Below are positions 1-64,000 of a stretch of DNA of 64,000 nt, in pieces. How positions within the stretch are numbered: the stretch's first letter is position 1; each line of letters begins with the position of its first letter. Origin of the DNA: Magallana gigas (Eukaryota); the NCBI RefSeq assembly GCF_963853765.1, contig NC_088858.1:5766001-5830000 (forward strand). Reading direction: 5' to 3'. The position numbers and the translations under genes were made by a program. Below the pieces are notes generated by a model. The model worked only from the letters and a program-made list of their open reading frames with translations, did not search any database and was not told the origin of the DNA.

Positions 1-1575
1 TTGACATTCATCTTTTCGACACCCCTCTCTAATTACACCCAACAAAAGACCCGCGCCACCAAATGCCTACAAATATATCATTAGTCGAGATTTTATAATT
101 GAATTAAGTTTATTTTCCACAAAATACACATACAAATTTCACAGCTCAATAGCTGTAAATGGGCGACAGTTTGAAGGAGAATGGAGAAATAAGACGATAT
201 TTAACACCCTGGGTTCCTTTACCGTGATGGCGACATCCTTCAGACCGCGAGTGTCGCCCGCGATGAGCCGCACGGCTCTGCTGGCTCCTCTAACGAGGCG
301 GCCATTGAATTGAGATGTGACAGCAAATTATAACCGAGGTGTCTTGTTTCCTCTTTGCAAAAACGATATTTCTTGGGTGCAATTGTAGCTTAATACCTTC
401 GATACAAGCGCGCCTTTGATTTCGCTTTAACAAGATAAAAACCTTAATTATTTTTGACGAGTCTCCCTTTGAGCAGGAGTAAGAGGAATCTTATGGCTGC
501 CCTAATTGACATTTTCTTTCCTAGTTCATCTTGGATTACATGATGTGCAATGTCAAATTTAAAAAAAATATATATTCAAAATTTAATTGAAATTTGAAAT
601 TTAATTTAAAAAGAGTATATTGATAATTTACTGCCATGATTTGTTATCATAGTAAATTATGTTCATGGAATTTAATTAAAGTTATGCTTATTTTTCACAA
701 AACTTCATTAAAGAGTTAATAGCGGTGTTCGTTTTCGGTTCCTAATCAACTGACTTTTTGTGACGAATTAAGAAAGGGACTTTTCAAAACAATATTTACA
801 TGTACACGTATATAGATTTATTAAGGACAAAAGTGTGTCTTATTCAAAATATAATCTTCGATATGACATTTTTTTAAAATTACTTCTGTATATCAATTTT
901 TGTCATAAAATGCATTTTGAACTTTCTTAAATGCTCAATTTCTTAAAAACGCAAATTGTACTCATGGTTTACATATCAATAGTTGACACCAAGTTTCACT
1001 AGTAAGAAAAAAATAATATAAAGTTAGGAGCAAATTTTATATTACTTGAAAATAAAGAATTAAAAAGAGAAGTGTATTATTCCTAAAAATAATTCTAAAT
1101 CTTAATTTTGAATTGTCTCATTAAAATAACAATTTTCAGAGATTTCATCCCTTTTCCATATAAAAAAAAAACCCTTGGATATCTATAGAATCACAGTATA
1201 TAGATTTTATCTTTTACAAAATTTTTATCTTCTTTGAATTTATTTTCTTCTTTTCAATTTTATGAATTAGCTAGCTAACACTCTTACATACAAATGAAAT
1301 GCTTATAGGCAATTATAAGATAGGCAAAAACTAAATAAAATTATCTAAATCAGTTTCACTCAAAGAACACTTTAAACATTTGAGCATTCATTTTGTATTG
1401 TTCAATAATGCAATCATATTTATTTTCCTTTTTAGAATATTACTACACACGTTTTCTAGTTGTGTTATCATTAAAAGGGTAATGGTATATATGAACTTTT
1501 GTGATCCCGGTGTATGAATTAAGACATTGGATATATTAAGAAAACAAAGCCGATAAGTATGGCGATGGTACTTGC

Positions 1576-1741
1576 CTGGTCCGGCCCCGGGGTCTTGGAC
1601 TCGGTTGTTCTCTGGCAAGACCCTGCCTCTGGGATCCTGACAGACGTAACTATTCGGCATCTCCTCTCGGATTCCCAGCAAAGCGTCAATGCTGTGGAAC
1701 CCGCCCAAATTCGCCTGTCCGGGAAAATGAGTCGACAGCAT
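1576..1741 (-). CDS. Probable first coding exon of a PRD-class (Rx-like) homeobox gene; homeodomain expected outside the window (<1)
   Basis: ORF starts MLSTHFPGQANLGGFHSIDALLGI. HSIDALLG matches the eh1/octapeptide repressor motif of Rx/Pax/aristaless-type proteins. The exon ends at CCAG|GCAAGT (GC donor), after which the ORF becomes AT-rich junk. No homeodomain is seen in the window. Confidence 0.55.
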
Positions 1742-2685
1742 TTTCTTGTCCCTGTGATCCTAGAAACTGAGCAAGGACATGCTACCGCTGTTTATATTTC
1801 CTTTAGATTTCCGTGTCAACTCGGCTTAAGCATTGGTGGATTTCAGAGGGAACATCCGAATGGTGCCAGGGACTCCAATTCGATCATTTTGATTAATTCT
1901 AATAAAACAAAGAAATTGTCCAGGAATCAAATTAGTGGATACACCACTCCGATACTTTGGGGTGTTGCGTGACGCGTAAGTCTACTAAATTGAGTCGAAC
2001 CTTGTTCTTAGGTTTAGAATCTCGTCGCAACAAGGCTTCTTATTGCTTTGAGTTTAGCTAGCAATTTGATCTTGAGAGACAGCAAACATACAATATGAAA
2101 ATAATAACCATCTCACCAATTAGAAAAACGTCAAAAGCCATCACAGCCGGGGCTTTGTACGACATTCTTCCCTCGGCGGCCGGGGCGGGGCCAGATTCCA
2201 CGACGTATGATGAGACCAGTCGCCTCAAAACCGGGTCTTTAAAACTAGGGGAGATGTTACTCTCCGTTCTATTAAACCTAATTTACTAGTTGTCGATTGC
2301 CGTTTATGAAGCCATGTAAATTAACACAGACAAATTTAATCCCGATATCGCTCATTAGCCTGTCCTTCTGTAGTATGTCTGTGACGATGAATGCTATTGA
2401 CAGATGTCGCCTCTGGTTTCACCGATCTCAGTAAAGTCTTCTGAACTTGGACGCTCTCTAATATTAGTCGAGTACTATACGAGAGCACTAGAGTTAACTG
2501 AATTTCATTTTTCAACAGAAAGATGATAGAAGATTAGAGTGTTTTATATCATTATAAAAAGAGTTGAATCTAGCGCCGACATTTGGCTGTCGCTATAATT
2601 ACGGAATGAGAAAGATCTCGGCGTATAACCCATGATTAACTGTCGGACAGACAGACACACTGTCTGTATGTAAAGTTGTGGTTAC

Positions 2686-2686
<1 letters not shown>

Positions 2687-2716
<30 letters not shown>
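2687..2716. repeat. poly-C tract (30 nt)
   Basis: Direct reading. Confidence 0.95.
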
Positions 2717-2717
<1 letters not shown>

Positions 2718-4118
2718 AGTGCTCGTCTGATCTACTCTGAACAGCAGTCACTGTATTCTAATGGATTTGATATACACAATTTCCCGCTCGAGTTTACTTT
2801 TCTACTTTTTGTTTAATTGCAGTTCATTTTCTTTATTGTTTTTATATAAACTATATCAGCATCACAACCGACGTTTATGTTTTGCATCATTTTTTAAGTA
2901 TCTTTTCATTCAGTTGTGAGGTTTTGTGCGTCAATTTAACCCTGGGATTTTAAAACTTAATGCAATCAGTTGATAAGAAAAAAGTCTGCTGTTGTCAAAG
3001 TATCCTTCTTATAAAATGGTGATAATTGTCATAGCAATATTTTGATAATAGAATTTAAGAATTTTTGGACGCAAGTTATCAATCCTCGCTACCTTTATAC
3101 TAACGTGAAATAACAAAGACAGTATTTTATTAACAGAAAGAATTCCAAATCGTTCAGATCGCAATCTGCATAGTCATGGCATTGCTATAATGAAAATTTC
3201 AAGGTGTGTGTAGCAAAAAATACCTAAGTTCATGTACATATCAGCTTAGGATATATTTAGCTCTCCTAAATTTAGGAAACACCATAACATTGCCTAACTT
3301 TAGGACATCACTTATCTAGCCCTAAGACCATCATAATAACGTTTTTTGTAAGATACCGATATCGAGAATGTTGTGAAGCTTTTTGGGTAGAATATAGCAA
3401 TATTTTCTACAGTTTCAGCATTTCCGACAAACCTAAAATTCATAATGGGGCATAGTCATTTACATGTACATGTATTCTATGATGTACGTTCATGTTATCA
3501 AAATTAATTGGGGACAGACCCCGAACTCCCCCTTTCCCGGTGCTTCATGCCTGCCACGGAGCTGACAAATTAAGCAATTTTTTAATTCTTTTTTCGCTAA
3601 TTATATCTCTGATGAATGAAAATTATTTATTTATTTTTAATATCTACAATGTACACTAAGTAAGTTATATATATTCATTGTTCTGATTACCTTTAGATAA
3701 AAATCATTCAAATATCGTTGGCTAAAAAGTAAATTTACATCGGTTTATATAACCAGGCGTGATTTTTTATCACTTCATTCTGAAAAAAATAATCTTTAAA
3801 CAAATTGTAATGTAGAATAAACTGTATTTATGTATTTTCTAGATATATTGTCACGGTGTGAAATTCAATCATTCGGACTATTTTTAATCATTGTGCATAT
3901 CAACTTTTTCGGACTTTGGTTTAATTGCTACAAAAACTTTCCCTCTATTACTGTTTTTTAAATTTGACTGTATGCGATTATTCATTGAAACACGGTACAT
4001 CTGGTTCTAATTCTTTATTGCAGACTATCCTCCATTAATCATACTACCTGGAACGGCTGACAACCTGGAAGTGTATTGAGCGGCTCTTCTCTTAAATGCC
4101 AATTTATTGTTGTTAAAA

Positions 4119-4312
4119 ACTTTGGCCTTGACCGCTACACCTCCCTGGGTCAAGGTCATATATGACATTGACATTGTATATGAGTTGTACTTTGACATTG
4201 AGTCTCGCACCTCCCAGGAACAAGGTCACATTGCTGTAATAATTATATTCAACTTACAGTTGCTGTTTGACACTTTGGCCTTGACCGCTGCACCCACAGG
4301 GTCAAGGTCACA
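4119..4312. repeat. Two degenerate ~153 bp-spaced units, each with a CCTTGACC...GGTCAAGG hairpin
   Basis: ACTTTGGCCTTGACCGCT...GGGTCAAGGTCA occurs at ~4119 and ~4272; probably a remnant of a dispersed repeat. Confidence 0.7.
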
Positions 4313-5498
4313 TTTGTTTACATTGTATACTGATTTGAATTCTGAACAAATATTGTATTTCATTTCTAAATTTAAAAATATACATATATGTATATATTAG
4401 CCGTGCCCATTATCGCCAATAAATAATTTATAAAACTCTTTTGTTATTGCAATCTCTGTGATAATTGCTACAAAAATTTTCGTCTATTTCGACAACTGTT
4501 TAAAAACGTTTTGAATTCCTTGCAGCCTTAATCCCACCGGAGGCACAGAGATGGACAGTTAATCTTTTAATTGACTTCTGTTAATGTATATCAAATGTTA
4601 ATTAAAAGTAAGAATGGTAGTAAAAGGTTAGGATATCCTAACTTATGACGTTTCTAAGTTATCGTCGAGCTACATCTTTTATCTTTTAAAGACGTGTCCT
4701 AAGTTGATCTTCGGATGTTTCTAACTTTTTTCTCCGAGTCATATTTTAGGAATACTCCTAGGTCACATTTTAGGAAAGTTTCGTGAACATGCCTACAGTT
4801 TCGTGATTTTAACGTTATGACTTTCATCCGCCCGCAACCCCGAGATTCTCGTGAGTCAAACGTCTATGCGTATATATAAAAACACACTCCGAGCTATACA
4901 TTGAATTTTCATATGGAAGGTTCTGTTTTAGTTTCAGCATAAAATCATTTTATTTCGAGTACATCTATGATTTGCTCAAGGTAATTTTTAAAACTTGCAC
5001 ATTCCTTTGAAAAGGTTCAATGTTGATTCACACCTTCGTTTAGATATTACAAAGTTTATTACGACTCAAGTTCCTTTCTTTAAAAGTTTTTTTTTAATAG
5101 AAAAAAAAATGTATCAAATGACAAAAAGGCAGAAAATTCCCCAACAATTTTACAAAAAAAAAACTTTTCTTAAAAAGTTATTTCTTTTGAACAAAAAGAA
5201 ATGTTTGTAATGATAAAAGGAAGAAAATGCCCCAACAATTTGATAAAAAAACTAATAAATAAAATTGTTAAAATATCTGCTCTGCAAAATTTTAATTTAT
5301 TCACAAGTTAGATTACAATACATGTTTAACCTCGATTTTGCATGCTCGAGCTAAATTCTAGTTTGTTAAACAAGCTTTATGGTTTTCTTACCATTATAAA
5401 TTCAAGAAATCACAACATATGAAATATTCACGAATGGTCATTTTTTCAGTCTATAAATAAATTTGCACCATAGAAGAAAGGAAAACGACAGCCGTTTT

Positions 5499-6743
5499 TT
5501 AACCAGAGGCTACAGTTGTTGGTTTGTTGGACAGTAAATTGAATCGTTTTTGCAGCACGGGTATTACACGGGTGATTTGTTGTAGAGATTTCTGTGCCTT
5601 TAGATCGAACGTCTTGACGTCAAAGTCCACTTTACCGATCAGCACAATGAAGTTCTGTTCCAGCTTGACCATGTCTTGATGTTGAGCACTCACGTTCATA
5701 CCCAAGTAGCTGACACTGTTAAAATACGTAAGAAAATCTTTCTTCAGTTTTGTGACGTCCTTCTCGTTTTGATTCATGTCCCTGACTTTCTTCGCAAAGT
5801 CGTTCATTGCGGTGGTGTAGTCGCTGGTGGCGTTGCGGAGTTGCTCAGAGAGGTTGTGGTATTCCTTCACCACCTGGTCCAGTTTCGGCTTAATGTTGGC
5901 ATTTACCGTTCGCACATCCGTTTGCAGTTGACTCGAACCGCTCGCAACCTTCATTATCCTCGTACCCACTCCGTTTAAGGATGATGTCAGATTTTGAAGA
6001 TCGGCTTTGGCGTCGTCCACCGGTTTTTTCAACCCATCGATTGTTTTGGTTAGGTCCTGAAGTTTTCGTTGTTCAACCTTTCCTAACGATAGGACTTCGA
6101 CTCTTAGATTGATAGTTTTGTCAGTCATGTTGCTGATCTCGGCGGCCTGAGATGACGGGTTGGGTGCGGCGCGTTTCCCTCTGTGGTGAGACACAATCTT
6201 TGATTCCAATAGGGCAATTTTGTTGAACAAATCGGTAAGCTTTTGCTCTTGCGCTTGTAGTTTTTTCTCCATGCTACTGATCAGAACGGATCGACTTCTC
6301 TCATTGGCTGTCATTTCCATGGAAACGTTGATCAGTTTCCATTCAATCGTGGAGAGTTCTTTAGCCTCTTTCTGGAGCGTTGATTTGACAGCACGCGGAT
6401 GTTGATTTCCGGTAGGAAGCGACATTAGTACCGTTTTGAGACCGTCCATCTGTTTCTTCAAGGTATCGAGGTTACTCATCTGCTGACTGCCCTGGAACTG
6501 TGCAGCAGTAGTTTGAACAGTTTGTACCAAGTCCAAGCTCGCCTTTCCTATCATTTGGATTCCTTCTAGGTTGCCCTCCATCTTCCATATTTTTTCCTCC
6601 AAATCCCTGTCAACTCCGCCTTGGGACTCGCAGGAAGCCCCCGGGGACTTGGGCACGTTATAGTAGTAGCTACAGGAATTGGACCCCCACACTGCACGGG
6701 CCACACCCAAAAGTAGCCAAATATAGAATCCTGCAGCCCGCAT
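5499..6743 (-). CDS. Secreted coiled-coil protein A (414 aa, single exon) with angiopoietin/myocilin-like N-terminal C-x-Y-x-[FY]-x-V...C motif
   Basis: Long ORF; signal peptide MRAAGFYIWLLLGVARAVWG; SCSYYYNVPKSPGASC; heptad-rich body; RGKR site; several N-x-S/T sequons; TATA-like box upstream. Confidence 0.9.
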   Translation of the reverse strand: MRAAGFYIWLLLGVARAVWGSNSCSYYYNVPKSPGASCESQGGVDRDLEEKIWKMEGNLEGIQMIGKASLDLVQTVQTTAAQFQGSQQMSNLDTLKKQMDGLKTVLMSLPTGNQHPRAVKSTLQKEAKELSTIEWKLINVSMEMTANERSRSVLISSMEKKLQAQEQKLTDLFNKIALLESKIVSHHRGKRAAPNPSSQAAEISNMTDKTINLRVEVLSLGKVEQRKLQDLTKTIDGLKKPVDDAKADLQNLTSSLNGVGTRIMKVASGSSQLQTDVRTVNANIKPKLDQVVKEYHNLSEQLRNATSDYTTAMNDFAKKVRDMNQNEKDVTKLKKDFLTYFNSVSYLGMNVSAQHQDMVKLEQNFIVLIGKVDFDVKTFDLKAQKSLQQITRVIPVLQKRFNLLSNKPTTVASG

Positions 6744-6804
6744 GTCAGTAGTTAGTTCTTTAAGGATTAAATCTGCTCTGTCTGTCGCCTGAGACGGTCT
6801 CGTA

Positions 6805-6811
6805 TCTTATA
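6805..6811 (-). promoter_or_regulatory. TATA-like box of coiled-coil gene A
   Basis: TATAAGA on the minus strand ~62 nt upstream of the ATG at 6743. Confidence 0.55.
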
Positions 6812-8191
6812 GTCTAAAACGTCAGCGATATGATGGAGATCGGGAGGCGTAAACCTCGGCTTTAGAGATTACGGTGGTTGGTGATAGCCTGCTATCGGCG
6901 ACGGAAATTTAGTTGTTTTATCACCGCCAATGACGAGAAAACAACTTGGACAAAAATCCCTCAAATCGCTTATTGGTTGCGTAATGGCACCAGTCCTGGC
7001 TGCCGATGGAATTTGACAGAATACACTAATTGAAAGTTTGGCTGCAGCCAACAACTAACTCTCTAATCTTATCTCCGGAGACAAACAGAAAATATTTCAG
7101 ATTATGTGAAACTCTAAAATCAGAATTTCACGAGACCTGCGGTTAGAAATGACCAGATCTAAAAAAAGTGTTTTGTCAAAAGACTTGCTCACGGCGCCGA
7201 CTAAGTACCGTATACAATGGAAACATTATCGCATTGTTGTTGCAAGTTTTGCAACAAACACAGGGCAAGCAGCAAACTCCCATAACACTGAGTTGTTAAA
7301 CGTCCCCCTCTCCGTGACCCCTGCTTCCATTAATAACCACTGTTTTTCCAGCTATTGGTCATTTGCACACCTTGACAAACGTTTACATGGCGGTGACCTC
7401 AGCCAGTCCAGACACTTCCTCGTTTTTCGTAGTTTTGATTTCTAAAAAAAAAAGATGTTGTGTAAAAATTCGTCTCTTTTTGTGCTAATGAACTTCCGCG
7501 TTTTATTCGCTTTCCTTCGAATTTTTTGGTTATTTTGTTGTGTGAAAAATTCAGTTTACCATGTGGATACAAAACGAATATGTTTCAGATGAATTAGATT
7601 TAATTTTTTCCTTGTATACAATTCATGTACTGTTACACATTGTCCACCTCTCAAAAACATTTCAAGAGGGTAATTATGTAACCTTATAAATTTATAAAAT
7701 TTCCTTTACATATCTTCTGTTTAATTAATTTTTTTAATGAAAAAGGATTGCAAATTATATATGTAAAAAAACTATAAAAATCTAAATTATATACCATAAT
7801 TCCCTTGATATTGAAACGGACCTCTACAGGAATGTTACTGAGTCGAGAAAGAGACACCTTTTAATTTCATTCCAAATCTAACGAACGTATAGAAAACACT
7901 TTCTCTCAAATCATTAATCAGAACAGATATAAATGACAACTTGAACAATATAATGAAAAAATTAAAGACAAACTGCTATAGTTTTTGAATTTTATTTTAG
8001 TGAGTACAAGAGTATTTGTACACATCTAAGCAATTTCATTTGACTTTTCTATGAAATTTGTATACATGTATATTTAAAGTATCATATGTCAAATGGACCG
8101 GTACTAGCGTAATATAGACTGTATCAATGGAAGTATTGTAACTACACTGTATTTCTGATATATATCAGGCAAATCATCGAAGTGAGGGCGC

Positions 8192-8235
8192 GGGGGGGGG
8201 GGGGGGGGGGAGGAGGCTAACCGCCCCCCCCCCCC
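8192..8235. repeat. G19 tract followed by C12 tract
   Basis: Direct reading; could fold back on itself. Confidence 0.85.
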
Positions 8236-10547
8236 ACCCACCCACTTTTGTTTCGCAGCAGACATTTTTTTAAAATTTGCATATAAGAAATTGAAATAAC
8301 AACATGTAATTGACTTTGGCGTTGAACATTTTGGAAGTGTGAAATAAATGGAAGTGAAAATAAAGAATTCAACAGTAAAATTAAATTAGCAAGATTTAAT
8401 TCTAACCCCCACCCCACAGATTAAGATTTTCATGATATTTTGAAAATTTCCCATGTTTTTTTCCCTGGTTTTGGGTTTTTTTTGGTTTTGTTTTTTGTTT
8501 TTTTGTGTGTGTTTTGTTAGTTTTTTCTTTTTACTTACTTTAAATTCTACATTGAATCTGTTAAATTAATTTTTCAAAAGTTGAGAAATTGAATTCTGCC
8601 TCTTGTAATAATTCTACAAATTAAAAGTAATTCGCAAAATACGGAATGTAATGAATAGTGCAGTCATTTCATTTGGAAAGATTTAAATGAATTGCTTTTC
8701 TTAAAATGCTACTTTAAATAAAAAATTATCATACATATACAGTTACCGGTATTTTCGCATCTTTCTAAACGTAAGGGATGCAAGAAAGCTTAAAGATGCA
8801 ATTCAAATGGCACAAAATTAAACTGTTAACCATAGGCATTTATACATGTTTATTTGTAACAGAAACAGAAAAAATCGGTCTGAAGTTTTAATCATAAACA
8901 AAAACAAAACCAAAAAAACAAAACAAAACAAAAAAAACCAAGAAAAATCTGAAATCGACAATTGTTTACATGGTGGTAAACTCAGCAAATTTGAGAACTT
9001 TCTCGTTTTTAGCAAATTTCAAAATCAAAACGGCCCTTTTTGTGAAAAAATTATTTTCTTTTTATGCCAGTATACATTGGCGTATTTTCCTTTAATATCG
9101 AATTTGTGGATGATTTGATATTGTAGGAAATTGAATTCACCACGGGAATGTAAAGTATATTAAATGATATTTGTAAATTTAAGATTATATACCATGGAAT
9201 GAATTTCATTGCATACAGCTTATACTATTTCATGAATTATGGGGGTTGTGAATTTGAATACGACATTTTCTAATAATTCTGCTTTTTCGCCTAAATTGAA
9301 TGTGAAGGATTGCGCAAGCATTTGATTTAGAAAAATTAAATTGACTAGAACATCATTGGTACGTTTAAATATTTGATAATTTGTTATATAAAACACAAAC
9401 CAAAATTCAATACATTTCATAACTGACGCAAATTACGTACTGTTGGGCGCGATGATTTAATATTTAACTGTACATTTGTTGAAAATATAGACAAAGTAAT
9501 AAGGATTTTTTATTCCTTAAATTTCATGCACGGGAGCTCAGACCATTTTAACCCCAATCTCCTTAAACCTTTAAATAATTGCGGGTATACGAAGAGCTCG
9601 AGGTAAAACGGACTAAGACCCAGTCAATTCGTGGATATTTCAATGATTCTTTATTTACCATTTAATTAAATTTCCCCGTTTCTATCATAACCTTGTGTAT
9701 TTGCATAATTTCTATCTATCGATTGTTTCTCTCTATTGCATGCAAGTATATCTTTACTTAAAACTAGGTACCTATTGTATCCAATGAAAGAAATGCCATT
9801 GTTCCAATTTCATAATAAATGTATAATAGAGATCTTGAAACATTATTTATCGAAGAACATAATGATAAGTCAGCAAAAATGTATGCGTTCAAGGCTGAAG
9901 CATTAGCCTTTTCAAAGGTACATTCTAAAATTTAAACCAAAGTACCTCGAGACCAAAATTGTGTTCATTCCATGCCATAAAAACACTTCATCCTTCCGTG
10001 ACCTCTTTTAAATAAGATAAAACTAGACCATTAAGAGAAGAGTCTGTGTAAAAGATCAGACTGTAGATGACAACAATTGCTCTTAACACTACTACAAAAT
10101 ACTGTCAAATTATGGATACATAGCAGAAAGATGCTACACCTAGATATTTCGCGGCTGGAAATTGGGGACAAGTTTGGGTTTTGGGAAGGTTCTAAAGTAA
10201 ATTTAATTGGGTTGTGTGTGGAGCCGTATGCTGGAGACTGGCATCGCCATTTATTTTGAAGTTCTGACGCAAAGCTTCCCCGGGAACACCGAGTGCATGC
10301 TTTATGTTTTGGCGACAGAACCAGTCCCACCACAACAGATGGTTTTGTATAAGTTTGACACTAGAAATTGGTCAACATCAGTAATTCTTTCAGAGTCCAG
10401 TAGATTACCAGGATGCCTTTTTCCTGAGAAAACATGAAGCTGTTAGAAGCTTGTTTGCTGTGTTTGCCTTCTGTACTTGTATCCGCCAATCATTCTCCGA
10501 TTGTTTACACCAACAAGATAAGCCGCCTATTCTCCCGCCCCTATACT

Positions 10548-10554
10548 TATAAAG
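10548..10554 (+). promoter_or_regulatory. TATA box of coiled-coil gene B
   Basis: TATAAAG ~67-73 nt upstream of the ATG at 10621; a GATA site (AGATAAG) lies just upstream. Confidence 0.6.
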
Positions 10555-10620
10555 ATCAGTGATACCCTGGCCACTGTAATAAACGTCGCCTACATCAGAA
10601 CAACTAACCTGGACATCACA

Positions 10621-12276
10621 ATGTACGGTAAACTGACTATCCTTTTGGTTGCATTGGCGACATGTTCAGCCCAGTTCATACCCATTAAACCGTTACCGAC
10701 GAAACTGAAGATCCAGACGACGACAACAACACAGAAGCCGAAAGTGACCACTACTAAGGCCCCTCAGCCCAACCCTAACTCCGGGGGTCCATCCAACAGT
10801 GGATCATGTACGTACCAATTTCACGTAGCGGACCCAAATGGACTGTGTGCAGGAACCTCGTCGGCTTTGGATAAAAAGGTGGACCAAGTGAAACAAGATT
10901 TGGACAAAACGAAGTTCCAATACGTGTCACAGAACAGCATGATTCAGAACACTCTGGCGCGTATACAGAGTGACGCCGCGGGTTACATGTCAAAGCTGAC
11001 AGACCTAAACAACGAGATCCAAAAACTAAAACAGATCGCCTCGTCTGCTCCTACAGGAACCGGGAATTCTGCAGCTCTCAATCAGATGTTACATGACACC
11101 AAAGATCTTTTGACGAAGGCCATTAGCGACATCAACAATAAAATCTTCAATATCACCATGCAAATGCAGAAAAGCGCAGTAGAAGAAACAAAGATTCAAA
11201 CAGCATTGAATAAGCAGATTAACGACCAGACAACGAAAATTGCAGCCGCGGAACTGAAGTTAATCACTCTAGAGAATATGTTGAAGAACATGCAGTCTGG
11301 GTCTACCCCTGTCGCCACCATGCCGCCACAACCCTTCACCACAAACTCAATGCCAACCACAACAAATGGCGCCCAAACCACCACTGGCCCTGCACCTACA
11401 GCGCCTACTGCTCTCTTGAACCAGCTCAAAACACAACTTCAGACGCTGGAGTCCGAGGTAAAACAATTAGAACAGACCCACACCAAAGAGATCACTGATC
11501 TCACCCAGAAAGCCGACCAAATTAAGACCGACCTCGCCAACCAGACGACGGAGATCGCTAAAGCTAAGACAACATCACAAGCGGCCTTCGCCCGGCTCAA
11601 GGTTACAGAGCAAGACGTTCAGGACGCCATCAACAACCTCACGCAGTTCCAGAAGAGGGTCAACCCGGAGATGTCCATCCTGCAGGCCGAGATCCTGGAG
11701 ACCAGTAAGAACGTTTCCACGGTGATCTCCAGTCTCCAACAACTCGGCTCCAGCATCATGTCAGACAAGATGAAGATCGTGAAGAACACAATAAACATTA
11801 GGAAGTTGATTCCAGACGCCGTGAAGATCAATAGCGACCTACAGAAACTTAACACCACGGTAAGTGAAAGGGAGCTTTTGTTCAGTTGTCGCAGATTTTT
11901 CGTTTATTTAAATAAAAGTATATGCTATTAAGTTTTTGATAATTTTTCAAACACAGTTATTTCAGCATATTCTTTACGAGAATGTGTCAATCAGTTGAAG
12001 ACATTTGATACCTGAACTGATTAATAATTCCAACGCTTGAAAACTTTTTTTCAGATTACAAATCAAGCCGGTGAGCTGCTACAGCTTGAGCAGGACGTGC
12101 ACGCGCTCAAAGGAAACTTTACCGCCAACGGCCAGTCGGCCAAACAGTACGTGGACGCCATTAAGACAGACATGAACAACAAGATGTCCAGCCTCAACAC
12201 CACCCTCAACTCGGCCACCTCCGACATCATGACCCTCATGGGACAGTCCTCCAGACTCAGCCAGCTCTGCGGATAG
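10621..12276 (+). CDS. Secreted coiled-coil protein B (~486 aa; exons 10621-11859, 12055-12276)
   Basis: Signal peptide; Thr/Pro-rich segment; GSCTYQFHVADPNGLC motif; coiled coils split by a Thr/Pro linker; GTAAGT donor at 11860 and TTTCAG acceptor at 12054 join the two ORFs in frame; ends SQLCG*. Confidence 0.9.
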
Positions 12277-14649
12277 TCACGTGACATTTCGTGCTCTAGA
12301 GACTAATTTTTTTCTTCATACCTGAGATATTTATGTCATATGCTTGTACAATGTGATATTGCTCCGCATATTTTTATCGAAATATACATTTTAGCATGAT
12401 TGCACTTGTTATTTGCTACATATTAAGGCTTTGTATTTTTATATTTTCATCAATTGTCACTATTGAAATAATTTATTACACCTGCGTTTTTGTCATTTAT
12501 AGTTTAAATTTAAAAGAAGAATAACAGATGATTTACTACACAATATGTTTGAAAGTTGATTACGAGATTGAATTGGACTAGTCTATGCTTACAAAGTACC
12601 GGAGTCTTGAAACTGAGGATCATTTCAATTAATTCCAATTCAGTTTTTGAATCACCGAAATAACTGGTTTTGTATATTAACATTCCTTTAATTGAGAAGT
12701 TACAGTTAAATAATTTTAGGCACTGGAATACGGAACAGTCGTGATATTTTGGATTTATTCCAGTAGTGAATAGAGTTGATTCCTCACCATTTCCCTCCAT
12801 ATTCTAGTTAATAGTTTAACTTAAATTATTCCGAATAACTGACGTCTAAATCAATGGAGTCACGAGCTATTGTGTCTTCGTAATTAAAATCTAGTAGTAC
12901 AAAGCCAGGCTATATAGGGTTCACATAATGTCTGAGGCGTGATTTATTCTGCTGTAAAACATGTGACTTCTGTAGATATTCAATAAATCATTCAACTGGT
13001 TAAAATGAGTTTATCACTTTCTTGTGTCTTTAAAGAAGATTTGTAAATGAAAATTCGTGCTAATATTTACGCGATTTTAAAGACAACACTTTAAAAAAAG
13101 TTAACATATATGTATGTTAGTAGAAACTATGCGAGACGTTTCTGATAATATTTCTTTTAATATAGATTAATAGTCCTAAATTAAAACAATTTTTTAACAT
13201 AAATTAGATATTTACCGATATTGATATCAATTTTTTAAAATAAATCTTATGAATAACACGGTTAATTTTTGGAATATAAATCACAACTTTACAGGATTAG
13301 CATAAAACTGTAGGGTTTTTTTCGCCATACGGAACAAAAAGTTGCTGTTGAAAATTTCAAATTTGAGAAAAGCAAAATAAAATATATACGCCACACTATC
13401 AATTAACAGAAGCTGGTGTTGATAGCATAGTATTTTGAAATGTTAGTACAGTCTATGAAATACATCAAAATAGTATATTAAAATACTAAAACTGGTATAT
13501 ATTATTTTAACTAGTTATGTTTATTTCATTTTAGTTCTGTGATAGTATCAGTGAGAGAAAAAATCCTTCAAACTTCTAGGCTCGACAGATATCTCAGATA
13601 ATTTTTTAAAAGGAAAAGCAACAAGAAAACATTATTCTGTTACATGATATAAAAAAAATGAGTAAACATATTTTAACATTGGTTGTATGTAATTACAGAA
13701 CTTATAAATAAGAATTAATTTAGTTTTTATCTATTAACAAACCGTTAATTACAGATTTAGATGTCAATATTGAAAAAAAAGTATTACTGGTCAACTGTTT
13801 TCCACTTAATGCTTGATAATTTACAGCTGCTTAACTTTCGATGGTTAGTTTATAAGTATTTGAAAATATATATGTTCACAGTATATATTAATAGTTGCAT
13901 ACTTTTATCTCCAAAATGTGATCAGTACGGCATTGTTCTAATTACTGAAACTAAAAAAGAATCTAACTTTCGCGTCACGTGTACAGAAAATCTCCGCCAC
14001 GGGCGGTTGTTGAACAAACAGACTCATTACAGAAATATTACATCCATTCCTGTACGTTACCAAAACCCATCCCACGACCATTAGGGTTTCCAACTGATGG
14101 AGTTTGGAAAAAACTCTGCATTATTAAGGGGGATTGTTTCGCTGTCAACTCTGGCCCAGCGCGATAAGCCCCGATAAAGCTCCAGCGACACGAGTACATG
14201 TATATAGACCGCCGCCCAGTACAAAATATCACGAGGTTCAGGGACTCACAAAGAGTGCAAAAATTAAAAATTATTCAAATGTATAGCATTAGGTATAACT
14301 TTTGTACGACTATCTTATTTTTTCTCTGATTTAAAAATATTTCTATTAAATTGTCCATTATTTTAGAGCAAATTAAAAAAAAATCATATGAATTTGGCAA
14401 TTTTGATAAAAATGTTTTAAAAGTAAAAAAATATATATATACATTTATAAATAAATAATTCTTTGTCAGAGTTTTAACCCAAACGATAGCTACAGACTTA
14501 CATAAAATGTTCTATTGTAAGATATCTGTGAAAAATTCATAGGTTTTACCTTTGATAAAAAATAAATAATATGACAAAGTGAAGCAGCTATACCTGTACA
14601 AGAACCTAAATACATATAGGATTTCTTGTGATTTCTGTGTGATAGTCAG

Positions 14650-14652
<3 letters not shown>

Positions 14653-14736
<84 letters not shown>
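14653..14736. repeat. (TA)n microsatellite
   Basis: About 42 TA units. Confidence 0.98.
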
Positions 14737-14740
<4 letters not shown>

Positions 14741-15812
14741 CAAGTTTGGAGTTTTATATGAAAATACGTGTTGTATAAAATTTATTTATCATTACAATTC
14801 ATAAGACATTCTTTTTATAATATACAGTGTTCTATATTATTCTCTCATTCAATTCACTCGGTTGGTATTCTCCAACGTCCAAACTTTTCCATGCATATCG
14901 ATGTTCTAAATACTGAGAGTATTTTTATCATTTCGTTGACTTCCGGTGTTGTGATAAATAAACTGGTTCTGACAGTGTTTGATGTTTATCAAGAGATGGA
15001 CACTATATGTTTGCAGACAAAAAGTTGACGGTTTTAATAAGAAATACAGCCACAAGGCGTGGCTTAAAAATATCAATGTATACGCTTTCAGGATTACAAG
15101 TATAAATATTCGACTACAATCATTATTCAATAACACTTCAAATAAAGATTCTATTCAGTTTTTACATACATACTGTACTGACAGTAACAAGTCTAATTCC
15201 TACCCCCCTTTTTCGGAGAATGGATCTTGCCACAAGATAGATAACTCTAGCATTGCACAAAGACCAACATATTATGCAATGATATCTTAAAGGTTCAGAT
15301 ATGTAAACCATTGATACCTGATTTAGAAAACATCTAAACTAGTATAATTATTATTTAGAATATCATTTTAATATGGATTAAAAGAAATAATTAAAACACG
15401 TGTGCATGTGTGGGATTTTTTATTTATTTGTCTCTAACAGCATAGAATGTTTATGCATGAGTGTTCCTCCGATAAGGATAAACTGTGTTACAGACGTACA
15501 GGCCTGCCCACGTGAGGACTTAAGAATGAACATTTTTTGTGAAGTGTTTGAAATCTTTAAGGATTTTTGGCGTCCAGTATAGGAATTGTGTATTTCTTTT
15601 TCCGTTTCATTGTTGTTAATTATACAGAAAAATAACTGGCGCTGTTGAACTAATTCATAGTAAAATTGTTAATTAATTCATATGCATTGATTCATTTCTG
15701 TCATTTAAAAAGATTGGTAAATCCGATCAACATACATATATATGTAAATTATCTTTAATAACACTAAAATACGATGTATATTTTGAATGAATGCATTTTT
15801 ATATCATTTTTT

Positions 15813-16440
15813 GGGAGTTGATTTTAATCAACTCTCCTATGCAGTTACTCTGGCAAACTGAAAGTGAAACAGTGGTTAAACCTAAGCACAAATCAACACC
15901 GCTGACAAGACTAAGTTCTTGAAAATAATAGAAAACAATCGATGTAATGCATGCTGAAGTATTGTTTTTCAAGGAAACTTATCTATAAACACTTTGAAAA
16001 TAGTCAAATTTTATATACTACGAACAATTTAGACATTTTTGAAGTCTCATGTATTCCTACGCCGGAGTTAATATAGTCTCGTTAATCTGCTACAAGCAGA
16101 GATGGGGCTCTCTTGCTTGCCGCATATTAACGGAGACAATCGAGCGTCTAGTTAAACGAGACTAGAGTTCGATATCAATAGTGCTTGGATCCATACAATT
16201 TTTAGAATTGTTTCGATAACTAATACATACTAGTAGTTTAAATCTATCTTTAAAAATTACACAACATGATTCATATGGGGTTTCTCGAAATTCTTGTCAG
16301 AAAAGTCTAAAAATTCATATTATAAAAAAGTGCGTAATTCAAATACAAACTAGAAACTAATTGCCATGCAAGATAAATTGATTTTAAAATAAATGATAAT
16401 CGGTAAAATCAACTCCCGTCAGTACTAAAGTACTTTGATT
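15813..16440 (+). mobile_element. Non-autonomous DNA element (Helentron/HINE-like or MITE), copy A
   Basis: 14-bp subterminal inverted repeats GGGAGTTGATTTTA (15813) / TAAAATCAACTCCC (16404-16417), 3' mini stem-loop AGTACTAAAGTACT, T-rich flank; ~570 bp align to the reverse complement of 20729-21311. Confidence 0.75.
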
Positions 16441-18530
16441 TGACAATGGGATTATACAGTATGCCTTGTAATTTACACCGTTATTACATCGGATGGGCGT
16501 GGTGAAATATACTTCTTGAAGTAGAATGGTTACATGCGGCAGCCATGTACCCTGAGCTTCAGTAGATTTATTATCCGTCGATAAATAACAAATAAGTCAT
16601 AAAAGTTGATCTTTCATCTTTGATTTTAAAGGATAAATTTTAACACATGTTGTATATAATTTGTATATATGACAAAGTTTATCGTCATTTTGTTATTAAA
16701 TGACCAATTTAGATTCATCAAATATGTATTTTACTTCATTATTTTAAAATCAAAGTATGCAGAAACATTCAGAGTGAAAAGTTGACACAAAAGTCAATAC
16801 CTATAATTCGCCCTTCGAGGAGTGGTCTGGGGGCGACACTGTACATACTTGTAGTGCCCCCCGCCGGTGAAGTGTGACGGCTGGAGTGTATATATTACTC
16901 CTCCATGGTATTCAGTAATGATTTTCAATTAAATCGTACACGGTGAATGAGCCCTACAATAAACAAATTACTCCCATTACAGAAATAGCTATATTTCAAT
17001 TTAAATTGAATGGGCAGGAATTAGAGAGCTTTAATAGAGGCGATGAATTTAAATAGGTAGATTCAGGTGTATATTTTATCTTTTCCCCAATCTGACTCCA
17101 ACGACTGTCATTCACGTCAGGATTCATGTTGTACTTTTGACTAAAAAAGGAGCGCTTTCTCATTCACTGGTGGATGTAAACAGTGCAGAATTATGCATGC
17201 ACGGCGGTAAATTCAGCGTGATCAAGGATTTAACCCGAGAAAAAGGTGGCTGGCATGTTCATCAAATATGATTACAGTCGTCTGCTCCGATCAATAATTG
17301 TGTAGTCTGCGCTCAGAAGCAGTTATTGGTCCTCAAACGTCGGGGTCTTAATGTCAATTGTTGTTTGTATTCAAAAGATACTTCTGTGTTCTGTTTTGAG
17401 AGAAAGAATGGCTGTTTCCTGTCTACACAGAAACTAAAGGTAAGACTGAATGTGCATTGGATATTGTAAAACGACTTCGCATACTTCAAGGTCGTAATTG
17501 TCGATTTCTACTTTTTTATAGCTATTTTTTTTTTCAATAAGACCCCAAGATTCTAGTTGCATACGTACATCGGGGATTTCCCGGGGAGGTAAGAATGGGG
17601 ATGATTCAATGAAGTTATTGATAAGAAATTTTCACAAACGATCGCGCAGTGTAAGGTTATCAATGTTAAGGAAATGTTTGTGCAACATATGCTAAACCTT
17701 TGTTCTGGTCGACAGGTATTTATCCTACCTGAGAACATTAAATCATCTCATACTTGGTTTTCCAAAATGCACATAGGGAAATAAAACTTTAAAAAAATAT
17801 AACGAAAGGCTGTATTTCTATGCTGTCTTCATTGGGGTCTGACAGAGCTCTAAAAAAATGCGAATGACATAATCTTGACAGGTGCGCGATCTACGACGTA
17901 TCCTTGCTCAATTCCTGCCTAGCTGCTCTCTTCTTCCACAGTTTTACCTGCAATTATTAAAATCCCACAGAATCAAAGCAACTCTTCGAAACTCAGATGT
18001 CAGGGTATTGAAAAACTCATCAAATTTCAGCTATGTAATATCAATGTCTTGAAAGACTAAGTGACATTGTGTCTGAGAATCTTGAAGCATGCGTGTTAAA
18101 ATTCAGATTATTGCACAACTAAAGTATGTGCATTCCTCCTTGTTGAGATCAAATATAATACTCAAATTGGCCTGCAAAACGTTTCCCAAGGAGACATCTG
18201 AAATCACGAATTTTGTGTCTTTTGCATATGGCCGCTGTTCAGATAGACTAGCAAAGAAAACTCTTATAAAAAAAGGTTTGTATAGCAGTGACTTCTAGTA
18301 TATAATTTATCATTCTTTCCTCGAGATATTTATCTTTGATAAGTATCATATTGCATACTTAAAAAACTCGGAGGGTATTTATTTGTCATGAATATTTTGT
18401 TAATCTAGAAAATGACAAACTAACACCTTGCATGTCTCTAATTACAGATTAGCACAGGTTTGAATACATTAACAGAGAACAGACACAATGAGGATTTGAA
18501 CCACTATTTCAGGCAGGTGCTTGTTCCGTG

Positions 18531-19738
18531 ATGGAGCTGTATAACTCGGACAGCTTCAGAAACCGGGACCTTCTGGAAGTGGTCATTCAAAAGAAGGAGG
18601 ACAGTAAGACCATTAAAACCAATGACCATGATGAAAAACAGAAGGAACAAATTGTGCACATGCGTAGAACACCGGAAATGGTCAGCAGACCATCAAGTCG
18701 AATGTCATCGAAACAAACGTCCATTCAAACTGAACAAACCCCAAAGGAGAATCCCGCTATAGCTAAACTCAGTAAAGAGGCCATAGCCAAAAACAACGTC
18801 ACCCAGACCATTCACAGCCTGGCCATTCTGTGTCTAGCGGCTTCTGTAATTCTTGTGTTGGATATATATGTGTTTCTTATGGGAACTGGAGATGTTCCTG
18901 AGGGAGGATTTCGGAACGGCAGTTTGCTGTCGTCAGTGAAGCAGTATGAGGACGTGACGGAGGTGTTCACCGCTTTCTCCACGCTGGTGATGATTCTCTC
19001 CTCAAACTGTGTCCTAGTGTGCTCTATGCAATGTTTTATAGCTTCAAAAGTCAGTAAAACCATCGATGGCCCTGAGAGGTTGGTATCCTTTTTTTTTTTA
19101 CGTACGACTCCTGTTCGAGTCTAAATGTTAACTAGTTTTATGAGGCTACTGTTCAGAATCGAAGTTTCAAAGACTTGCAGTAAAGTTTACACTGCAGGAC
19201 AATATTGCTATGTAAGATTATGTTCGAAAGTTTCAAGGCTTATTAATACAGTAAACGTATTGGCTCTGAAGTACATTGGAGAATGATTATAAAGTTTCAA
19301 CTGTTTAATTTTACTTTCCAGGGCAATGAAGTACTTTCGAGAATGCTCCAGCAGCAGATTAATAGCTGTGGTTGGATTTTTCATATCCTTTCCAGTTTTC
19401 CTTATCAGTAAGAAATTAAACCATATCCCCTATATAAATGTCACGTCTTTTTTTGTAAACTTAGACTATGTGATTACCTTTATCCATCTAATGCTGTATT
19501 TGATCTCATTGTATCTTTTTCAGCTCTAATGCTGTGTGTAGTATTACGTTTAAAAAGGACACCTGCTCTGACTGCTGTCGTGGTGCTTATCATTGGGACA
19601 ATCCTAGGATTACTGTGCATGGTGCAAAACATTTATCACTGGTATGACGAAATGTCGTCTGCTTCACGAGGACTTCCGGCGTACAAAGATAGTAACAAAG
19701 ACGATGACGTCAGCAGGGATCTCAACACGTTAGTGTAG
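18531..19738 (+). CDS. TMEM221: TMEM221/Jiraiya-like four-TM protein (3 coding exons: ~18531-19078, ~19322-19407, ~19525-19738)
   Basis: Spliced product has four hydrophobic helices, the pattern 'CSMQCFIASKV...GPERAMKYFRECSSSRLIAVVGFFISFPVFL', and a C-terminal NTLV resembling the STLV end I recall for TMEM221. Family call is from remembered similarity. Confidence 0.7.
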
Positions 19739-20728
19739 CGTCACAGACGACCTCCCCTGCCGGCCGGGCGAGGGTCCTACTCACGTGCATGTCAAGACGT
19801 GTGCAGTACATGCCAGTGTGTCATTTTTATGCCGGTGCAAACAAAATTTTCATTATGCATATTTTGTGTTAAAGGATGTGTTTAAATGTGTGTGATAGAC
19901 GATGTGATTGCCAATCTTAGGACCACTGTGAACAATGTTTTAGCAATGTCGATACGTACAGTTTTATGATCTTATAATTTAAAGCATTTGTAACGAGAAT
20001 CCTTAAATAAACATGCAAATATTTTCCAGATTAAAGCCCTTTAAAACCCGCTTATTATGAAAAATACTCTTTAAAGGTATGGTTCTCGCAAGCTCCATTT
20101 TAGCTGCATTTAAAGCAATTAACAATGCATATCGTGTCATATTTCTTGAATAATATTCAAGCATAACATGATTTAGAAAAGTTAAATCGAATTCATCTCT
20201 GTTTGCTTTGGTCGATGAATGAATTATAAAGAGAAGGGCGACACAATGTTAAAGTTAATGTCATTACCATTTAGGAGATATTTTTTAAAATATTCCAATA
20301 TTAAACATGTAATCTGTTTACACTTCAGTTTTTTTATAAGATATTTAGACAACTCGTAAAAACAATAAAATGATTATTTCCTCAATGAACATGTATGTAT
20401 CACCTTAAAGGCAATGTTCTTCTACATATTAGCTGTATTCATTTGCTTACAATGAATACCTATCCTATATGAAGCCTATCTCGTTTCTTTAAAATGATAA
20501 ATTTGATACTTCTCCATTGTTGCTTTGTTAATGTAAAGATGTACAGCAGGATGATGAATTGACTTAATTGAAGTAATTAACATTCAAGGTCTATTCTTCA
20601 TCTTTTCCCATTTACACGAACATGCTGAAGCCAGCTGGTCTTAAGGCGTTGGTTCCCAGCTCGTTTTTTTTTTTTATAAAAGGAGAAATGGGATACATGT
20701 ACGTTTTCTTCTCAATGAATGCTACCTT

Positions 20729-21311
20729 AATCAAAGTACTAAGGGCAGTTGATTTTATTGATTATCATTTATTCTAAAATCAACTTATCTTGCATAGCAA
20801 TTAGTTTCTAGTCTGTATTTGAATTACGCACTGTTTTATTTTATGGATTTGTAGACTTCCGACAAGAATTTCGAGAATGATCATGTTGTGTAATATTTAA
20901 AGATTTTAAACTATGTATGTATGTAAACTATGTATTACTAATCGAAACAATTCTAAAAATCGTATGGATCCAAGCACTATTGATATCGAACTCTAGTCTC
21001 GTTCAACCAGACGCTCAGCTGTCTCCGTTAATCTCCGACAAGCAAGAGAGCATCTCTGCTTGTCGGAAATTTACGGAGACAGCCGAGTGTCTGGTTGAAC
21101 GAGACTTTATTACACTCTGGCGTAGGAACACATAAGATTACAAAAATACCCAAATTGTTCGTATTATATAAAATCTGACTATTTTCAAAGTGTTTATAGA
21201 TAAGTTTCCTTGAAAAACAATGCTTCAGCATACGTTACATCGAATTTTTCTATTATTTTCAAGAACTAAGTCTTGTCAGCGGCGATGATTTGTGCTTAGG
21301 TCCAAACACTG
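20729..21311 (-). mobile_element. Inverted second copy (B) of the element at 15813-16440, 5'-truncated
   Basis: Reverse complement matches copy A (e.g. GTGCGTAATTCAAATACA.ACTAGAAACTAATTGC, CCTAAGCACAAATCA...GCTGACAAGACT). Confidence 0.8.
20995..21106. repeat. 112-bp near-perfect hairpin nested in element copy B
   Basis: AGTCTCGTTCAACCAGAC...GTCTGGTTGAACGAGACT arms, continuing inward as GACAAGCA/TGCTTGTC. Confidence 0.85.
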
Positions 21312-21493
21312 TATTGAATATATGTCGTCATACAGTAAGGAAATGTACATCACACGATATCACAAAGACACATAATACATGTACAAATAAAATAATTTGT
21401 TTTATAAAATCAAAACTTTCAAATCAAATGGTATGACTAACTTATTTTTTAAAGTCTAACAAAGTCAGAGATCAAAGATAAATGACGAATATT

Positions 21494-23880
21494 TCAATCT
21501 TTTTGCTTAATCGTCTTCTGCAAATTATGAAAGCGTAATATCATAAATACAACAACGATAACAGAAAATATCACCACAACCAGGGACCCGAAAACAATGC
21601 CGATCACCATCCTGGCATCCATGCACGTGTTCGAATCTAAAAAAAATAAATCCTACAAGTAGTTGAACTAACATTGCTTTTACAAACATTTTTGTATGGA
21701 AACATATTGACAAATTAGTCATACCTTTGTTACTTTTTTCCACGCTTGAGGACGTAGCCTGGGGTGAACTTGATTCTGTTGTCTGGGTAACGGTCGTTGT
21801 TGTATAGGTCGCATTCGATTTGTACTTCAGAAGAAATCCCCTTCGATTGATGCTGCTATCACTGACAAAAAACACCACAACGGATGACCCGGAAGAAGTA
21901 AATGTAAATGGCGTGACCTTTGGGTAATGAGAGCACACGGTCCTTACCACGTTGTTTTCACAGCGGTCATTACCTTCAAGCGAAAAAACAACATAAATAA
22001 GTACTCTATCTCGATGAATAAAAAATGAGAAATGATTACCACAGTATAAAAAACAAGGCCAACTGATTGTCACTTACCGTCGTTAATGGTGTACTTGTCA
22101 TAGTCACACCGACTGGGAAGGTCGTCTTCAATATCAGAAAACACGATGTCAAGGTCAACATTTCCAACGACGCTTGTAATCAGCCATCGGCATGTTTTGG
22201 CACTGTGAACGATGAAAAGAAATAAAATTCATTGCTATCAGAGTAAATTTTTATCATTTTTGCATAACAAATAAAATGAAAATGTATTGTGACATCTTAC
22301 TTTGTGTAGAGGCCTGGAAAGTTCGGACTTGAAAGAAGATTGGAGTTGTCTCCCGCAATCAACGTCTGTGATCCTGTACAACCTGTTCCTGCTGTCCATG
22401 TAATGAAATTTATTTATAAAACAAATATCATCGATACTGAGACAAGGAGTCTGTTTGTGGGCGGTCTTGGTAAATGACCATTAAAACCTTTCAAAGACTT
22501 TTGTATTTTATGACAGCGACCCCTAACTTTGAGCTTGCTCTTAATTTTAAAAAAAATCATATTTATATTGTACTGTTTTAATGAAATGACTAAGCTTAAA
22601 ATTGCATGCATGCAAAATAAACCCCTAAAATTCTCCTTTTGTTGATCCTAAGAAGCATAAAATCACAACTAATTCTTTAAAATTTATCAGAATAATCACC
22701 ATTTGAAAAACTTAAAGCAATTATTAGCATGTATAAGTATAGAGCGATTCATATTTCTACAAGTGTTTAGTTAACATCTTTTTCATCTATATATATGAAG
22801 TCTAAATTAGAATTGTAATAGACCTACAGTAGTCCTTGGCCGCCAGGAACTCCAGCTTGATCCCCGCCCTACTGACACTGGCGTCCGTCACCAGACGGAT
22901 GTAGGCGTGGCGCTGGGTGGTGGAGTAGTGAGTGGGCGTGGCTGATGTACCGCACAGGTCGCTGACGAGGGGCGTGGCTGTGGAACTGTCTCCTACAGTG
23001 ATTTATTTTGTTTTAAAACTTGAATGATCACCTCAAAGACAACTTATTGAACAATATAGCTCATGAGTTGTGAATATCAATACAGAACTTATCTACACAT
23101 ATCTGTTAATTCAAAAGTTAAATATCCAACTGAAAGAAATTTGAACTTTCTTAATTTGTAGGTATCGTTATTTTTATTTTATTTATTATTATTATTATTA
23201 CTATTTATTTATTTATTTATTTTTTATTTCTGGAACTTTTAAAAACTAAAATATGCACAGTTTTCATGATTTGAAAGGAATTACTGTTCGTTTAATTTTT
23301 AGATTAGGCATCTTTAGTACCTTGAATATGGCTTACCGTCATAAATGGAAATTTTATCCCCGGGGCACGCAAGGTCTCGAGTCAGAAATAACAAAAGCTT
23401 GAGATCATCCCCTCCCGAGTCGATCCGCCACCAACAATCCATGTTACTAAAATTAGAAATTAATGAAAATTATACAAACAGTTGCTTATATATCTTTGCT
23501 GTGATATAAAAAAAAAACCAATTATTTCTACCCACTTAATGTATGATCCGCTCCCTTCGTGGTACCCCGTGGAAGTGAGGAAACGCCAGCTGGAGTCTGC
23601 TTGGATTTCATGAGCAGTGACGTCACAAGTGGAGGAAACGTATTCTAATATATAAATAAGACCAAAATTTGAAAAGAGAAAATAAATAAAACGTTATCTG
23701 ATATATTTTTAAAATCAATAGCACAAGAAACGTGTAACTTACTTATTAGCATATGAAAAAACATCAGGATCCATGCCATTGTTTTTCTTTTAAGTACCTT
23801 GCAAAAATAATATTTCACAATTCTTTGTTTTTGTTTAGACCAAAACAAAAATTAAACAAAACGAAAAACGAAAGTACCAT
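21494..23880 (-). CDS. Type I membrane protein: signal peptide, two CUB domains, Ser/Thr stalk, TM helix, short tail (8 coding exons)
   Basis: Exons spliced by hand: MVLSFFVLFNFCF / YVSSTCDV...LTSTGYHEGSGSYINNMDCWWRI... / LCG...IRLVTDASVSRAGIKLEF / GCTGSQ..LSSPNFPGLYTNAKTCRWLI..CDYDKYTINDG / VFFVSDSSINRRGFLLKY / TTTTVTQTTESSS / MVIGIVFGSLVVVIFSVIVVVFMIL RFHNLQKTIKQKD*. The first-exon donor (GTCTAA) is weak. Confidence 0.85.
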
Positions 23881-25144
23881 TTGTGTAATACCTGAAAAAT
23901 GATGCCTTCCAAATCCAGTAAATGTACTCTGCTTAGTGAAGACTACGTCGATATTTTTCATTACCCGTATTTTATAGTAATAAAAAATTATTTGAATTCC
24001 AATGATATAGCAACAATTTCTGATCAAAACGCACATCTGGAATTAATTCAATTCATTCTTTAATTATTCCCCTATAAAGCTGTTTAACGGTCCTTTAGAT
24101 GAGGCCAATAACCTTCAGCATATTGCAGTACATTTGTATAGTGTGGATCTTTAATGAAGTAAGGAACGGGGACTTTGTGTAAGAGAAAGAAAACAGACAT
24201 TCAGAAACGTGATTAAAAAGATGCAATAAATGCTACTTGTAATTTTTGATTTGATTACTTCGTGCTTTCTATTCAGAGATTAAAAGGTAAATCTAAATTA
24301 GATTTGTTCTTACCTTGCATTACCTGGTTGTGTACACGTGATATCAGATGTGGCGATTTTTGGATGTCCTCATCCTAAAAAACCCAAAGTATCGCGTTAA
24401 TAATCATAAGACATAATGCCGCAGCGACTATCTACATCGTGCAATTGTTTCATTATCTTTTTACATGTCTTTTAAATTTTGTTGAACCCAGTGTCCTGGT
24501 CCCATAGAATCTTACTACAAAAGTTTGTTTCGTCAGTAGTGTGTTTTGTGAAAGAAAAAAAGATCTTATTTTTTTGTCTAACTTCAAAATTATGAATGAA
24601 TGTAAAAAACCGTTTGAAGACTTGAAGAGATGTAACTATAACGGCCGTGTACTTTTAAATAGTCTGTTAGATACAGAATTTCTAACATTTGTAAATGAGA
24701 TTGTTCTTGTATTTGGTACCTTTATTTCTATGTATAATGAAGTGAAATAAGAATCGCTCGGCTGATTACTATCCAGAAGATAGTGGCCTTAATCACAAAG
24801 TAAACAGAAGAAACAAATTAAACTGATAAACGCTGTTTTCGCCCAGGAACAGCAGTAAGGACCCAGATATTTCGACCTTAGGAGTTTTGACTCAATATCG
24901 AGTAGTAACATTTAAATTATTCCTCTTTTCATTAAACTTAAAGTGGTCTCAGATAGGCTGTGTAACTTGTTCTATGCAGCATGCATTAAGATCTGTGAAT
25001 GACTGTCAGCTTTATATTTTAGAGTCCTTGGTATATGTCCTTACCCAAGTCTGTACATACGAGTATATCTTGGATCAGCATTTGAAAAAAACAAATACGT
25101 GTACAGACATTATTCCAGCGAGCTATATAGGACATGTATATGTA

Positions 25145-25571
25145 TGGAACGCCGGGACTGTATTATATGAGGATTTAACATTATACGCAGTGTTCTCCTC
25201 ATTATATTTGGTAGTACATTCAGTATACAGTATATTCATTATTATATATATATTACATATAATAATGAATATACTGTATGTAATGTGAGAAGTACATAAT
25301 ATAATGTTGTGTTCACCGCATATAATGTTAAAACAACCGCATATAATGTTAGAAGCACATCTTATAATGTTGGGAGCCCCTCATATAATGATAATTGTAC
25401 ATAATATAGTGAAATAACTACATCATATAATGAAAGAAGTACTATATATAAATGAAAATGCACACGATATAATGTAAAAAAGACCTCATATAATGAATAT
25501 ACTACCAAATATAATGAGGAGAACACTGCGTATAATGTTAAATCCCCATATAAGACAGTCCCGGCGTTCCA
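25145..25571. mobile_element. MITE with ~77-bp TIRs, TA-flanked (Tc1/mariner-like)
   Basis: TGGAACGCCGGGACTG... / ...CAGTCCCGGCGTTCCA with 3 mismatches over 77 bp; TA on both sides; interior of short TATAAT-rich repeats. Confidence 0.8.
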
Positions 25572-25742
25572 TATATATATGCATACTTATTTAGAACTGA
25601 CTTTTGACGAGATGATAATTTTCACAAAAATGAAAACGGTTGATTTTTCAGTAATTTTTTGTTGTTTCGTTAAACTGGTATCTCATTTTATTTTTAAAAG
25701 TATGTTGTCACTTAGAAACGTTTTTAACATTATAGGAACATT

Positions 25743-26327
25743 TAGCTGCAGGTCTGTAGCTCCCGGTCTGAAAAAATTCGGATGGACGACCTGGGAGCCA
25801 CAGTGCCTCCCATAGTAAAAATCTGCAATTTACGGCGCACAAAAAATTGCGCTATATTTGGACTGATTAACCTTATTTGCACACAAATTCTGTGAAAACA
25901 GTTAGTACCATTCATTTTTTCAGAAAATTTACCACTGCAGATATCATTACTTTACTTGCCTCAGACTTTCTATTAAACATGCTAACCGACCTCGGAAAAC
26001 GAAGTATATTAATTTACCTCGAGATCTCGAGTCGCCATTTTCACGTGTAAACAAACTGCTCCACTTCACTTTTACGGGACTGGTGATGGTGTTTAAAAGA
26101 ATATCAGAGGCAAGTGAAGTGACAATATCTGTAGTAAAATGTCCGAGGAATTTTTTGGAATCAAATATTTGTACAGAATGTGTTTGGAAATAAGGTTAAT
26201 CAGTCCAAAGCTTAGTAGCGCACTTTTTTGTGCGCCGTAAATTGCAGATTTTTATTATGGGAGGCACTGTAGCTCCCAGGTCGTCCATCCGAATTTTTTC
26301 CGACCGGGAGCTACAGACCTGCAGCTA
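25743..26327. mobile_element. Mutator-like (MULE) MITE with ~230-bp TIRs and 9-bp TSD
   Basis: TAGCTGCAGGTCTGTAGCTCCCGG...CCGGGAGCTACAGACCTGCAGCTA; AGGAACATT duplicated at 25734-25742 and 26328-26336. Confidence 0.9.
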
Positions 26328-26450
26328 AGGAACATTGTGACATATTGTAAACAATAAACTATTGATTAAATTTTAAATTTCTTGTACATGTGGGTCGAAA
26401 CAGTTCATGTTTAACTTCTCTTGAGTTGACATGCCTTCCTAATCATTTAA

Positions 26451-29197
<2,747 letters not shown>

Positions 29198-29506
29198 TAA
29201 TTAAACTAAGATTTAAATTTCCTTTCAATAAATCATTCACTGGTTGTTTGTGTGTAAGAGTTATTGTTCCTTACTTAAAGGTCGTGAGATAAATTGGTGC
29301 GAATATACCGAAAAACAAAAAACTCACCCAACTGCACCGGTGGCCATCAAATCAGACAACTTTGTTTAAACACTTTCCAAGGCTACGCCTCATAATACAC
29401 TGCAATATTACACTCGCTAGTAATTGATCGAAAAGAATGTGAAAGTTTAAGTAGTTTTATTTCAACAATATAGTAATTGATAAGTAATGAGTTGAGGAGT
29501 ACAACA

Positions 29507-32500
29507 ATGGGTACTAAAGCCTCCGTGCAGGGTTCCTCCAGAACCAATGTTAAGAAGAATGGAGAACCCCGGGAGCCGGACGAGGAAGATGTGAGTGACG
29601 ATTCGTTATATCATCATATTATAAATAGCTTTGTCTGTCTATGAATTATTGACCAAGAAAAATGATAAAATTTTCAAACAATCGAAATATAATGATATTG
29701 TAACGTTATCGTTTTTTTATAGCGTATTTTATGTACCACGTATGTACCATGTAATAAATAAAGTACCAGCTGTTTAAAACAGATTGATTGTATTACATTT
29801 GTTCGATTTTTTTTAGGTTGACGTTCCCGAATTTCCACCTGATGAAGACTACCCTCCCCCAAAACAAAACTCGCAGAAAAAGAACGACATTTACGAACCT
29901 TCGCGGTACAAGGACGTCCATAAGCACGTTAAAAATGTACCTCGGTTTTATTCAAAATTAGTTCGCCTCAATTTTTCTACTTTCAAATCCGCACTATAAT
30001 TCACAATTACTAAAATATCTGTTGTGTTATTCTATTTTTCAGATTCCCGCAAAGATTGATATGTCATTCAAAAAATTGCTGAACTACCTTGTACAACCCT
30101 TTAGGACTGATATGCAGAAGTTGCGTGCGCTGTTCATGTGGCTATGCGTGCAGCCCGTCACAACTGCCAGATACAAAAGTTTGGAAGGTTATTTCCCTGA
30201 AGATCTTGCTAAGACCCCTCGAGGTTTTATGAAGCTCATCAAGGAGGGGAAGGCTTCTTATGCATCCCTGTTTGCCGTTCTGTGCAGGTAAAACACAAAT
30301 TACGATATGTCAAACGATTTCTATATGACCTTTAATTAACCTTACAAAGTTAAAACCTGCACGCATAGTTCATATCAGTTTCACGAAAACATGAATTCAA
30401 TTATTATAGAAAGGTGCAAACACAATTTCGTAAAGGGTGGTATATTACTCAAATCCGAATATAAATGAACTATGAAATCATAAATGACAACTATTGATTA
30501 GTGTATTCTGTTTTTTTTTTAATTTGTAGAAGATCGGGGATCAAATGCGTAATAATAAAAGGGGTGTGTAAGAGCGCTGGCTATGAGGTAGGGACTTCTG
30601 ACACACTGAAGAACCTTCGGACCAAGTGGAATGCCGTGTGGGTCAATGACAGCTGGAGGTTAATTCACCCATTGTGGGCGTGTCAGACGGTGGTAGGTAA
30701 GTCCGAGCTCAACGATTGGACGGCGAACGACGACGAGGAAGAAAACACCGAGGGCTGGACGGTGCAGAAAATCAACGAGTTCTTCTTCCTTACAGACCCA
30801 CACGATTTTTTGTACTTCTGTTTTCCCGATGACCCAAAATGGCAACTGCTGATCCTACCGTATGATCTGAGAAAGTTTGTCCGCGTTCCGTTCCTTCAAG
30901 AAGCGTACTTTAGGCTCGGGCTACGGCTCGTCACAGAACAGAGCTGTATTTTGAACGATATCGATGGAGCTGTGGACATTGGGTTTCGAGTTCCCGAAGA
31001 TTACCCAATACAAATGAATTATGAACTGTTTTATAAGAGAGACGAGTCCGATGTTGACCTCGACAGCAGGACCTCTCTGAACAAGTTTGTTGTAATGAAC
31101 TTTGAGGACAATATATGGTCTTTTATCGTTAGGTTTCCAGTTCCAGGTGTTTACAAACTTTCAATTTTTGGCGGCCATATTGATCGTGATCACGTGCCGT
31201 GGATCGCGGACTTCCGACTTATCTGTAAAAATACTCGTGATAACTGTGTTCCCTTTCCCGATGCGCCGTGGATTGGAGTGGGCTATTCATACGAGGCCCA
31301 AAAGGCGGGACTAGCGGACCCATCCCACAAATCAGGAATCATCGTTATGAAACCTCATCAAGAAATCCACATGACGTTAATGATGGAAACATTTCTTAAG
31401 ATGAAAGTGCAGTTTTTACATGTCATTCTGAGTGAAGAAGACCTAAAGGAAAAGTTTTACTTCAAGAGAATAGTTGGGAGGATGGACATTATCGGGAAAA
31501 TACCTCAGCATGGCGACTATCTCATCAAAATTTTTGGGAAGCCTAAGGGTACAAGGGGAGAGTTAAAGAACATCTGTAACTATCTTATTACCACGGAAGA
31601 TCCAAGGCCTTCGGGGAAAAGGAGGAAAGGGTGGGAGGTAATCAAGTGTTATTTTTAAAAAATATATATAAATTACATTTACACGCCAATTAAGCAAAGG
31701 TCATGATGCATAGCTTGTACTTACTGCCAACCGGTAATTAAAATACACTTACAACATAAATTATACTATAATCTTTTTTATACACTGAATCTTTTTGCAT
31801 TGTGTTTCGCACTTTTCATTTTATTGATATTTACTTTATCTTTAAAGAATGCCAGAGAAAAGAATCTGAGAAAAGACGTGAAAGAAGCGACCAATGTGAA
31901 GGACATTGAACGACTGAAGCTGAGCATAGATAAGTTTGTGGGTGCCGGTCTGGAGGATAAAGGGGACTACAGCAAAGCCTCGACCAGGCTGGAGTTTCTG
32001 GAGGTCCAGCAAGGTTAGCTATAAAGTTGTAGTTGAAAGATCTATGAAAATATTAATTTTAACAACGCTTATTATGGCTAGCGATTTTAATAATTTTGTG
32101 AAGAGAAAAAGAAGCATAACTGTTTTGTATCACACTTTTTTGTAGCATTGATAGAGGCAATACAGAGAAGGAACGAAAAAATCCTTATCCCAGCGATCTC
32201 CATGGCGAATGGATCGGGATACAAAAAACGTCTGACTTTATTGATAAAAAAAGCCGAGGAAACTTTGGAGGATTTACGGTGTCTCGGAGGATTCCAACAC
32301 CCGATTCCAGACCTCAACAAACCAATCATTGCAGAGCTTATGAACTACGTCAGCCCACCATTAATCGTCCGTGACATCATGACTGCAACCTTCCTTCTGC
32401 TGGGCGAAACAGAGGAAGAACTAAAGGTACATATTTGTTGTTATCCAATGCCATTAGAATTCATGTTCATTTGTTTCAAACAAATGACAGGGGTATTACT

Positions 32501-32952
32501 ATCATTTCATTGTATCAAAATTTAATACAATGGATTGATACTTACACCCTTGTCCTTTTTAACTTTTTCAGTCCTGGGAGTTCATAAGGCTTCTGATGAG
32601 GACAACAGGAAGGAACAGTCTTCTGCAGCGCTTCCAGCGATTTATCCTGACAGAGGTTCCAACAGAGGTACAAACCAAGGCAGAGAATATGTTTAAGAAG
32701 TTCACTGAGGACGAAGTAAGGAAAACCAGCGCAGGCGCAGCCTCGTTCTTTGTGTGGGTAAGTGCAGGATCAGCGCGGCAATTCCTTTACAGTATACTTC
32801 CTTAAACTGAAGAGAATTTATTCAAGCTAAAAATAGTTTCATGATTGTTTGGAAACTTATTGGTCTTGGGATTTTTTTTTCAGATTCAAAAAGTGATGAC
32901 AAAACCCGACCCCAGCCCTGTACCAACAGATGGACAGAAACGGAAAAAGTGA
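29507..32952 (+). CDS. H1: hillarin/KY-like pseudo-transglutaminase with C-terminal dynein-MTBD-like domain (8 exons)
   Basis: MGTKAS start; YPPPK; LRALFMWL; SYASLFAVLCRRSGIKCVIIKGVCKSAGYEVG..KWNAVW..WRLIHPLW; FFLTDP..CFPDD..WQLL; two Ig-like modules; helical C-terminus; ends QKRKK*. Confidence 0.88.
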
Positions 32953-33523
32953 AGCAGGAAATCTTACAATGGAATGTAGAATGCATTGTTGTTATGATTT
33001 AAAATAAACTTGACTGTATAAAAGTGTTACATGCGTAATACATACAAAACTACATATGAATCACCCTGTTATCTGTAGTTTACACAGGCAGAAACGTATA
33101 TTATAAACAGTGCTACATGTATATTACAGTAAACATTTCAAATTAGTTCTTTTGTTTTATTCAATTACAAAATAAGACGAGAACTTTATAAACTGTATTA
33201 AACTCAATACCTCCGTATATGCTACAATTTAACGTGTAGAGAAATAACTCTCGTTTGAATAGTAAAAAGACACTTTATTATCAAGCTTTCTAAAGCTTTT
33301 AGGAACATCAATAAAGTTTTTTTACAGTTCATTATAAGTGTTCCTTGTGGTCCAAAAAATCGTTACACTCTATTTTGGAATTTAAATATGGTAAAGAGAG
33401 AAAAATCTATAAACGAAATCGATGTGTAGTGTTTAGTCTTTGATCTTTTATTGTTTCGCGCGTTATATTCTGGACAGAGGGGTTGCAATATTTCCGGTCG
33501 GCTGCTTGGATACGCTGTCATCG

Positions 33524-33531
33524 TGACGTCA
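33524..33531. promoter_or_regulatory. Palindromic CRE (TGACGTCA) near the putative non-coding first exon of H2
   Basis: TCGTGACGTCAT, ~25 nt before the donor CAAG|GTATGT (~33555). Confidence 0.4.
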
Positions 33532-34074
33532 TTGATTAACGCCTCCGAGTGCAAGGTATGTCTGAGATTATATTTTCCTTCTTTTTCGATATATTATTAC
33601 GGCTTGTTATAAATATATATTAATAAAATAAAACGCAGAAACAAATTAACTATTTGTTTTACTATGTATCATACTTTAAAGTCATTGTGTTACAAATGTC
33701 CTAATTTGCCTTTTTAAGCCTTATTTATAAAACTGGGTTTTATTATTTCATAGGGAAATTGGTTTGTGCAGTGTTGAGACTGAACGTTTACTCAAGAAAA
33801 CTATCTTAAAATACAATTAACTTGACGTATGATGAAACATTTTATCTCCAAACAGGAATACTTTTCTCTGGGTTAGGAAATTCGCAAAGTAAAGCACAGT
33901 GTTCTTAGAAAGAGTAATCAATTAATAATTTGTCACTCGTTTGAATATAAATCTAGCATTCGATCTAATGATTTTTTAAACATGTATGCATAATTAATTT
34001 CATCGATATTGTGTATCATCAGATAAGCTTTTTGCAGCACTGACAATCCAAGATAACTTGTCAAAGACCATATC

Positions 34075-34095
34075 GGGGGGGGGGGGGGGGGGGGG
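34075..34095. repeat. poly-G tract (21 nt)
   Basis: Direct reading. Confidence 0.95.
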
Positions 34096-34754
34096 CAGGT
34101 ACTTTTACCCTTTGAATGCCCAACCCACGGTATTTATTCTTTTTTATTGCTCTCACCCCCACACAACCTTTCATTTACGTATTATTTTGGACCACTTTTA
34201 ATGAAAATACTGAGTATATGCAAAAAATGAACACACTGTCAACGTTTCTGTGTATTTAAAATCATTACCATTAGATGCCAATCGATTAGATTAACGACAG
34301 TTCACATAAAATTTATATCAGTGAAACAATTAAATAATTCATTCAGTGCTGTGTTTATTTGTTATTCCACCATATGTCAATGGATCGTTAAGGGGGTTAT
34401 AACCCATTTAACTGAAACCCAAGATTTACTTAGTTCTTTTACTGTCAATAACAAAACAATTCATGATAAAACAAAGTACAAGGCCAATTAAATACCCGAT
34501 CTCGATCATTTAAAGATAACAATAGGCTTCTATTATTGATAACAGATTATCCTTGGGAAGGAATAACAGATATACATGTATATATAAGAATTCTCCAATC
34601 ACACGGACTATTTCCATCAGGTAGGCAGAGTTCAACCAGAACCACCATTTTATCATGATTTTATTTCTTATGCCTTGTTTTCATTTTCAAATAAAGTTTA
34701 AAATGCTTATCTTTAATCAAGGGAATTCCATGATGTGTAAGGTGGCGGACTAAC

Positions 34755-37700
34755 ATGGGAGGAGGAGCTAGTAAGACCCCCAAACAGGAGGCACCCACGG
34801 GATATAGCAGTGTACAACCAACACAGCAGCCTGCTGACCAAACCGAGCTGGACCAGAACCAAGGCGTGTCCGTCTCCATTAGGCCCCCCTCTGGGTACGA
34901 GGACGAACCTTCAGGGCCACGGAGAGAGTCTGACACCCCCAATTCTCCGGCGGAGGGATATCGGAGTGATGGGGTCAGCGGGGGCATTCTCGATCCCCTG
35001 CAGGAAAACACCAAAGATGCGGTAAGGGGCGCCGGTATGGTGTAGAACATTATTACTTCAATCTTTGATGGGTTGAAATGAAAATGATACATTCTTAAAT
35101 TGACTATTACAGTCTAGTGAATAGAAGTCAATAACGATTATTTAATTAAAATTATTGTTCCGGAGAAAAGGACGCCTTGATAAGTTTGATTTTTCTCAAT
35201 GTACAAAAAGCCACAAAGTCTAAATAAAGTTTAACGAGGCCTGGTCTAATTTCTTCTGCCCTAGATTTTTGAATGAAATTTTTTACATGAATTTCTACTG
35301 ATATAATTATTATTATAAGATAAAAAAGTAAGACATTTACCACACCGTTTGTTTATTTTTGGAAGTTTTAAGATTTTCCTGACAATTTTATCATAGTTTG
35401 AAAAAAAGTTTGAGACTGTTAAATAATTTCATTACATGTTGAATTGGTAATGGATAAAAATAGCGTTTTATCAGTGCAAAAAGGTCAAAATATCAATTAG
35501 GTGAAGAAATTGTAACATTTTTCTTTATGATCATTTTAATTTTATTTATTTTAAATAATATAAATTTGTATTTGGTGCCATGGTTCATTCCGATAATAAA
35601 ATATAGAGGGAAAATCGGTTTATGTGCAATCTGCACTTTCAGTGCAGAGAAGTCATATTAAATACACCGTAGCGCCAAATGAAGCATATAGACCCCAAAA
35701 TTTTGTTTTTAACTTTGGTTAAGCTATGTGTGTAGATTTAAAAAAAATACTTTAGGAAAAAACTTTAAGACTTTTGATCGCAGGATCCAACGTCCTTAAA
35801 CATACATAACCAACCGACTTACTGCAATGTATTAGTTCTGTATAACTACTAGTATCTTCATTTTTGTTTCATATAGCAACCTAACTATCGGTAAATTTTT
35901 TCTGTAAAATGGCTATATTTCTAAAATCATTTTGCTTGATTAACAATCAATTCATTCTATCATTCTCGTTAAAACCTCTGCTGGCTCCAATGGCTTAATG
36001 TGACATGTAATGACATAGGTCTATTTGTATTCTTTTTTTCATGCTTCTCCCAGGCCAATATTCCTGTTAACGAGACTGGCTACCCTCCACCCAAACCAGC
36101 TGTCAACCGGAAGTCCGACATTTTGAGACCTGCTGACATCGCGGAGGGTGACAAAAGAGCGAAACAGGTACATTCATAATTATCGGTGTAGATCAAACTC
36201 TGCATACCTAAGTGGGCTCGGCAAATTTGTCCTGTCACGTATTTGTATCCTCTTACAAACGTCACTTGTATTTCAAAACAGTGGTCATGCATCTTATATA
36301 CAAATTATGATTAACCTTTTAAAATCAGATAATAAAACATACACTAAGGACTTTCAGTATTCTAATACGTCCCTTGGTCAAAGCATATACATTTTATTCA
36401 ATCTATGATGGCTGTTACTCATTAATTAGATCAAACCTGGAGACGCCAACACATTTGAAGACCTAGCTTACCTCCTGACGAAAGGGATGTCACGTGATGT
36501 CCAGCAAATTCGGGCTATCTTCTCCTGGGTCGTTACACAGAATGTTCAAGAGATTGAATTCCCCGCAAACGTTATCCTGGATTCTCACATGGACATACTG
36601 AGACGCATGAGAGATGGGCAGTCGTCTTATACCACTCTTTTTACATTACTCTGCCGGTATGTGAATGTTAACACATGTTTGGGAGAACTGAAAAGTACGC
36701 CTAAACATTTTGAAGACGAAGTGTAAGTTCAGTTTATGATGCGAATGTCGCTTACAATTTTGTTCTTATTTTAGAGCAGCACATATCCCTTGCGTCATAA
36801 TTCACGGAATTGCAAAGAGCGCTGGATATGAAGTTGGTCATAAGGATTTGAAACATCTGCGGAACTTGTGGAACGCTGTTTTCATTAATGGTGGATGGCG
36901 TTTTGTGTTTCCATTGTGGGCGTGCCGAGCTGTAAAGAAGCATGCGCCTGGAGATTGGACTCTGGTGGACTCAAAGGGTAATAGTTAATGCATATATTTG
37001 ATTAAGTTTACGAATTTTATATTAAAAAAAAGAATTACTCTGGATATAATATTATCAGAATAGTTCAAATACACGACTTCATATATGTAATTTAAAAAGT
37101 ACATAAATTATCAGAACAATGGTCCCGCAAAGACGTGGGGCTAAATTGTGTCTGGGTTTTTATGTTACATGTATACATGCCACTTATCATCAACATTTAA
37201 TTTCATACGTGTATTTAAATTCTATTTAAACTTTGTGGCTTAAATTTGACGTATTATTCACTCTTCAAAGTGACCAATAAAATATTTTAAAACATTAACA
37301 CAAAAAATAACCGCAACAAAAATGGCGCATATTGTGCCAACAGCAACTATAACTGGACCCTGATTCCTGAGTTTGAAAGTTCTTATATCGCAAACCGGAA
37401 GCTCCAACCTTCCAGGCTACGGCGCAGTATCTTTACCAAAACGAGGCCTCTTGTATCAATCTTAATCGTACACATGCTACATAATTAAATGTGAAAAATT
37501 TGGCGTCTTTGTATTTTGTATTAGTAAAAAATCATATATGTTTGATTTATCTTGATATCTAACTTCATATTTTGGAACAGTGAACGATATAAGTGAGAGA
37601 ATAGACATTGATGAAGACAGCGTCAGTACCACCAGTGACCACTATTTCCTTACCGACCCAGAGGAGTTCATACACCGCTGCTTTCCAGATAAGCCCGATT

Positions 37701-40087
37701 GGCAGCTTCTGAGAACGCCCCTCACAAAGGATGAGTTTCTTGACATGCCCTTTCTCATGCCGCCATTCTTTGACTACAAATTAAAACTTCTGACAAAACC
37801 CAAGTGTGTTCTGAGTTCTAAGGACGGGATGTGTAACATCTCGATAAAGAGTCCTCAAATCGAGGACATGTTGATGACCTATGAACTTTACTATGACGTT
37901 AGGGAGTCGGGTTCCTCCTTACCCTCAGGGGTTCCCATGGACAGATGTGTGGCCATTATGCAACAGAAAGGAAAAATCGCTTTTAGTGTTCGATTTCTAC
38001 ATCCGGGGATCTACCGACTCGACATACATGGATCTTTGATAGGAAATGCTTTGTCTTTGTTAGGTTCCTTTAAGCTTGTTTGCAATAAAACCAGAGACAA
38101 CATCAAACCCTATCCCTGTAATCCGGACATCGGGTTTGGTCCGAACCTTATAACGAACCAGTCAGGCTTATTGTCCGAATCACATCACGAAAGTTTAATT
38201 AGCTTTAACTGTAGGAGGGGGACTGAAATAATATTTACAATGTCAAAACAGATGCAAATTCAAACTAAACTGTTTCACCAGACGATAGATGGTCAACAGT
38301 TAAAGGAGTATGTTTCTCACAGAAAGATTGGGAACCAGCTCTGTATCTTACTTGCAATCCCACAGAAAGGAGAATATGTACTCCAGATAAACAACAGATG
38401 GATGGAAGAGCCTGAATTCCAGAACGTATGTAACTACTTACTGGAGGCAGGGGACGGGGAGAAGAAACCACGGAACTACGAGGTATTTTAACATTTTACC
38501 ATACACTTCTCTAAATAACGCAACTTTTTAGTTAAGTACTGTGTTTCTTTTTTAATTTTGATTTGCATGTTAACTGAAAAATGGAATATCAACCAAGCTG
38601 CATTCTTCATGCGGCTTTCCATATATATCGTACCCATTTGGACATGCACGTGTTTTCTGTTTTTATTATAAGACGCCTTCAGAAAAGAAACTAAGATGCC
38701 AACTTCACGAGTCCCTGCGCTCTATGGACCCTGCTTTTGTTAAGCGCGCTATCGACCAGTTTTGTAAGTCTGGTCTGGAGGACAGCGGGGAGACCCAGCA
38801 GGCCCGGGACAGACTAGTGTACCTGAAGCTCTCAAAAGGTCTGTATGTAGACTGAACCAAACGTGAAAAGCTCTGCTTGGCCTTTACAACATTAGAAGTA
38901 TATTCTGATTGATTTTTTTGTATGAAGAAAAAAGGTTTGATTTATCAATACACCTCTCTAAAACAATCGCCCACCACACCTTAAAAATTGTATGACAAAT
39001 ATAAACAGTTTTAGGAAAGAAAATATAAATTTAAAAAAAAGGAGAAGATAAAACATTGTCTATAACACACGTGTGAAAGCTTGAAAAATGTTAGACGATC
39101 TGATGTATCTACAGGTCTGAGAGACAGCATTAATAGAAGAAACTTGGAAGCTCTAGAGGAGAGTGTCCAACCAGCCAAATCCTCTAAGTTCTCCCACAAA
39201 CTGCAGCCACTGATCCAGAAAGCAGAGGAAGAGGTGGCGGATCTAAAGAAGACGGACAAACACGCTCATGACATTCTAGAAATGAATTTACTCACGGTCA
39301 CAGAACTCCGCAACTACAAGACCCCCAAACCGATAGTCCATGACGTCATGAAGGCCACTTTTATTCTTCTAGGAGAGAGACAAGACTTGCTCGAGGTAAA
39401 ATACACTCTATACTTCATAAGTAGATGATTACAATGAAACAGTGCGCTCAGTATTTTTAGTACTGTATAAAAATGTAAATTATTTTTTGTTGGTTGTTAT
39501 TGGAGGACTGGATGGATGTTCAGAATCTGATGTGGAAGATTGGAAAAGAAGCTCTGATGAAGAGGATTGAAAACTTTGACAAGGACAGTGTAGATGAAAA
39601 ATTGGTCAAGGTGGCAGCACGATGTCTGAAGCCTTATGACGAGGACATGGCGCACGCTACCAGCGCTGGATGTGGGACTTTTTACGTCTGGGTATTTTAC
39701 ATGTTCTATCACAAGTGTGTAGACTGTTCCTAAACCTAGTTTCTGTCATGAAAACTGTTCAATTATATCAGGCAATATTGACTATGTTTTAAATTTCATT
39801 TGTTCGATTAGGCAAACAAGATCGTGTCCGAATATGCAAATGATGAGAAAAACGAGAAGCAACATCAAACATCGAGTCACTATAAAAGTAGTTCCAAAAG
39901 AGAGTACTCCGCCACCGATCCTTACAGCGGTGACGAAGATGAGGGGGTGGATAACGAACTGGACCAGTTTAGTCTTGACGGGGACGTTTCAACAGACCCT
40001 CGGGGTCGGTCCAATCACTCCCACGGTGGGGTTAATAACCCGGATGAAATTCGACATCATGAAGCAGATGACGGGTACAATTCTTGA
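34755..40087 (+). CDS. H2: hillarin/KY-like paralog (9 coding exons) with acidic C-terminal tail
   Basis: MGGGASK start with extended N-terminal exon; GYPPPKP; IRAIFSW; SYTTLFTLLCRAAHIPCVIIHGIAKSAGYEVG..NLWNAVF..WRFVFPLW; MTBD-like exons at ~39265-39830; ends GYNS*. Confidence 0.88.
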
Positions 40088-40449
40088 GGCAACGGACTGT
40101 ACAAAACACCAATAGAAAACCACAAATATGTAAAAGTGCATTGTGTCAAAATGTATATAAAATGTTTACCTAAGGTTGTTAAATTAATGTTCAATGAATT
40201 AAAGGGCAATATGACAGGCTGAACGTTCAAGTCTCTTTTGTACTCCAAAACCCCGACTGCCATCAATTGAATTCTCTTTAATCAGGAGTTATAATTAAGG
40301 CATACCCGTTGAACCAACCTTTAATGAAAAGTTCCCCCACCATTAAATTTACAGTTAGTAAATACATGCACATTTTGTTCTGCATGATTACCCCCCCCCC
40401 CCCTTTTAGTATTTTTTTTAAATCTGCTAAAAGCTTCGCAGAAATCAGT

Positions 40450-40454
<5 letters not shown>

Positions 40455-40510
<56 letters not shown>
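40455..40510. repeat. (TC)n microsatellite
   Basis: About 28 units. Confidence 0.97.
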
Positions 40511-40514
<4 letters not shown>

Positions 40515-41106
40515 ACGCTAATATATGCTGAATCGATAATCAAAAGTCTTTAAAAAATAACAGACAGTTTTGATCATCTTTAAACATTTGGAATTCCTCT
40601 TTCTGACAATTATATTTTAAAAGCTACGGATTTATGTATAGTGAAGTGCAGTAATAAATGGAAAAGCCATCAAACATTGGACTGAATACGAGTTTAAACT
40701 CTTGAGTCACGAATATTTATTCTATAATGGTTGTCATTCTTCACGTAAGCCCATTGAGAGCGTTTTTCCCAATTACGTCAACTGAGTACTGGAGACGGTG
40801 TTTTCTCCTGCAATACACATCACAGCGCAGGTAAGTAACGGGGTTTCTTGTCTAGTTCTCTATTTTCATTGAACTCGGTATGCTCTAAAATACAATGAAA
40901 ATTTTTTCTTTGTTAAGAGATAGACCACTTTTTTGAAATCTAAACCAATTTAACTGAAAGTAAACACAAGAGACAGCGAGGGGGTGCAGATGGCCAGGTA
41001 TCTGAACTCATTTCAAGTTTTACATTAAGTAAACACCCCCTTGGATCTTTTAAGCTGGCGTTGACAAGCAGAGTGTGTAGGTTCTGTGCATGAAGTATTC
41101 GGACTG

Positions 41107-55400: not shown

Positions 55401-58197
55401 CAATAATTCGAACTGCGTCAATATAATGATACTTTAGTTGTATTTTATAACATATTGAGCTGTAAATCAACTTGAGAGGATTTAAATCCCCTTTATTATC
55501 CCAGTTTAAAATTCGAATTGGCTGTAACATCAAAGCGAGTAACTAAATATGTAATCCATAAGTTTACAATGCTTATACTAAATAATCATGATTGAATTAT
55601 TTTTATTTCTAAACAAAGGGCTGTAAAGATACCATGTGTCTTCATACGGGGTCTTGCAAAAAGCGCCGCCTATGAGGTAGGAGACAGAACTGTAGATAAG
55701 TTGGGGAACTCTTGGACCGCCGTGTTTGTATCCGGTGGGTGGCGCTTTGTGTTTCCGCTTTGGGCTTTTTCAGCCATTGTTGGGCACAGTACTGGAACCT
55801 GGACCCTTGTTGAATCCGATGGTATAGTACCCAATAAAATTCTAACACCCACTAAACACTCCATTAAAAGAGCATATAAAGTCTCAATCACTTGATATTC
55901 ACAGCTGACATCATTTTCTCTTCTTAATTCTTTAATCACAAATTCCCAATTTTGGTTTTCGATTTCATGCGTCACGAATTTATTTCTTTATTACAAAACG
56001 CATTTCCTTTCTTCTCTAGGGCAAGGCGCTAGAGAAACGGAGGCCAAGTCCTCTGGGGTCACCGTCGCCAACTTCAACGACTACTACTTTCTGACCGACC
56101 CCGACGAATTCATCTACACGTGTTTTCCTCATGATTCCAAGTGGCAGCTACTGGCAAAGCCTTACACAAAGCAACAGTTCATAGATATAGCCAACTGTGA
56201 GCAGGCGTACTTTGAAAATCACATTCAAATCAATACAAAGCTGGAATGCTTATACAAGTCAGAAAATGGTGTTTGTGACATTGGTATTAAAAAAGCAAAT
56301 GAAGAGGAATTTAAACATTTGTACAAACTTTACTTCAACCATGAGTTGTCAAAGACCAAATTATCAAAAGAACTTCAGTTAGATAGGTATGTCGCCGTCA
56401 TGAACAATAAATCGGCGGTGAACTTTAGAATCCGTTTTCCTGGTGAAGGAATTTACAAAATGGAGATCTACGGCGGATCGCCGACCGGATTTCCTCTGAT
56501 TTGTTCTTTTCGATTGGATTGCAATGAAGGCGTCAGCAATGTAAAACCTTTCCCATGTAACCCCGAATCAGGGTTCGGGCCAAATCTAGTCACAGTTGCT
56601 GCGGGGCTAGAGGCAGAGTCTCATAAAACAGGCTTTATTAACGTTAAAAAGAACAAAAATGTTAACATAAGGTTCAACCTCAACAAACACGTTCAGGTTC
56701 AAACCGTTCTGGTTCACAACAATATTCAAGAGGAGGTGCTGAGTCGCCATGTCAATCATAAGGTCAAAGGTCAACACCTAGAGGTCAACGTAGAAGTTCC
56801 TCAGCAGGGAGAGTATGCTTTGCAGATAAACACAAAACCGAAAGGGTCCTCGGAACCCTTCAAAAACGCCTGTAACTACCTGCTGGCATCGGAGGACATG
56901 AACAAGAAAAAAAGATTTTATGAGGTAAGTTATGTTTAACAGGTAATTTTGTTTATTTACTAAACACATAGGGTTAAATTCCCCCTTACTTCTTTTGCCT
57001 AAATATATATAGACAGTGACATTAAAAATAATTTTGCGACCCATGGTTTATTACATCATCTTGAATGAGAACCCTTTAAATTTAATTTGGAAGATATGGA
57101 TGAAATTAAAACAGTAGCGAAAAAGTCATGTCTTCAGTACTAGTATATAATATGATCATTTGATTCCTTACTAGAATGCTGCTGAAAAGAAAGCTCGCAA
57201 TGAATTGGAAGGATGTCTGAAGTCAAACGACCCGGAATCCATACAGAAAGCTATTGATAACTTCGACCAGTTTGATTTGGATGACAAAGGAAAGAGAGAA
57301 AAGGCAGAGAGAAAGAAAAACTTTCTCGTTCTCCAGAAAGGTGAGCGATGCTCTATATAATGTGAGTTTTTACATTTTTACATGTTCAATGAATAATACC
57401 AAAATTTTGTGAAATGCAGAACTGAAGGAAGCAATAGCGAGGAGAAATGTAGATGTGCTGGAGACCGCTATAGACAACGCCAAGTCTTCCGAATTCTCGT
57501 CCAATCTCCAGAATCACATCACGGAAGCCGAGCAACTACTGGCAGAACTGAGGAAACTAAAGAGGTTTGCACACGAGGTCTTACAGATGAAGCAGTCTAC
57601 TATATCAGAGATCCATTCCTACAAAAACCCTCGTCCCCTGGCTTATGACGTCATGAAAGCCACGTATTTTCTGCTTGGTGAGAAAGAGGATCATTTACAG
57701 GTACATCATCATCACTGGAAGTTTTGGATAAATTATGTTTCATCACCTCACTGGCTGTTAAATATGGCACTTGAGTTTCATTACTATCAAAGCGGTCATC
57801 AGCAATATCCTATTGGATGTAAAGCGTGTTTTTCTCATATCGTGCATACATTCTTTTATAATAGGAATGGGAACAAATTCAGGGTCTTATGAGAAAATCC
57901 GGAAAACAGGGATTGCTACGGCGCGTGCGCCAGTTTGACACCATCAACGTAACGGAGAATATGGTGAACAGCGCGGCGCAGCTCCTACGTCAGTACGACG
58001 AAGAGACGGCGACGACGGCCAGTGCCGGCCTTGGAACCTTCTATAAATGGGTCAGTAGGTTACAGACGTGTTCGAAATATCTGACCGATTGGCCTATATA
58101 TGTGCCCGGTTTGTAGTTTCAAGGACAAATTTATTGTGCTTCTAACATTGTATTTTTATATTTTCAGGCGTCGAATGTAGTTGGTAATATGACATAA
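52442..58197 (+). CDS. H4: hillarin/KY-like paralog (9 coding exons), closest to H3
   Basis: MGSGGSK start; exon 2 at 52958-53071; WRFVFPLWAFSAIVGHSTGTWTLVE; ENMVNSAAQLLRQYDEE; ends ASNVVGNMT*. Confidence 0.88.
52892..52957 (+). repeat. 2 x 33-bp tandem duplication of the H4 exon-2 acceptor region
   Basis: TGTTAGTTGTTT(T/A)CATATTTAGATTGTATTTAG twice, ending at the used AG (52957). Confidence 0.9.
53051..53890 (+). repeat. Minisatellite, 30 x 28 bp, spanning the H4 exon-2/intron-2 junction
   Basis: Unit TCAGACAGTAGGGCCAATACAGTGAGTG; register holds from 53051 to 53863 (29 x 28); no spacers. Confidence 0.97.
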
Positions 58198-60039
58198 AGC
58201 CACCGTTTTTCACAGTTTGACCGGATTATTTAACGGAATGCAGATTTTACTGACAATTTCAACTTTTTCTGTGATATATATGTTTTCTTGAATTGCAATA
58301 CTGTATCAGGATCCTTGTGGTGTACATGCATCCTAAAAATAAATGGCTTTACATACTCATTGTCTATTCTATAAACTTAAGCGCTGTTTTGCCATGGATT
58401 TGTTCTAAGTAAAATTGAAACAAAACGTCTGTGCACATGCACTTTATTACATTAATTGTATTGCATTGGATTGTACATGTCGTCGATACAAACGCCCTCA
58501 AACTTAGTCTACTCTTCGAATTCCTTAATCACAATAGATATTAGGCAAATTAAAATTCACAGGCAATTTGCTTCATTAAAAATTGAATTCTACGCCATTC
58601 ATTGTTTTCAACAATCGTCGAACTCTTCATTCTTCAGAGGTAAAATGGTGCTATAAAATGGCCACGTAAATACCCACTTTAAGAAATCATCAGATGAATA
58701 AAATATAATAAAGACGTTTTATTAAGTTTATGATATCATGTAAACATTGAGACAAAAGACCCTTTGATACATGAATGATAGTTCTTACCGTTGTCTTTGA
58801 ATGAATTTAGTTTTATTTTATTTTATCAAACAATATTTACATTTGCAATTATATGCTTCTAGAATAGCAAAAACGTTCAATTCCATGTGAAATTTTTATA
58901 ACGATCACAATGATTACCGCATGCCCTTATCGTTTGACTGTTGTATTATTGTAAATTAACATAAAAACACTGTTATGTTAAAAATTCTGTACGATTTGCC
59001 TTTTTTCAAACGTAAAATCAACGATTGGATAGGAAAAAAATTAGTTAAAGTATAACCTGGTTTGCACGTCGCATGGCACGTCACAATGCACCAACGTCAA
59101 AAACGTACTAATCCGCTTGACATTGAGTTTGAATTTTGAACAAATCAATATCATTTTCAAAAGGAAAACGCATTCAATTTGTACAGAAAATTACAGAAAA
59201 ATTAAATTATAAGAAATGAACTCAATATATGCCCAACTTATACTCATACAACCTGGGTTATAAGTATATCTTGGGTAGATATCGAATTCATTTCTTAAAT
59301 GTTAAAAGTTCATCGAATATGAATTTGGTTGGTACGCGATCAATTCTTCTGAGAAGTCCTTTTATCACGTGACCAACTAAGTTCATATCCTAGTGAACTT
59401 TTCCACTTACTGTTAATTTCGTAAAAAGTTCATTATATAAAAGAATCTGACTTCTTGAGAAAGCCGAGTGGTCAACATATCATAGTATAGACATCATTAG
59501 TTTTCCTTAAACTTTTAGATAATTATAATTTATTAATTAAAAGCTATAAACTATGTTTGTAAATAGAATCACTATTTTTCAACTTTTAAATTTTGAGCAT
59601 TTTTCTATATCTTTATACAAAATTCTTCTTCTATAGGAGATCAATATAGGCTAGTATTTACTACGACCATTCAGCTCTATTAATGGATTCTATTCTTTGT
59701 TTTCACTGCTTTTTAAACACGGTAAATTACAGATTATATGCTTAAAGAAATATTGAAAGTATTCCAATACGTATAAAGAAATATAATGAATAAAATGGCA
59801 ACAAAACTAAAACTAAAATGTAAGCAACGGCAAAAATAAAAAAAAAATAAAAAAGTATTTTCTTCTTATATCACATGTAACTATCAATGGTTGTCGGTTC
59901 TTTAAGTGGCAATCGATTTTATTGATTAAGTTTATCTAAAAATCTGAAAGAACTGTCAGAGAATAAAGAAGAGAAGGCTTAGAAGCCACAGAAAGTACCT
60001 TATTTTACTTACGCCTGTGACGTAAATAGCGTTGCGTCG

Positions 60040-60047
60040 TGACGTCA
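60040..60047. promoter_or_regulatory. Palindromic CRE near the putative non-coding first exon of H5
   Basis: TCGTGACGTCAT, ~47 nt before the donor CAAAG|GTAAGA (~60094). Confidence 0.4.
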
Positions 60048-60871
60048 TAGATATATCAAATACGATGAAATATTGGTAGAAATGTATCGACAAAGGTAAG
60101 ACAGATTTTTATAATTACCATTCCCATTAGTACAATTATTTTGCTATCTATAATGTTTTATGTTCCAATAAGCGTGCATTCCTTGGATACTGTTAAGTCA
60201 ATTTCATTTTGTTATACTTTTTTAAGCAGAAATTTATTATTTCAAATGCCTCGACTCCCGTAAAAATAGGTTTGGATTTGCTGCATGGTGAATAGTTTTA
60301 TCACTTGTTTAGAACGTATGACATCGGTTACTATATGCTAGTATACAATAGCCTTTAGTGTGTGTTGGGAAATGTTCTTTAACTTTAATTACTATGTCTG
60401 CAAAAGTAATCTTTTAAATATGGCATAAAAGAAACACAACTTGGTCATTTTTTTTAGGGTACTGTAGACTTTCGTTAACTGTTCCATTTGTTTTCAAGGG
60501 GAGATATACATGCATGAATGAATACACACTAAATGTCATGCTATTCCCTCCATTTTGCTTTGTCTTTAATTTTAAATGGAAAACATAATCTTAAAAGACA
60601 TTGCCAAATCTTGAATTGCTTTGATCCACAGATACAACAGAAAAAGAAAACGTAAGTTTAGTTTGTAGTACAAAACGTTCAATGGTAACAGGGTTGTAAT
60701 CATTTAAAAATCAAAATAACTCGTACACTGGTTTCTTCATAAAGGTTTCTTCAAGAAGTTTTCTAACATTTAAAATATTTACTTTCTTTTCTTAGTTGAA
60801 GATAGATATTTAGATGCACATGCAGTCAAACTATATCGGAAAAATGCCAGACAGACGGTTCTAATGTAAGA

Positions 60872-63800
60872 ATGGGGTGCGGATCCTCTACTGCCGACGT
60901 CGTAGTCGTCATCCATTCCACCGACCCGTTACAAGAACCCACCACAGAACTGGTAAAAAGGCAGTCCAAAACACTTTATCAATCTAAAATGAAATTTATT
61001 TAAAGTTCCTCAAGATTTGAAACCTTTCAACCTTTCATCGTGTACTTTGGTTGTTTTACCTCATCATCAGTGACGTACATGTATCTATTTTTACAAGTCA
61101 TTATATTAATTGTAACAGGTACATTAATATTATTTATGTATTTTTGTCCAAGGAAGACAATTTTTCTAGCATTTCAATTGTCCTTTCATTATCCAATATA
61201 GAACTCAGTTCCTGACACACTGGATGGGTATCCTGTTCCTAGACCCTCGCACAACCGGAAGTCGGACGTCCTACAATTTCTCAATTTCAAAGAAGTGGAT
61301 AATGATGCTAGAAACGTAGGTAATCAAACCTGCATTTCTTTTCATGTGTAAGCATGCATGGATTCACTGGGTTTTGATTCTCAATGATTTAGGTGGTTCC
61401 CGGTGACTTCAGTACAATAGAGGACCTTAGCAGACGAGTCACAGCGGCCTACCCAAAGACGCTGTCAAAGGTCCGCGCGTTGCTTGTATGGCTGTCTGCT
61501 CAACCTATTCTCAGTCAAAAGTGGTCCACTTCCGCTCAAGCCGAATCTCCAGAGGGCATACTCGGCATGATGCAAAGAGGAGAGATGTCATATGCCACGT
61601 TCTTTGCCATGCTTTGTAGGTATGTTTATTCAACTTGGAGAAGCATTAATGGAAATAATGCTTTCTAAAACTATAAAGGTTATGCGGGTTATTTTTTAAC
61701 AGGGCAGTTGATATTCAATGTGTTATAATACATGGAATCGCTAAAAGTGTCATCTATGAAGTTGGGGAGACTAACACAGACGGACTGACCAATTCCTGGA
61801 ACGCGGTCTTCGTTGGAGGGTCGTGGCGACTTATATTTCCACTCTGGGCATGTCGAAGTGTCGTCGGTCATAGTACAGGGAAATGGATCCTGATAGAGCC
61901 GAAAGGTTGTCGTCGTATAAAGTTTGATGCTTTGAAGAGTTCGTTTGATTTTTCACTGAATAAACTTGTATGTAAAATTTAATACATCTCATAGTAAGTG
62001 TAGTAAGATCAATAATGTCAATTTTTGTCGTTATTTCCTAGATATTGGTAAACTAGAATCCGAGAAAACGACAGGCGGTGCTGTGATACAGCAGCTGAAC
62101 GAGTTCTTCTTCCTCACAGATCCTGATGTTTTTCAGTACCACTGCTTTCCAAATGACCCACTGTGGCAGTTGGTGCCCAAGGTTATCTCTTTGGAAAAGT
62201 TTCTTTCACTTCCGTTTTTGAGACAGGACTTTTTCGAAAACAAACTCAAACTGATGAGCACTTCCTCATGTCGGCTTGAAGCCACACGAGGAGAATGCGA
62301 CGTAGTCATAAAGACACCGGATAACCTGTCGCTAACGTTTTCCTACGATTTGCAATTCAGCAGCAAAGACTTGGATTCAAAACCACCATCTCAAGGACAG
62401 CCTCAGAATTGTGTAGCTATGGTCCATCAGGATAACAAGGTGTCATTTTCAGTAAGGTGCCCCACTGAAGGAGTTTATAAGCTGAAAATATATGGTGGTC
62501 GGGAAGGTGACAAGCGGTGGTTATATTCAAATTGCATCGTGTGTGCTGAAGTAAGCGACCATATCATTCCTTATCCAACTGCCCCAGACATCGGTTTTGG
62601 ACCCCAGAAACTGACAGAGGAGGCGGGACTTATAGCAATGTCTCACAAGTCGGGATGTGTGCAAGTTCAGAGAAACAAAACCTGTGAAATTAGTTTTACA
62701 TTGACGAAATTCGTATTAGTTCATTCTACCTTGCATAGATTTGATGTATCTAGCAACAGTCTTGCGCAGTATGTCTCACAGCGCATACAAAACGATAACT
62801 TGCGCATTGACGTCACCCCACCACAAGATGGCGAATACACTCTCCACATCAACTGCAAAGAGAAAGGGTCAAAAAATGGATTCATGAACGTTTGCAATTA
62901 TCTCTTGAATACTGATGTCAAGAATACAAGATCCTGGGAGGTATGTTATCATTCTTTTTGATGATGAAGCGTGCTTAAGCATTTGTTTATTCAGTCTTGT
63001 GATCTGTATAATTATGGTCCAGAATGCGCGGGAAAAAGTGGCGAGGCAGGATCTCAGAGCGAAGACATTGTCCGTGACCACCAAGAATGCTAAAGAACTC
63101 CAGAATGCGATTGAAAAGGCCAACCAACTTTGTTTAGAAGACAAGGGAGATCTCAAGTTCGCCCATGAACGTTTAGATTTACTTCAGCTGCAAAAAGGTA
63201 CTGCAAAGATAGAAATTGAGTTTTTACTGCTTAGAAGGTTTAACTAAAGGTTTAATTTTTGTTTTAGCCCTGGATGATGGTATAAACAGAAGAAATGTAG
63301 ATATTCTTGAGCCAGCTATCAAAGCGGCAAAAATATCGGATCAAGTGTATAAACTTTCGGACCGTATAAAGGAGTCAGAGGAACTCCGAGACCACTTACT
63401 AACCCTGAAGAGATTTGCACATGACGTACTCGATATGAAGCAGACGACAATATCGGAAATCCATCGCTATTCCATTCCTTCCCCTGTGATATTCAACGTC
63501 ATGAAAGCAACATTTCTACTGCTGGGAGAACATCCACAGAACTTGGAAGTATGTTTTGAAGTTTGAAAAAAGTATGTCATAATTAGCCCCGCAAATAAAA
63601 TTTACTGGGAGTGGGGTTTATTATTTTGGGAATCAACATCTTGGTCTGTAATATTTTTTCAGGAGAGAGTTTAAAAGCTAGAGCAAGGATTTACCTGAAA
63701 ATGTACCATAGATTTTTTTATTTACCATATAAACTTAATTATAGACCTAAAAAATTTTAATGATTGGAACATATTTATCTGGATCCTTTGGGAGGGAGGG

Positions 63801-64000
63801 GTTAGTCTTTCCGTGGCAATTCTAATTGCTTAATTATTCATAACAACACACATTGTTCGACAGATTTGGGAAGACCTGCAAGTACTGATGAGACAGACAG
63901 GGAGACAGAGTCTGTTATACAAGGTCCGGAAGTTTGACACCCTGGGAACAGACAGGGAGTTGGCCACGAGAGTTCTCCACATTCTGGAGCCCTACACTGT
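60872..64000 (+). CDS. H5: hillarin/KY-like paralog, 3' end runs out of the window
   Basis: MGCGSST start; GYPVPRP; VRALLVWL; SYATFFAMLCRAVDIQCVIIHGIAKSVIYEVG..NSWNAVF..WRLIFPLW; MTBD-like exon begins ~63864 (IWEDLQVLMRQTGRQSLLYKVRKFD). Confidence 0.87.

What the first reader, a model, noticed from the sequence alone, without database searches (positions are those of the whole stretch)
29507..64000. Five-gene tandem array of membrane-anchored pseudo-transglutaminases with a dynein-type microtubule-binding module: candidate membrane-microtubule linker system
Every copy has the same order: MGxxxS lipidation motif, YPPP linker, hillarin/KY transglutaminase-like fold without catalytic residues, two Ig-like modules, two ~50-aa helical repeats, and an MTBD-like domain. 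Classical hillarin and LTD-1 carry an N-terminal LIM domain, which is absent here. Membrane anchor at one end and putative microtubule binder at the other suggests a motor-less tether, for example between ciliary or sperm membrane and axoneme. The copies are deeply diverged but all keep open frames, which implies selection. I cannot confirm from here that this is undescribed.
Basis: partly seen in the sequence, partly recalled or inferred. Interest (0 to 1): 0.85.

Follow-up and report, generated by a model that had tools for sequence, protein, structure and literature searches.

The report
Lipid-anchored hillarin-like genes ending in dynein MTBD
Five neighbouring oyster genes encode inactive transglutaminase-like (hillarin/KY-type) proteins that start with a fatty-acylation signal and end in a motor-less copy of dynein's microtubule-binding domain, which suggests an undescribed way of tying membranes to microtubules.

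Summary
Five co-oriented, intact, spliced genes occupy 29507-64000, and the fifth runs 262 bases past the window. They encode 731-873 aa proteins that are 34-41% identical to each other (g3/g4 64%). Intron positions are conserved.

RNA contigs and raw poly-A reads confirm all seven introns of gene 1 and join all its exons in one mRNA. Transcript-derived database proteins match genes 3 and 4 at about 99%.

Each protein has these parts:
- an N-terminal MGxxxS myristoylation motif (MGC in two copies);
- a KY/hillarin core, made of a transglutaminase-like domain plus two Ig-like_KY domains, with the Cys-His-Asp triad replaced by Lys/Arg, Asn and Phe/His;
- two homologous helical repeats of about 50 aa;
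- a C-terminal domain homologous to the dynein MTBD (profile against PDB E 9e-9; predicted fold Z 15.1, rmsd 1.9 Å over 114 residues).

There is no return coiled coil and no motor. Drosophila Hillarin, C. elegans LTD-1, vertebrate KY and yeast Cyk3 share only the core.

The acyl-motif plus MTBD pairing recurs in molluscs, a brachiopod, a leech and amphioxus; a tunicate has the module without the motif. It also occurs in short proteins that lack the core. Lipidation and microtubule binding are inferred, and the cilium/sperm reading is untested. The scan noted a similar four-gene family elsewhere in this genome.

The parts
29507..32952 (+). Gene g1 (752 aa). Exons 29507-29590, 29817-29936, 30043-30287, 30530-31637, 31848-32013, 32146-32426, 32572-32757, 32884-32952
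   Evidence: Model. All 7 introns confirmed by contigs of three RNA-type runs plus raw poly-A reads. One 2836-nt contig joins all 8 exons.
34755..40087 (+). Gene g2 (873 aa). Exons 34755-35021, 36054-36167, 36430-36656, 36775-36977, 37581-38482, 38673-38838, 39115-39395, 39506-39691, 39812-40087. Long N-terminal disordered exon and an acidic C-terminal tail (net charge -12)
   Evidence: The orthologue P0184 (Saccostrea echinata, 844 aa) has the same termini, 60% identity. No direct transcript evidence. The exon 5 acceptor (37581 or 37605) is uncertain.
41107..46510 (+). Gene g3 (754 aa). Exons 41107-41202, 41438-41551, 42650-42882, 43396-43598, 43758-44650, 45257-45422, 45519-45799, 45884-46069, 46418-46510. 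Tail ends in KKKK
   Evidence: 98.9% identical over 754 aa to transcript-derived P0182 (contig 2681 nt, 139 member sequences).
52442..58197 (+). Gene g4 (731 aa). Exons 52442-52525, 52958-53071, 54952-55178, 55619-55821, 56020-56924, 57175-57340, 57420-57700, 57865-58050, 58168-58197. No charged tail
   Evidence: 99.5% identical over the full 731 aa to transcript-derived P0175, with the same start and end. AF2 model of P0175 has pLDDT 89.4.
60872..64000 (+). Gene g5 (746 aa), cut by the window end. Exons 60872-60952, 61202-61315, 61393-61619, 61703-61905, 62042-62940, 63023-63197, 63268-63548, 63864-64049, and a last exon at window-equivalent 64188-64262. Basic tail (net +8)
   Evidence: Completed from L003. 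P0004 is a near copy whose N-terminus is mispredicted. The exon 2/3 junction was chosen by paralogue analogy.
29507..29590 (+). N-terminal acylation-motif exon of g1 (MGTKAS). Equivalents: g2 34755-35021 (MGGGAS), g3 41107-41202 (MGCGGS), g4 52442-52525 (MGSGGS), g5 60872-60952 (MGCGSS)
   Evidence: All five fit PS00008 at Gly2. The motif is found in 88 of 195 fetched module-bearing proteins that start with M, and in 50 of 78 of those 560-900 aa long. Modelled as disordered, pLDDT 34-45.
30043..31637 (+). KY-type core of g1: pseudo-transglutaminase domain plus two Ig-like_KY domains. Equivalents: g2 36430-38482, g3 42650-44650, g4 54952-56924, g5 61393-62940
   Evidence: PF23265 E 1e-30 to 6e-50. 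PF01841 is weak here but above threshold in orthologues. Foldseek gives Hillarin E 2.5e-35, LTD-1 1.4e-34, KY 1e-27, Cyk3 1e-16 and FAP246 3.5e-15. Triad replaced.
31848..32013 (+). Helical repeat 1 exon of g1. Equivalents: g2 38673-38838, g3 45257-45422, g4 57175-57340, g5 63023-63197. Helical repeat 2 is the first half of the next exon
   Evidence: hhalign of repeat 1 against repeat 2 profiles: prob 92.7%, E 4e-7. Modelled as helical hairpins.
32146..32952 (+). Helical repeat 2, the dynein-type MTBD and the tail of g1 (exons 32146-32426, 32572-32757, 32884-32952)
   Evidence: Alignment A1; profile against PDB; same mRNA as the core.
39115..40087 (+). Helical repeat 2, MTBD and acidic tail of g2
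45519..46510 (+). Helical repeat 2, MTBD and KKKK tail of g3
57420..58197 (+). Helical repeat 2, MTBD and short tail of g4
63268..64000 (+). Helical repeat 2 and MTBD of g5 (continues beyond the window)
   Evidence: AF2 model of the near copy P0004:470-648 gives Z 15.1 to the dynein MTBD.

Best explanation
These are five ancient, expressed paralogues of an invertebrate subfamily of the KY/hillarin/Cyk3 pseudo-transglutaminase family. Each protein is probably N-myristoylated on Gly2, and palmitoylated on Cys3 in g3 and g5, so that its folded core sits within about 20 residues of a membrane. The core is a catalytically dead transglutaminase-like domain plus two Ig-like domains and most likely acts as a protein-binding platform, as in yeast Cyk3. 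A flexible hinge (about residue 505) leads to two helical hairpin repeats and a stand-alone dynein-type microtubule-binding domain. This domain keeps the CC1-like entry helix and helices H1-H6 but has no return coiled coil and no motor. The most likely mechanism is a passive, ATP-independent tether or adaptor that links the cytosolic face of a membrane, plus whatever the core binds, to microtubules. The variable tail (KKKK, none, or acidic) would tune affinity among paralogues. Shown here: genes, splicing, expression, domain homology, predicted folds, loss of the catalytic triad, and family-wide co-occurrence of the acyl motif with the C-terminal MTBD. Inferred: lipidation, microtubule binding, and the cellular site.
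For: Gene models and conserved intron phases. mRNA evidence (P0175 and P0182). MTBD homology: a profile of the C-terminus against PDB returns 53 dynein heavy chains among 54 hits, all at the MTBD, best E 9e-9. The AF2 model (pLDDT 86.5) superposes on mouse dynein 5ayh residues 3286-3406 with Z 15.1 and rmsd 1.9 Å over 114 residues, and the ten best hits are all dynein MTBDs. Pfam PF12777 scores just under threshold in orthologues and is precomputed in some. Dynein hallmark positions are kept: the H1 Lys, PP, the LLG motif, the Trp in H3 and the S.A..F..W motif in H6. The acyl motif fits PS00008 in 5 of 5 copies and in 88 of 195 module-bearing proteins, against a recalled background of about 1-2% of proteins. 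That set includes leech, Lingula, Lottia, amphioxus and short core-less proteins of about 350 aa. The module is C-terminal, with a median of 10 residues after it. Long-term constraint: synonymous sites are saturated while dN is 0.27-0.74, and there are orthologues in other oyster genera. The only solved KY-type core is FAP246 of the ciliary central apparatus, a microtubule-based structure.
Against: No experiment shows lipidation or microtubule binding. In dynein, MTBD affinity is set by the CC1/CC2 registry, and CC2 is missing here. The MTBD cores are near neutral (net charge -3 to +3), and g2 carries a -12 tail that should repel the acidic microtubule surface. RSP2 of the radial spoke has the same fold (Z 10.9) and by my recollection does not bind tubulin there. 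Foldseek E-values alone were weak (0.01). The N-terminal motif is only a sequence pattern.
Confidence: 0.5

Rival explanations
1. The C-terminal domain has the dynein MTBD fold but has been re-used for a contact other than tubulin, for example docking to another protein in a larger assembly. In that case the proteins are membrane-anchored scaffolds with no direct microtubule contact.
For: Non-dynein proteins with this fold exist: Chlamydomonas RSP2 (7jtk_C, Z 10.9; AFDB Q6UBQ3 residues 430-591), T. brucei FAZ1 and human EFCAB5. CC2 is missing, the cores are near neutral, and g2 has an acidic tail.
Against: The residues that define the dynein MTBD signature are conserved across phyla. Many members end in Lys-rich tails typical of microtubule binders. 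A Toxoplasma protein bound to an intraconoidal microtubule also gives a weaker match to the fold (9ya2_L, Z 7.7).
Confidence: 0.2
2. The proteins are ciliary or flagellar components that bridge the ciliary membrane to axonemal doublets in gill, velum or sperm.
For: Dual acylation is a known ciliary targeting signal (general knowledge). The other non-dynein proteins with this fold are flagellar (RSP2, FAZ1). The only solved KY-type core, FAP246, is axonemal. Microtubule-membrane bridges are documented in scallop gill cilia (PMC2110547). An oyster 'kyphoscoliosis peptidase' falls together with radial-spoke and CFAP proteins after larval metamorphosis (PMC7525975), but whether it is one of these genes is unknown.
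Against: No localisation or tissue data for these genes were obtainable, because run metadata are coded. Gene 1 mRNA appears in runs from at least seven studies, which suggests broad expression. In another study an oyster KY gene grouped with filamin and talin, which are cortical cytoskeleton genes (PMC3348941).
Confidence: 0.15
3. The proteins are Cyk3/D-hillarin-like regulators of cortex and cytokinesis. The dead transglutaminase domain would bind a Rho GTPase or septins at the plasma membrane, and the MTBD would couple this to astral or midzone microtubules.
For: The core is structurally homologous to Cyk3 and Hillarin. The inactive transglutaminase-like domain of Cyk3 binds Rho1-GDP, and D-hillarin localises to the cleavage furrow and interacts genetically with a septin (PMC3718969).
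Against: No partner has been tested. Five or more diverged paralogues here, and about 17 module-bearing loci genome-wide, suggest diversified and probably tissue-specific roles rather than one housekeeping cytokinesis function.
Confidence: 0.15

Closest known systems
Drosophila Hillarin (Q0E908), C. elegans LTD-1 (G5EF51) and vertebrate KY (Q8NBH2, Q8C8H8)
   Same: They share the transglutaminase-like plus two Ig-like_KY core. Foldseek E is 2.5e-35, 1.4e-34 and about 1e-27, covering query residues about 26-503. PF23265 is shared.
   Different: Hillarin and LTD-1 end exactly where the second Ig domain ends (hit residues 817/818 and 721/723). The aligned core begins only at residue 316 (Hillarin) and 255 (LTD-1); from the entry name and from memory, that N-terminal region holds LIM domains, but I did not scan either protein. 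The oyster proteins have no LIM; they have an acylation motif of about 20 residues. They add about 225 C-terminal residues (helical repeats plus MTBD) that Hillarin and LTD-1 lack; KY aligns only to residue 558 of 661, and its last ~100 residues were not examined.
Yeast Cyk3 (Q07533, O14302)
   Same: Same catalytically inactive transglutaminase-like plus Ig core (E about 1e-15 to 1e-16). This is the precedent for a dead transglutaminase domain acting as a binding module (Rho1-GDP; PMC3718969).
   Different: Cyk3 has an N-terminal region (SH3, from memory) instead of an acyl anchor, and it has no MTBD.
Dynein heavy chain microtubule-binding domain (Pfam PF12777, central part; e.g. PDB 5ayh, 3err, 6kio, 6rzb)
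   Same: Homologous in sequence (profile E 9e-9) and in six-helix fold (Z 15.1, rmsd 1.9 Å over 114 residues). It includes part of the CC1 entry helix.
   Different: There is no CC2 return helix, so no antiparallel stalk. There is no AAA+ motor and no flap insertion. The chain ends 10-25 residues after H6, mostly in a charged disordered tail.
Non-dynein proteins with an MTBD-like fold: Chlamydomonas RSP2, T. brucei FAZ1, human EFCAB5
   Same: They show the same fold outside a dynein (Foldseek probability 0.96-1.00; 7jtk_C Z 10.9).
   Different: Their domain contexts are unrelated, with no KY core and no acyl motif tested. Sequence similarity was not detected here.
Chlamydomonas FAP246 (7n6g, 7sqc; C1 central-pair apparatus)
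   Same: It is the only solved structure with a KY-type core (sequence E 1e-3; Foldseek E 3.5e-15 over 583 columns).
   Different: FAP246 keeps His and Asp at the positions aligned and belongs to a different multi-domain protein. No MTBD-type module was identified in it here.

Membership tests
KY / hillarin / LTD-1 / Cyk3 pseudo-transglutaminase family | Transglutaminase-like core fold | tested here: met
   PF01841 is weak in the window exons (E 0.01-0.1) but above the gathering score in orthologues (30-32 bits against 23). The full-length AF2 model matches Hillarin, LTD-1, KY, Cyk3 and true transglutaminases.
KY / hillarin / LTD-1 / Cyk3 pseudo-transglutaminase family | Two KY-like Ig domains (PF23265) after the core | tested here: met
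   Two stretches in each of the five genes, E 1e-30 to 6e-50 against a 27-bit cut-off.
Classical hillarin / LTD-1 subgroup | N-terminal LIM domain(s) | tested here: not met
   No LIM hit in any exon or full-length homologue. The core starts about 25 residues after Met1.
Active transglutaminase / cysteine peptidase | Cys-His-Asp catalytic triad | tested here: not met
   Using g4 numbering, Cys is replaced by K130 (K/R/N across the family). The register was checked against the canonical C-x-G-F-A motif of P0011. His is replaced by N172 and Asp by F187 (F or H).
Dynein heavy chain MTBD | Sequence homology to the MTBD part of PF12777 | tested here: met
   Family profile against PDB: 53 of 54 hits are dyneins at the MTBD, best E 9e-9. 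Single sequences are sub-threshold in Pfam (23.3 against 24 bits).
Dynein heavy chain MTBD | Six-helix globular fold | tested here: met
   Z 15.1, rmsd 1.9 Å, 114 residues against 5ayh. The top ten hits are all dynein MTBDs. This rests on a predicted model, not a solved one.
Dynein heavy chain MTBD | Antiparallel CC1/CC2 stalk joining it to an AAA+ ring | tested here: not met
   The proteins end 10-25 residues after H6. There is no AAA+ domain in 731-873 aa.
Dynein heavy chain MTBD | Binds the tubulin intradimer groove | not testable with these tools
   Tubulin could not be supplied to complex prediction, and no experiment is available.
N-myristoylated (and S-palmitoylated) proteins | Met-Gly start fitting G-{EDRKHPFYW}-x(2)-[STAGCN]-{P}, with Cys3 for palmitate | tested here: met
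   5 of 5 genes fit, and g3 and g5 have Cys3. Conserved across phyla. Actual lipid attachment is not testable here.

The most novel reading that the evidence does not exclude
A motor-less dynein MTBD is a portable metazoan microtubule-anchoring module, systematically paired with N-terminal dual acylation. These acyl-KY-MTBD proteins and their core-less relatives of about 350 aa would then form a new class of membrane-to-microtubule tethers. They would be candidates for the molecularly unidentified microtubule-membrane bridges seen in bivalve gill cilia since 1980.
Probability: 0.15. Interest if true: 0.85.

Novelty: new variant of a known kind. Interest (0 to 1): 0.66.

Why it matters
Dynein's MTBD is normally treated as a part of the motor whose affinity is set through the stalk. 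Here it appears as an autonomous C-terminal module. About 630 representative clusters match at E <= 1e-10, an unknown share of them being dyneins. Members come from molluscs, brachiopods, annelids, cephalochordates and tunicates. Many members have a lipid-anchor motif at the other end.

If it binds microtubules, this is a simple and testable membrane-microtubule linker family that the fly, worm and vertebrate KY-family members tested (Hillarin, LTD-1, KY) lack, which may be why it has gone unnoticed. It would also give a natural, stalk-free MTBD for studying how the domain binds tubulin without registry control. It would assign a plausible job to the enigmatic dead-transglutaminase KY/hillarin core in invertebrates. 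If the domain does not bind tubulin, it still documents re-use of the MTBD fold.

Tried and rejected
- Pfam on single exons found no PF12777 hit, because the domain is split over two exons.
- phmmer of one C-terminus against PDB gave only borderline dynein hits (E 0.04). A family profile was needed.
- Foldseek E-values for the C-terminal model were weak (>= 0.01) even though the hit list was almost purely dynein. The VIA-align second look settled it.
- Nei-Gojobori dN/dS could not be computed because synonymous differences are saturated in every pair. I report only that dN is far below saturation.
- My first reading, that the catalytic Cys became Ser132, was rejected after checking the register against a canonical motif. 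The equivalent residue is K130.
- The careful phylogeny did not finish in the time allowed, so the quick tree was used. The placements of g1 and g5 are long-branch and unsure.
- Literature: 'hillarin' occurs in 6 papers, none on a C-terminal or MTBD domain. 'W180 domain' gave 0 papers. The D-hillarin paper (PMID 15818553) is not held. I therefore could not check whether the 'H domain' of leech hillarin is this module.
- Contact residues from the dynein-microtubule cryo-EM paper could not be extracted usefully.
- Complex prediction was not used because tubulin cannot be supplied.
- Tissue of expression could not be read because run metadata are coded.
Full report
**What is in the sequence**

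The window is AT-rich eukaryotic DNA. tblastn with bivalve 'kyphoscoliosis peptidase / hillarin-like / ltd-1-like' proteins found five co-linear sets of exons on the + strand.

I refined every junction by listing GT..AG pairs that keep the frame open and scoring them against homologues. I then settled the N-terminal, repeat and tail exons by eye. The five models are:

| Gene | Span | Exons | Length |
|---|---|---|---|
| g1 | 29507-32952 | 8 | 752 aa |
| g2 | 34755-40087 | 9 | 873 aa |
| g3 | 41107-46510 | 9 | 754 aa |
| g4 | 52442-58197 | 9 | 731 aa |
| g5 | 60872 onward | 9 | 746 aa |

- g5 is cut by the window end. I completed it from locus L003: exon 8 ends at window-equivalent 64049 and the last exon is 64188-64262.
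- None of the models has an in-frame stop.
- Exon lengths and intron phases are the same in all copies (114, 227, 203, ~900, 166, 281 and 186 nt). g1 has lost one intron.
- A six-frame search of the whole assembly (564 Mb; the window is contig 6, 5,766,001-5,830,000) shows no further copy next to the array, so it has exactly five genes.
- That search also finds about a dozen more loci with the same C-terminal module, including a second cluster on contig 7 at 51.51-51.55 Mb.

**Are the models real and expressed?**

Contigs from three RNA-type runs in three studies, plus raw poly-A RNA-seq reads, were laid on 29400-33100. They show exactly the seven introns of my g1 model. One 2836-nt contig joins all eight exons. 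The helical and MTBD exons are therefore in the same mRNA as the core.

- The g4 model is 99.5% identical over its full 731 residues to P0175, with the same first and last residues.
- The g3 model is 98.9% identical to P0182.
- Both come from contigs of 2.3-2.7 kb, which can only be spliced mRNA because the genes span 5.4-5.8 kb.
- g2 has no direct transcript evidence. It does have an orthologue with the same termini in Saccostrea echinata (60% identity).
- g3 has orthologues in Crassostrea virginica and Saccostrea at 76%.
- I infer from these matches that the organism is an oyster (Ostreidae).

**Divergence and selection**

The paralogues are 34-41% identical, and g3/g4 are 64% identical. Synonymous sites are saturated in every pair while dN is 0.27-0.74.

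In a quick tree, g2 and g3 each group with orthologues from other oyster genera, and g4 branches before the g3 orthologues. The duplications therefore predate the split of those genera. g1 and g5 sit on long, deep branches, so their placement is unsure.

Neighbouring locus tags, or shared contigs, for paralogues in Potamilus, Sinanodonta, Batillaria and four scallops suggest that such arrays are common in molluscs.

**N-terminus**

The five proteins begin MGTKAS, MGGGAS, MGCGGS, MGSGGS and MGCGSS. All fit the PROSITE N-myristoylation pattern at Gly2. g3 and g5 add Cys3, the usual palmitoylation partner (established knowledge).

The motif is conserved far beyond this locus. It is found in 88 of 195 fetched proteins that carry the C-terminal module and start with Met. 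In the 560-900 aa class it is found in 50 of 78. These are lower bounds, because many gene predictions have wrong starts. The proteins carrying it include leech (Helobdella MGCGSS), Lingula, Lottia and amphioxus.

In the full-length AF2 model, only residues 1-20 are disordered.

The GYPPPK segment (GYPVPR in g5) is not a linker:
- It is modelled with pLDDT 81-94.
- It lies inside the region that superposes on Hillarin, LTD-1 and KY.

**Core**

Each gene gives two strong PF23265 (Ig-like_KY) matches. The transglutaminase core match is weak in the window exons but above threshold in orthologues.

The AF2 model of P0175 (46-sequence alignment, pLDDT 89.4) was compared with reviewed AlphaFold entries:

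| Protein | Foldseek E-value | Aligned query residues |
|---|---|---|
| Drosophila Hillarin | 2.5e-35 | 26-503 |
| C. elegans LTD-1 | 1.4e-34 | 38-501 |
| Mouse and human KY | ~1e-27 | ~29-500 |
| Yeast Cyk3 | ~1e-16 | 40-499 |

Hillarin and LTD-1 end exactly where the second Ig domain ends. They therefore lack everything after residue 503 of the oyster protein. Their own cores begin only at residues 316 and 255, behind a long N-terminal extension.

The best solved structure is Chlamydomonas FAP246 of the ciliary central apparatus.

The catalytic triad is gone:
- The Cys position is K130 in g4 and K/R/N across the family. I checked the register against the canonical C-x-G-F-A motif of P0011.
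- His is replaced by Asn172.
- Asp is replaced by Phe187 (Phe or His in the family).

**Helical repeats**

The exon after the Ig domains and the first half of the next exon each encode a helical unit of about 50 residues. Profiles of the two units align with hhalign probability 92.7% and E 4e-7. The same unit is iterated more often in some Haliotis proteins. No Pfam family matches it.

**C-terminal domain**

- Single sequences give sub-threshold Pfam PF12777 hits confined to the MTBD part of that model (23.3 bits against a cut-off of 24). They give only dynein MTBDs in PDB at E about 0.04.
- A profile was built from three database homologues plus the window's own exons (A1). It returns 54 PDB sequences at E <= 1, and 53 of them are dynein heavy chains matched precisely at the MTBD. 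The best are E 9e-9 for yeast dynein and 6e-8 for DNAH6.
- The AF2 model of the near copy of g5 (pLDDT 86.5) superposes on the mouse dynein stalk/MTBD 5ayh, residues 3286-3406. Z is 15.1 and rmsd 1.9 Å over 114 residues. The ten best matches are all dynein MTBDs.
- Homology to the dynein MTBD is therefore established as far as computation can.

What is missing matters as well. The chain ends 10-25 residues after helix H6, so there is no CC2, no stalk and no motor.

The tails differ between paralogues:

| Paralogue | Tail |
|---|---|
| g1, g3, g5 | Lys-rich |
| g4 | none |
| g2 | 81-residue acidic tail, net charge -12 |

**Distribution**

An exhaustive profile search found 1945 representative clusters at E <= 1e-3, 631 at <= 1e-10 and 103 at <= 1e-30. 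Named members with the KY core plus module come from these groups:
- bivalves, gastropods and a chiton;
- Lingula;
- the leech Helobdella, a likely hillarin orthologue that also starts MGCGSS;
- amphioxus, where some members carry CARD domains.

The module also ends other kinds of protein:
- CLCA/VWA proteins in amphioxus and a VWA protein in Styela;
- a protein that also contains a TMIE domain;
- a conserved molluscan family of about 350 aa that has only the acyl motif, a helical repeat, the MTBD and a KKK tail.

Some of these are auto-named 'dynein heavy chain coiled coil stalk domain-containing' or 'cytoplasmic dynein 2 heavy chain 1-like'. Databases have therefore registered the similarity, but I found no paper that discusses it.

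Other non-dynein proteins with this fold are RSP2, FAZ1 and EFCAB5.

**Interpretation**

An acyl anchor at one end and an MTBD at the other recur together, with or without the KY core in between. This is the strongest argument that the selected function is to connect a membrane surface to microtubules. The dead transglutaminase/Ig core would be an added binding platform, as in Cyk3, which binds Rho1-GDP (PMC3718969). I put this at about 0.5.

The main rival is that the fold has been re-used for a partner other than tubulin, for which RSP2 is a possible precedent (about 0.2).

- the flagellar identity of the other MTBD-like proteins;
- FAP246;
- old ultrastructural evidence for microtubule-membrane bridges in scallop gill cilia (PMC2110547);
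- a larval proteome in which an unidentified oyster 'KY' co-varies with radial-spoke proteins (PMC7525975).

**Novelty**

Both building blocks are known families and the fused proteins sit in public proteomes. As an architecture and as a candidate class of motor-less MTBD tethers, it appears undescribed. I rate it a new variant of a known kind.

Noticed in passing
window 53047-53889: A 28-nt minisatellite with 30 copies (94% matches) starts inside the end of g4 exon 2 (which ends at 53071). The exon-end-plus-GTGAGT donor is therefore repeated through intron 2. The transcript-derived protein P0175 uses the first donor.
   Followed up: partly
window 48227-49017: Tandem repeat of about 162-165 nt (2-3 copies, about 80% matches) in the 6-kb gap between g3 and g4.
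   Followed up: no
window 40455-40510: Perfect (TC)28 microsatellite about 370 bases downstream of the g2 stop codon.
   Followed up: no
G000 contig 7, 51,511,441-51,549,698 (- strand); also C6:8.30 Mb, C6:23.17 Mb, C6:55.94 Mb, C7:5.97 Mb, C7:34.40 Mb, C3:5.85 Mb, C3:28.84 Mb: About a dozen further loci in the same genome carry the helical-repeat plus MTBD module, including a second tandem cluster on contig 7. This probably corresponds to the four-gene family noted earlier by the scan.
   Followed up: partly
P0142 (MMETSP protist transcript, 1150 aa): A protist protein has four tandem dynein-type MTBDs (PF12777 E 9e-58, four stretches) and no motor domain.
   Followed up: partly
P0095 (Branchiostoma, 1480 aa), P0123 (Styela, 1489 aa), P0021 (534 aa): The same C-terminal module ends CLCA-N plus VWA proteins and a VWA protein, and it precedes a TMIE domain in P0021. 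These would be anchoring contexts other than N-acylation.
   Followed up: partly
P0017, P0029, P0237-P0255 (molluscs, about 300-480 aa): A conserved family of short proteins has only the MGCxxS start, one helical repeat, the MTBD and a Lys-rich tail. It is the minimal version of the proposed tether. All members are uncharacterised.
   Followed up: partly
PDB 7n6g_6E / 7sqc_X0 (Chlamydomonas FAP246): The only solved structure with a KY-type transglutaminase-like plus Ig core is a protein of the ciliary C1 central-pair apparatus. It keeps His and Asp at the aligned positions.
   Followed up: partly
window 31044 (g1 exon 4): One RNA contig (run X1) lacks 12 bases here, an in-frame 4-codon polymorphism or variant. 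Several other single-base differences between runs fit the high heterozygosity of oysters.
   Followed up: no

What the first reader, a model, noticed from the sequence alone, without database searches (positions are those of the whole stretch)
39265..39850. Stand-alone dynein heavy-chain MTBD-like sequence at the C-terminus (clearest in H2)
Spliced H2 reads HAHDILEMNLLTVTELRNYKTPKPIVHDVMKATFILLGE..DWMDVQNLM..LMKRIENFDKDSVDEKLV..LKPYDEDMAHATSAGCGTFYVWANKIV. This follows the axonemal dynein stalk-tip pattern (A..aL..L.k.dltElks...PP..V..VmeAvciLlg..W...kkll....Fl..L..fDkdnI........f.pe.v...S.Aa.glc.Wv). The same pattern occurs in H1 (~32300-32900), H3 (~45670-46440), H4 (~57565-58197) and H5 (~63410 to end). 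The chain stops soon after the conserved Trp, so the return coiled coil that sets affinity in dynein is truncated and affinity may be fixed.
Basis: partly seen in the sequence, partly recalled or inferred. Interest (0 to 1): 0.8.

Follow-up and report, generated by a model that had tools for sequence, protein, structure and literature searches.

The report
Motor-less dynein microtubule-binding domain, oyster
Five neighbouring oyster genes of the KY/hillarin (transglutaminase-like) family each end in a true relative of the small tip domain that dynein motors use to grip microtubules. There is no motor attached, so these proteins probably act as passive, lipid-anchored tethers to microtubules, a use of this domain that I found described in no paper.

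Summary
RNA contigs from three studies carry exactly those exon joints.

The resemblance to the dynein microtubule-binding domain (MTBD) is real homology.
- H2 alone hits the human DNAH2 MTBD at E 7e-5.
- A 47-sequence family profile hits 60 PDB sequences, all of them dynein heavy chains at the MTBD (best E 7e-11).

The return coil is truncated across the family, with a median of 22 residues after the conserved Trp. H2 is longer: 21 helical residues and then a 70-residue acidic tail.

The module sits on a lipid-anchor motif (MGxxxS), a probably inactive transglutaminase-like core and KY Ig-like domains. It also occurs alone (about 200 aa in Ciona and amphioxus) and with EF-hand or CARD domains. 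It is found from sponge to chordates.

Microtubule binding is inferred, not shown. Four basic contact positions are conserved, the Lys pair on helix H1 is not, and the H2 core is mildly acidic.

The scan reached the same reading before on another piece of this genome (s1-392489). No paper found describes it.

The parts
34755..40087 (+). H2 gene, nine exons (34755-35021, 36054-36167, 36430-36656, 36775-36977, 37581-38482, 38673-38838, 39115-39395, 39506-39691, 39812-40087), 873 aa. Order of parts: MGGGAS N-terminus, transglutaminase-like core, KY Ig-like domains, helical linker, MTBD-like domain, acidic tail.
   Evidence: Gene model with all GT-AG introns. Ig-like_KY hit at 1e-38. RNA joints for the last three introns, and a contig reaching back into exon 5. 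58% identity end to end with Saccostrea P0186.
39115..39278 (+). H2 exon 7, first part: a two-helix hairpin (domain residues 2-22) and a CC1-like outgoing stalk helix (residues 31-55).
39279..39395 (+). H2 exon 7, second part: MTBD helices H1-H2 (TELRNY..P.P..VMKATFILLG).
   Evidence: Alignment to the DNAH2 and yeast dynein MTBD. E64, Y68 and P71 are invariant in 52 family sequences.
39506..39691 (+). H2 exon 8: MTBD helices H3-H6, from the invariant Trp (DW) to the conserved SAG..F.VW.
   Evidence: W96 and S147 are invariant and W156 is nearly so.
39812..39874 (+). H2 exon 9, start: short CC2-like return helix, 21 residues after the Trp.
   Evidence: Helix 148-177 in the H2 model. It aligns with dynein H6/CC2 up to mouse residue 3408.
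39875..40087 (+). H2 acidic, low-complexity C-terminal tail (net charge about -12 over the 91 residues after the Trp) and the stop codon.
   Evidence: Translation and tail statistics. The region is covered by RNA contigs.
32145..32952 (+). H1 MTBD-like module: exon 7 at 32145-32426, exon 8 at 32572-32757, exon 9 at 32884-32952 (22 residues after the Trp, ending in KRKK).
45515..46510 (+). H3 MTBD-like module: exon 7 at 45515-45799, exon 8 at 45884-46069, exon 9 at 46418-46510 (ends in KKKK).
57416..58197 (+). H4 MTBD-like module: exon 7 at 57416-57700, exon 8 at 57865-58050, exon 9 at 58168-58197 (only 9 residues after the Trp).
   Evidence: The same 9-residue ending is seen in database proteins P0183, P0185 and P0187.
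63267..64000 (+). H5 MTBD-like module: exon 7 at 63267-63548 and exon 8 from 63864, cut by the window end. P0004 carries the complete protein end.
   Evidence: P0004 is 96-98% identical to the H5 exons.
29507..29539 (+). Start of the H1 first exon, MGTKAS (N-myristoylation-type motif). Equivalent starts: H2 at 34755 (MGGGAS), H3 at 41107 (MGCGGS), H4 at 52442 (MGSGGS), H5 at 60872 (MGCGSS).
   Evidence: Among family proteins that begin with Met, 24 of 47 start MGxxx[STAGCN]. For H3-H5 the link of this exon to the gene is inferred, not shown by RNA.

Best explanation
H1-H5 are tandem, old, expressed paralogs of the KY/hillarin/LTD-1-like family.

Each protein is built in this order:
1. An N-terminal MGxxxS motif, a predicted myristoyl anchor that often has a neighbouring Cys for palmitate.
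2. A transglutaminase-like core that appears to lack the catalytic residues.
3. KY-type Ig-like domains.
4. One or more helical-hairpin spacer repeats.
5. At the C-terminus, a genuine homolog of the dynein heavy-chain microtubule-binding domain: six helices carried on a mini-stalk.

The outgoing stalk helix (CC1) has about 25-33 residues. The return helix (CC2) has only 5-21, and the base of the stalk is closed by a helical hairpin instead of leading to an AAA+ ring.

Shown here: the homology, the fold, the exon structure, expression, purifying selection, and the distribution from sponge to chordates.

Inferred: the domain still binds the microtubule lattice through helices H1, H3 and H6. With no ATPase to slide the stalk registry, it would bind statically. 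The proteins would then tether a membrane or cortical scaffold to microtubules.
For: Homology:
- H2 against the PDB gives the DNAH2 MTBD at 7e-5, and all five hits are dynein.
- The exon-7 profile gives 13 of 18 hits in dynein.
- The 47-sequence profile gives 60 of 60 hits in dynein MTBDs, best 7e-11 to yeast MTBD constructs that lack a long coil.
- Pfam MT passes its cut-off in the H2 ortholog P0186 (24.6 bits) and in Oscarella P0111 (26.0 bits).

Fold:
- The models have pLDDT 93.7 and 94.7.
- The top 45 Foldseek hits are all dynein.

Real gene: RNA joints appear in three studies. dN/dS between H3 and H4 is 0.08 with synonymous sites saturated. H2 matches the family HMM at 1e-60.

Family size: 667 representatives at 50% clustering. 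Taxa include molluscs, Lingula, amphioxus, tunicates, Acropora and Oscarella.

Lipid anchor: all five paralogs and 24 of 47 Met-start relatives begin MGxxx[S/T..].

Microtubule face: positions aligned with yeast R3124, K3160 and the R3201 region (mouse R3306, R3342, R3382; PMC6125590) stay basic in 56-81% of members. H2 has R66, K105, K108 and H144 at these positions.

Short return coil: the median is 22.5 residues after the Trp in 108 proteins.
Against: No binding data exist.

The Lys pair at the start of H1 (yeast K3116/K3117, mouse K3298/K3299) is not conserved. One position is K in 31% of members and the other is Gln in 35 of 52. H2 has N and L there.

The MTBD cores are neutral to acidic: H2 is about -4 and the others 0 to -2. 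A hand count of the yeast dynein MTBD segment printed gives about +3.

H2 and its Saccostrea ortholog carry long acidic tails.

The Drosophila namesake hillarin is reported to work with septins, not microtubules (PMC3718969, PMC3081291).

Myristoylation and loss of catalysis are read from motifs only.
Confidence: 0.6

Rival explanations
1. The domain is a true MTBD homolog that has been repurposed. Its fold is kept, but its partner is no longer tubulin. It might bind septin filaments, another cytoskeletal polymer or a protein of the cell cortex, so the family is a scaffold adaptor and not a microtubule tether.
For: The Lys pair of H1 is lost, and the cores are neutral to acidic. D-hillarin is reported to act with the septin Pnut and to sit at the cleavage furrow (PMC3718969; PMC3081291). 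The most invariant residues (E64, Y68, P71, W96, S147, W156) are fold-defining rather than surface contacts.
Against: Basic residues at three dynein contact sites on H1, H3 and H6 are kept in most members. Many members end in polybasic tails that would suit acidic tubulin tails. No alternative partner is indicated by any data here. It was not tested whether fly or leech hillarin even carries this domain.
Confidence: 0.3
2. The domain binds microtubules but remains switchable. The helical-hairpin repeats, the acidic or basic tails, or the partner domains (EF-hand, CARD, KY body) would shift the short stalk registry or mask the domain. Affinity would then be regulated and not fixed.
Against: There is no ATPase. 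The return helix is too short (5-21 residues) for the half-heptad sliding seen in dynein's stalk of roughly 100 residues per strand, a length I give from general knowledge of dynein. All of this rival is inference.
Confidence: 0.25
3. The finding is an artefact. Either the similarity is a chance match caused by coiled-coil composition, or a dynein pseudogene fragment has been mis-joined to a KY-like gene.
For: Pfam MT is below its cut-off for H2 (18.4 bits). The exon-8 profile alone finds no dynein.
Confidence: 0.02

Closest known systems
Microtubule-binding domain at the stalk tip of dynein heavy chains (Pfam MT, PF12777; for example PDB 3err, 5ayh, 6kjn, 6rzb)
   Different: There is no AAA+ motor, linker or long stalk. 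The return coil is cut to 5-21 residues and the stalk base is capped by a helical hairpin. The Lys pair of H1 is not conserved. The domain lies at the C-terminus of 200-1500 aa non-motor proteins. It has no flap insertion of the DNAH7 type.
KY (kyphoscoliosis peptidase) / hillarin / LTD-1 family of transglutaminase-like proteins
   Same: It carries a Transglut_core-like region and KY Ig-like domains (PF23265). Databases name the mollusc relatives hillarin-like, ltd-1-like or kyphoscoliosis peptidase.
   Different: No LIM domain was found in any member scanned. The N-terminus has an MGxxxS motif. The C-terminus carries an MTBD-like module that is not part of the published descriptions of the family that I could find. 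I did not test whether vertebrate KY, fly hillarin or worm LTD-1 have that module.
Non-motor, lipid-anchored or cortical microtubule tethers in general (a comparison by function only)
   Same: The predicted logic is the same: a membrane anchor at one end and a microtubule-binding module at the other.
   Different: Here the binding module is of the dynein type, which to my knowledge is not used by any described non-motor microtubule-associated protein.

Membership tests
Dynein MTBD (PF12777 region, stalk-tip fold) | Six-helix bundle carried on an antiparallel CC1/CC2 pair | tested here: met
   [not shown]
Dynein MTBD (PF12777 region, stalk-tip fold) | Significant sequence-profile similarity to dynein MTBDs | tested here: met
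   The family profile against the PDB gives 60 of 60 hits in dynein, best 7e-11. H2 alone gives 7e-5.
Dynein MTBD (PF12777 region, stalk-tip fold) | Pfam MT gathering score (24 bits) reached by the protein itself | tested here: not met
   H2 scores 18.4 bits and H5/P0004 has no hit at E 0.01. The score is reached by the H2 ortholog P0186 (24.6 bits) and by Oscarella P0111 (26.0 bits).
Dynein MTBD (PF12777 region, stalk-tip fold) | Long stalk connecting the domain to an AAA+ ring that sets the registry | tested here: not met
   No AAA or dynein motor domains appear in any Pfam scan. CC1 has about 25-33 residues and CC2 5-21.
Dynein MTBD (PF12777 region, stalk-tip fold) | Basic microtubule-contact residues on H1, H3 and H6 | tested here: inconclusive
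   Position 66 is R/K in 56% and H in 33% of members. Positions 105 and 108 are K/R in 81%, and position 144 in 67%. The H1 Lys pair is not kept (31% K at one position, Gln at the other). The contact list comes from PMC6125590.
Dynein MTBD (PF12777 region, stalk-tip fold) | Binds microtubules | not testable with these tools
   This needs co-sedimentation, cryo-EM or imaging.
KY / hillarin / LTD-1 transglutaminase-like family | KY-type Ig-like domain (PF23265) | tested here: met
   H2 exon 5 hits at 1e-38 and the large H1 exon at 1.9e-41.
KY / hillarin / LTD-1 transglutaminase-like family | Transglutaminase-like core (PF01841) | tested here: met
   In H2 the core is split over exons 3-4, so the pieces give no hit. 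The full-length ortholog P0186 scores 34.3 bits against a cut-off of 23, and H2 aligns with it end to end.
KY / hillarin / LTD-1 transglutaminase-like family | Cys-His-Asp catalytic triad | tested here: inconclusive
   In the family alignment the motif positions read Q/K/R .. N .. F/H-P in place of C .. H .. D. The assignment of those columns rests on my memory of the canonical motif and was not checked against an aligned reference enzyme.
KY / hillarin / LTD-1 transglutaminase-like family | LIM domains (as in LTD-1) | tested here: not met
   No LIM hit appears in H2 exon 1 or in the family proteins scanned whole.
N-myristoylated proteins | Met-Gly start with Ser/Thr or a small residue at position 6 | tested here: met
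   The five paralogs start MGTKAS, MGGGAS, MGCGGS, MGSGGS and MGCGSS. 24 of 47 relatives that begin with Met share the pattern. The modification itself is not testable here.

The most novel reading that the evidence does not exclude
The dynein microtubule-binding tip escaped from the motor early in animal evolution, since it is present in a sponge. It then became a free, mobile module found in several forms: alone (about 200 aa in Ciona and amphioxus), behind dual-acylation motifs, behind EF-hands, behind CARD, and on KY-type pseudo-transglutaminase scaffolds. In all of these it would work as a motor-independent, registry-locked microtubule anchor. That would make it the first class of non-motor microtubule-associated protein built on the dynein MTBD.
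Probability: 0.5. Interest if true: 0.8.

Novelty: new variant of a known kind. Interest (0 to 1): 0.7.

Why it matters
To my knowledge the dynein MTBD has been treated as a part found only in dynein heavy chains, with its affinity set by the ATPase through sliding of the stalk registry. A natural family that keeps the tip and a stub of stalk without the motor offers three things:
- A natural experiment on what the isolated tip does when no ring controls it.
- A candidate class of lipid-anchored membrane-microtubule tethers in marine invertebrates and invertebrate chordates.
- A functional lead for the poorly understood KY/hillarin family, whose mollusc members are annotated only as 'hillarin-like' or 'ltd-1-like'.

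The small Ciona and amphioxus proteins (186-206 aa) would be easy to test in vitro.

Tried and rejected
- The exon-8 profile alone against the PDB found no dynein. Exon 8 is too short by itself, and the full-domain profile resolved the question.
- The Pfam scan of single H2 exons gave only noise for the C-terminal exons: FH2, Binary_toxB and DAP_B, all far below their cut-offs. The DUF608 hit for the H2 C-terminus (20.9 bits against 26.3) was rejected as sub-threshold and unsupported by the fold.
- A word-index search with P0004 returned only four proteins and did not return H2 itself. I therefore folded H2 from its spliced sequence aligned with the family.
- Literature searches for 'kyphoscoliosis peptidase' with MTBD and dynein, 'MTBD-like', hillarin with microtubule, and PF12777 found no description of this architecture.
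- The Toxoplasma conoid paper did not say what chain 9ya2_L is.
- Redwine et al. 2012 could not be fetched. The contact residues were taken from PMC6125590 instead.
- The ESM Atlas fold search failed three times because the remote machine did not answer. The Atlas feature search gave only unnamed mollusc clusters, one of them with PF12777 in 14% of its members.
- The idea of a mis-joined dynein pseudogene fragment was rejected on the RNA and conservation evidence.

Full report
**What is there.** It holds five tandem paralogs on the + strand, located by tblastn with the H2 exons:
- H1: about 29507-32952
- H2: 34755-40087
- H3: about 41107-46510
- H4: about 52442-58197
- H5: about 60872 to the window end

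I built the H2 model by hand. It has nine exons, every intron is GT-AG, and the product is 873 aa. The same exon boundaries and phases recur in H1, H3, H4 and H5.

**Expression and splicing.** RNA contigs of three runs from three studies, plus raw poly-A reads, show the three joints at the predicted bases. One 2852-nt contig with no mismatches runs from exon 5 through exon 9. The C-terminal module is therefore part of the same mRNA as the KY-like body and is not a neighbouring fragment.

**Is the dynein likeness real?**
- H2's C-terminal 247 residues alone hit the human DNAH2 MTBD at E 7e-5, and all five PDB hits are dynein heavy chains at the MTBD. Pfam MT scores 18.4 bits, below the 24-bit cut-off.
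- Exon by exon the signal is weak. The exon-7 profile gives 13 of 18 hits in dynein at E 0.02-6, and the exon-8 profile gives none.
- An exhaustive search with the exon-7 profile found 667 cluster representatives at E <= 1e-3.
- A 47-sequence alignment of the whole module (A3) was searched against all PDB sequences. It gave 60 hits, every one a dynein heavy chain at its MTBD. The best, at E 7e-11, are yeast MTBD constructs that carry almost no coiled coil, so the score comes from the globular domain.
- H2 fits the family HMM at 1e-60, over residues 628-803.
- Pfam MT passes its curated cut-off in P0186 (24.6 bits), which is the full-length Saccostrea ortholog of H2 at 58% identity, and in a sponge protein (26.0 bits).

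**Fold.**
- AlphaFold2 models of the H5 product (P0004 residues 469-648) and of H2 are confident, with pLDDT 93.7 and 94.7 and pTM 0.85 and 0.84.
- The top 45 Foldseek hits are all dynein.

**Anatomy of the module.** DSSP of the models gives this order:
1. Two short helices (residues 2-8 and 11-22).
2. A 25-residue helix that aligns with dynein CC1.
3. Helices H1-H6.
4. A last helix that continues past the conserved Trp.

Residues 1-50 match only generic helical hairpins. I infer that the hairpin packs on the outer half of CC1 and closes the stalk. No coordinates were available to verify this.

The return helix is short everywhere. It has 21 residues in H2, about 14 in H5 (helix to residue 170), 9 to the stop in H4, and about 5 before a Pro-rich stretch in H1. 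Over 108 family proteins the median length after the Trp is 22.5 residues. For H2 itself a 70-residue acidic tail follows the helix.

**The rest of the protein.**
- Pfam finds KY-type Ig-like domains in the window exons and Transglut_core in full-length relatives. Databases call the mollusc relatives hillarin-like, ltd-1-like or kyphoscoliosis peptidase.
- In the family alignment the positions where I expect the Cys, His and Asp of the transglutaminase triad are not conserved. This rests on my recollection of the motif, so I treat the loss of catalysis as probable and not shown.
- All five paralogs have candidate first exons that begin MGxxxS, three of them MGCG. 24 of 47 relatives that begin with Met do the same.
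- Short relatives of about 300-350 aa consist only of MGCGxS, a low-complexity stretch, the helical repeat and the module.

**Distribution and architectures.** The module is always C-terminal. It occurs in these contexts:
- On KY-type bodies in molluscs, Lingula and amphioxus.
- With CARD in amphioxus.
- With an EF-hand in Acropora.
- In a sponge (Oscarella).
- In tunicates.
- Nearly alone, at 186-206 aa, in Ciona and amphioxus.

No vertebrate or arthropod member turned up, but the word-indexed searches are too insensitive for that to mean anything.

The paralogs are old. Synonymous sites are saturated, and dN/dS between H3 and H4 is 0.08.

**Does it bind microtubules?** This was not shown here. 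The evidence in favour:
- Positions aligned with dynein contact residues on H1 (yeast R3124, mouse R3306), at the end of H3 (yeast K3160, about mouse R3342) and at the start of H6 (next to yeast R3201, mouse R3382) remain basic in 56-81% of 52 members.
- H2 has R, K, K and H at those positions.
- About a fifth of members end in polybasic tails.

The evidence against:
- The Lys pair of H1 is not kept.
- The cores are neutral to mildly acidic, with H2 at about -4.
- H2 and its Saccostrea ortholog carry acidic tails.
- The fly namesake is linked to septins (PMC3718969).

I put microtubule binding at roughly 0.6. 'Fixed affinity' is plausible because no ATPase is present, but it is untested.

**Novelty.** Five full-text searches found no description of a dynein-type MTBD on KY/hillarin-like or stand-alone proteins. 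Automated Pfam annotation does flag PF12777 on a few orthologs. An earlier report of this scan reached the same reading for a four-gene cluster on another piece of this genome (s1-392489). My evidence was gathered independently of it.

Noticed in passing
window 26451-29197: An intron-containing gene for a PLP-dependent diaminopimelate-decarboxylase-like enzyme (with the motif GGGLSIPY) lies just upstream of H1. Another agent of this scan has already followed it up (s1-392512).
   Followed up: no
H2 39875-40084; H1 32884-32952; H3 46418-46510; P0004 C-terminus: The tails after the module differ sharply between paralogs. H2 and its Saccostrea ortholog P0186 have long acidic tails (net -12 and -10). 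H1, H3 and H5 end in KRKK, KKKK and KTKKK. The acidic tail could mimic tubulin tails and mask the domain, which is speculation.
   Followed up: partly
[not shown]
   Followed up: partly
P0075, P0100 (Branchiostoma); P0156 (Acropora): Amphioxus proteins combine the transglutaminase-like core, several KY Ig-like domains, a CARD domain and the MTBD-like module. An Acropora protein combines an EF-hand with the module and is annotated 'Reticulocyte-binding protein-like protein 2a'.
   Followed up: partly
window 38673-38838 and 39115-39200 (H2 exon 6 and the start of exon 7); P0173 residues 545-813: The helical stretch before the stalk is a repeat of about 45 residues (L..AI....D...LE.AI..F....L.D.GD...A...L.FL). 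It occurs twice in H2 and about four times in a Haliotis protein, so the spacer varies in length.
   Followed up: partly
I did not examine it.
   Followed up: no
P0001, P0170, P0171, P0172: Several database proteins of 1400-1800 aa contain two or three copies of the module. They look like neighbouring tandem genes fused by gene prediction, which shows that the tandem arrangement is shared with other bivalves.
   Followed up: no
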